The notes below the pieces were generated by a model, which was not told the origin of the DNA, did not search any database, and saw nothing but the letters and a program-made list of their open reading frames with translations. The translations under genes and the position numbers were made by a program. Positions 1 to 64,000 of a stretch of 64,000 nucleotides of DNA are shown here, piece by piece. The stretch comes from Dendrobates tinctorius (taxonomy: Eukaryota), in NCBI RefSeq assembly GCF_039654945.1, contig NW_027361924.1, positions 7,502,001-7,566,000 on the forward strand. The letters are read 5' to 3'. The first letter of the stretch is position 1. Every line of letters starts with the position of its first letter.

Positions 1-129
1 CTTACCTAATACTGCGTCACTGCAGCATAGTCTGTACAGGGACTGAAAAGTAATGGAAAAAAATAAAAGTATTGCAAAATAAAAAAAAAATTAAGACTAA
101 CCGTTTCCACTGCACGTCTACAGGCAGAA

Positions 130-430
130 CAGCCGCCTCTCACCGGCGGGGACCCTCTCCCGCTCTCCTGCTCAAAGTACCGAGTTTGGTCGGGTCACGT
201 GACTGCGTTCCAGCTCAGATTTGCGTTCCACAGGAATTTAATAAGCCTGAATTCTGATTGGTGTCTTTGTTGCTTGTTTAGAAAACTGACCAATCAAAGA
301 CGAAGTACGTCTAAACACCAGAGGTTGCACAGTGCGAGCAAAATTGTCCCCTTCTCGAAGGCCATTTTTGTTAAGACATTTACCTATTGTTTTACGGATT
401 ATGCGTTCTACGATAAAATGGCCGCAACTG
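130..430. promoter_or_regulatory. CpG-rich, probably bidirectional promoter upstream of STUB1
   Basis: Palindromic E-box/CLEAR motif GTCACGTGAC (~194-203), opposed CCAAT boxes (TGATTGG ~255, CCAATCA ~290) and a YY1-like AAAATGGCCGC (~415-425). Minus-strand splice-donor signatures (CTTACC at 1, CTCACC at ~138) suggest a divergent gene. Confidence 0.55.
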
Positions 431-809
431 TACAAAACAGTGTACTCGATGAGGACATGAACGTCAATGTTGTCAAATACGCTGTGTCAGTCGGAGGATG
501 CTCCGGAAGTTCCGGTTGGAGGTTGCTGTAGTAGGTTCCAGAGACTCTGGGGCTGTCCGGGTCGGAGCTGTGTCAGTGCTGGAGATCCTTCCCGGGAGGA
601 GTTATGTAGGGAAGCCTGAGGGGGTCAGGAAAAGCCGAATGCCGTGTGACGGAGGCCTGCGGGAGGTCAGGAGGGGCACATCCTTGCCGAATGTGACAGG
701 GGGCGCTGTAGGCAGCCAAGGCCCCTCCACATAGGGCCCTCCCCCTATTAGACAGTGTGAAGGGTGAGTTATAGGATCCCTATCTCTAATACACAGTCTA
801 CAGGTTCTC

Positions 810-1292
810 ATATAGTGCCCTCCCCTCTTATATACAGTGTATAGGGTGATATATAGTGCCCTCCCCTCTTATATACAGTGTATAGGGTGATATATAGTGC
901 CCTCCCCTCTTACATGCAGTGTATAGGGTGATATATAGTGCCCTCCCCTCTTATATACAGTGTATAGGGTGATATATAGTGCCCTCCCCTCTTATATACA
1001 GTGTATAGGGTGATATATAGTGCCCTCCCCTCTTATATACAGTGTATAGGGTGATATATAGTGCCCTCCCCTCTTATATACAGTGTATAGGGTGATATAT
1101 AGTGCCCTCCCCTCTTACATGCAGTGTATAGGGTGATATATAGTGCCCTCCCCTCTTATATACAGTGTATAGGGTGATATATAGTGCCCTCCCCTCTTAT
1201 ATACAGTGTATAGGGTGATATATAGTGTCCTCCCCTCTTATATACACTGTATAAGGTGCTGTGTAGTGCCCTCCCCTGTAATATACAGTGTA
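810..1292. repeat. 41-bp minisatellite, ~12 copies
   Basis: Unit ATATAGTGCCCTCCCCTCTTATATACAGTGTATAGGGTGAT. Confidence 0.95.
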
Positions 1293-1550
1293 TAGCTTGT
1301 ATTGACATCTGAGCCTTTGGGGTCTTCCTCTTCCCTCCCTGCTGTCTGGCTGTTATTATGAGGGTGTAAGGGGCCATCGCCCTCCTGTTATGGTGCCCGC
1401 GACTTCCTATTAACTGTCCCCTGGAGGAGAGCTTTTGACATCACATAAAAGGGGGTCCCCTCCAGATTTAGGGGTCCCATTTCCGCTGTGAAATTGGGGG
1501 TGGCACCAAGCGTCCCCAGGTTTGGAGGGGTGACCCCCGGAGGCCCTGGG

Positions 1551-11739
<10,189 letters not shown>

Positions 11740-12066
11740 TGGAGTACCCCCCCAGCGGTGGCGTATATTTGGAGGTGTCCAGCAGCGGTGGCGGAGCGAT
11801 GTAACGTGCCTGATTTGCCTTCATGCCTTACTTGTCCCGCTCACGCCCATCGCTGTCCACCCGTCGTAGATCACCAGCCTGCACCTCCTCTCCGGGGCGC
11901 TCTGGCCTCATCTCTCTTGTCACCGGGGCCGCTCTCGTCTCCTCGCTGCCGCTCACCAATGAATCCGAGAGAGAGATCAGACATGGATTTCTTCACAGCG
12001 CGAGGACTACGCCAATATGGCCGCCAGCATACCCAGTGTTATTACGCTTTGTGGATGAAAACGCGA

Positions 12067-12494
12067 CACTAGATGGCGCCACAGATCATTATTTACAGCC
12101 CAGTGGCGTCATGACAGGCATGCTGGAAATTATATTTCCACAACAGGCGGTCACTAGCCTGCTATAGACGGTGCCCCCGTCCCCCACTATAGCTCTCTTC
12201 CTTGTACATAGCTGATGTAAATAGGTTCCAGTGTCTGTGCGGCTGCAGGACCGTCCACCTTTATGTCCGGTGGGACACGCGGGGTCTGACGGGAGGGTCG
12301 GGGTAGTGTGTCGGCTTCTCCTGTGAATGCACAGTGCAAATATTAAAGCGGTTATGCGGTTGCTTTGCGGCTGGAGCGTCCCGTTGATTCTGGAGGTGGG
12401 GTGTCCTCGGAGGAGACAGACAGTATGGCCGCACATCCCTGCCTGCTGTCGCCACTGCCCGTACACAGAACTACGGGAGGGCGCCACCTGGTGG
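12067..12494. promoter_or_regulatory. Two CTCF-like motifs in convergent orientation between the STUB1 and JMJD8 stop codons
   Basis: CACTAGATGGCGCC on + at 12067-12080; CCACCAGGTGGCGC on - at 12481-12494. Confidence 0.5.
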
Positions 12495-12581
12495 TGATGC
12501 GCAGATCCCGACCTCTGGCTGCAGCAGTGATCCCTTTAAGCAATTGATGACCAGAACCTCATTCACTTCGGGACTTTTTTT

Positions 12582-12625
12582 TTTAATTCAGTTTTACTAC
12601 AGAAGAAAATTCCGTCATCAATAAA
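12582..12625. terminator. Opposed polyadenylation signals (JMJD8 ATTAAA on -, STUB1 AATAAA on +)
   Basis: TTTAAT at 12582-12587 and AATAAA at 12620-12625. An alternative STUB1 ATTAAA lies at 12342-12347. Confidence 0.5.
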
Positions 12626-12858
12626 AATCCTTAAACTTTAAAACCTGAAAACAGAAAAATCCAAACTAAAAAAAAGTGCAGAAGGTGTCCGCTACGAGCA
12701 GCCAGCATGTCAGTCAGGGGGGCCTCAGTGCTTCCCCCGCCGGTCAGCATGGAAGGGGACTCCACTGATGATGGCGCTCGTCGCAGTCTCGCAGTTGTCA
12801 GCCTGCGCTCTGAGGTCTCTCGTTGTTGTACAGCAGAACGGTGGTGATGGGGGAGTCT

Positions 12859-12939
12859 CTACCCCAGGAACGTGGAGATGAAGACGCTGGTGTCCAGGTT
12901 CAGGGTGGCGTGCCACCAGCGATCCGGGAAGTAGAGGAC
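12859..12939 (-). CDS. JMJD8: JMJD8 coding exon 9 (stop)
   Basis: VLYFPDRWWHATLNLDTSVFISTFLG then TAG. Confidence 0.97.
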   Translation of the reverse strand, partial: VLYFPDRWWHATLNLDTSVFISTFLG

Positions 12940-15900
12940 CTAAGAGAAGGACGGTAGCGGAGATCACCGGCCAAATACAAGACTCCGCTTCTAGAAGGTT
13001 CCTACAGATCCGTGTCCCCGAGGGTCTCTGCCTGTACTGCATTCCCCATCCCCTGCCAAAATCCATCCAATAATGCTCTTGCCACTTCTCACAATTATCC
13101 CGCTCGTTCTCTACGACCCCCCATACTGCCGTCATCCCGCTCGCTCTCTGACCCCACCATACTGCCGTCATCCCGCTCGCTCTCTATGACCCCACCATAC
13201 TGCCGTCATCCCGCTCGCTCTCTATGACCCCACCATACTGCCGTCATCCCGCTCGCTCTCTATGACCCCACCATACTGCCGTCATCCCGCTCGCTCTCTA
13301 TGACCCCACCATACTGCCGTCATCCAGCTCGCTCTCTATGACCCCACCATACTGCCGTCATGCCGCTCGCTCTCTTTGACTCCACCATACTGCCGTCTTC
13401 CCGCTCGCTCTCTATGACCCCACCATACTGCCGTCATGCCGCTCGCTCTCTATGACTCCACCATACTGCCGTCATCCCGCTCGCTCTCTATGACTCCACC
13501 ATACTGCCGTCATCCCGCTCGCTCTCTGACCCCACCATACTGCCGTCATCCCGCTCGCTCTCTATGACCCCACCATACTGCCGTCATCCAGCTCGCTCTC
13601 TATGACCCCACCATACTGCCGTCATGCCGCTCGCTCTCTATGACTCCACCATTCTGCCGTCATCCCGCTCGCTCTCTATGACCCCCCCATACTGCCATCA
13701 TCCCGCTCGCTCTCTATGTGCCCCACCATACTGCCGTCATCCAGCTCGCTCTCTATGACTCCACCATACTGCCGTCATCCAGCTCGCTCTCTATGACCCC
13801 ACCATACTGCCGTCATGCCGCTCGCTCTCTATGACTCCACCATACTGCCGTCATCCCGCTCGCTCTCTGACTCCCCCATACTGCCGTCATCCCGCTCGCT
13901 CTCTATGACCCCACCATACTGCCGTCATCCAGCTCGCTCTCTATGACTCCCCCATACTGCCGTCTTCCCACTCGCTCTCTATGACCCCACCATACTGCCG
14001 TCATCCAGCTCGCTCTCTATGACTCCACCATACTGCCGTCATGCCGCTCGCTCTCTATGACCCCACCATACTGCCGTCATGCCGCTCGCTCTCTGACTCC
14101 ACCATACTGCCGTCATCCCGCTCGCTCTCTATGACCCCCCCCATACTGCCGTCATCCAGCTCGCTCTCTATGACTCCACCATACTGCCGTCATGCCGCTC
14201 GCTCTCTATGACTCCACCATACTGCCGTCATCCCGCTCGCTCTCTATGACCCCACCATACTGCCGTCATCCAGCTCGCTCTCTATGACTCCACCATACTG
14301 CCGTCATGCCGCTCGCTCTCTATGACTCCACCATACTGCCGTCATACCGCTCGCTCTCTATGACCCCCCCATACTGCCGTCATCCCGCTCGCTCTCTATG
14401 ACTCCACCATAATGCTGTCATCCCCCTCACTCTCTGAGCCCCCCAGATTCTGCCATCAACCTGTTCGCTCTGTCATCCCGCTCATCTACGACCCCTCCAG
14501 CTTGCCGTCATCCCACATCACACCCATCCTGCCGTCATCCAGCTCACTCTTTACAACCTTCCCCATCCTGTCATCCCGCTGGCTCTCTACATCCCCCATC
14601 TTGCCGTTATCCCTCTCTACATCCCACCCATCCTGTCATCATCCCGCTCGCCCCCCATCCAGACACTATGTCGCCTCCTCTTGCTCTCTCCTCCACCCTT
14701 TGCCCTCCGGTCCTCACCTCTCCGGGTCGGATCGTACACTCTATAGGACGTTCTGCTGCCGGTAGTAGCGGGTACGTCTCCAGAATCCAGGACAGTGTGG
14801 TCCTGTTGGGGTTAAATTCGGGGGTCTTGTCGGGTGGGTAAAGGAACCAGCGCTGGGAGAAAGAAGGACTGTAAATAATCTGGTAGTAAGACATAAGCGG
14901 AGCGGCTCCCAGTGTGGGGGGCACTCACCTTCCTGCCGTATATCACCTCGGAGTAGCCCGGCCCGTGCCAGTGGAAGGGAACGCCGGTGCCCGAACCTGT
15001 GGAGGAGCGGAGAGCTGGGGGTCATTTATTTGTGCACAGCACATGGGTGCCACCACTTCCCGGGAGTCTCCCTCCCGCCAGCATTTGTAGAGACCCCTAG
15101 ATTTGCAATTTTTCGGTGCCATTTTTATCATGTCACTTACCAGCTATCCCAAAGCTGTAGGCCCCGGTCGTGCCCGGAAGGGTGAATGGAGGAGGGGAGT
15201 ATTTCTGAAACAGAGACCCCCATTCTGTGAAGTTATTATCACCAAAGAAATACAAAGTATCTGCAGGTGAAATGAGGATTTGTTAGTAGTGACTGGGGGT
15301 CCTGCACGTGTCCCTAATACCCTACAGCCGTCACGTCACCGGTATGTGTATAACTCACCCACTCCCAGAGAGTCCAGGTCCTGGGGGCCTAGGAGGTGAG
15401 AGACGTAATCCTGGAAAGGGACGTCCACTGGGGAGAAGGGAGGCCGGCGTTATACATACGAGACCCCCAAGGAGGCTGGGACACGATCATGCGGCCTCCT
15501 CCAGTGTATCCTATATTATACCTGGTCGTGTACACTGCGGCCCCCTCCTCTATTATACCCTGGTCCTGTACACTGCGGCCCCCTCCTCTAATATACCCCA
15601 GTCCTGTACACTACGGCCCCCTCCACTATTATACCCCGTCCTGTACGCTGCGGCCCTCTCCTCTATTATACCCGGTCCTGTACGCTGCGGCCCTCTCCTC
15701 TATTATACCCGGTCCTGTACGCTGCAGCCCTCTCCTGTTATACCCCGTCCTGTACGCTGCAGCCCCCTCCTCTATTATACCCTGGTCCTGTACACTGCAG
15801 CCCCCTCCTCTAATGTACCCCAGTCCTGTACACTGCAGCCCTCTATTATACCCGGTCCTGTACACTGCGGCCCCCTCCTCTATTATACCCTGGTCCTGTA

Positions 15901-18900
15901 CACTGCAGCCCCCTCCTCTAATGTACCCCAGTCCTGTACACTGCGGCCCCCTCCTCTATTATACCCGGTCCTGTACGCTGCGGCCCTCTCCTCTATTATA
16001 CCCGGTCCTGTACGCTGCGGCCCTCTCCTCTATTATACCCGGTCCTGTACGCTGCAGCCCTCTCCTGTTATACCCCGTCCTGTACACTGCAGCCCCCTCC
16101 TCTAATGTACCCCAGTCCTGTACACTGCGGCCCCCTCCTCTATTATACCCCGTCCTGTACGCTGCGACCCTCTCCTCTATTATACCCCGTCCTGTATGCT
16201 GCGGCCCTCTCCTCTATTATACCCGGTCCTGTACGCTGCAGCCCTCTCCTGTTATACCCCGTCCTGTACACTGCAGCCCCCTCCTCTAATGTACCCCAGT
16301 CCTGTACACTGCGGCCCCCTCCTCTATTATACCCCGTCCTGTACGCTGCGACCCTCTCCTCTATTATACCCGGTCCTGTACGCTGCGGCCCTCTCCTCTA
16401 TTATACCCGGTCCTGTACGCTGCAGCCCTCTCCTGTTATACCCCGTCCTGTACACTGCAGCCCCCTCCTCTAATGTACCCCAGTCCTGTACGCTGCGGCC
16501 CTCTCCACTATTATACCCCATCCTGTACGCTGCGGCCCTCTCCTCTATTATACCCGGTCCTGTACGCTGCGGCCCTCTCCTCTATTATACCCGGTCCTGT
16601 ACGCTGCGGCCCTCTCCTCTATTATACCCCCGGTCCTGTACGCTGCAGCCCTCTCCTCTATTATACCCCATCCTGTACGCTGCAGCCCCCTCCTCTATTA
16701 TACCCCGTCCTGTATGCTGCGGCCCCCTCCTCTATCATACCCTGGTCCTGTACGCTGCGGCCCCCTCCTCTATTATACCCTGGTCCTGTACCCTGCGGCC
16801 CCCTTCTCTATTATACCTGGTCCTGTACCCTGCGGCCCCCTTCTCTATTATACCTGGTCCTGTAAGCTGCAGCCCTCTCCTCTATTATACCCCGGTCCTC
16901 TACACTGCAGCCTCCTCTATTATACCCCGGTCCTGTACCCTGCGGTCCCCTCCTCTATTATGCCCCAGTCTGTATGCTGCGGCCCCCTCCTCTATTATAC
17001 CCCGATCCTGTACCCTGCGATCCCCTCCTCCATTATACCCTGGTCCTGTATTGTGTGGTCCCCTCCTCCCCCTTATATTATAATGTTACTGGTCTCACCT
17101 GTGATTAGTATCTCACCTTTCTCGTAGGAATACGTGTTTGCGGTGCTCAGTCGGACGCTGCGATCTCCATACGTCCGGAGCAGTTGCTCTTTCCTGCACA
17201 GTGACCGGAACTCCTGACATAAACGACAACATGTGAGATCCGCACAACAAGAGTCCTGTGTGGGAGGGACAGGAACCAAAGACACACTCACCGAATTGTC
17301 TGTGATTCCCTCGATAATGAGCGGCCTCTTGTATGCATACCTGTCAAGAAGAAGATCAGGGGGCTCAGTGCGTGTGCTGCGGGGAGCAGCGGGCTCGGGC
17401 ATGTGCAACGGGCGTGCAGCAGGAGCTCAGTACATGTGCTGCGGGGGGGGGGAGCACGGGGGCTCGGGGCATGTGCTGCGGGGGAGCAGGGGGCTCGGTC
17501 CATGTGCTGCATGGGAGCAGGGGGCTCGGTCCATGTGCTGTGGAGGTGCAGGGGCCTCGGGGGACATGTGCTGCGGGGGGGGGGGGGGGGAGAAGGCTCG
17601 GGGGACATGTGCTGCGGGGGGGGGGGGGGGGGGAGAAGGCTCGGGGGCATGTGCTGCGGGGGGCTCAGTCCATGTGCTGTGGAGGTGCAGGGGGCTTGGT
17701 GCACGTTGTGGGGGTGCCGGTGGCTCTTTACACATGCAACAGAGGTGATGGAGACATAGCGGGGAGCACACCTGTGATCACTCACCGCTCAATGAATTCT
17801 GAGTAGGTGATAGAGGCGTCTCTCCTCTCCACCGTGCAGCGCTCCTCCTCTTGGACCGGGGAGTAATTGTTCCTTTGCCTGGAGACAAAAATAAGAGGAC
17901 GTCATGTTTCCTGCAGAAGCCCGGACCTGAAGGTGGAGCATGCACTCTGCTGCCCCATAGATAAGGAATGGCGCGTCGGTGGAGCGTGCACACTGCTGCC
18001 CCATAGATAAGGAATGGCGCGTCGGTGGAGCGTGCACACTGCTGCCTCATGGATAAGGAATGGCGCGTCGGTGGAGCGTGCACACTGCTGCCCCATAGAT
18101 AAGGAATGGCGCGTCGGAGCGTGCACACTGCTGCCCCATAGATAAGGAATGGCGCGTCGGAGCGTGCACACTGCTGCCCCATAGATAAGGAATGGCGCGT
18201 CGGTGGAGCGTGCACACTGCTGCCCCATAGATAAGGAATGGCGCGTCGGTGGAGCGTGCACACTGCTGCCCCATAGATAAGGAATGGCGCGTCGGTGGAG
18301 CGTGCACACTGCTGCCCCATAGATAAGGAATGGCGCGTCGGTGGAGCGTGCACACTGCTGCCCCATAGATAAGGAATGGCGCGTCGGTGGAGCGTGCACA
18401 CTGCTGCCCCATAGATAAGGAATGGCGCGTCAGTGGAGCGTGCACACTGCTGCCCCATAGATAAGGAATGGAGCGTCGAAGCGTGCACACTGCTGCCCCA
18501 TAGATAAGGAATGGAGCGTCGGAGCGTGCACACTGCTGCCCCATAGATAGGGAATGACGCGTCGGTGGAGCGTGCACACTGCTGCCCCATAGATAAGGAA
18601 TGGCGCGTCGGTGGAGCGTGCACACTAGGGTGACCGGATCTCATATGGGGGGGAAAAAATGTTGGAATCTTGTCCGTCTGGACCCCACAAAACGATTCCC
18701 CTTTCCAGATATTGAGAGAGCCAAAATTTGAGCTCGATCAAACGACGTTAACCCGTGCCGCTCGTCGCTCAAAGTTTGAAAAAATCCAAATTGAGGTATT
18801 TTAAGATTTAGGTATTTTGCATAGTCTGTTAGACTATAAAGAATGTGACAACAACATTGCAGAAATAGCCCTGACCAAATTTTCGAACCATTTGTGGTAT

Positions 18901-20359
18901 TTGAATGCAGAGTTGGTGGGATTATCGTTTTTTGATCCCACCATTACAGACAATGAAAAGTTGTTAATGGCTAATAAATTGCTCAGTAGCACAGATGAAC
19001 CATCAGAGCACGCTAACCTACATGAGTTGATAATTTTACATAGTTATCTAATCTATTCTAGAGCTTTTGTTAAAGTAGTTTTTGAAACGTCAGAATATAA
19101 TGCTCGGCATTTGCTTACAACTTGCAGGACATATTGCTTTTGTTCTTCATCTTTTGTCAGAAGGTCGTTAAAGTCGGCTACTTCCTACCTCTTTTAATTT
19201 TTCTTTCCTAACTTTTGGCTTTACAACCCTAGCGTGCTCTGATGGTTCATCTGTGCTACTGAGCAATTTATTAGCCATTAACAACTTTTCATTGTCTGTA
19301 ATGGTGGGATCAAAAAACGATAATCCCACCAACTCTGCATTCAAATACCAAAAATGGTTCGAAAATTTGGTCAGGGCTATTTCTGCAATGTTGTTGTCAC
19401 ATTCTTTATAGTCTAACAGACTATGCAAAATACCTAAATCTTAAAAAACCTCAATTTGGATTTTTTCAAACTTTGAGCGACGAGCGGCACGGGTTAACGT
19501 CATTTGATCGCGCTCAAATTTTGGCTATCTCAATATCTGGAAAGGGGAATCATTTTGTGGGGTCCAGACGGACAAAATTCCAACATCGATTTTTTGCGGT
19601 CACCCTAGTGCACACTGCTGCCCCATAGATAAGGAATGGCGCGTCGGTGGAGCGTGCACACTGCTGCCCCATAGATAAGGAATGGCGCGTCGGTGGAGCG
19701 TGCACACTGCTGCCCCATAGATAAGGAATGGCGCGTCGGTGGAGCGTGCACACTGCTGCCCCATAGATAAGGAATGGCGCGTCGGTGGAGCGTGCACACT
19801 GCTGCCCCATAGATAAGGAATGGCGCGTCGGTGGAGCGTGCACACTGCTGCCCCATAGATAAGGAATGGCGCGTCGGTGGAGCGTGCACACTGCTGCCCC
19901 GTTTTGCCAATCACTGCGGTTCCCGGCGGTCAGACCACCACAGATCTATAACTGTCACCTATCCTCTGGATTAGTGACAGCCACTTTGTGTGACACATTA
20001 GACTCTGGTCTGGTCCTTCCACAGTCCGGGAGCGGGCTCCAGCCGACCCTTCTGTTATTTGTCCAGGCCACAATTCGATGCCGGATTCATGGAGCATTGG
20101 ATGTCTGCTGCTGGCGAATGTGCTTTATTAATTCTCCACAGATGTTGGGATGCTGGGAGTTGTAGTTGAACAGCTTTTCCAGGCTGTGTATGTACAGTGA
20201 GGCGATGACATCATAGATCGTGATGACATCAGTCACGCTGTCGGCCATGACTAGGACCCACCATCCGCCGCTGTCACACGCTGTGTAGTCGCTCCGCTCC
20301 TCCGGTGACAGCGCTACGATGACTTGGAGCAGGAGGTAAAGGAGGGCGAGAGAAGCCAT
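12859..20359 (-). CDS. JMJD8: JmjC domain-containing protein 8, 9 coding exons, 269 aa, with N-terminal signal peptide
   Basis: Exons 20359-20262, 17878-17786, 17340-17292, 17213-17117, 15427-15359, 15260-15141, 14996-14929, 14852-14718, 12939-12859. All GT-AG with consistent phases (810 nt). Peptides VRLSTANTYSY, TLYFFGDNNFTEW, GVPFHWHGPGYSEVIYGRKRWFLYPP, VLYFPDRWWHATLNLDTSVFISTFLG. Tail-to-tail with STUB1 as in mammals. Confidence 0.97.
13110..14420. repeat. 38-bp minisatellite, ~34 copies, in the last JMJD8 intron; degenerate tail to ~14660
   Basis: Unit GACCCCACCATACTGCCGTCATCCCGCTCGCTCTCTAT. Confidence 0.95.
14718..14852 (-). CDS. JMJD8: JMJD8 coding exon 8
   Basis: RWFLYPPDKTPEFNPNRTTLSWILETYPLLPAAERPIECTIRPGE. 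Confidence 0.97.
14929..14996 (-). CDS. JMJD8: JMJD8 coding exon 7
   Basis: GSGTGVPFHWHGPGYSEVIYGRK. Confidence 0.97.
15141..15260 (-). CDS. JMJD8: JMJD8 coding exon 6
   Basis: DTLYFFGDNNFTEWGSLFQKYSPPPFTLPGTTGAYSFGIA. Confidence 0.97.
15359..15427 (-). CDS. JMJD8: JMJD8 coding exon 5
   Basis: VDVPFQDYVSHLLGPQDLDSLGV. Confidence 0.94.
15510..17070. repeat. ~37-bp minisatellite, ~42 copies, in a JMJD8 intron
   Basis: Unit CTATTATACCCGGTCCTGTACGCTGCGGCCCTCTCCT. Confidence 0.95.
17117..17213 (-). CDS. JMJD8: JMJD8 coding exon 4
   Basis: EFRSLCRKEQLLRTYGDRSVRLSTANTYSYEK. Confidence 0.96.
17292..17340 (-). CDS. JMJD8: JMJD8 coding exon 3
   Basis: YAYKRPLIIEGITDNS. Confidence 0.95.
17360..17720. 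repeat. Degenerate G-rich tandem repeat in a JMJD8 intron
   Basis: Recurring CATGTGCTGCGGGG...GGCTCGGGG with poly-G runs. Confidence 0.8.
17786..17878 (-). CDS. JMJD8: JMJD8 coding exon 2
   Basis: QRNNYSPVQEEERCTVERRDASITYSEFIE. Confidence 0.93.
17932..19900. repeat. 46-bp minisatellite split by a hAT insertion
   Basis: Unit GGTGGAGCGTGCACACTGCTGCCCCATAGATAAGGAATGGCGCGTC at 17932-18625 and 19608-19900. Confidence 0.95.
18626..19607. mobile_element. Non-autonomous fold-back hAT (hATm-like) DNA transposon
   Basis: Termini TAGGGTGACCG...CGGTCACCCTA and a perfect 8-bp TSD GTGCACAC. Inverted arms of ~390 bp each encode a transposase fragment (KFSNH(L/F)WYLNAELVGLSFFD). The spacer encodes the C-terminus LTKDEEQKQYVLQVV on the - strand. 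Confidence 0.88.
20262..20359 (-). CDS. JMJD8: JMJD8 coding exon 1
   Basis: MASLALLYLLLQVIVALSPEERSDYTACDSGG; GTGGGT donor. A polypyrimidine-CAG acceptor at 20409-20410 implies an upstream non-coding exon. Confidence 0.85.
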
Positions 20360-20464
20360 GTGGCCCTGGGGCCCCGCAGCACAGACGGCTTCACCTCTAA
20401 GCCCAGACCTGCAGCGGAAGGAGGAGAGGGACAGATACAACGGGGTATAAGCTCCAGTGCGTAA

Positions 20465-21060
20465 TACACATTCTATACAGAGCGCCAATATCACGATATA
20501 CATTCTATACAGAGCGCCAATATCACGATATACATTCTATACAGAGCGCCAATATCACGATATACATTCTATACAGAGCGCCAATATCACGATATACATT
20601 ATATACAGTATAGAGCGCCAATATCACGATATACATTCTATACAGAGCGCCAATATCACGATATACATTATATACAGTATAGAGCGCCAATATCACGATA
20701 TACATTCTATACAGAGCGCCAATATCACGATATACATTATATACAGTATAGAGCGCCAATATCACGATATACATTATATACAGAGCGCCAATATCACGAT
20801 ATACATTATATACAGAGCACCAATATCACGATATACATTATATACAGAGCGCCAATATCACGATATACATTATATACAGTATAGAGCGCCAATATCACGA
20901 TATACATTATATACAGAGCGCTAATATCACGATATACATTATATACAGAGCGCCAATATCACGATATACATTATATACAGTATAGAGCGCCAATATCACG
21001 ATATACATTATACAGAACGCCAATATCGTGAAATATATTGAGTGCCAATATCGCGATATA
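20465..21060. repeat. 32/39-bp minisatellite
   Basis: Unit ATACATTCTATACAGAGCGCCAATATCACGAT, with or without an extra 7 nt. Confidence 0.93.
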
Positions 21061-21364
21061 CACACTGTATGAATAAAGTTTATTGATAGACAACATAAGG
21101 CTGTACCAAGTACTGGATTGGCCTGTTGCCCATGGTAACCAATCAGCTTCCGTTCTTCATTGTAGAAGCTGGAATCTAATTGGTTAGTGTAAACAATAAG
21201 CCCATTGGAAGACAGCTATGTGCGAATTACTTTACCAATCAGAATCCAGTTTTTATGGCGGGTTATTGAAAGCAGCGATCTGATTGGTGAATATATGGCA
21301 CTGTCAATAAACTTTATTTACAAAGACAGGAATCGTTCCCATGTTGCGCTCCATACATCTGGGC

Positions 21365-21810
21365 ACGCTGGGAGCTGTAGTTTCACTACTCCATAATCCA
21401 GCAGCGTTCTCTCCGCCCATGCACATAGTGTGACAGACCTGACTGCCGGCTCTGGGGCTCTCCGTGTACGGGAACTGATGATGTGTTACAAAGAAAGCAC
21501 ATGAAATCTCCGCCCGGCCACTCACTGCCGTCCACACGTCCGTAGCCGCACTGCACTCTGGGAGGTGTAGTTCCTAATCGTGACATAGTACGAATCACAG
21601 AGCGAGAGAACTACATTACCCGACATGCAAAGCTGCTCTATGAAACGAAAAAAAAAGATTAACTCCTTCACCGCTGTCATTGGTCATTAGTGCGGAACCA
21701 AAGCGGAGACAAACACCTGCCAAGACTACTGGCAGGAACCAGCCAATCAGATTGCAGCTCTCATTTTGGCACAGCAGAGTCTGGGACGGAAGAAGCGATC
21801 TGATTGGTTG
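21365..21810 (-). promoter_or_regulatory. Probable JMJD8 promoter and non-coding first exon
   Basis: Minus-strand GTGAGT donor at 21520-21525. ZNF143/Staf-like ACTACAnnTCCCA motifs at ~21369-21383, ~21558-21572 and ~21610-21628. CCAAT boxes at ~21743 and ~21801. Confidence 0.55.
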
Positions 21811-21874
21811 TTAACATCATGTTAGAGATTTAAGCTAGGATTCCTTTGGTTGCTAGGGGCGATGGCCTCACTAG

Positions 21875-23469
21875 GGCCGGCCTCACACGTCCATTTTTGT
21901 CTGGAGATGTCAGTGCCCGTGTGTGTAAAATATGCTGCACACGTGTGCCACATCGGTACCACACGCACCGAAGCAGCGGTACAGTAAGCGCTGTTCCCCG
22001 GCGCCTGAAAACGGCTCTCATCATTCTCCCCTGCTCTGCCAGCGATCAGGGGAGAATGAGAGAGTTATATTCAAGTGAGAAGAGTGAGAGCAGGAGCGGC
22101 TGATGGGAGTAGTCCTCACCCGCCAACTGCGCGGGTTCTCCTGTATTTTCTGTAACCAGCCAGGCAAAACTCACAGCTGGGGGCTGCAACCCTCAGATGT
22201 CAGCTTCAGCAAGGCTGGCTATCCAGAATAGAGGGGTCCCCGCTCTTATTTTTTAAACTATTGAAATAAATAATTTAAAAAAACAGCATGGGGTCCCCAC
22301 CCATTTTTGACAACCAGCTTTGATAAAGCAGACAGCTGGGGGCTGGTATTCTCAGGCTGGTACGTTTCTCACAGTGATGTCACTGAGCATGAACTGCAGT
22401 GACCTCATCACTGACTTTTTCCCACGTGGCTGAGGTCACCGCAGTTCAGCCCGGCTGGGAACGGAGCCACAGTGACCTCCAGTAACCTCAAAAACGTCAC
22501 CACTGGTCACTGAGGCTGCGCTCGCAGCTGCTCATTCCTCAGTGGTTCTCAGCCTGGACGGTCGCATCTTGGCAGCATCCAGGTTGAAAACTGTTTTTCC
22601 TCCCAGACATGGATTACGGCGTGGGACAGAACGGCGGAGAGGTGAGGGATATTATTTTTTTTTATTACAGGAGACGAGGGCTTCGGTGGAATAGGTGTTT
22701 AGTGAGTATAACTGAAATTATTTTTAAATAACAAAAGGAAAACTGTGTTTAGTGTTATTTCTACTAAGACTTTATTCCGTGTCTTTGTAATGGATAGGTG
22801 TCTAACAGATGTCTCTCTATTACTAAGCTGTGGGCTTGATATCACCCGACAATACAAAGGTGACATCAACCCCACAAATATGAATCCCACTTGCCACTGC
22901 TACAGGGCAAGTGGGAAGAGCCGGGCAAAGCGCTAGAAGTGGTGCATCCAATAGATGTGCCTTTTCCGGGCAGCCGCGAGCTGCTATTTTAGGCTGGGGG
23001 GTCAATATCCATGGTCCCTTACCAGCCTGAGAATACCAGTCTCCAGCTGTCAGTTTTAGCAAGGCTGGTTGTCAAAAATGGTGTTTTTTTAAAATTACTT
23101 ACTTACAGAGTAGGCTTTCACTGGTATTAGCGGCAGCAGGCGTACGCTGATGGGAGTTAATAGTTCCATCAGTCGCCGCCTGCTGTTATCGGTTGAATAC
23201 CACTCTCATTATTCTCCCCTGATAGCGCTGATCGCCGGCAGATCAGGGGAGAATGATGAGAGCCGTCTTCAGCATCCGGTGCCGGGGAACAGCGCTTACT
23301 GTACCGCTGCTTCTCAGGTGCCGGTACATGTCACACGGATGACATCTCAGTGTGTCATCCGCGTGCGTGATGTTTTGCAGTCCGTACTGCCGGTAAAAAA
23401 CGGACACACGGTCCACGGAAGGTCACTGGAATGTGTCTGTGTGTGTCTCACGGACTTGTGAAAGAGGCC
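21875..23469. mobile_element. Non-autonomous DNA transposon with long imperfect inverted arms (PIF/Harbinger-like)
   Basis: GGCC..CTCAC / GTGAAAGAGGCC ends. AAGCAGCGGTACAGTAAGCGCTGTTCCCCGGC at ~21971 is inverted at ~23281-23312. Confidence 0.7.
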
Positions 23470-25850
23470 TAACACATCAGTCAAAATATCTTTAACCCTT
23501 TAGTGCATAAAGTTGCAAACAGAATGTTGCAAAGTTTGTGCAAAATCACTCAGGGGTGGGGGGATTTGTCCGAAATATATGGCAACTTTTTACAAAGTCG
23601 CCAAATTGATAAATCAGCAGAAAACATCAGATACAATGATCAGCAATGTCCGATTGCAATAAATCTGGCAGAAAAGGTTTTTTTTTTTGTTTTCTTTTTT
23701 TGATTCTGTACGAAACACATGACCATGTCCGTTAATTTCAAAAAATTTAAAGGAGAAAAAAAATTAACAAAAACCACAAGACTAAAAAAAAACCCCCAGC
23801 AACTAGAGAATGGGGCCCGATGAGTGACACAGATGTACTTTATATGGTTCAGGGCTGTAAAGTTTTCCTCATGTCTAGAGGTTGAGCAGAGCCGAGATTG
23901 CATCTTGTCAGGTGTAATGGAAAAAATAAAAAAGAGACCGTGAAAGAAAAATACAGTAAAACCCCCCCGTACAGTCAGGACAAGTCCCCGTTTATTGCCA
24001 GGTCCCGGAATCAGCTCACAATCAGGCAGAAGTTCTGTTGTGGTGTAATTCTGATCTTCGTCCACTAGATGTCACCATTGTTACACGAGTCTAGGCGCTG
24101 TCAGCTATGAGGGTGAGACCCCTGACTCCTATAGAAGCCGCTGGGCTCCCTGTATTGGGGGGGCAGTAATAATGGTGCTAGATAAGCAGGACGCCATTGT
24201 GCTTTTATAACATAACTTTATTAAATAACGCAACTCTGACAGCGGGAGAACGAGTCAATAGGATAGAGTTATCACTAAACGGAGATATCACTGATAAAAT
24301 GAGAATCTGTGTCGCTGCTGTAAAGTGAGAAGCTGCAAAACAGATGGGAGAAGCGGTAGCAGAATCAAAAGGCATATTTAGGTGAGATGCCCCCCGCCGC
24401 CCCCCCAGGTGTAAACGTTTCTGCAGATTCTAAACTAATAGAAAGTTATAAAAAAAATTATTTCTTCACTATCGGTCCATCCTTAATTTATACTCTAGTC
24501 ACACCCAAAGCTGCATCTACAATCCCACACAGCCACTGAAGGGCAGAAGTGAAATGCTCACTCATGAAATGTAAGCTTTGGATGTGACTGGAGAACCTGG
24601 CGCTGTTTTCGTGGATTTTATATAATATATGGACTCCTACAGGGGATATTTTTTATTACTTAAATGTGTGTATTTTTGTAAACGGGTTTCATTAAAACTT
24701 TGCTTCCTCCTTCTATCTGTTGCTGGCTGCAGAATGAGAAAACTGAGGCTCCACCAGCGAGCTCGATCTCATCATCTGTTCCTCTCGGCTGGTTTATAGC
24801 CACATGACTCAGGTCGGTAACGGGTCGAGCGCTCGCTGCGATGTACGGGACCGGGATGAGAAGACTCCTCACCCAAACTCTACAGACTCATGAGCATTAA
24901 GGAAGGTGTTGAGTTTGGATCAGGAGATTCGCAGCCGGTCCGAACATCGCGGTCTGTACTTGGGTCGATAAAACCGGCCTTACCTGTTCTTCATCACCCA
25001 CGAGCTCACTGATGGATTCCCAGTTAAACCATTCTGCAGCCAGCTAGACAGTGCAATGCACGAGGCTATAAAACGCAATTTTTAATGAAACACAATTGCA
25101 AGAATGATTTCTATCCAAAAATTCAAACTTTTAAATATAAAAAATCCTAAATATTTAAATTGCCCTCAACTGTGTAACACTGAGCTATTCTCTAACTTAT
25201 CACCAGAGATAAATTATAAGATAACGTAAAATACTATAGAAAATGTAACAACTGTAAGGACTTATTATGAGCGGGACTACTGCCCCCATCACCAAAACGA
25301 CCCATAATCTATCTCTGACCCGAGACGAAGTGCAATCCCCGGCACGACCCTCTCTGAATAGATATCAAAATTGAAAAAAAAATAATTGGACATAATAATC
25401 ATGTTGGTCATAATTAGAAAAAAAAGGCTGCTCTTTCCTACAAACCACGCCGCCCCACTGGTCGTGTTTGGTATTACAACTCAGTCTCATTTACAGGTAA
25501 GCGGCTGAGCTGCAGTACCAGACACAATCTGGGAGCAGGGTGGTGCTGTTTTAGGAAGTAAGCATGTTTTTCTAATTTTTTTTTTACTGTCCCTTTAATA
25601 ACTCAGGAATCGTGACTTTTTCTTCTCCCTGTTAAAGGGATATTCCGCTTATAGGAAGTCATGCTGGAATGTGCTACAAGTGATGAAGAGGAGCCGAGCT
25701 TTCAGGCAAAGCAGAGGATGGGAGAGGACCCCTGTAGTCGGCAGGTCACGTCATTCAATCTCGGCGTCTATGGGTAATTTTTTTTTTTTTACAGACTTTT
25801 ATCCTTCACGTGACGACCAAACATCACATCTATTTCCGTGCGGGAGACTT

Positions 25851-27121
25851 TTAAGGGTTAATCTTGATCGAGCCGTAGACCACGCAAAATGCGGGGTGGA
25901 GAGGTTCGCTGAAGCTGGCGAAGAAGGTGTAGAGATGCGCGATTGGGTCCTACCGGTAGAAGGAGATCCGGCCGACATCGTAATCCAGATACACGGCCAT
26001 GGAAGACGACTCGGCTCCTTCAGAGGCGACCTCCCTGCACGCGAGTCGTGGCAGACCTCCATGCACCTGCGGCACCAGGTCAGACACCAGGACTTCTCGT
26101 TGTACCCTAGGTACGCTTCCAGACCATTCTTCTCCATGGACGGGTACGCTACTCCGACGCTCTGCACGCCGGTCTTGCTGCCGTTCACGTCCCAGTAGTG
26201 TTTTCCAGACGAGAAGGCCGCATTGCTGAGGATGTTGCAGGTCTTGAATCTCACAGGACCTGGCGGCTCTCCTTACTCCCGACATACAAGACGGCTCTGC
26301 CGGTGGCCATCACCAGGAGGCCTCTGCTGGCCGTGGCCTTGTTCAGCAGGAAGCTGGCTGTATGCCTCAGGTGGAGGCAATGGGAGGCCAACAATCTTTG
26401 GACCAACTCTGAAAAGAGTTCCAAATTTTTCTTAAATATCAGGGAGAAGAGCATGAGGTCAGTGTTGGTGTATTGCCTGGAGTTCGGTCTTCTCCTGCTC
26501 CTTGTAGCTCTTTAGGTTCTGCATGATGGCCACAGGATCGCCCTGGCTGCACAGATCCTCCAAGAGTTTTATCTCCGGGGATAAGAAGATTTCCCTCTCC
26601 TTCAGATTAAGTATTTTCACCTTCATTTCCGTAAACAACTGCACCTTCTGCTGGTTGATGTTCTCCTCCACGAACATCATCGATTCCAGCAGGGAGTTCT
26701 GCTGGTTGATGTTCTCCTCCACGAACATCATCGATTCCAGCAGGGAGTTCTGCTGGTTAATGTTCTCCTCCACGAACATCATCGATTCCAGCAGGGAGTT
26801 CTGCTGGTTAATGTTCTCCTCCACGAACATCATCGATTCCAGCAGGGAGTTGAGGAAGATGCGGCACAAGTCTTTGATGTCGTCTTTCATTATTTCGTTC
26901 TTCTCTCGGAGTGTCTTCATCTCCTCCTTCAGAATGGTCACTGATCTCATAAGGCTGTCGATCTCAATGCTCCTGGTATCCTCAGCCCTCGGCAGCTCGT
27001 CACGGGAGGCGTCCACCGTGTCACCCTGGTCATGTCCGCAGTGGTGCCCCGCCGCCCCCTCTGGGTACGTGGCCTTGCACAGAGAGCAAATGGTCGGCTT
27101 CTTCAGGAACGTGTCCGCCAT
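25851..27121 (-). pseudogene. TRIM-like coiled-coil + B30.2/PRY-SPRY pseudogene (copy A)
   Basis: FSSGKHYWDV, GVAYPSM, LGYNEKSWCL, VYLDYDVGRISFY, FSEPLHPAF. Degenerate N-terminal Cys motif. At least 3 frameshifts and an in-frame TAG at 25950-25952. Splice acceptor at 27165-27166. Confidence 0.88.
26648..26851. repeat. 4 x 51-bp in-frame tandem repeat within TRIM copy A
   Basis: LLESMMFVEENINQQNS repeated four times. Confidence 0.95.
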
Positions 27122-27309
27122 TGTCCACGGCTTCAAGGAGAATATTGAGAGTGGTGGTAGCCGCCTGGAAAAGACAGCAAAAAAAACACAATTCACACAA
27201 AAAACTGGAGCTGATCTTTATTTCGTACTTACATTCTACCGCTCCCAGGCCAGGAATGAGCTATGGGGAGAGGCTCCTGCTGCAGACACACAGGAGGGAT
27301 CTGAGCTTA

Positions 27310-29128
27310 GGTAAAGGAGGGGAGATGTGATCGCGTTGTTCCTGTAGTCTGCATGGCGACCCCCAGCTCCAAGATGGCCGCGGAGTCCTTCCGGGTCCTG
27401 CAATGAGGTGGCTTTGTCAGTGCCTGCTGAAAGCAAGCACCGGCAAGCCACCTCACTGCCTGCCAGATCGCTGATCTGACACCTGACACAGTGCTATGCT
27501 ATATTAATGTGCCAGCCTGGGACAATGTAATAAAGGAAAAAAAAAAAATTATAATGCGTAAAAATATTTTTAAAAAAATCCCCAAATAAAGAAATTTTTT
27601 TAAATATTTTACCAACAAATACATATATTTATGTAAATAATAAAAAACAATAAAAGTACACATATTTGATATCCCCGCGTCCTTACCGACCCGCCCTATA
27701 AAACTGTCCCACTAGTTAACCCCTTTAGTGAACACTGTAAAAAAACGAGGCAAAAAACAATGCTTTATCATCATACCGCCGAACAAAAAGTGCAATAACG
27801 CGCGATCAAAAAGACGCATATAAATATCCATGGTACCGCTGAAAACGTCACCTTGTCCTGCAAAAAACAAGCTGCCATATAGCGTCATCAGCGGAAAAAT
27901 AAAAAAGTTATAGCTCGCAGAATAAAGCGATGCAAAAATAATTATTTTTTTCTATACTGTAAAAGTTATTGCATAAAAGCGCCAAAACATAAAAAAACAT
28001 AAATGAGGTATCGCTGTAACCGTACTGACCTGAAGAATAAAACCGCTTTATCAATATTACCGCACGTGGAATGGTGTAAACGCACTCCCCCAAAAGAAAT
28101 TCATGAAACGCTGGTTTTTGTTCATTCTGCCTCCCAAAAATTGGAATAAATAGCGATCAAAAAACGTCCAATGCCCAAAAATGGCACCAATACAAACGTC
28201 AACTCGTCCCGCAAAAAATAAGACCTCACAGGACTCGGTGGGTGAAAATACGGAAAAATTATAGCTCTCAATATGTGGTGATGCAAAAACTATTTTTACA
28301 ATAAAAAGCGTCTTTTAGCGTGCGACAGCCGCCAAACATAAAAACCGCCATAAATAGTAAATCAAACCCCTGAGATTAGGGCTAGGGTTAGGGCTGAGAT
28401 TAGGGTTAGGGGTGTGTTGGGGTTCGGGTTGGAGTTAGAATTGGGGGTTTCCACTGTTTGAGCACATCAGGGGCTCTCCAAACGCGACATGGCGTCTGAT
28501 CTCAATTCCAACCAATTATGCATTGAAAAGTCAAACGGCGCTCCTTCCCTTCCAAGCTCCGCCATGCGCCCAAACAGTGTTTTACCCCCACATGTAGGGT
28601 ATCGGCGTATTCAGGAGAAATTGTACAATAACTTTTGTTTTCTGCCAAAAAGGCCCCTCAAAGTGACTTCAAATGTGAGGTGGTCCCTAAAAAAACAAGT
28701 ATTTGTAAATTTTGCTTGGAAAATGAGAAATCACTGGTCAACTTTTAACCCTTATAACTTCCTAGCAGAAAAAAAAAAAGGTTCCATAATTGTGCGGATG
28801 TAAAGTAGACATGTGGGAAATGTTACTTATTAACTATTTTGTGTGATATGACTCTCTGATTTAAGGGCATAAATATTAAAAGTTGGAAAATTGTGAAATT
28901 TTCAATATTTTCTCCAAGTTTCCATTTTTTTCACAAATAAACACAAGTCATATCAAAGAAATTTTACCACCAACATGAAGTACAATATGTCACGCGAAAA
29001 CATTGTCAGAGTCAACGGGATCCATGGAAGCGTTCCAGAGTTATGACCTCATAAAGGGACAGTGGTCAGAATTGTAAACATTGGCCCGGTCATGAACGTG
29101 CAAACAGGCTGGGTCGCCAAGGGGTTAA
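27310..29128. mobile_element. Fragment of a non-autonomous TTAA-type (piggyBac-like) element with an internal degenerate TTAGGG tract
   Basis: Right end CCAAGGGGTTAA at 29117-29128, AT-rich body, TTAGGG-like units at 28374-28440. Left end not resolved. Confidence 0.5.
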
Positions 29129-29285
29129 AGGGATGAAATGATGAATTTTATCATTAAAGGGGTTGAAGGCTCTTTTTTTAATATATATATAGCGTGTCCC
29201 CGCCAGAAAGGTGCGGAGGAACTGCGGGGACCAGGGGCTTCTCGTGTGTCAGTGTAGAGCGAGAGGGCCTTCAGTGATGACGGGG

Positions 29286-30260
29286 TGTCCTGACATGGGG
29301 CTGCTGAGTACGTCCTGACATGGGGCTGCTGAGTACGTCCTGACATGGGGCTGCTGAGTACGTCCTGCCATGGGGCTGCTGAGTACGTCCTGCCATGGGG
29401 CTGCTGAGTACGTCCTGACATGGGGCTGCTGAGTACGTCCTGACATGGGGCTGCTGAGTACGTCCTGACATGGGGCTGCTGAGTACGTCCTGCCATGGGG
29501 CTGCTGAGTACGTCCTGACATGGGGCTGCTGAGTACGTCCTGCCATGGGGCTGCTGAGTACGTCCTGACATGGGGCTGCTGAGTACGTCCTGACATGGGG
29601 CTGCTGAGTACGTCCTGACATGGGGCTGCTGAGTACGTCCTGCCATGGGGCTGCTGAGTACGTCCTGACATGGGGCTGCTGAGTACGTCCTGACATGGGG
29701 CTGCTGAGTACGTCCTGACATGGGGCTGCTGAGTACGTCCTGACATGGGGCTGCTGAGTACGTCCTGACATGGGGCTGCTGAGTACGTCCTGCCATGGGG
29801 CTGCGGAGTACGTCCTGCCATGGGGCTGCTGAGTACGTCCTGCCATGGGGCTGCTGAGTACGTCCTGCCATGGGGCTGCTGAGTACGTCCTGACATGGGG
29901 CTGCTGAGCACGTCCTGCCATGGGGCTGCTGAGCACGTCCTGCCATGGGGCTGCTGAGCACGTCCTGCCATGGGGCTGCTGAGCACGTCCTGACATGGGG
30001 CTGCTGAGCACGTCCTGACATGGGGCTGCTGAGCACGTCCTGCCATGGGGCTGCTGAGTACGTCCTGACATGGGGCTGCTGAGTACGTCCTGCCATGGGG
30101 CTGCTGAGTACGTCCTGCCATGGGGCTGCTGAGTACGTCCTGACATGGGGCTGCTGAGTACGTCCTGCCATGGGGCTGCTGAGTACGTCCTGCCATGGGG
30201 CTGCTGAGTACGTCCTGCCATGGGGCTGCTGAGTACGTCCTGACATGGGGCTGCTGAGTA
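29286..30260. repeat. 25-bp minisatellite, ~39 copies
   Basis: Unit TG(A/C)CATGGGGCTGCTGAG(T/C)ACGTCC. Confidence 0.97.
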
Positions 30261-30279
30261 CTGGCATCATCCATCAGAG

Positions 30280-30830
30280 AGCGCTCCGCACGGACACTGT
30301 GATCACACCGCGGCGCTCGCGCAGTCTCTCAGCGCGCAGGCGCAGGAAGGGATGTGACACCGCGGCCGCTCACAGACCAGCCCAATTGCTGTAAGGTACC
30401 GGGTGCAGGGGGTGACGGCTCGGTGCCGCCGCAGCCCCTGATTCTCACATATTAATAACATGTCCGGCTACACTCTGGCTGTGAGGGGCTTCACCCAGGG
30501 CCGGAGAGCGCAGTGTGTGAGGTGACACGCTGCCTGTGCGCACGGGGTCTGCGGGGCTACACAGAAGGTGAGGACCCTCTATTGTATGTGCTGGGAGCAC
30601 ACGGTGTGGACGGACCGCCCCGGGCCTGACACCGGACACTGCGCTCCGCCCGCGACTTACCGCACAGACCTCTAGGTCGATTGACTTCGCCGAGGAAGAG
30701 CCGCTCACACACTCTGGCAGCCAATCAGCTCTGGCGTTAAATCAAACAACCAATCAGCTGAATTGCAGAATTTCCGTGCTGGGTTGCTCAGCAGGTTAGG
30801 CTGCACTATAAGAGTTAGGCAGCGGCGCAG
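30280..30830. promoter_or_regulatory. CpG-rich putative bidirectional promoter between the two TRIM pseudogenes
   Basis: NRF1-like GCGCAGGCGCA (~30334), two CCAATCAGCT boxes (~30721, ~30750), CTATAAG (~30806) and a minus-strand GTAAGT donor at 30655-30660. Confidence 0.5.
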
Positions 30831-31059
30831 TCACCTGACCTCATCCTTCCAGAATCAGACAGGCGCCTCACACACCGGACACAGGTGGCGGCTCGGGCGG
30901 TGTACCGGCACGGCATAGCGGGTATTACCACCGTCACTGACCGGCATGAGGGAGAAGGCCGGAGGCGCCGTGTGACAGGCTGCACACAAGGGAGGATGCT
31001 CAGCGGTGTAATAACCACTCCTGGGTCTGTCACTGTACAAAGTGGTCACTATAGGACAC

Positions 31060-32475
31060 CAGCCTCCATCCTGACATCCTCCATCCTGACATCCTCCTCC
31101 ATCCTGACATCCTCCATCCTGACAGCCTCCTCCATCCTGACATCCTCCATCCTGACATCCTCCATCCTGACATCCTCCATCCTGACATCCTCCTCCATCC
31201 TGACATCCTCCATCCTGACATCCTCCATCCTGACAGCTTTCTCCATCCTGACAGCCTCCTTCATCCTGACAACCTCCATCCTGACATCCTCCATCCTGAC
31301 ATCCTCCTCCATCCTGACATCCTCCATCCTGACATCCTCCATCCTGACAGCTTTCTCCATCCTGACATCCTCCATCCTGACAGCTTCCTCCATCCTGACA
31401 TCCTCCATCCTGACATCCTCCATCCTGACATCCTCCATCCTGACATCCTCCTCCATCCTGACATCCTCCATCCTGACATCCTCCATCCTGACAGCTTTCT
31501 CCATCCTGACAGCCTCCTTCATCCTGACAACCTCCATCCTGACATCCTCCATCCTGACATCCTCCTCCATCCTGACATCCTCCATCCTGACATCCTCCAT
31601 CCTGACAGCTTTCTCCATCCTGACATCCTCCATCCTGACAGCCTCCTTCATCCTGACAACCTCCATCCTGACAGCTTCCTCCATCCTGACATCCTCCATC
31701 CTGACAGCTTCCTCCATCCTGACAGCTTCCTCCATCCTGACATCCTCCATCCTGACAGCCTCCTCGATCCTGACAGCTTCCTCGATCATGACAGCCTCCT
31801 CGATCCTGACAGCCTCCTCCATCCTGACAGCCTCCTCCATCCTGACAGCCTTCTCCTTCCTGACAGCCTCCACCATCCTGACATCCTCCTCCATCCTGAC
31901 AGCCTCCTCCATCCTGACAACCTCCATCCTGACAGCCCCCTCCATCCTGACAACCTCCATTCTGACAGCTTCCTCCATCCTGACAGCTTCCTCCATCCTG
32001 ATAGCTTCCTCCATCCTGACAGCCTCCTCGATCCTGACATCCTCCTCCATCCTGATAGCTTCCTCCATCCTGATAGCTTCCTCCATCCTGACAGCCTCCT
32101 CCATCCTGACAGCCTCCTTCATCCTGACAACCTCCATCCTGACAGTCTCCTCCATCTTGACAACCTCCATCCTGACAGCTTCCTCCATCCTGACATCCTC
32201 CATCCTGACAGCTTCCTCCATCCTGACAGCTTCCTCCATCCTGACATCCTCCATCCTGACAGCCTCCTCCATCCTGACAGCCTCCTTCATCCTGACAACC
32301 TCCATCCTGACAGTCTCCTCCATCCTGACAAACTCCATCCTGACAGCCTCCTTCATCCTGACAGCCTCCTCCATCCTGACAGCCACCTCCATCCTGACAA
32401 CCTCCATCCTGACAGCCTCCTCCATTCTGACAACCTCCATCCTGACAGTCTCCTCCATCCTGACAGCCTCCTCGT
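31060..32475. repeat. 15/18-bp minisatellite
   Basis: Units TCCATCCTGACATCC and TCCATCCTGACAGCCTCC. Confidence 0.95.
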
Positions 32476-33113
32476 CCATAGTTGGCCTCCCCACTGATTC
32501 TGAGGACATGACTCAGGCTGCAGCCATTCCCGGACCTGCACTTTCCTTCCGTGCATCGTCTGCAGGACTGGTGCAGATCTCCCAGTTCTCTCGGCTTTTT
32601 CTGGCAGTCCCATAGAGAATGATCAGGGCGCTCGTCCGACTTCCGCTCAGGGTATTTCAGAGCACATTTCTTCTCGGGAATGATGAAGGTCCTAGAGGTC
32701 GGATCTCCATTGATCGATCAATTTTGTGTGCACACAGCCACCACCAGGGGGAGCTCAGGAGGCCACTGCTTCCATACACGGTGAGCTCCTACACTCCCTG
32801 GTGGTGACTGCAGGCAGCCGGGGGTCAGCAGCAGCTGTGGAGCTTGGTATGAGGCTCTGTTCACTTCGGCATCACGTCTTTTGGCGCTTCTGACAAACGG
32901 ATATCATTGACTTTATTAAAAAATGAGAATATAAATGTATTTCTGCCGAAATTTGTGACTTTTGCTCTAAGATTCCATGTTAGAGCTTCTCTTATTTCTC
33001 ATTCAATCGCTCCTGAACAGATACGGAAATCTCGGGTCCACGCTTGGACGGCGTCAATCTTCATTAGAAACCGGTAGAAGGAAGGAAGGAAGGAGTTGTG
33101 GGAGTGGGAAGCA

Positions 33114-34880
33114 ATGGCGGTCACGACACTGGATTACGAGCTGACCTGCTCCATCTGGACATTTACACCAGCCCGGTCATGTTAGACCAAGCTTCCCCAA
33201 CTCCAGTCCTCAAGGCCCACCAGCAGGTCATGTTAGACCAGGGTTCCCCAGCTCCAGTCCTCAAGGCCACCAGCAGGTCATGTTTTCAGGATTTCCTTAG
33301 TATTGCCCAGAGGTGATAATTGCATCAGCTGTAGAATACAAGGGAAATCCTGAAAACATGACCTGTTGGTGGGCCTTGAGGACTGGAGTTGGGGAACCCT
33401 GTGGTAGACTGTGGACATAGCTTCTGCCTCGGCTGCTTTCAAATGTTGATTGAGCGGCAGATAGACAATGAAAATAATTCCTGTCCCAAATGCCGGAAAA
33501 TCTGTTCAGCCAACGCTTTATCTCGGCTCAACTTTAACCTGGGGTACATAGCGGAGTATTATAAGTCCGTGAAGGGCGGTCAGCGCCCAGAGGAGGTGCC
33601 GTGCACCTTCTGTATTCTGATCCCTTCCACCGCTGCCAGGACTTGTGTGCGAAGCTTCGTTCTGCCGCCAGCATCTGGTGCGCCACAGCCAAAGCAAAGA
33701 ACACATTTTAGTTGACCCCACTACGTCGATAAGGAGCAGAAAATGCCACATCCACAACGAAATTTCAAGTATTATTGCGTAAACCACCAGGCTAGCATCT
33801 GTCCATCCTGCTGCTTGTCGGAACACAAAGACCATGACCTCGAGCCCCTGGAAGAAGTCGTTCAGCATGAAAAACAGCGCCTGAAAACTATTCTCCGGGG
33901 CTTAAAATCAGAGCGGGCGTCTTGTTAAGGAAACGGAGGACGTCTCGCGCAGCATTTTCAAAAGCAAGGAGGAAAACCTAGCGCAAGTGAAAAGAGACTT
34001 CGAAGCCATGCGCAAAGAATTAAGCAATCACATTTTGGAAGCGCACGTCGACGCGGTAAAGAAGTCGGGAGACATTTGAGAGAGATCGCAAAACAGATAG
34101 GTGGCGAAATTAATTCTGTCTGCAAGAGAGGAGCCGAGATGTCCCCGGACGTAGATCAGGCTCCTTCCAGCACGATGGATCTGTTCTGTGCCTCACAAGA
34201 GCCAACAAGCACCGACACAGGCAACCAAGCAGCCATGGCCGACCGATACTTTGACAGGTTACTGATTTCCTTACTCTTCCAGAAATGCATAAAGCGTGTT
34301 TCCGACTCTCTGCCGCGCTTTCTGTCCAGTAAGCGGTACCATTTACAGTACAAAGTCGATTTACTGCTAAAAGTAGAACCCGCCAGTAATTATCTCAGTC
34401 TCTCCCCTGGCCTCAGAAGTTTATCATACTCCATGGAAAATCATGGAAACCACGCCATCCCGGTTTAAATCTAGCCAGGTCATCAGCATCGAGTCTTTCT
34501 CTTCAGGAAGACACTTTTGGGAAGTGAAAACCAGAAAGTTCGGAGTGAAATCCATCGGCGTTGCCTATCCCACCATGGAGAGATCCGGTTTAAAGTCCTT
34601 TCTATGATACGAGAAGTCCTGGTGCTTGATCTGGAGTCATAACCGCATCGAAGTCTACCACGACTCTGATTGCACGCAGATCGAATCGGAAGATGGCGTC
34701 ATCCGCGGCGTCGGATTGTTTCTAGACTATGAAGCCGGACAACTAACCTTCTACAGCTTTTGTGGAAAAGTCACACGCCTGCACACCACCTCGGCCATGT
34801 TCACCGAGCCGCTTCATGCTGCCTTTTATGTAGTCGATGGCTGGATTAAGATCACCCCCCCAATGAAGCAACACAAATAG
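33114..34880 (+). pseudogene. TRIM RING-Bbox1-Bbox2-CC-B30.2 pseudogene (TRIM25/finTRIM-like architecture; copy B)
   Basis: MAVTTLDYELTCSI..LDIYTSPVMLD|CGHSFC...CPKCR, B-boxes (CTFC; YYCVNHQASICPSCCLSEHKDH), FSSGRHFWEV, LDYEAGQLTFY, FTEPLHAAF. Multiple frameshifts and stops, and a MITE in the RING. Acceptor at 33019-33020. Confidence 0.92.
33239..33401. mobile_element. hAT MITE inserted in the RING-coding sequence
   Basis: TIRs CAGGGTTCCCCA(G/A)CTCCAGTCCTCAAGG; 8-bp TSD TGTTAGAC/TGGTAGAC. A partial left-end duplicate lies at 33188-33238. Confidence 0.9.
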
Positions 34881-34926
34881 GTTCTCTTACCTTCTAACAA
34901 GTTCTTCTGTCAATTTTAAAATTTAA

Positions 34927-35136
34927 AAGGGTTGTCTAAGGTGTCACCAGTACAAGGGATAGGGAACAAGTTGACCGGTGCTGGTCTGGGAACGGAAACT
35001 GCACTTACTTGACTGCCTCGCCATTCATTCCCTATGGGGCTGCCTTTACTTTTTGCATCAACTCCATTCTAACAGGGAGTCTGGACCCCCACCGATCACT
35101 GGACGAGAGACAGCTTGATATTCATGGACAACCCCT
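34927..35136. mobile_element. T2/Kolobok-type MITE
   Basis: TTAA-AAGGGTTGTC...GACAACCCCT-TTAA. Confidence 0.7.
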
Positions 35137-36660
35137 TTAAAGTTAAAGGAAACTTTTATACACAACTTTTACTGTTATTTCACAAGTTGCCTATCTACAA
35201 TGGTGTCAGAAATATTTTTTTTTTGGTTGCACTTAATCCTTAAAAGTTGTGTGTCACCTTTAGGAATAAGGAGTTTATACAGCGGGTGCTGTCAAAGTTT
35301 AGTTTTCTTTTTTTTCTGGGAGGGAGAAGTTTTATTAAATATTTTTTGTAAGGAACTGAGTGCTTGATATTAGGAAATGTTGCTAACGGGGAGCGGCCGA
35401 CTGGTCTTAGCAGCTTACTGTTATTATTATAGATTTTTTCTTGTTTAATAGGTGAAAGTAAAGTTGCACTATGGGAATAGTTGTGAAGGATTAAAAGGGA
35501 TTTGCTTATTTCTAGCGGTGGTACGCCTGTGTAGGCGCTTGTCTCCTAATGAAAAATTACGGTATACTTTTTTTGTAGAGATCCGGCATGCCAATCATAA
35601 GAAATGTTCAAGTGCACGGGGGTGTGTTCTGAGTGCATTGACACCCCCCAGTGCACTTTCAGCTTGATTTTCATGTGGCTTCTCTACCAGATTTCTCTTG
35701 ATCGGATCTCTGTTGGGGACCAGCGCCTATACAGCGAAACTACGACGGGTTCCATAAAGTTCCATAATATGTTACGTGAAATGAATGCGGCTAGAAATGG
35801 CTTTCTGTAGCATCACATCTGTATTCCGGCTCATATCGATATTAAACTTTTTTCAGCATTTATCTTGTCTGTTTTTTTTATGCGTTTATTTCTTTACAGC
35901 AAAACGAAAGGTTTCTAAAATTGTGTTCACACGGTGCGCAGTTTTCGGTGTGTTTTTTTACAGCGTTTTTTCTTCATTTTTTTCCCCGTTGAGACCAAAA
36001 ATGCTAAGCACTAAAAAAAAAAAGCATCCAATGTTCCTGAATTTACACTGTGTTATAATGGTCATAACCTGTGCTGTTCATACAGTGACTATACCGTGAG
36101 GTCTCGCTCACATGTCTGGTTTTCACGTGCTGTACTTGTTTTATCCGTGATGTTTGCAGATCAGATAGGAAACCATTACAGCCCCCGGATCTATTCACAA
36201 GTCTGTACAGCGTCTTGTGGGTGCGTCACATCGCCATGAAGACCTCGTGCCTGGCCGGCTAATCAGAAGACGCATCGGGGATCTAGGAAGATAAGAGATC
36301 GGCGAGCGTCCCAACCAGTGGCCAGAAACTACAGACCGGAGTCCCGTGATCCGCCGCGCTCTAATATGTTTCATACCTTGCAAAGGGTAAAAAGAAAAAA
36401 TCAACAACAAAATTGCTGATTGTCCTGGTGCCTGGTTACTATTTTCTTGGTCACCGTATTTCCCCTTGGAAAAACAAAAAGCGATAAAAATGTTATTGTT
36501 CCCCAAATTTTATAAATAATAAAATATAAAAAAACATACATTTCTCCATAGGAAAAAATCAGACCCCCACAACTCTATTAACTAAAAACGTAAAAATAAA
36601 AATGTTATGGCTGTAGGAAAAATAAAAAGTGTGAAAATCGAGGCATCATGAAGGCGTTAA

Positions 36661-37266
36661 AGGGGTTATCTGGGATTAATTTTTCCCAAGCAAGGAGCTA
36701 TACCTACCCTCCCCAGGTCCTGACCTATCCTTCTCCACTGCTCCACTACGTCATCTTACCGGAGAAGAAAAACAAATCCTCCTCCAAGATGGCGCGGTCC
36801 GCGCCTGCGCAGTAGCAGTTTTCAGATGACAGCTAGACACCGATAGCAGCTACTGCGCAGGCGCGGCGGGCGCCGTTTTCAAATTGATTTTTTTTTTCCC
36901 TCTAGCTGAATAACCTGAATAAAATGTATTATTGGCACACAAAACCTGCGATTTTGGTGCAGAGCAGGTGTCACGGCCGGCCACTGCCAACAGAAGCGTT
37001 TTTTTAAGTATATACAGATATTCATTATGCAATGGGGGCAGGTCAGTGACCTGTCAGCAGTCTGCATTATGAATACATAAGCAGAGCACCACATACATGA
37101 ACCCCGCCTTAGGGCATGAGAATCTCATTAACAAAAAACTGAAAAATAAAGATTACACAACCACAAGATGGATTTTATCAACCAAGGTATCATTGTAATC
37201 AGTATAACGGCACCGACCTGACACTGTGTGTAGGTTACCGAGCACAATCCTGATCACAGGTTCCCT
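36661..37266. mobile_element. T2/Kolobok-type MITE, possibly composite, with an internal palindrome
   Basis: TTAA-AGGGG...GGTTCCCT-TTAA; internal inverted GCGCCTGCGCAGTAGC / GCTACTGCGCAGGCGC. Confidence 0.55.
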
Positions 37267-37950
37267 TTAATGAGGCAAACTTTGAGTTGGATCAAAAAAA
37301 TTAAAGTTTCAGGTCAGAAACTTGTGTAAAAACATTGGGCAAAGTGACCTCACACACTTTCACCGACAAACGGTAGAACTGACTGTTTAGGTGCAAATAA
37401 GGAAATGGGGCAAGTGAGTAATAACTATGTCATGTAAGAAAAAAAAGTCTCAAATTATTCCAAGTAATTGGAATAAAATCATAGAATCGTAGAGTTGGAA
37501 GGGACCTCCTGGGCCATCTGGTCCAACCCCCTGCTCAAAAGCAGGATTCGCTAAATCATCCCAGACAGATGATTGTCCAGCCTCTGTTTGAAGACTTCCA
37601 TTGAAGGAGACCTCACCACCTCTCGTGGCATCCTGTTCCAATCATTGATCACCCTAACTGTCAAAAAGTTTTTTCTAATATCTAGTCTGTGTCTCCTCCC
37701 ATTCAGTTTCATCCCATTGCTTCTAGTCTTTCCTTGTGCAAATGAGAATAAAGTTGATCCTTCTACAATGTGACAGCCCTTTAGATATTTGTAGACAGCT
37801 ATTAAGTCTCCTCTCAGTCTTCTCTTTTGCAAACTAAACATTCCCAAATCCTGCAACCTTTCCTCATAAGACAGGGTTTGCAGACCGGTCACCATTCTGG
37901 TCGCTCTTTTCTGAACTTGCTCCAGTTTGTTGATGTCTTTTTTAAAATGT

Positions 37951-40055
37951 AAAAATATTGAGAGTCCTCAGTAGTTGATACCTTTTAATGGCTAACTGAA
38001 AAGATGGTAACACATTGCAAGCTTTCGAGACTACTCAGGTCTCTTCTTCAGGCATAGACTAATACAAAATCTGAAGTCACATATTTATGCACAATACAGC
38101 ATAGAAAAAATGCAATGGATAAGACAAGTGACGTGAAGCAGAATTATGATTATGGGAGAGGGAGAAACATAAATATTGGACCAGTACATAGATAAGGAGT
38201 CCGGATGTTTTATTGTCCTCTGATTGGTGTCTGGTTCTGTGTTGTGATGCCCCCACCAGGTCTTAGGAGCAAATTTCTTAATTGATGTAAAAAGACATAA
38301 ATCCATGTGACACATTCATTCCAGCACTGAGAGTGTCAAAGGTCGTCATAAATTTATACTCCCAAACTCGTCTCTCTCTCTGAGATGTGAAGTTACCTTT
38401 CAATACCAGTAATTTCATATCCATGTTGCTGTGATCAGGGATACAGAAATGTTTTGCCACAGGTAGATCCATTCTTTTTTCTCTTATTGTGTGACAATGA
38501 GAATTTATCCTTGTTCTAAGCTTTTGCCCTGTCTCCCCCACATACAGACCCCCAGTTGGACATTTAGTACAAATAATTAAGTACACCACATTAGATGTGA
38601 TGCAGCTGAAAGTACCTGGGATCTTGTAGTCCTGATGTGAGTTGGGGATCTTTATCTTGTCCGTGGTCATTATAGATGGACAGGTTTTACATTTCTGGTT
38701 GCAGGGAAAGGTTCCTGCAGCTGTTGGAGAGGACAGGGAGCTTCTGACAATGATGCTTCTTAGATTTGGGGGCTGCCTAAAACACAGCAGTGGGGGGTCT
38801 GGAAAAATGGATTGTAATCGGGCATCTTTTTGTAGTAAAGGTTGTAATTTCCGTGCAGCTCCCCTTAGCACTTCCAGATTTGGGTTGTAGGTGACTACTA
38901 GAGGCACCCGGTTATTTTCTTCTTTAGCTTTGTAATGTAGCAGGTGATTCCTTGACAATCTGGTGGCTCTTGTAATTTGGTTTTCAATTGTTCTTGGATG
39001 GTAACCCTGATTCAAAAAGGTCTTTTTGAGGTGACCAAGGTGTTTGTCTCTATCCATGGGGTTGGAACATATACGATTGTATCTGATGGCTTGGCTATAG
39101 ATAATAGAGTTCTTTATGTGTTTTGGATGGAAACTGTCCCATTTAAGGTACGTTGGACGGTCGATTGGCTTCTGATACAGGGATGTCTCTATTTCATTGT
39201 TTTTTAGCTTAATGATGGTGTCCAAAAAATTAATCTCAGTACTGGAGTAGTTGAGTGTTAAATTGATGGTGGGATGAAATTGATTAAACTGTTCGTGGAA
39301 CGTCTTTAGCTGTTGCTCAGACTCCATCCAGATGATTAAAATATCATCAATGAAGCGGTAGTAGGCCACGGGCCTGATAGGACATGAGGACAAAAAGTCG
39401 CTTTCAAGCTTTGCCATGAAAAGATTTGCATACTGTGGAGCCATTTTACTTCCCATAGCTGTGCCAGTCTCCTGTAGATAGATCCTGTTGTCAAATTCAA
39501 AGTAATTGTGGGTGAGGATGAATTTTATAAGTTTCACCACAGCATCAGCATCAGTCCCTGTGTTTTCCATGAAGAATTTGCAGGCATTTAAACCATCTTG
39601 GTGTGGGATATTAGAGTACAAAGATTCCACATCCATGGTGGCCAGGATGGTTCCTTCTGGTAGAGGACCTATTGCTGCTAGTTTATTCAATAGGTCAGTT
39701 GTGTCCTGAATGTAGCTGGATGTATCCTTCACCAGTGGTTTAAAATACCCTCTACCCATCCAGATACCTGCTTAGTGAGGGTGCCCACACATGAAATAAT
39801 TGGTCTTCCTGGATTTCCAGATTTGTGGATTTTGGGAAGCATGTAGAATGTCCCTATTCTTGGAGTCTCTGGTATCAGGTCATCGCCAGCTCTTAAGGAC
39901 TGGTCAGGCAGACAAGAAACCAACTTGTTTAGTTCCTTGTAATAGTCCTGTGTAGGATCCGACTCCAATTTTCTATAGTAGCGTGTGTCCATAAGTTGCC
40001 TGTTTGCTTCCTTCATGTAGTCTGACGTATTCATCATGACTATTGCACCTCCACC
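37951..40055 (-). mobile_element. Penelope-like retroelement (RT + GIY-YIG), 5'-truncated
   Basis: ORFs 39729-40037 and 38278-39759, joined by one frameshift. Motifs PGRPIIS, MDVESLYSNI, GTAMGSKMAP, YYRFIDD and VVYLIICTKC..LYVGET. 15-bp TSD TCTTTTTTAAAATGT at 37936-37950 and 40056-40070. Confidence 0.95.
38016..38054 (-). ncRNA. Minimal hammerhead-ribozyme-like motif in the Penelope 3' region
   Basis: Minus strand reads UGC-CUGAAGA-A-GAGAC(CUGAGUA)GUCUC-GAAA-GCUU-GCA. Confidence 0.6.
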
Positions 40056-40512
40056 TCTTTTTTAAAATGTGGCGCCTAAAACTGGACACAGTATTCCAGA
40101 TGAGGTCTGACCAAAGAGGAGTAGAGGGAAATAATGACTTCACGTGATCTAGACTGTATGCTTCTGTTAATACATCCTAGAATTGCATTTGCCTATTTTG
40201 CTGCTGCATCACACTGTTGACTCATATTCAGTCTGTGATCTATTAGTATACCCAAGTCTTTTTCACATGTGCTGTTGCTTAGCCCTATTCCTCCCATTCT
40301 GTATATGCTTTTTTCATTTTTATTGCCCAGATGTAATACTTTGCATTTTTCCCTGTTAAAAACCATTCTGTTAGTTGCTGCCCACTGCTCCAGTTTATTT
40401 ATATCTTTTTGAATCCTCTCTCTGTCTTCTCTAGTATTAGCTATCCCTCCTAGCTAATAATATAAATAAATAAACTGGACCCTTAAGTGCTTCATTAGGG
40501 TAGAGCTGCAAG

Positions 40513-41210
40513 AACATGGATCTGCAGGAAGACGAAGCTTCAGAAATATGGATCTGCAGGAAGACGAAGCTTCGAAAATCAGAAATATGGATCTGCAGGA
40601 AGACGAAGCTTCAGAAATCAGAAATATGGATCTGCAGGAAGACGAACCATCAGAAATCAGAAATATGGATCTGCAGGAAGACGATGCTTCAGAAATCAGA
40701 AATCAGAAGTATGGATCTGCAGGAAGACGAAACTTCAGAAATATGGATCTGCAGGAAGACGAAGCTTCAGAAATATGGATCTGCAGGAAGACGAAGCTTC
40801 AGAAATATGGATCTGCAGGAAGACGAAGCTTCAGAAATATGGATCTGCAGGAAGACGAAGCTTCAGAAATCAGAAATATGGATCTGCAGGAAGACGAAGC
40901 TTCAGAAATATGGATCTGCAGGAAGACGATGCTTCAGAAATCAGAAATATGGATCTGCAGGAAGACGAAGCTTCAGAAATCAGAAATATGGATCTGCAGG
41001 AAGACGAAGCTTCAGAAATCAGAAATATGGATCTGCAGGAAGACGAAGCTTCAGAAATCAGAAATATGGATCTGCAGGAAGACGAAGCTTCAGAAATCAG
41101 AAATATGGATCTGCAGGAAGACGAAGCTTCAGTAATATGGATCTGCAGGAAGACGATGCTTCAGAAATCAGAAATATGGATCTGCAGGAAGATGAAGCTT
41201 CAGAAACAAG
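40513..41210. repeat. 32/39-bp minisatellite, decaying to ~41400
   Basis: Unit AATATGGATCTGCAGGAAGACGAAGCTTCAGA(AATCAGA). Confidence 0.95.
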
Positions 41211-41613
41211 GCTCTTCTGGAAGATTAAACTTTAAAAACAAGGATATTTTGAAAGAGAACAATTCCTAAATACACATCTGCAGGAAGACAGAGCTTCAGA
41301 AAGAGACCCACTGTAAGATGGAGCTTCAGAAATATGTATCTGCAGAAGGACTGAGCCTCAGAAACAGGATCTGCAGAAAGATGGAAGAACTTGAGAAACA
41401 CAGAAGTAACAGATCCAACAGTTCAGATTCTCGCTATTAGTACAGTATACGTATAGCAATGTGTTTATGTGGTCAGCCTTACAGAGAGCATAGAGCAAGG
41501 AAACTGAACAAGCAGGGAAGTTTATCATGTCTATATGTTCATACAACCCGGTGGTGATAATCGATTCCTGAACATTACTTTTTTAACAAGTGTGTGTTTT
41601 CCCTTTAGATTTT

Positions 41614-42534
41614 TTACTTTATCCCGGCTAATCTCAGCAGAGCCTTCTTAACCTCTTTATTCCTAAGACTGTATATGAGGGGATTTATCATGGGGGCGAC
41701 TGTGGCATATAGGACTGTGAAGACCTCTTCCATGAGGTCTGCGTACTGCGATGCTGGCATTACTATCACCACGGCCACCGTGACATAGTAGATCAGTAGG
41801 ACGGTGAGGTGGGATGTGCAGGTGGAGAAGGCTTTTTTCCTTCCATCCATAGATTTAATACACAGGATGATGTTGATGATTTTCACGTACGAGGCGACAG
41901 TGCAAACAAATGGGCAAAAGCCAAATAGAACGAATTCTATGTACATGGCGATGGAAAATAAGCTTGTCCCGCTGCAAGAGATCTTGGTGAGGGCCTTAGA
42001 GTCACAGAAGAAGTGTTGAATGGTGTCTGAACGACAAAAGGACAATCCTGTAAATGAAAGTAAAAGGAAGAAACCGTTCAAACATCCACCAAACCATAAA
42101 GAAGTGATCATCAGGATGCAAGTATTCCGGCTCAAGACAAGTTGATAACGTAAAGGATTGCAGATGGCAACGTATCGGTCGTAGGCCATAGCGAACAGCA
42201 GCAGATCCTCCGTACTCCCAGTCCAGAAAAAAAAGTACAACTGAGTGAAGCATTGGCTGAAAGACATGGAGTTATTTCCGGATATTAACATTTCCATCAG
42301 CTTTGGAATAATGACTGTCGTGTAGCAGATATCTACGATGGATAGGTTACAGAGGAGTAAATACATTGGGGTGTGCAGATGGCTATCTCCATATATGACA
42401 GCTATGATAGCGCCATTCACAACTCCTCCGAATAGATACAAGAAGGCGAACACCGTGGAAATGAGCGGCTTATCCTCCGAGGTACATGAAAATGGCACAA
42501 TGTGGAAATATCCTGGGGAGGTGAAGTTCGCCAT
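41614..42534 (-). CDS. Olfactory receptor, intronless, 306 aa, intact
   Basis: Starts MANFTSPG with an N-glycosylation site. Motifs HLHTPMY, MAYDRYVAICNPLRY, HFFCD, KAFSTCTSH and PMINPLIYSLRNKEVK. Confidence 0.95.
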   Translation of the reverse strand: MANFTSPGYFHIVPFSCTSEDKPLISTVFAFLYLFGGVVNGAIIAVIYGDSHLHTPMYLLLCNLSIVDICYTTVIIPKLMEMLISGNNSMSFSQCFTQLYFFFWTGSTEDLLLFAMAYDRYVAICNPLRYQLVLSRNTCILMITSLWFGGCLNGFFLLLSFTGLSFCRSDTIQHFFCDSKALTKISCSGTSLFSIAMYIEFVLFGFCPFVCTVASYVKIINIILCIKSMDGRKKAFSTCTSHLTVLLIYYVTVAVVIVMPASQYADLMEEVFTVLYATVAPMINPLIYSLRNKEVKKALLRLAGIK

Positions 42535-43289
42535 GACATTTTGGAGATGACGTGAGTACAAACCTCACAAAGACCCGTCTGGACTGAAAACAATTGCTCC
42601 AGCACACCTGTATCCTACCTACAAGAGCGGCTTTCCAGCAGCGCTAGATATAGAAACTGCTGTTTCATCTCACATCCTTGTCTGCATTGGCGTAAAGCAG
42701 AGAAACGGAGCTCCAGGCCAACCGTCGATGAATGCTCCGACCACCACCTGCCGGGATAAAGCCTAAATCATCGGAGAATCCGGTGCTAAAGAGAATATCT
42801 CTTATCCATGTCAGTGCTTCAGGAAATCCATCATGTGTCTGTAACCTGAGTTACATTTCTGTTAGGAGAAGAAGAAATACAGGAGGATATTTATACTCGA
42901 CTGATCCTCATGGGAACATCAGACACCGGGACGAAACCTACTGGGGAATAATTTGACTAAGGAGAGACAGGTTTTATAGAGCGATCCATCTGTCAGGTGT
43001 AAAGGAGAGTCTCACAGGGAAATTACAGCACTAGCATCTGCTGTATTAATTTGTGTTCCCACTATGTTATTATTATGGTGATTGAACCTCTAGGTTCCGA
43101 TTTCTTATATTTTATTCTACTTCTTCTTCTCCGTGCTTTCTGCAATTATTACGGCCCGAACCGCTCGGCGCAGAGACCCCATTGTGCAGCTTCCACACAT
43201 GACCCGTATTAGCTAATTGAAGCTGACAGATCGCTCATTCAAGGTCTTAAAGGCGCAGCGCGCCAATGGCTTCTGAAAAGCCCAGTCGG

Positions 43290-43845
43290 ACGCCAAGGTG
43301 GCTTCAGAAGCCCAGTGTGCCAAAGTGGCCCCCGATTCAAAGTGGCAGCATGTGTCAACATGACTAAAGTGGCTACCAAGTGGCCAAAGTGGCTACTGAG
43401 GTGCTGAATGTACCAAAGTGGCTACAAAGTGGCCAAAGTGGCAACCGAGGAGCCGAATGTGCCAAAGTGGTTAGAAAGTAGCCAAAGTGGCTACCGAGGG
43501 GCCGAATGTGCCAAAGTGGCTACCAAGTGGCCAAAGTGGCTACTGAGGTGCCGAATGTGCCAAAGTGGTTAGCAAGTGGCCAAAGTGGCTACCGAGGGGC
43601 CGAATGTGCCAAAGTGGTTAGCAAGTGGCCAAAGTGGCTACCGAGGGGCCAAATGTGCCAAAGTGGTTAGCAAGTGGCCAAAGTGGCTACCGAGGGGCCG
43701 AATGTGCCAAAGTGGCTACCAGGTGGTTATAGTTGCTACCAAGTGGCCAAAGTGGCTGCAGAGGTGCCGAATGTGCCAAAGTGGCTAGCAAGTGGCCAAA
43801 GTGGCTGCAGAGGTGCCGAATGTGCCAAAGTGGCTACCAAGGGTG
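43290..43845. repeat. CCAAAGTGG-based composite tandem repeat
   Basis: Recurring GCCAAAGTGGCTACCGAGGGGCCGAATGT / CCAAAGTGGTTAGCAAGTGG units. Confidence 0.88.
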
Positions 43846-44290
43846 TGTGGCACCCTGCTTCCTGTTCCATTTCAATGATTTTAATTTTTAAAATGTGAGA
43901 GTTTCTGATTTATGAAAAGCTGTGGCCACCACCACCCATTTACAATTTACAAAGCTGTGTGTGTGGTGCCGGACTAGCCCAGGCTTCCTGGTCTCTGACT
44001 TGGCATAAAACATTCTAATTCGCTTTCCTTTGATTTTGAAGCTCTATGTAAGTAATCGTGCTGTAGGGTGTGTACACTTATACACTGCTTTATAAGGGCT
44101 AGTACACACAGTCCGATTTTTACATCCGAATTCGACCGATTATTGATTCTGACTGTGTGTACTAGCCCTAAATGTGACTTCATTAGCTACATAAATAGAG
44201 TTGGTTTCCATTATGGCCGTCCCTATTAACATCTGCCTAAAGCAGACCGTCATCTGTTAGCAGAGTCTCCCTGTGAGAACCAGCTGCTAC

Positions 44291-46175
44291 ATAGAATCAT
44301 AGAATCATAGAATCGTAGAGTTGGAAGGGACCTCCTGGGCCATCTGGTCCAACCCCCTGCTCAAAGCAGGATTCGCTAAATCATCCCAGTCAGATGTCTG
44401 TCCAGCCTCTGTTTGAAGACTTCCATTGAAGGAGAACTCACCACTTCTCGTGGCAGCCTGTTCCACTCATTGATTACTCTAACTGTCAAAAAGTTTTTTC
44501 TAATATCTAATCTGTGTCTCCTCCCATTCAGTTTCATCCCATTGCTTCTAGTCTTTCCTTGTGCAAATGAGAATAAAGTTGATCCTTCTACAATGTGACA
44601 GCCCTTTAGATATTTGTAGACAGCTATTAAGTCTCCTCTCAGTCTTCTCTTTTGCAAACTAAACATTCCCAATCCTGCAACCTTTCCTCATAAGACAGGG
44701 TTTGCAGACTGGTCACCATTCTGGTCGCTCTTTTCTGAACTTGCTCCAGTTTGTTGATGTCTTTTTTAAAATGTGGTGCCCAAAACTGGACACAATATTC
44801 CAGATGAGGTCTGACCAAAGAGGAGTAGAGGGAAATAATGACTTCACGTGATCTAGACTGTATGCTTCTGTTAATACATCCTAGAATTGCATTTTCCTTT
44901 TTTGCTGCTGCATCACACTGTTGACTCATATTCAGTCTGTGATCTATTAGTATACCCAAGTCTTTTTCACATGTGCTGTCACTTAGCCCTATTCCTCCCA
45001 TTCTATAAATGCTTTTTTCATTTTTATTGCCCAGATGTAGTACTTTGCATTTCTCCCTGTTAAAAACCATTCTGTTAGTTGCTGCCCACTTCTCCAGTTT
45101 ATTTAAATCTTTTTGAATCCTCTCTCTCTCTTCTCTAGTATTAGCTATCCCTCCTAGCTTTGTGTCATCAGCAAATTTAATCAGTTTACCCTCAATTCCT
45201 TCATCTAAATCGTTGATAAAGATGTTGAACAATACAGGGCCCAGGACAGAGCCCTGTGGTACCCCACTTGAGACATTCTTCCAACTGGATGTGCAGCCAT
45301 TTACGACCACTCTTTGGGTCCGATCACTAAGCCAGTTATGAATCCACCTAACAGTTGCATTGTCCATTCCATACTTAGTCATTTTTTCAATAAGGATTGT
45401 ATGAGAGACTTTGTCAAATGCTTTGCTGAAGTCAAGATATACTATATCTACAGCATTTCCTTGATCCACCCAATCAGTGATACCGTCATAGAAGGAAATT
45501 AAGTTAGTCTGACATGACTTATTAGTTACAAACCCATGCTGACTCTGTTTAATCACTTCATTCTTATCCAGTTATTGACATACATGTTGTTTAATAATTT
45601 GTTCAAAGATCTTTCCTGGTATAGAAGTCAGACTCACCGGCCTATAGTTGCCTGGGTCCACCTTCTTCCCCTTTTTGAAGATAGGAACAACATTTGCTCT
45701 TCTCCAGTCTTCTGGCACTTCTCCTGTTCTCCAAGAATTTTCAAAGATTATGGAGAGGGGTTCAAAAATTTCTTCTGCTATCTCCTTCAGTACTCTGGGG
45801 TGTAATTCATCTGGACCTGGAGACTTGAATTCATTTAGGTTAGCTAAGTGTTTCCTCACTATCTTTCTGTTTATAGATATCCTGGATTCTTCTATTCCCT
45901 TAATAGGACAGTGAATAACAGTTGATGTTACATTTCCTTTCTGAGAGAAAACAGATGCAAAATAGGAATTTAAAAGTTCAGCCTTCTCAACATCCTGTCT
46001 TACCATTTCATCATTTTCATCCTGTAAAAATCCTATAGCATCTTTGACTTTTCTTTTACTTTTGACATATCCCCAAAATCCTTTATTATTGCTTTTGACA
46101 TCTCTTGGAAGCCTCAATTCATTTTCAGCTTTAGATAATCTGATTTGTGCCCTGCAGGTTCTCACAGAGATCATA
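44291..46175 (-). mobile_element. CR1 LINE, 5'-truncated (copy B), RT domain with frameshifts
   Basis: KSPGPDELHPRVLKE, NYRPVSLTS, YLDFSKAFD, GVPQGSVLGP, KFADD; (ATTCTATG)n tail. Confidence 0.95.
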
Positions 46176-46469
46176 CATTATTTCTAGTGAAATCAGTAAA
46201 TCAGACGGAGCAGCCACAGTGTCTTCCATACAGACTCTGCCTAGGACGCTCTGCCGGTTTTTCACAAGTGTCCGGACCCCGTTCATTTCATCATTGTGGG
46301 TCCCAGCGTCCCCTGGAAGCAAATGGTGACATCGCACAGGTCCTTTAGCCGGCACCCAATATTATATGATGGTGGCATCACTACATCCCCCCCATTGGCT
46401 TCATATACAGCCCATCCCAGGTTGTGCCATCGCTATACACAACATTCATATTCTAACTTTACTCTCTTA

Positions 46470-46827
46470 GGCCGTGTTCACACGTTGCACACACTTTTTT
46501 TTCCCGTTTTTCCCGCGGATTTACCAAAAAATCCGCTCAAAAAACGCCTAAAAGAAGCTTCTCATTCATTTTAATGCATTTTGCACTTTTTGTGCATGTT
46601 GATGCGTTTTTTTACCGCGGAAAAAAAGCTTTGCGGTAAAAACGCAGCATGCGCATTAATTTCGCCGTAAATTCCGCATTTGTGGCTATTTTCTATGTGG
46701 GGACTCTCCGGAAAAAATTGTGGCAAAAATGCACAAAAAACGCGTTAAAAACGCGCAAAAACGCACGTTTTCTGGGAAGGAGTCCGGTTTTTATGCAGAA
46801 ATTTTCTGCACACGTGTGCACATAGCC
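46470..46827. mobile_element. PIF/Harbinger-type MITE
   Basis: TTA TSD on both sides; TIRs GGCCGTGTTCACACGT / ACGTGTGCACATAGCC. Confidence 0.8.
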
Positions 46828-47044
46828 TTACAGTCGACACCTAATACACTGCTGTAAAGCTGGCAGCGCTGTTCAAGCACCATGTATTTCCTTCAGGAAA
46901 TGCCCAGCTAGTTATTATTAGGATTAATTATGGTATTTTTATCTTCAACCTGGATTATGATTTATTTACTCAGGATCTTGTTTTTTTAACAACTTTGCAT
47001 AATTGTAAAGTCTGAAATATCTTTTCCACCCCAAGCAATTATAC

Positions 47045-47751
47045 AGATCCTGAGTTACAGCCAATATTATACTCCAGAGCTGCACTCACTATTCTGCTGG
47101 TGCAGTCACTGTGTACATACATTACATTACTGATCCTGAGTTACATCCTGTATTATACTCCAGAGCTGCACTCACTATTCTGCTGGTGCAGTCACTGTGT
47201 ACACACATTACATTACTGATCCTGAGTTACATCCTGTATTATACTCCAGAGCTGCACTCACTATTCTGCTGGTGCAGTCACTGTCTACATACATTACATT
47301 ATTGATCCTGAGTTACATCCTGTATTATACTCCAGAGCTGCGCTCACTATTCTGCTGGTGCAGTCACTGTCTACATACATTACATTATTGATCCTGAGTT
47401 ACATCCTGTATTATACTCCAGAGCTGCACTCACTATTCTGCTGGTGCAGTCACTGTGTACATTACATTACTGATCCTGAGTTACATCCTGTATTATACCC
47501 CAGAGCTGCACTCACTATTCTGCTGGTGCACTCACTGTGTACATACATTACATTACTGATCCTGAGTTACATCCTGTATTATACTCCAGAGCTGCACTCA
47601 CTATTCTGCTGGTGCAGTCACTGTGTACATACATTACATTACTGATCCTGAGTTACCTCCTGTATTATACTCCAGAGCTGCACTCACTATTCTGCTGGTG
47701 CAGTCACTGTGTACATACATTACATTACTGATCCTGAGTTACCTCCTGTAT
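47045..47751. repeat. 86-bp satellite, left part
   Basis: Unit CCAGAGCTGCACTCACTATTCTGCTGGTGCAGTCACTGTGTACATACATTACATTACTGATCCTGAGTTACATCCTGTATTATACT. Confidence 0.97.
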
Positions 47752-48159
47752 CTCTTTTATTATAAAATATCAAAAACAATACAACACAACATTCCAGAAA
47801 AGAAAACACATAAACCAAAATACACATATTAATCATACACTTAGGACATACAGACGCTTGTGCAAAACCGCAACTTGTTATAGTCCCCAAGCTTTCCAGC
47901 TTAGGGGACCCCCAGCAGGAACTTTCCAACAGAAAACTTTTCCCATAAAATAATGAAAAACAGTTTTTAATCTTTCACTCCCCATTCACACTTCCACCCA
48001 TACCTATATACAGGAAAATAAAAATAATATTCTTGGCCCATGCTGCCTTAAATAAACCTAGCCAATTCTTTTTTGGCAAAATTACCTACACCAGCTAAAC
48101 ACCTCAATATACACACATATACACATATATACACACATACATATATATATATATATATA

Positions 48160-49380
48160 CACTCACTGGCCACTTTATTAGGTACACCATGCTAGTAAGG
48201 GGTTGGACCCCCTTTTGCCTTCAGAACTGCCTCAATTCTTCGTGGCAGAGATTCAACAAGGTGCTGGAAGCATTCCTCAGAGATTTTGGACCATATTGAC
48301 ATGATGGCATCACACAGTTGGCGCAGATTTGTCGGCTGCACATCCCTGATGCGAATCTCCCGTTCCACCACATCCCAAAGATGCTCTATTGGATTGAGAT
48401 CTGGTGACTGAGGAGGCCATTTGAGTACAGTAAACTCATTGTCATGTTCAAGAAACCAATCTGAGATGATTCGAGCTTTATGACATGGCGCATTATCCTG
48501 CTGAAAGTAGCCATCAGATGTTGGGTACATTGTGGTCATAAAGGGATGGACATGGTCAGCAACAATACTCAGGTAGGCTGTGGCGTTGCAACGATGCTCA
48601 ATTGGTACCAAGGGGCCCAAAGAGTGCCCAGAAAAAATTCCCCACACCATGACACCACCACCACCAGCCTGAACCGTTGATACAAGGCAGGATGGATCCA
48701 TGCTTTCATGTTGTTTACGCCAAATTCTGACCCTACCATCCGAATGTCGCAGCAGAAATCGAGACTCATCAGACCAGGCAACGTTTTTCCAATCTTCTAC
48801 TGTCCAATTTCGATGAGCTTGTGCAAATTGTAGCCTCAGTTTCCTGTTCTTAGCTGAGAGGAGTGGTACCCAGTGTGGTCTTCTGCTGCTGTAGCCCATC
48901 TGCCTCAAAGTTCGACGCACTGTGCGTTCAGAGATGCTCTTCTGCCTACCTTGGTTGTAACGGGTGGCAATTTGAGTCACTGTTGCCTTTCTATCAGCTC
49001 GAACCAGTCTGCCCATTCTCCTCTGACCTCTGGCATCAACATGGCATTTCCGGCCACAGAACTGTCGCTCACTGGATTTTTTTTCTTTTTCGGACCATTC
49101 TCTGTAAACCCTAGAGATGGTTGTGCGTGAAAATCCCAGTAGATCAGCAGTTTCTGAAATTCTCAGACCAGCCCTTCTGGCACCAACAATCATGCCACGT
49201 TCAAAGGCACTCAAATCACCTTTCTTCCCCATACTGATGCTCGGTTTGAACTGCAGGAGATTGTCTTGACCATGTCTACATGCCTAAATGCACTGAGTTG
49301 CCGCCATGTGATTGGCTGATTAGAAATTAAGTCTTAACACACAGTTGGACAGGTGTACCTAATAAAGTGGCCAGTGAGTG
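48160..49380 (-). mobile_element. Intact Tc1/mariner DD36E (Incomer-type) transposon, 1221 bp
   Basis: Perfect 29-bp TIRs CACTCACTGGCCACTTTATTAGGTACACC and TA flanks. Confidence 0.95.
48192..49232 (-). CDS. Tc1 transposase, 346 aa, DD36E
   Basis: WSDESRF...QQDNAPCH...SPDLNPIE, with 36 residues between the second D and the E; uninterrupted ORF. Confidence 0.93.
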
Positions 49381-49388
49381 TATATATA

Positions 49389-50994
49389 CAGTGGGGAAAA
49401 AAAGTATTTAGTCAGTCAGCAATAGTGCAAGTTCCACCACTTAAAAAGATGTGAGGCGTCTGTAATTTACGTCATAGGTAGACCTCAACTATGGGAGACA
49501 AACTGAGAAAAAAAAATCCAGAAAATCACATTGTCTGTTTTTTTTTCATTTTATTTGCATATTATGGTGGAAAATAAGTATTTGGTCAGAAACAAGCAAT
49601 CAAGATTTCTGGCTCTCACAGACCTGTAACTTCTTCTTTAAGAGTCTCCTCTTTCCTCCACTCATTACCTGTAGTAATGGCACCTGTTTAAACTTGATAT
49701 CAGTATAAAAAGACACCTGTGCACACCCTCAAACAGTCTGACTCCAAACTCCACTATGGTGAAGACCAAAGAGCTGTCAAAGGACACCAGAAACAAAATT
49801 GTAGCCCTGCACCAGGCTGGGAAGACTGAATCTGCAATAGCCAACCAGCTTGGAGTGAAGAAATCAACTGTGGGAGCAATAATTAGAAAATGGAAGACAT
49901 ACAAGACCACTGATAATCTCCCTCGATCTGGTGCTCCACGCAAAATCCCACCCCGTGGGGTCAGAATGATCACAAGAACGGTGAGCAAAAATCCCAGAAC
50001 CACGCGGGGGGTCCTAGTGAATGAACTGCAGAGAGCTGGGACCAATGTAACAAGGCCTACCATAAGTAACACACTACGCCACCATGGACTCATCCTGCAG
50101 TGCCAGATGTGTCCCACTGCTTAAGCCTGTACATGTCCGGGCCCGTCTGAAGTTTGCTAGAGAGCATTTGGATGATCCAGAGGAGTTTTGGGAGAATGTC
50201 CTATGGTCTGATGAAGCCAAACTGGAACTGTTTGGTAGAAACACAACTTGTCGTGTTTGGAGGAAAAAGAATACTGAGTTGCATCCATCAAACACCATAC
50301 CTACTGTAAAGCATGGTGGTGGAAACATCATGCTTTGGGGTTGTTTCTCTGCAAAGGGGCCAGGACGACTGATCCGGGTACATGAAAGAATGAATGGGGC
50401 CATGTATCGTGAGATTTTGAGTGCAAACCTCCTTCCATCAGCAAGGGCATTGAAGATGAAACGTGGCTGGGTCTTTCAACATGACAATGATCCAAAGCAC
50501 ACCGCCAGGGCAACGAAGGAGTGGCTTCGTAAGAAGCATTTCAAGGTCCTGGAGTGGCCTAGCCAGTCTCCAGATATCAACCCTATAGAAAACCTTTGGA
50601 GGGAGTTGAAAGTCCGTGTTGCCAAGCGAAAAGCCAAAAACATCACTGCTCTAGAGGAGATCTGCATGGAGGAATGGGCCAACATACCAACAACAGTGTG
50701 TGGCAACCTTGTGAAGACTTACAGAAAACGTTTGACCTCTGTCATTGCCAACAAAGGATATATCACAAAGTATTGAGATGAAATTTTGTTTCTGACCAAA
50801 TACTTATTTTCCACCATAATATGCAAATAAAATGAAAAAAAAAAACAGACAATGTGATTTTCTGGATTTTTTTTTCTCAGTTTGTCTCCCATAGTTGAGG
50901 TCTACCTATGATGTAAATTACAGACGCCTCTCATCTTTTTAAGTGGTGGAACTTGCACTATTGCTGACTGGCTAAATACTTTTTTTCCCCACTG
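49389..50994 (+). mobile_element. Tc1 DD34E transposon with ~200-bp TIRs (Tzf/ZB-like), 1606 bp
   Basis: TIRs start CAGTGGGGAAAAAAAGTATTTAG; TA flanks. Confidence 0.95.
49756..50776 (+). pseudogene. Tc1 DD34E transposase with one frameshift at ~50092
   Basis: MVKTKELSKD...HGL / [10 protein letters not shown]...WSDEAK...QHDNDPKH...SPDINPIE...GYITKY, split over two frames. Confidence 0.9.
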
Positions 50995-51812
50995 TATATA
51001 TACATACACATTTTTTTTTTTTTTTTTTATTATTTTTCCCACCACCCACACCACAGGCCCATAAATGTCCATGGCCTTATCACGTCTAGGCCTGATGAGC
51101 ACGAAAGTTTATGCCCACAAGCAAAACCCTCACCCATTTGCCCCCGATGTGCTCAAAAATGGTCCATTTTCCATAATTTCCATGGTCCATGGTATATGTT
51201 ATATCCAGTCGCCACTTTCCCCTTGTTTTAGGGTCCTTTTACTTTTTTTTTCCGCTCTCACCCCCCCATTCACCCCCCTCCCAACCTCACTACGCCCCCC
51301 ATGCACCTCTGACTACGGAAAAGAATAAAAACACATACTACAATACATATACTACAATACATATTACAATACAATATTACAATGCAATGTCATTACATCA
51401 TTTGCTTTACCGAATATTACCACACCACAAACCTTTACTTACAGGCCCAAGTTCAGTGCCTGCAAGCCCAATATCCATTATTTCTCTATCTCAAAACAAA
51501 AATCTAGATGTGCCATGCAGTAGCCCACCACCAGGAAAAAGGAGTTCTAGAGGCCCCATCCCTCACTAACACATTCACCCTGTCCCTCAACAACTAAGAC
51601 TGTCCCTACTTCTGTCCCTAAAGAAACTGTCCCTATCTGTCCTTACCTGCCCCTACTCTACCTACCTTATCATAACTAACTCTCTATCTGTCCCTCAGTG
51701 CCTGTCCCTTCCTGTCCCTATCTGCCCCTACTTCTGTCCCTCACCACCCACACCACCTTATGCTGTCCCTACCCACATTCACACAAAATCTAGCTCTCCC
51801 TAGAGTGCGTTT

Positions 51813-54800
51813 TTAAAAGGAAAGGCCCCTCCAAAGCCAAGAGGCCCTCCTCACACCCAACCTTTCGAACTCCAAAGAACGCACCTTCACCAGGTCACCC
51901 AGGATGTTACTAACCACCTCTTCCCTTGGGAGGGCTTTCTGCCGCGTCGAAACTAAGCACCGTGCATTCCAAATGTAGAACCTAACCACTACACTGACTA
52001 GGAATAAAGTGCCCCGGTCTCGGCCACCCAGAGTTCTGAACGCTCCATAGGCCCACTCGGCATAGGAGAGGGACGCCAGCCGCGGCCAACGTATGGAAGC
52101 CCCCACCCTGTTGTAAACCTCTGTATTAAAGGGACACTGAAGCAGGAAGTGCTCCATGCTTTTCAGCACGTCGCCACACTCCTCACGGGGACAACCCCGA
52201 TCATCGGATTTCCTGCACTTCAGGTTATCCTTTACATACAGCCTCCCGTGGAAGCAGCGCCAGGTCAAGTCCCAAAACTTCGTGGGGATCCGCTTAGAAT
52301 TTAAAAGCCCGAGCCCCACCTCCAGATCCCAGCCTGGGCAATCCTTAAGGGCCAGGGGCTTCTGGAAATGGGCCAACAGAACCCTCCTGTCAAGGCATTG
52401 CCGCGACATGGTCCTGATTTCCCACATTCCCAGACCCCACCGGCGGATCACCTTCAGAACCGGGGTAGCATAAGCCGGGAGATGCCCATGAGGTGTGCGG
52501 AGGTCCTTCACTTGCCCTCCTGTCTCCCATTCCTGGAAGAAGGGCCGAAGCCAACCCTTGCAGGATACTACCCACGGAGGAGCCCTCTCTAGCCAGAGGT
52601 TGGAAATGTTGGCTTTAAGAAAGGTGTTCACTAAGAACACTACCGGGTTGACCATACCCAACCCACCTAGTCTCCTTGTGCGGTATGTGACCTCTCTCTT
52701 GATTAGGTTGAGCCTATTCCCCCATAATAGCTGGAAGAACAGGCTATAGACCCGTGTCCAGAGAGGTTCTGGCAAGATGCACACGCTGCCAAGGTAAATT
52801 AACAAGGGAAGCAGAAAGCCTTTAGCCAGGGCAACCCTTTCCCTTAGGGACAAAGACCAACCCTTCCATTGGTCCACCTTTTGGGCGGCGATCTTAAGTC
52901 TGCCCTCCCAATTTTGCTGGGGGTAGTCCCCAGGGCCAAATTCGATGCCTAGAATTTTGGCGGTGGCCTGGGGCCCTAGAAGGGTGTCCGGGAGATCAAA
53001 ACTAGGATCTCCCCCTCCCAGCCAGAGACTTTCACACTTATCCCGGTTGATCATGGACCCGGATGCCTCAGAGTAGCGTACTACCTCTGACATGACCCAA
53101 TCCGCCTCCCCCCTCGAGGACACGAAAAGGGAAACATCATCGGCGTACGCCACCACCCTCAGAGAGGACCCAGAGCCCGCCTGGTCCATCCCGACTCCCG
53201 CCAACGGTCCACGATCTACCCTCCTTAGGAAGGGATCGATTGCGAACACGTATAAAAGCGGGCTCAGCGGACAGCCCTGACGGACCCCAGAACCCACCTC
53301 AAAAGGGCGACCTGACCAACCGTTCACCAGCGGAAAAGTCTCAGCCCCTTGGTACAAGATCTCTAACCATTTTACAAACCTCCCAGGCAGACCATACCTC
53401 AAAAGGACGGACCAGAGGTACTCATGGTTGACCCGGTCAAAGGCTTTCACTTGGTCTAACGACAGCAAGTACCCCTTCCAGTGGCCTGCCCTACCCTGCT
53501 CCACTGCCTCCCGGACACCGAGCACAGCACTAAAAGTACTGCGGCCTGGAACAGAGCAATGCTGGGCCCCTGAAAGGAGCCGGGGTGCAAACTTCACCAG
53601 CCGATTAAACAGCACTTTGGCCAGAACCTTCCGGTCCGTATCGAGAAGCGCTATGGGACGCCAATTCTCGATACGGGACGGATCTTTACCCTTTGACAGA
53701 ATAATTAGGGCTGACTTCCTCATTGAGTCGGGAAGAGTGCCCGAGGATAGACACTCATTAAAGACCCCTGTCAAGAGGGGGACCAAGGAGTCCCTAAAAG
53801 TCTTATAAAACTCGGATGTTAAGCCATCCGGACCTGGCGATTTCTTGGGCCGAAGCCCATCAATGGCCAGTCTCACTTCCTCCTCCCTAATTTCTTCTGC
53901 CAAAACACCAAGAGAGGGATCACCCCCTGGCTCAGGGATGGTTTCAGCCAGGAAAGCCGACATCCTATCCCGATCCAGATCCTTCTTTTCCAAGAGGCGC
54001 GAGTAGAAGGATCTGACCACCTCCAGGATCCCTGATTTGGATCTGTTCAGGGACCCCGTACTGTCGATCAGTCCTGTCACCATCTTACAATTCACTGACA
54101 TCTTACAGTTTCTGTAAGGGTCGGGCGAGCGGTACTTCCCGAAGTCCCTCTCAAAAACTAAAGATGTGTGTCTATCATACTGGCACCTCTTGAGCAAAGA
54201 TTTCACTCTGGAGATTTCCTCACGGTCACCTCCAGTCGAGACAAGCTGCTCGAGTTTCCTCCCCAGAGCCTGATACAAGCGGTGCCTGTTCAGACTTCTG
54301 AGGTTCGAGAGCTGACGGAAGAACCCCGCCACCCGCTTTTTGAAGATCTCCCACCACTCTGACTTACTACTACAGAGATCCAACAGCGGTACCTGGCTCT
54401 GAAGAAAATCCTCGAAGGATTGTCTCACCTCCGCTTCTTCCAGCAGGGACGAATTGAGCTTCCACAGCCCTCTTCCCATCCGAGGAGTCTCTGCAACATT
54501 CAGAGAAAAGAAAATTAAACAGTGGTCGGAGAACTCCACCTCAACGGCGGACACAGCAGAAAAGATGGCGTCCTCCTTCAAAAAAAACCTGTCTATTCTA
54601 GACCTACTGCTACCCCTATGGTAGGTGAAACCCCCGTGGCCTGGGGTGTGCCGGATGTGGACATCCACCAGGCGAGCTTCACTAGCTATGCTATTAAGCG
54701 CGACGCTGTCATAAGCCAGGCGGTCTCCGGGACCCCCCCGGTCACGGGACCTTGTAACGGTGTTGAAGTCCCCACCGAAGACCACCTGTCGGCTCGTAAA

Positions 54801-55205
54801 AAGAAAGGGCTTGATCCTCAGGAAGAGACATTTACGGTCCCACTTGGACTGTGGGCCGTAGATATTAATGAGCCGGAGCTCTTGTCCCCTCATGAAGACA
54901 TCTAGGATCAGGCACCTCCCCATTTCCAACTCAGTAACCCGTCGGCATTCAACATCTGCAGTCTTAAAAAGGACTGCCACCCCGCTATACGGCTCAGTCG
55001 CAAGAGACCAGTATGAGTGCTCGCACCTCCACTCCCTCCGTGCTTTAAAGATGGCCCCCATGTCCATTAGTCTGGTCTCTTGCAAAAATAACATTTCTGC
55101 CTCAATCCGGGAGAGAAAATCAAAGGCCGTGAAGCGAGCCGCATCTGACTTAATGCTGGCGACATTAATGGATGCCAGCGTCAACGGGGCGAGTTCAGCC
55201 ATCAT
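51813..55205 (-). CDS. Tx1-type ORF2: APE endonuclease + reverse transcriptase + C-terminal Zn motif, 1130 aa
   Basis: LQET, GGDFN, SRIDRF, FSDH; KSPGPDGL, WRPIALL, GVRQGCPLSP, AYADD; CPREEC...EHFLLQC. Confidence 0.93.
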   Translation of the reverse strand: MMAELAPLTLASINVASIKSDAARFTAFDFLSRIEAEMLFLQETRLMDMGAIFKARREWRCEHSYWSLATEPYSGVAVLFKTADVECRRVTELEMGRCLILDVFMRGQELRLINIYGPQSKWDRKCLFLRIKPFLFTSRQVVFGGDFNTVTRSRDRGGPGDRLAYDSVALNSIASEARLVDVHIRHTPGHGGFTYHRGSSRSRIDRFFLKEDAIFSAVSAVEVEFSDHCLIFFSLNVAETPRMGRGLWKLNSSLLEEAEVRQSFEDFLQSQVPLLDLCSSKSEWWEIFKKRVAGFFRQLSNLRSLNRHRLYQALGRKLEQLVSTGGDREEISRVKSLLKRCQYDRHTSLVFERDFGKYRSPDPYRNCKMSVNCKMVTGLIDSTGSLNRSKSGILEVVRSFYSRLLEKKDLDRDRMSAFLAETIPEPGGDPSLGVLAEEIREEEVRLAIDGLRPKKSPGPDGLTSEFYKTFRDSLVPLLTGVFNECLSSGTLPDSMRKSALIILSKGKDPSRIENWRPIALLDTDRKVLAKVLFNRLVKFAPRLLSGAQHCSVPGRSTFSAVLGVREAVEQGRAGHWKGYLLSLDQVKAFDRVNHEYLWSVLLRYGLPGRFVKWLEILYQGAETFPLVNGWSGRPFEVGSGVRQGCPLSPLLYVFAIDPFLRRVDRGPLAGVGMDQAGSGSSLRVVAYADDVSLFVSSRGEADWVMSEVVRYSEASGSMINRDKCESLWLGGGDPSFDLPDTLLGPQATAKILGIEFGPGDYPQQNWEGRLKIAAQKVDQWKGWSLSLRERVALAKGFLLPLLIYLGSVCILPEPLWTRVYSLFFQLLWGNRLNLIKREVTYRTRRLGGLGMVNPVVFLVNTFLKANISNLWLERAPPWVVSCKGWLRPFFQEWETGGQVKDLRTPHGHLPAYATPVLKVIRRWGLGMWEIRTMSRQCLDRRVLLAHFQKPLALKDCPGWDLEVGLGLLNSKRIPTKFWDLTWRCFHGRLYVKDNLKCRKSDDRGCPREECGDVLKSMEHFLLQCPFNTEVYNRVGASIRWPRLASLSYAEWAYGAFRTLGGRDRGTLFLVSVVVRFYIWNARCLVSTRQKALPREEVVSNILGDLVKVRSLEFERLGVRRASWLWRGLSF

Positions 55206-58200
55206 GGGTGATCGAGTTGGATGGCCAGTTTCTTCCCTGCCCCGCTATCACCTCCTCCTGGGGAGGGGTCAGACACCTTCCTTTTTAGGGAAGCCCCCGA
55301 CGTGTCCATCCCTTCCCCCCAGTGTCCTCGCCCCCGGGTTCCAGGCCTGTCCCCCCCTCAGGAGGAACAGTGCCCCCTGAGGGACGGACTCCACCATCCC
55401 CTGAAGGACCCTCCGGTGTTACCCACGGCCCAGCACCCTCGTCTTGCGGATCATCATCTGAACCTCCGAGGGCGCTTAACCGGTTGGAGAGTCTGATCAG
55501 AGGGGGGTCAGCGGGCCCTTCCGTATGCACTCTTGTGGTCGGGGGCGGGGGGGACTTTGAAGACTTGTCAGCCCTCTTCCCTCCCGATTTAAGGTTGGCA
55601 CGCTTGTTTTTGCCACCTGATGCTGTAGGCTGCCCCCTGACATCCTCGTCGACACTTTCATAATGAGAGGAGTCGTCTGAGTCAGCCGCTTTCTCCTCTC
55701 TCTCCATCCTCCTGATCTCCTCACTCACTGCACTCTCTCCCAGGGCCTCAGAGGCTTTTGCCACGGGCCTAGAGGGAGGGGCAGGCATCACCCCAGTTTC
55801 CCGAGGCTCCACTGCCCCTTGCCTCCATGGCGTTTTTCTTGCCTCCGCTCATACGCGGGGCCCCTTGCCTTAGCATTGCCCTTCCTCACCACCCCCTCAG
55901 CCCTTCCCCCTCCACCACCACCTGCCACGGCAGAAGCACCGCCAGAGGTTACCCCCTCACGGTTTCCCCCCACCGGGCCTGCAGCAGTATTGGAGAAAGA
56001 GCGAGGGCAGCGGCTGAGCGGGTGACCTAGGTCACCACACAGGTGGCACCAAATGTCTTTGCACAAGGCGGCCAGGTGGCCTACCCCACCACACAACGCA
56101 CACTTCTGCACCTTGCAGCTGGCGCTGAAGTGGGTGGGGTCGCCGCACTTGTGGCAGACCTTCGGTTGCCCCTGGTAGAAGACCAGGATCCTGTCCCTCC
56201 CCAAGAACGCCGAGGAAGGGATGTGGGTGACCGTGCCGCTGGAAACCTTCAGCTTTACCATGAAGGTCCAGCCCCCCGACCAGATGCCAAATTCATCCCT
56301 GTTCTTTTTTGGGACCTCGGTGACTTCCCCGTAACGAGAAAGCCACGTCATTATGTCCACGCCTGCGAGCGACTCGTTACAAGTCACCACGGTCACTCGC
56401 TTGACGGCATTTTGGCGAGACACCGCTTGCGCAACGAAGTCTCGCCATCCGGGCTCTTCTCGCACCAGCTCGTAGTTCGACCAGAAGAGCTCAAGCCCCT
56501 CTGGCCGCACGAAACTGACATCAAAGAAGCGGGACGCCGAAGGATGTATCAGGGCAAAGATGTCATTCGCCCCGAAGCCCATCTTTAGGAGGAGCTCCAC
56601 CACCTTGCTCCTGGGTGGACAAGCTTCATTGCCCCCCCACCTAAGACAGACCACATTCCTTCTTGGCGGCCCCTGCCCAGCTGTGGGGAGAGACCAAACA
56701 GTCCCTCCCTCCCTTTGATTTTGGAAGGCAGCAAGGCCGTGTCTCTCTATCCAGAAAGACAGGTCCACTGTCCTCCCCTCTACTGTTACCGACCTTTCTC
56801 CCCTTTTAAGGGCTTCCAGGAAACGGTGGTGCAAAGCGCTGTCCCTGGAGCCCGGAGGCGAGGAGACCCCCCCAGGACCACCCTGACCCCCAGTCGTGGC
56901 CCCCGCATAGTTACGTTGGGGTCTCACGGCCGGGGGGGGCAGATGGGCCAGCCCTCCTACCACCACTTGTGCCTGCACCCTCATTCGTCCTCCCACTCAC
57001 TCTCCCATTCACTCTATTATTCCCGCTCACCCCAGAATTCACTCCAGCACTTTCAGCCACATTCACTCCCTCATCCATGTCACTCACATCCCCATTCACG
57101 TCCACAAACAACTCCTCAAAAATATCAGTCATCCCGCTCTCACATTCACTCACGCACTCCTCATACTCCTCAGCACCAATTTTATTTATATTTACATTTT
57201 TATTTACATCAGCATTAACAGTTCCTTTGCTGCAATTTTCCCTCCCACCTGCTGGGGGCCCTAGCTGGCCAGGTGCTCCATGATTGCCCTTACTGGCCAA
57301 GAGTGCTGCTGCCCCTTTAAGTGCCTCAGCGCTGATAGCATACTGCACATTTCCCTGGCTGTGCCTGGGAGCAGCTCTTGGTTTCTCCAGCACCATTTTT
57401 TTTTCTTTTTCAGAGTTTCTTTTGTTTTCCTTGCTCTGGGCAGGGACGGCCTCTGGCACAGCTCCCTGCCCTGCATCCTTCTTCACTCCCTCTGCCGGCT
57501 TGCCAGGGGGCGCCAGAGTCCCCGCACCCTCAGATGAAGGTAGGTGGGCTGGGGACCCCGACAACCCCCCGCCAGCTTTTGGGGGCAGCTTGCTTGCACT
57601 GCTTGGGAGGGTGGGTGGGACAGAGGGCAGCGGGCCTGCCGTGGCCACGCCCCCCCGCCAGTCACAGCCACCACAGGCAGAGCAGTGACCCCTTGCGAGG
57701 CCACGCCCCCCCAGGTGACGCGGACGTAGCGAGCGGGACAGCGGCCAAGGAGGACACGCCCCCCCGCATGCCACAGCCTTTGCAGGCCGGGCAACACTTG
57801 GGGAGGCCCCGCCCCCCTCGCAGACCACCGCCGCCACTCTGTGCCCACCACTTGCCACGGGCAGGGCCGGCCACTCCCCCTCGTCGCCCAGTGGCGGCGG
57901 AGCCCCCCGCACGGACCCCCTTTTGGGTCGACGTGCCGGAGACCCCGTTCTTACCACGGGCGCCGCCATGGGAGCGACCAGCTCCCTGCACCGCTTCAGT
58001 TGTTGTTTGATTTTTTGCTCACCCTTCCTAGACTTCTGGACCCCCACTAGCGATCCAGACTTAGCGGATCCGTACGTGGGGGGCCCAGAAGCCCCAGCAC
58101 TCACCGCCGGAGGTGCGGCCCTGGCTGTACCAACTTTACCTGGTGCCAGGCCAGCCCCCCTGCCACTGAGGGCTGAGCCTGGACACCACCACCAACACCA

Positions 58201-59210
58201 CAACCAGCACCGACCTCCATGTCGCTGCCCTGGTCTGAACTGTCACCAGATGCGACAGTCAGGTCACAACAGTCATCTCTCTCCCCGCTCCCTCGCTGCG
58301 GACCCACCACAGGGCCCGAGCCGGGGTGGGTAGGGGGTTCCACACAGCGGGACAGAGGGGCCCCGGGAAGAGGAGCAAAAACCAGTTGTTCCTCCACGCC
58401 TTCAGAGGCCTTACGCCTGCGCCTCCTGTTTCTCCTCTTCCCGGTTGCCTCATCCTCCGGGCAGACTTCATCCCCAAACAACAGCGTGCCAAACCGTGCT
58501 GGGGATTCCATCTGCTGCACTTGCCTGAGGATGAGGCAGCCCCCCTCGGTATTACTCCCACTCCCTCCATCCTCCCCCTCGCTCCTGCTTTCCTCCGCGT
58601 TACTGAAGTCCAGCGGGAGGGCCAATTGCTCAGGGGCTATCCCGCTGCATGTTACCTGGCTCACGCTGGTGTCCGCCAGGTCTTCAGGTGGAGGTGGCCC
58701 GGGTGTAGCGTGGGCGCCATCTTGCTCTTCCTTCTCACTTTCCTCCACCTGGGTGGGGCCTCCTGACCCCCCAGGAGACCCACCGGCCATGGCCCTGAAC
58801 CGGTCCTCGTTCCGCAGCTTCTGGAAGGGGCCGCTGCCAGCCATGATGACACTTCGCCGGCCCTCCAGGGCCCGAATCTCCTCTTCCAGCCGCTGGACTG
58901 TGGCAGCGACCTCCGCTTTCTTTGAGGTACGGAGCCTGTTTTTAGATATTATCCTGGCTCCCTCCAACTCCCCCCGAAGTCTCCTCAGCTGCTTCCCGGC
59001 CTCCTCATATTCGGAGAGGTGGGCATGGATGCGGGAGGCGTAGGTGGTAGCCAACTCTCCCACAGCCTTGGAGCCCCAGATGTTAAGTGGGGGCCCCGCC
59101 TCTCCTCTGCCGGCTGCTGCACCTCCGGGGGAAGGGCCCGCCACAGCCTTCACTTCAGGGGTCCCGGACCCTGGAGCCTTGCGGCCCCCTGGTGTCCGCT
59201 TTTTCCCCAT
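55206..59210 (-). pseudogene. Tx1 ORF1 region (coiled coil, low-complexity linker, 3 CCHC knuckles; ZCCHC3-like core) broken by frameshifts
   Basis: Overlapping ORFs 58101-59210, 56911-58203, 55788-56996 and 55285-55812 in alternating frames. Knuckles CHKCGDPTHFSASC, CALCGGVGHLAALC, CHLCGDLGHPLSRC. Confidence 0.75.
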
Positions 59211-59459
59211 CCCTGGGACTGGCTGGCTGTGCCTTGGGCCTCCTGGTGGTGGATGAGGCCCCCCACCCCCAGTTGGCTTGCCGGGGGGTGGGAGCCAGGG
59301 GCACAGCCCCGGCGCTCAGTCCCAGGTAGAGTCCTCTTTCCTGGGAAGGGGGCAGATGGAAAGTCCTTGCAGGAAAAAAAAAACCTCCCTTCCCAGGAGC
59401 TTAGCAAAATCCCAGCCTGCAGACGCTCAGCTGCGACGCTCCTCCTCTTCCTGGGCGTG

Positions 59460-61297
59460 TCCAGAGCTGCACTCACTGTTCTGCTGGTGCAATCACTGTG
59501 CACATACATTACATTACTGATCCTGAGTAACATCCTGCATTATACCCCAGAGCTGCCCTCACTATTCTGCTGGTGCAATCACTGTGTACATACATTACAT
59601 TACTGATCCTGAGTAACATCCTGCATTATACCCCAGAGCTGCACTCACTATTCTGCTGGTGCAGTCACTGTGTACACACATTACATTACTGATCCTGAGT
59701 TACCTCCTGTATTATACTCCAGAGCTGCACTCACTATTCTGCTGGTGCAGTCACTGTGTACATACATTACATTACTGATCCTGAGTTACATCCTGTATTA
59801 TACCCCAGAGCTGCACTCACTATTCTGCTGGTGCAGTCACTGTGTACATACATTACATTACTGATCCTGAGTTACCTCCTGTATTATACCCCAGAGCTGC
59901 ACTCACTATTCTGTTGGTGCAGTCACTGTGTACATACATTACATTACTGATCCTGAGTTACCTCCTGTATTATACCCCAGAGCTGCACTCACTATTCTGC
60001 TGGTGCAGTCACTGTGTACATACATTACATTACTGATCCTGAGTTACCTCCTGTATTATACTCCAGAGCTGCACTCACTATTCTGCTGGTGCAGTCACTG
60101 TGTACATACATTACATTACTGATCCTTAGTTACATCCTGTATTATACCCCAGAGCTGCACTCGCTATTCTGCTGGTGCAGTCACTGTGTACATACATTAC
60201 ATTACTGATCCTGAGTTACCTCCTGTATTATACCCCAGAGCTGCACTCACTATTCTGTTGGTGCAGTCACTGTGTACATACATTACATTACTGATCCTTA
60301 GTTACATCCTGTATTATACCCCAGAGCTGCACTCACTATTCTGTTGGTGCAGTCACTGTGTACATACATTACATTACTGATCCTGAGTTACCTCCTGTAT
60401 TATACTCCAGAGCTGCACTCACTATTCTGCTGGTGCAGTCACTGTGTACATACATTACATTACTGATCCTGAGTTACCTCCTGTATTATACTCCAGAGCT
60501 GCACTCACTATTCTGCTGGTGCAGTCACTGTGTACATACATTACATTACTGATCCTTAGTTACATCCTGTATTATACCCCAGAGCTGCACTCGCTATTCT
60601 GCTGGTGCTGTCATTGTGTACATGGATTACATTACTGATCCTGAGTTACATCCTGTATTATACGCCAGAGCTGCACTCACTACTCTGCTGGTGCAGTCAC
60701 TGTGTGTATACATTAGATTACTAATCCTGAGTTACCTCCTGTATTATACCCCAGAGCTGCACTCACTATTCTGCTGGTGCAGTCACTGTGTACATACATT
60801 ACTGATCCTGAGTTACCTCCTGTATTATACTCCAGAGCTGCACTCACTATTCTGCTGGTGCAGTCACTGTGTACATACATTACATTACTGATCCTGAGTT
60901 ACATCCTGTATTTTACTCCAGAGCTGCACTCACTATTCTGCTGGTGCAGTCACTGTGTACATTACATTACTGATCCTGAGTTACATCCTGTATTATACTC
61001 CAGAGCTGCACTCACTATTCTGCTGGTGCAGTCACTGTGTACATACATTACATTACTGATCCTGAGTTACATCCTGTATTTTACTCCAGGGCTGCACTCA
61101 CTATTCTGCTGGTGCAGTCACTGTGTACATACATTACATTACTGATCCTGAGTTACATCCTGTATTATACCCCAGAGCTGCACTCACTATTCTGCTGGTG
61201 CAGTCACTGTGTACATACATTACATTACTGATCCTGAGTTACATCCTGTATTATACTCCAGAGCTGCACTCACTATTCTGCTGGTGGAGTCACTGTG
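59460..61297. repeat. 86-bp satellite, right part, ~21 copies
   Basis: Same unit and orientation as 47045-47751. Confidence 0.97.
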
Positions 61298-61699
61298 TAA
61301 AAAGTGTGAATTTCTGGGTTGCATGCCTTTAAGTTTCTCCTCATAACTCAGGCCAGAACCAAGATAGGGAAATGGAAAAAACACCATTCCAATCAAAACA
61401 GTACAGGCTTTCATCCGATATGTGACAAGAATATCTTTGATAATATTTTACCCATACGGACTCAAACGCCAAATTTTGAAAAGCATTTCCAAAAAACCTA
61501 CCCTTTTTTGGACTATAAGAGGAGGAAAACAGAAAAAAATGAAGGAAAAAATGTGGTCATGACACACTGTTCTGGGGAAGGGGGATCTGCTGCTGACAGT
61601 GTTGTAGGGGTAATGTCCCCAATTCTGTACTAATACTCTCAATCCAGGTATATGAGGCCCCCCAACCATGTGTACATGGCCTCTAATCTAAGTGTCTCG

Positions 61700-63190
61700 A
61701 CCACCAGGCCAGATAAAAACAACATCATCGATAAAATGTTTCCATAGTACCAGGCCCGCGCGCAGCTCGTCAGGTGGGTAAATCATGTCCTCCTCCCATC
61801 TTCCTACATACAAATTGGTGTAACTGGGCGCGAACCTGGCACCCATCGCGGTCGCTGGGTGTTTTTAGCTGATATCAATAAAAATGAATACTTTTTCAAT
61901 TTTGTCTCTACCACTAGTACAAGCAGCATCAATTTTTTAGATCTTAATCGAGGATAATTCTATTCAGACACGTGTTTTTCACAAACCAACAGACTCAAAC
62001 AGCTATATTTCAATAGATAGTTGCCATTTGCCAAATTGGCTGTTAAATGTGCCCAAGAGTCAATATGTAGGAATCCGAAGGAATTGTTCGAAAATGCAGG
62101 ACTATGACTGAAGCCTCCCTGCTCACCCCTCAATTCTTGGAGAAGGGTTACAATAGTTCACTGCTGGAGGAAGCTAGGATAACAGTAAGAAATAAACCTA
62201 TTACTATGGTAAGAAGGATAAATGATGACAATAAGAAAAATACCCTTCCCAGTGATAATATTCCCATTATAACAGAGTATAATTCGAATCACCACATTTT
62301 GACTAAAATAGTGAAAAAACATTGGGATATATTGAAGGAAGGTAAGATTATAGGATCATCAATTCCACCAGGTCCAAAATTTGTGTTTAGGAAGGCCCGT
62401 AATATCGGAAACATTATTGCTCCCACTATACCAAAAAATTGTGTAGAGGAACCTACACTATCTTTTGCAAACAGCCTAAAAGGTTTCTTTCCCTGTTGAA
62501 AATGCTGGGCATGCCAACAAACCAGGAGTCCCAAACAACAATGGGCTACGGGGGGAAAAACATATAAAGCCTCAAATACGTAAAGGCAATCATATAAAAT
62601 TAATGTCACGTGCTGAAAGCAGATGGATGTTTGCACTGGACACTTTAATGCCGAAAGGGTTAAATAGTGAAATAGAACTCTTTGGTTTTTATTGAGCAAG
62701 TTAGGTGAAAAATCAGCTTAAACGGCAGGACTCTATAAATAATCCTCTTATTATGAGGGGGACCATCCCTGAGGAAGAAGACCGTTAGTCTTTGAAACGC
62801 GTCAGAAACAATTCTGGTCCCTGCCGCAACCAGTAACCAGCTGAGCCAGCTGAGTCACGTGCTGACTGACGTCACGGAGGTCCTGGACCGCTTGAGAAAT
62901 AACACATGCCGGGAACACATCGGGAGCACGGCTGAATCTTCATGGCTGCGTTCAAGCTGGAGGTATTTTGACAGGAGGCTGCCTCCGGCCGGGACAGCCC
63001 CTGATTCTTAAGAGAATATCTTTTAGTTCAATCACAGCACATTTTTTACTATATCGCCTACCGAAAGGAGGATTTCCACTGCATCACTGCTACAGGTACT
63101 GTGTTTTTTACTATTAAGCTCACGCTTTGGCGCTCGAGATTTCACTGTATGAACATTGGATCATCATTTTTTTTATATTGTGAATAGCAT
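61700..63190 (+). mobile_element. Degenerate Penelope-like element with an inverted 5' segment
   Basis: The - strand at ~61705-61860 reads TAMGARFAPSYTNLY...WKHFIDDVVFIW. The + strand from ~61860 reads INFLDL..HKPTDSNSYI..SCHL..VPKSQY..IRRNCS..FLEKGY..FRKARNI. A hammerhead motif follows. Confidence 0.8.
62761..62820 (+). ncRNA. Minimal hammerhead ribozyme motif
   Basis: CUGAGGA-A-GAAGAC(CGUUA)GUCUUU-GAAA-CGCG-UC. Palindromic ACGCGU stem III, GUC cleavage triplet and outer GACCA/UGGUC pairing. Confidence 0.7.
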
Positions 63191-63195
63191 CCTCT

Positions 63196-64000
63196 GAATC
63201 ATAGAATCATAGAATCGTAGAGTTGGAAGGGACCTCCTGGGCCATCTGGTCCAACCCCCTGCTCAAAGCAGGATTCGCTAAATCATCCCAGTCAGATGTC
63301 TGTCCAGCCTCTGTTTGAAGACTTCCATTGAAGGAGAACTCACCACTTCTCGTGGCAGCCTGTTCCACTCATTGATTACTCTAACTGTCAAAAAGTTTTT
63401 TCTAATATCTAATCTGTGTCTCCTCCCATTCAGCTTCATCCCATTGCTTCTAGTCTTTCCTTGTGCAAATGAGAATAAAGTTGATCCTTCTACAATGTGA
63501 CAGCCCTTTAGATATTTGTAGACAGCTATTAAGTCTCCTCTCAGTCTTCTCTTTTGCAAACTAAACATTCCCAATCCTGCAACCTTTCCTCATAAGACAG
63601 GGTTTGCAGACTGGTCACCATTCTGGTCGCTCTTTTCTGAACTTGCTCCAGTTTGTTGATGTCTTTTTTAAAATGTGGTGCCCAAAACTGGACACAATAT
63701 TCCAGATGAGGTCTGACCAAAGAGGAGTAGAGGGAAATAATGACTTCACGTGATCTAGACTGTATGCTTCTGTTAATACATCCTAGAATTGCATTTGCCT
63801 TTTTTGCTGCTGCATCACACTGTTGACTCATATTCAGTCTGTGATCTATTAGTATACCCAAGTCTTTTTCACATGTGCTGTCACTTAGCCCTATTCCTCC
63901 CATTCTATATATGCTTTTTTCATTTTTATTGCCCAGATGTAGTACTTTGCATTTCTCCCTGTTAAAAACCATTCTGTTAGTTGCTGCCCACTTCTCCAGT
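63196..64000 (-). mobile_element. CR1 LINE 3' end (copy C), continuing beyond the window
   Basis: Near-identical to 44291-45100, with the same tail and ORF2 C-terminus. Confidence 0.95.

Follow-up and report, generated by a model that had tools for sequence, protein, structure and literature searches.

The target choice of Tx1L, a LINE of Xenopus laevis, was attributed to its endonuclease by Kojima (2015; PMC4494074), and further families of the Tx1 clade are target-specific, such as Keno (U2 snRNA genes), Kibi and Koshi ((TC)n, (TTC)n) and the crocodilian Tx1-Mar. Satellite targets of Tx1 families are likewise on record (marked 'Sat' in fig. 3 of PMC4494074), and target specificity was assigned when one sequence type was found in more than 20% of the flanks (PMC4494074). 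The frog LINE described below is a further satellite-targeting element, and because such Tx1 families are already in the literature and have been catalogued, a transposon specialist will not be surprised by it.

The window (the whole stretch of Dendrobates tinctorius DNA that was analysed, 64,000 nucleotides) contains an 86-bp tandem family, which Tandem Repeats Finder (TRF) reported at 47042-47751 (8.3 units, 96% matches) and again at 59461-61299 (21.5 units, 95% matches). The two tracts form a single array that is interrupted in register by an 11.7-kb insertion on the minus strand. The features of the locus are as follows (L numbers denote related copies):

47042..47751, minus strand: 86-bp satellite, 8.3 units, the 3' (downstream) flank in element orientation (TRF)
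47752..47775, minus strand: conserved LINE 3' tail, minus strand ...TTTTATAATAAAAGAG, with AATAAA (alignment)
47776-48104, minus strand: rapidly evolving terminal 3'UTR segment (at family depth in the contigs spanning 47738-48104)
48105-48159, minus strand: (TA/CA)n microsatellite of the 3'UTR
48160..49380, minus strand: nested Tc1-like DNA transposon 1, with TA flanks
49389..50994, plus strand: nested Tc1-like DNA transposon 2, with terminal inverted repeats of ~200 bp
50995..51812, minus strand: proximal LINE 3'UTR with GGGACAG-type repeats and motifs conserved with the relatives L001 and L002
51813..55205, minus strand: ORF2, 1130 aa, open, with APE, RT and zf-RVT
55348..59210, minus strand: ORF1 region, a frame-shifted match to the ORF1 of L019
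59211..59459, minus strand: start of the 5'UTR (alignment with the 5' ends of L019 and L022)
59460..61299, minus strand: 86-bp satellite, 21.5 units, the 5' (upstream) flank, in register with 47042-47751 minus 5 nt (TRF)

On the plus strand the array ends with ...CCTCCTGTAT (47751) and restarts with TCCAGAGCTG (59460), and since the unit reads ...CCTGTAT TATAC TCCAGAG..., exactly TATAC (5 nt) was lost at the insertion point. Neither a target duplication nor a terminal poly(A) is present at the insertion junctions, and the minus-strand terminus of the insertion is ...TATAATAAAAGAG. When the two Tc1-like elements are subtracted, about 8.88 kb of LINE is left. A preliminary description of this DNA had already proposed the break at 47751 and the restart at 59460 with only TATAC missing, an insertion without TSD and poly(A), a LINE of ~8.9 kb and an uninterrupted 1130-aa APE-RT ORF2; all four points were confirmed, by TRF together with reading of both junctions, by the subtraction, and by the open frame at 51813-55205 (minus strand) with its Pfam domains, respectively.

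From CAGGAAGAGG on, the 5' end of the window LINE can be aligned to those of L019 and L022, which indicates that the copy is full length; its first ~6 nt (CACGCC) are extra in comparison to these two relatives. At the opposite end, 47752-47775 is the sole portion of the last 350 nt that is kept across subfamilies, with the AATAAA located 5-10 nt short of the element end, and the 3'UTRs of clade-A relatives (1.07-1.12 kb) carry the same terminal tail. The transposase ORF of the first Tc1-like element is open (346 aa, 48192-49232), that of the second is partial (50084-50776). No further copies of the LINE were found within the 64-kb window. Prompted by an internal A-run in the 3'UTR (51011-51037, minus strand) and by the microsatellite, both of which precede the last 353 nt (47752-48104), we considered that these 353 nt could be a separate element. 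This was rejected, because the satellite is back in register only if 47752-59459 is one insertion, because the depth of 47752-48104 equals the LINE depth in three runs, and because L019 and L022 share the layout of an A-rich tract, ~300 nt, and then the same tail.

ORF2 gave Pfam matches to Exo_endo_phos (5.7e-12), RVT_1 (3.6e-31) and zf-RVT (5.3e-06), with the APE endonuclease at aa 12-228, the reverse transcriptase at 512-755 and zf-RVT at 970-1030; the closest solved structure is human LINE-1 ORF2p (e.g. 9k6g, 8uw3; E about 4e-67). This is the layout expected of a Tx1-clade ORF2, namely an N-terminal APE, RT and a C-terminal zinc-binding region. Along the ORF1 region, the match to L019, whose ORF1 is a single frame of 1295 aa, passes through frames 1, 3, 1, 3; this indicates about three frameshifts, and these could in part be assembly errors. 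The N-terminal part of ORF1 (59162-58281) resembles a coiled coil, two RNA-binding domains of the ZCCHC3 type with CCHC knuckles follow at 56936-55812, and the tail is at 55827-55348; the Pfam matches are RBD_ZCCHC3_1st, RBD_ZCCHC3_2nd and zf-CCHC, and Transposase_22 is absent, i.e., this is the Type I variant with RRM and CCHC zinc knuckle. The closest named homologues come from Xenopus tropicalis (58% identity) and other frogs and are unnamed RT proteins. Judged by domain architecture, both ORF1 and ORF2 are consistent with membership in the Tx1 clade. A self-cleaving ribozyme at the 5' end, as in R2, was not detected by Rfam at the gathering score across the whole window, and no HDV-like or hammerhead ribozyme was found in 47000-61400 at E up to 1; because these searches were empty, the CTGATGAG...CGAAAG motif at 51092-51107 was treated as a chance occurrence.

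Homology of the ORF1 protein was the only criterion by which copies were fetched from other species, and seven dendrobatoid copies were compared (the window copy and L019-L024, the fetched loci all being outside the window's own genome). Five of the fetched copies (L019, L021, L022, L023 and L024; two from Ranitomeya variabilis, one from R. imitator and two from Anomaloglossus baeobatrachus) are located in the same 86/97-bp satellite, all oriented alike, and their 3' junction in the alignment is ...ATAATAAAAGA[G/T] followed by [A/G/C]TACAGGAT. The six copies that reside in the satellite, the window copy included, span four species and two frog families (Dendrobatidae and Aromobatidae), and all six have their 3' junction at one phase of the unit, to within 1 nt, and a common orientation. 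The sample is small, with six of seven dendrobatoid copies at one base (within 1 nt) of the 86/97-bp satellite, but most copies in it have the same flank at a fixed position and orientation. The question set beforehand in the preliminary description, whether copies lie in unrelated flanks or at random phases of the unit, was thus answered by a common phase and orientation in 6/6. The seventh copy, L020, is a sister copy that was found in register in a different repeat, a 40-bp minisatellite, with the same tail; it is a single decayed copy. In all copies, L020 included, AATAAA lies 5-10 nt from the end.

The 5' junctions differ. They come after position 81 of the unit in the window copy, after 79 in both L021 and L023, after ~60 in L019 and past the putative nick in L022, whereas L024 is 5'-truncated at element position 1670, so that 5, 7 or 26 nt of the unit were lost in some copies, 3-8 nt were duplicated in another, and one copy was truncated. 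Because of these differences the insertions are independent of each other. The satellite-borne copies form two supported clades in the ORF2 tree (100/99 and 100/100), ORF2 dN/dS is 0.156-0.178 among the window copy, L023, L001 and L002, and both long frames are open in L023. The contigs of the close ORF2 relatives L001-L003 stop ~350 nt past the stop codon, short of any junction. A search for the 20-nt 3' tail in JGI metagenome contigs returned 15 matches, all of 20-30 nt, which were judged to be chance.

For the window species, contigs from runs X2, X1 and X11 (three studies) extend from 47738/47744 to 48104 and cross the 47751|47752 junction, entering the satellite by only 8-14 nt, which is under the 31-nt bridging rule of the tool used. 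Their depths (352.7, 69.7 and 30.2, respectively) equal that of LINE-internal contigs, which is 346-419 in X2, and no branching was seen at the junction. The junction contigs differ from the window copy by 3-6 bases and a 20-nt indel, indicating that they represent other copies. The k-mer depth of the satellite is ~4000 times that of the LINE, hence the satellite exists independently of it; long arrays without any LINE are present in L019 (4861-5526) and L021 (2233-6800).

We conclude with considerable confidence that the window holds a full-length, no longer autonomous copy of an L1/Tx1-type element, the lineage of which inserts at a fixed site of the 86-bp satellite in dendrobatoid frogs. 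The satellite-targeting lineage suggested in the preliminary description is supported by the 6/6 copies at the same base and by the same-species junction contigs. For a MITE origin of the kind known from Xstir, the 86-bp tandem repeat of Xenopus named in that description, no support was found, as the array is without terminal inverted repeats: no inverted repeat links the flanks of the window array, and no flanks are common to it and the arrays of L019-L024.

Insertion would proceed by target-primed reverse transcription. The ORF2 endonuclease would nick the window plus strand within the palindrome GTAT-T-ATAC, probably at CCTGTA(T)^T, and the freed 3' OH would prime synthesis of the cDNA, starting at the conserved tail of the RNA, ...UUUUAUAAUAAAAGAG. 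A few bases off, the second strand would be cut and the 5' end joined imprecisely, with 5 nt lost in the window and elsewhere 7 or 26 nt lost or 3-8 nt duplicated. Since AAUAAA sits 5-10 nt from the element end, cleavage and polyadenylation of transcripts are expected to take place within the adjoining satellite, and the RNA would thus bear a short target stretch able to pair with the nicked DNA; such a read-through stretch would account for the exact 3' junction and for DNA copies without poly(A). After insertion, the two Tc1 elements entered the 3'UTR microsatellite and the frameshifts arose in ORF1.

Alternatively, the RNA could be what mainly directs homing, with satellite-ended transcripts pairing with nicked satellite, an endonuclease of only loose specificity, and re-targeting possible after one stray insertion; we regard this as rather unlikely. 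It would fit with the position of AATAAA 5-10 nt before the end in every copy, L020 too, and with the unchanged tail of L020 in register in its 40-bp minisatellite. Moreover, the L020 equivalent of the L1-EN beta-hairpin loop is identical to that of the 86-bp-targeting clade B, and the lineage-specific change of the L020 APE domain shows no excess (6.5%, in comparison to 6.8% in the window copy). As far as sequence comparison can tell, this lack of a distinctive loop or of excess change in L020 weakens a purely endonuclease-based account. However, the L020 support comes from one decayed copy, and no sign of endonuclease change was found in its loop or APE change rate, an outcome that leaves a switch in the endonuclease neither proven nor excluded. 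Relative to the phase of the 3' junction, every 5' junction is found between about -26 and +8 nt, and this clustering argues that the DNA breaks at that site and not elsewhere in the 86-bp unit. According to PMC4494074 (citing Christensen 2000 and Takahashi and Fujiwara 2002), it is mainly the endonuclease that determines target choice in Tx1L and other site-specific LINEs of the APE type. Specificity is nevertheless not immutable within the clade, given the location of L020. It is a tentative idea, and to us a somewhat doubtful one, that the lineage carries its address in the transcript, the RNA ending in the repeat of the parent copy and guiding priming. If true, one stray insertion into a new minisatellite (cf. 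L020 and its 40-bp unit) would found a lineage with a new target, and the family would reprogram itself with the endonuclease unchanged.

Fixed-site insertion by the lineage is also to be preferred over three readings without targeting. Satellites amplify and homogenise, and the 3' junction is common to all copies, as expected if one ancient insertion had been copied along with the satellite by segmental or array amplification. This reading is largely refuted and very improbable, because the 5' junctions are unlike and one copy is 5'-truncated, the copies are on different chromosomes and in four species, ORF2 is under purifying selection between lineages (dN/dS 0.16-0.18), and the array flanks are not shared. 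We give very little credence to the chance landing of an L1-like element without specificity in a very abundant AT-rich satellite site, even though the genome is packed with minisatellites, the satellite exceeds the LINE ~4000 times in abundance and the insertion site is TA-rich: 6/6 satellite copies agree in orientation and, to within 1 nt, in the base at which they sit, the seventh is in register in another repeat, 0/7 dendrobatoid copies are in unique DNA, and the contigs are unbranched at the junction. That the 86-bp array is the LINE's own terminal repeat is scarcely credible, for although some LINEs have tandem repeats in their UTRs and every copy adjoins the repeat, this is contradicted by the register of the two flanks across the insertion, by the ~4000-fold higher satellite depth and by the long LINE-free arrays.

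Site-specific LINEs are a natural form of RNA-templated insertion at a chosen DNA address, and here a vertebrate lineage held one satellite address across two frog families. Its related copies with unlike targets (86-bp vs 40-bp) offer a compact natural test of whether protein, RNA or both serve as the address of an APE-type LINE. For the very large, repeat-rich genomes of poison frogs, part of the LINE load is channelled to satellites, a safe harbour for both host and element.

Human LINE-1 ORF2p has the same APE-RT architecture over residues 7-853, but human L1, unlike the frog LINE, uses a loose TTTT/AA-type target, ends in a poly(A) tail, shows target duplications and has an ORF1 of the Transposase_22 type. 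R1, R2 and SART1/TRAS1, the LINEs of insect rDNA and telomere repeats, likewise have exact 3' junctions with small target deletions or duplications, and co-transcribed target sequence has been proposed to act in their priming as well; they belong to different clades, the R2 endonuclease is restriction-like, and no ribozyme was detected in the frog LINE. Keno, Kibi, Koshi, Tx1-Mar and the 'Sat' families follow the same strategy of homing to multicopy repeats, whereas here the host group is Dendrobatidae and Aromobatidae, the satellite is a different one, and two clades retain one site while a sister copy uses another minisatellite. Tx1L, which resides in the piggyBac-type transposon Tx1D, is likewise a frog APE/RT LINE with a CCHC-type ORF1 that occupies one fixed site in repeated sequence and does not need a poly(A) tail. 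In comparison to Tx1L, the target of the present lineage is a free-standing 86-bp satellite without a carrier transposon, and its ORF1, coiled-coil-like in the N-terminal part, is very long (~1300 aa in L019).

The 86-bp satellite of the window falls into two parts separated by an insert of 11,708 bp. Read along the + strand, the array breaks off with ...CCTCCTGTAT at position 47751 and resumes with TCCAGAGCTG at 59460. In comparison to the reference unit (...CCTGTAT-TATAC-TCCAGAG...), only TATAC is lost at the insertion, and thus we are dealing with one array that was cut in register. The ends of the insertion carried neither a target duplication nor a terminal poly(A).

Features of the window insertion and its flanks
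47042-47751: 86-bp satellite, left part, 8.3 units (Tandem Repeats Finder)
48160-49380: Tc1-like transposon with an open 346-aa transposase frame
49389-50994: second Tc1-like transposon
55205-51813, minus strand: ORF2, open, 1130 aa, with APE endonuclease, reverse transcriptase and zf-RVT domains
59461-61299: 86-bp satellite, right part, 21.5 units (Tandem Repeats Finder)

The LINE is oriented along the minus strand, and after subtraction of both Tc1-like elements it measures ~8.88 kb. These results are in agreement with the preliminary description, which had reported an array interrupted almost in register with loss of ~5 nt (TATAC), no TSD or poly(A), a ~8.9-kb LINE and an uninterrupted 1130-aa APE-RT ORF2. 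Elsewhere, window 1-47000 is crowded with unrelated minisatellite arrays, many longer than 1 kb (units of 18, 25, 32, 37, 38, 39, 41, 45, 46, 49, 51, 71 and 81 bp), so that much of its sequence is tandemly repeated.

The closest relative of the window ORF2 among solved structures was human LINE-1 ORF2p. The ORF1 region, located upstream of ORF2, encodes two ZCCHC3-type RNA-binding domains and CCHC knuckles. In the Ranitomeya variabilis copy L019, ORF1 is unbroken (1295 aa) and has, besides the RNA-binding domains, the knuckles and a tail, an N-terminal part of coiled-coil-like character and a long linker of low complexity; the window ORF1 aligned with it in frames 1, 3, 1, 3, indicating about three frameshifts. 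The 5' end of the window LINE, starting at CAGGAAGAGG, could be aligned with those of L019 and the R. imitator copy L022, and therefore the window copy is full length. Its 3'UTR comprises a proximal part with motifs common to the relatives, an internal A-run, a (TA/CA)n microsatellite, 353 nt of fast-evolving sequence and a tail that is conserved (...TTTTATAATAAAAGAG). Both Tc1-like elements, which are two different transposons, lie adjacent in this single microsatellite; their read depth in run X2 (1e5 to 7e5) was ~1000x that of the LINE, and hence they belong to extremely abundant families. We also noticed a hammerhead-core-like motif without helix II, CTGATGAGCACGAAAG, at 51092-51107 (+ strand, antisense to the LINE), at which Rfam indicated no ribozyme; a related motif, CACGAAAGTTTGTGGCC, occurs in ~2.9 copies of a 32-nt unit in the 3'UTRs of L019 (17790-17882) and L022 (31796-31883).

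Loci from other species were retrieved solely by protein homology to ORF1 pieces, so their flanks represent an unbiased sample. At five of them a related LINE resides in the same satellite, whose unit in Anomaloglossus baeobatrachus is 97 bp owing to an 11-bp internal insert. All six copies, window included, are oriented alike with respect to the satellite, and their 3' junctions fall at the same site, at most 1 nt apart. The window junction reads ...ATAATAAAAGAG followed by ATACAGGA, and L019 and L022 have the same with one or two added A; L021, L023 and L024 have ...ATAATAAAAGAT, then C or G, then TACAGGAT.

Satellite-borne copies and their 5' junctions (position 1 is the first base past the 3' junction)
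Window: upstream flank ends at position 81, loss of 5 nt
L019 (R. variabilis): flank ends at position ~60, loss of 26 nt
L021 (R. variabilis, another chromosome): flank ends at position 79, loss of 7 nt
L022 (R. imitator): flank extends 3-8 nt beyond the nick, short duplication
L023 (A. baeobatrachus, family Aromobatidae, 97-bp unit): flank ends at position 79, loss of 7 nt
L024 (same species and unit): 5'-truncated at element position 1670

Such a combination of exact 3' and variable 5' junctions is characteristic of target-primed reverse transcription (TPRT) events that took place independently. The satellite-targeting reading of the window copy, advanced as a candidate in the preliminary description, is thus supported by six copies sharing satellite, orientation and 3' junction (within 1 nt), the five homology-fetched ones all lying at the same phase. 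An unrelated 763-bp insertion (L019:5538-6299) occupies a different phase of the same satellite, after ...CAGTGACTG, indicating that other elements enter the array elsewhere.

For copies in the same species, contigs from four sequencing runs were placed on window 47580-53579. A contig crossing the junction, starting at 47738 or 47744 and ending at 48104, was found in three runs of three studies, with depths of 352.7 (X2), 69.7 (X1) and 30.2 (X11), i.e. at the level of contigs internal to the 3'UTR and ORF2 (346-419 in X2). These contigs stand for the majority of the family rather than for the window locus, since they differ from the window copy at 3-6 bases and have 20 nt inserted after 47970. 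A de Bruijn contig entering the satellite at full family depth implies no major branch at the element end; the contigs reach just 8-14 nt into the satellite, below the 31-nt bridging rule of the tool, and satellite depth is ~4000x LINE depth. The window copy differs from the three-run majority at 47827, 47855 and 48019, and the 20 nt it lacks at 47970 are a near-duplicate of the neighbouring TCTTTCAC... motif.

In the ORF2 nucleotide tree the satellite-borne copies formed two supported clades, A (window, L019 and L022, with the R. variabilis copy L020 as sister; support 100/99) and B (L021, L023 and L024; 100/100), separated by ~0.29 substitutions per site. The dN/dS among open ORF2s (window, L023 and the relatives L001 and L002) was 0.156-0.178, and therefore the lineages were functional while they diverged, rather than being dead duplicates. 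In A. baeobatrachus the family looks recently active: one copy has both long frames open (L023:8371-15981; 1143 and 1146 codons) and is 97% identical to the truncated one of L024, and the ORF1 protein cluster P0099 counts 24 members. Because clade B is common to Dendrobatidae and Aromobatidae, the association of the LINE with the 86/97-bp satellite probably predates the split of these families.

In the mechanism we propose, the + strand 3' end ...CCTGTA(T) would prime the first strand, as the junction sequence and the standard TPRT model require, which would place the nick at the centre of a short palindrome, GTAT-T-ATAC. All 5' junctions lie about -26 to +8 nt from the nick phase, which argues for real DNA breaks there rather than across the whole unit. 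An AATAAA precedes the element end by 5-10 nt in every copy; cleavage and polyadenylation would then fall downstream, within the repeat that flanks the element, and the transcript would include a stretch of the target with which the primer could pair. Such pairing could account for the exact 3' junction and the absence of poly(A). That specificity comes mainly from this RNA-target pairing rather than from the endonuclease is, in our opinion, rather unlikely; for Tx1L and other APE-type elements specificity is ascribed mainly to the endonuclease (PMC4494074).

L020 bears on the role of the endonuclease in target choice. It shares ~85% ORF2 identity and the 3' tail with the window LINE, and the array that it interrupts in register is another minisatellite, whose 40-bp unit begins CACCACTAGGGGGAGCTCAC (flanking arrays at 7424-7633 and 20491-20792); on these sequences it is a re-targeted sister of the window LINE. 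Where L1-EN has the beta-hairpin loop that was exchanged in the chimeras of structures 2v0r and 2v0s, L020 has FTFHRGNCRSRID, which is essentially the sequence of clade B, whose target is the 86-bp satellite. Its APE domain has no excess of lineage-specific substitutions (6.5% vs 6.8% in the window), so the target switch left no visible mark in the endonuclease. The 3'UTR of this copy (L020:7424-20792) is enlarged by ~4 kb, part of which consists of repeats of 391 bp and of TTAGGG-like repeats (16811-17014). Among wider relatives, the one of Hyla sarda (L025:4535-14228; 77-80% ORF2 identity) has a 47-bp minisatellite adjoining its 5' side, and that of Bufo bufo (L026:10557-15517; ~74%) has no obvious flanking array. 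Residence in minisatellites, of different repeats, may perhaps be wider in hyloid frogs.

We found no publication on this LINE or the 86-bp satellite in poison frogs in the open-access text searched. Two aspects seem of more than routine interest: one satellite address kept long-term across two frog families, and a close relative that uses another address and whose endonuclease shows no visible change. The ORF1 of the family is of the type that Ivancevic et al. 2016 (PMC5203782) ascribe to Tx1. The Tx1 clade has many target-specific families, including Tx1L (target Tx1D), Keno (U2 genes), Kibi and Koshi (microsatellites) and crocodilian families (a mariner element), and satellites are already among the targets in the tree legend of Kojima 2015 (PMC4494074). 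Satellite targeting by Tx1 families is therefore known already, and the dendrobatoid LINE, a putative Tx1 member, adds another case of a retrotransposon homing to a repeat.
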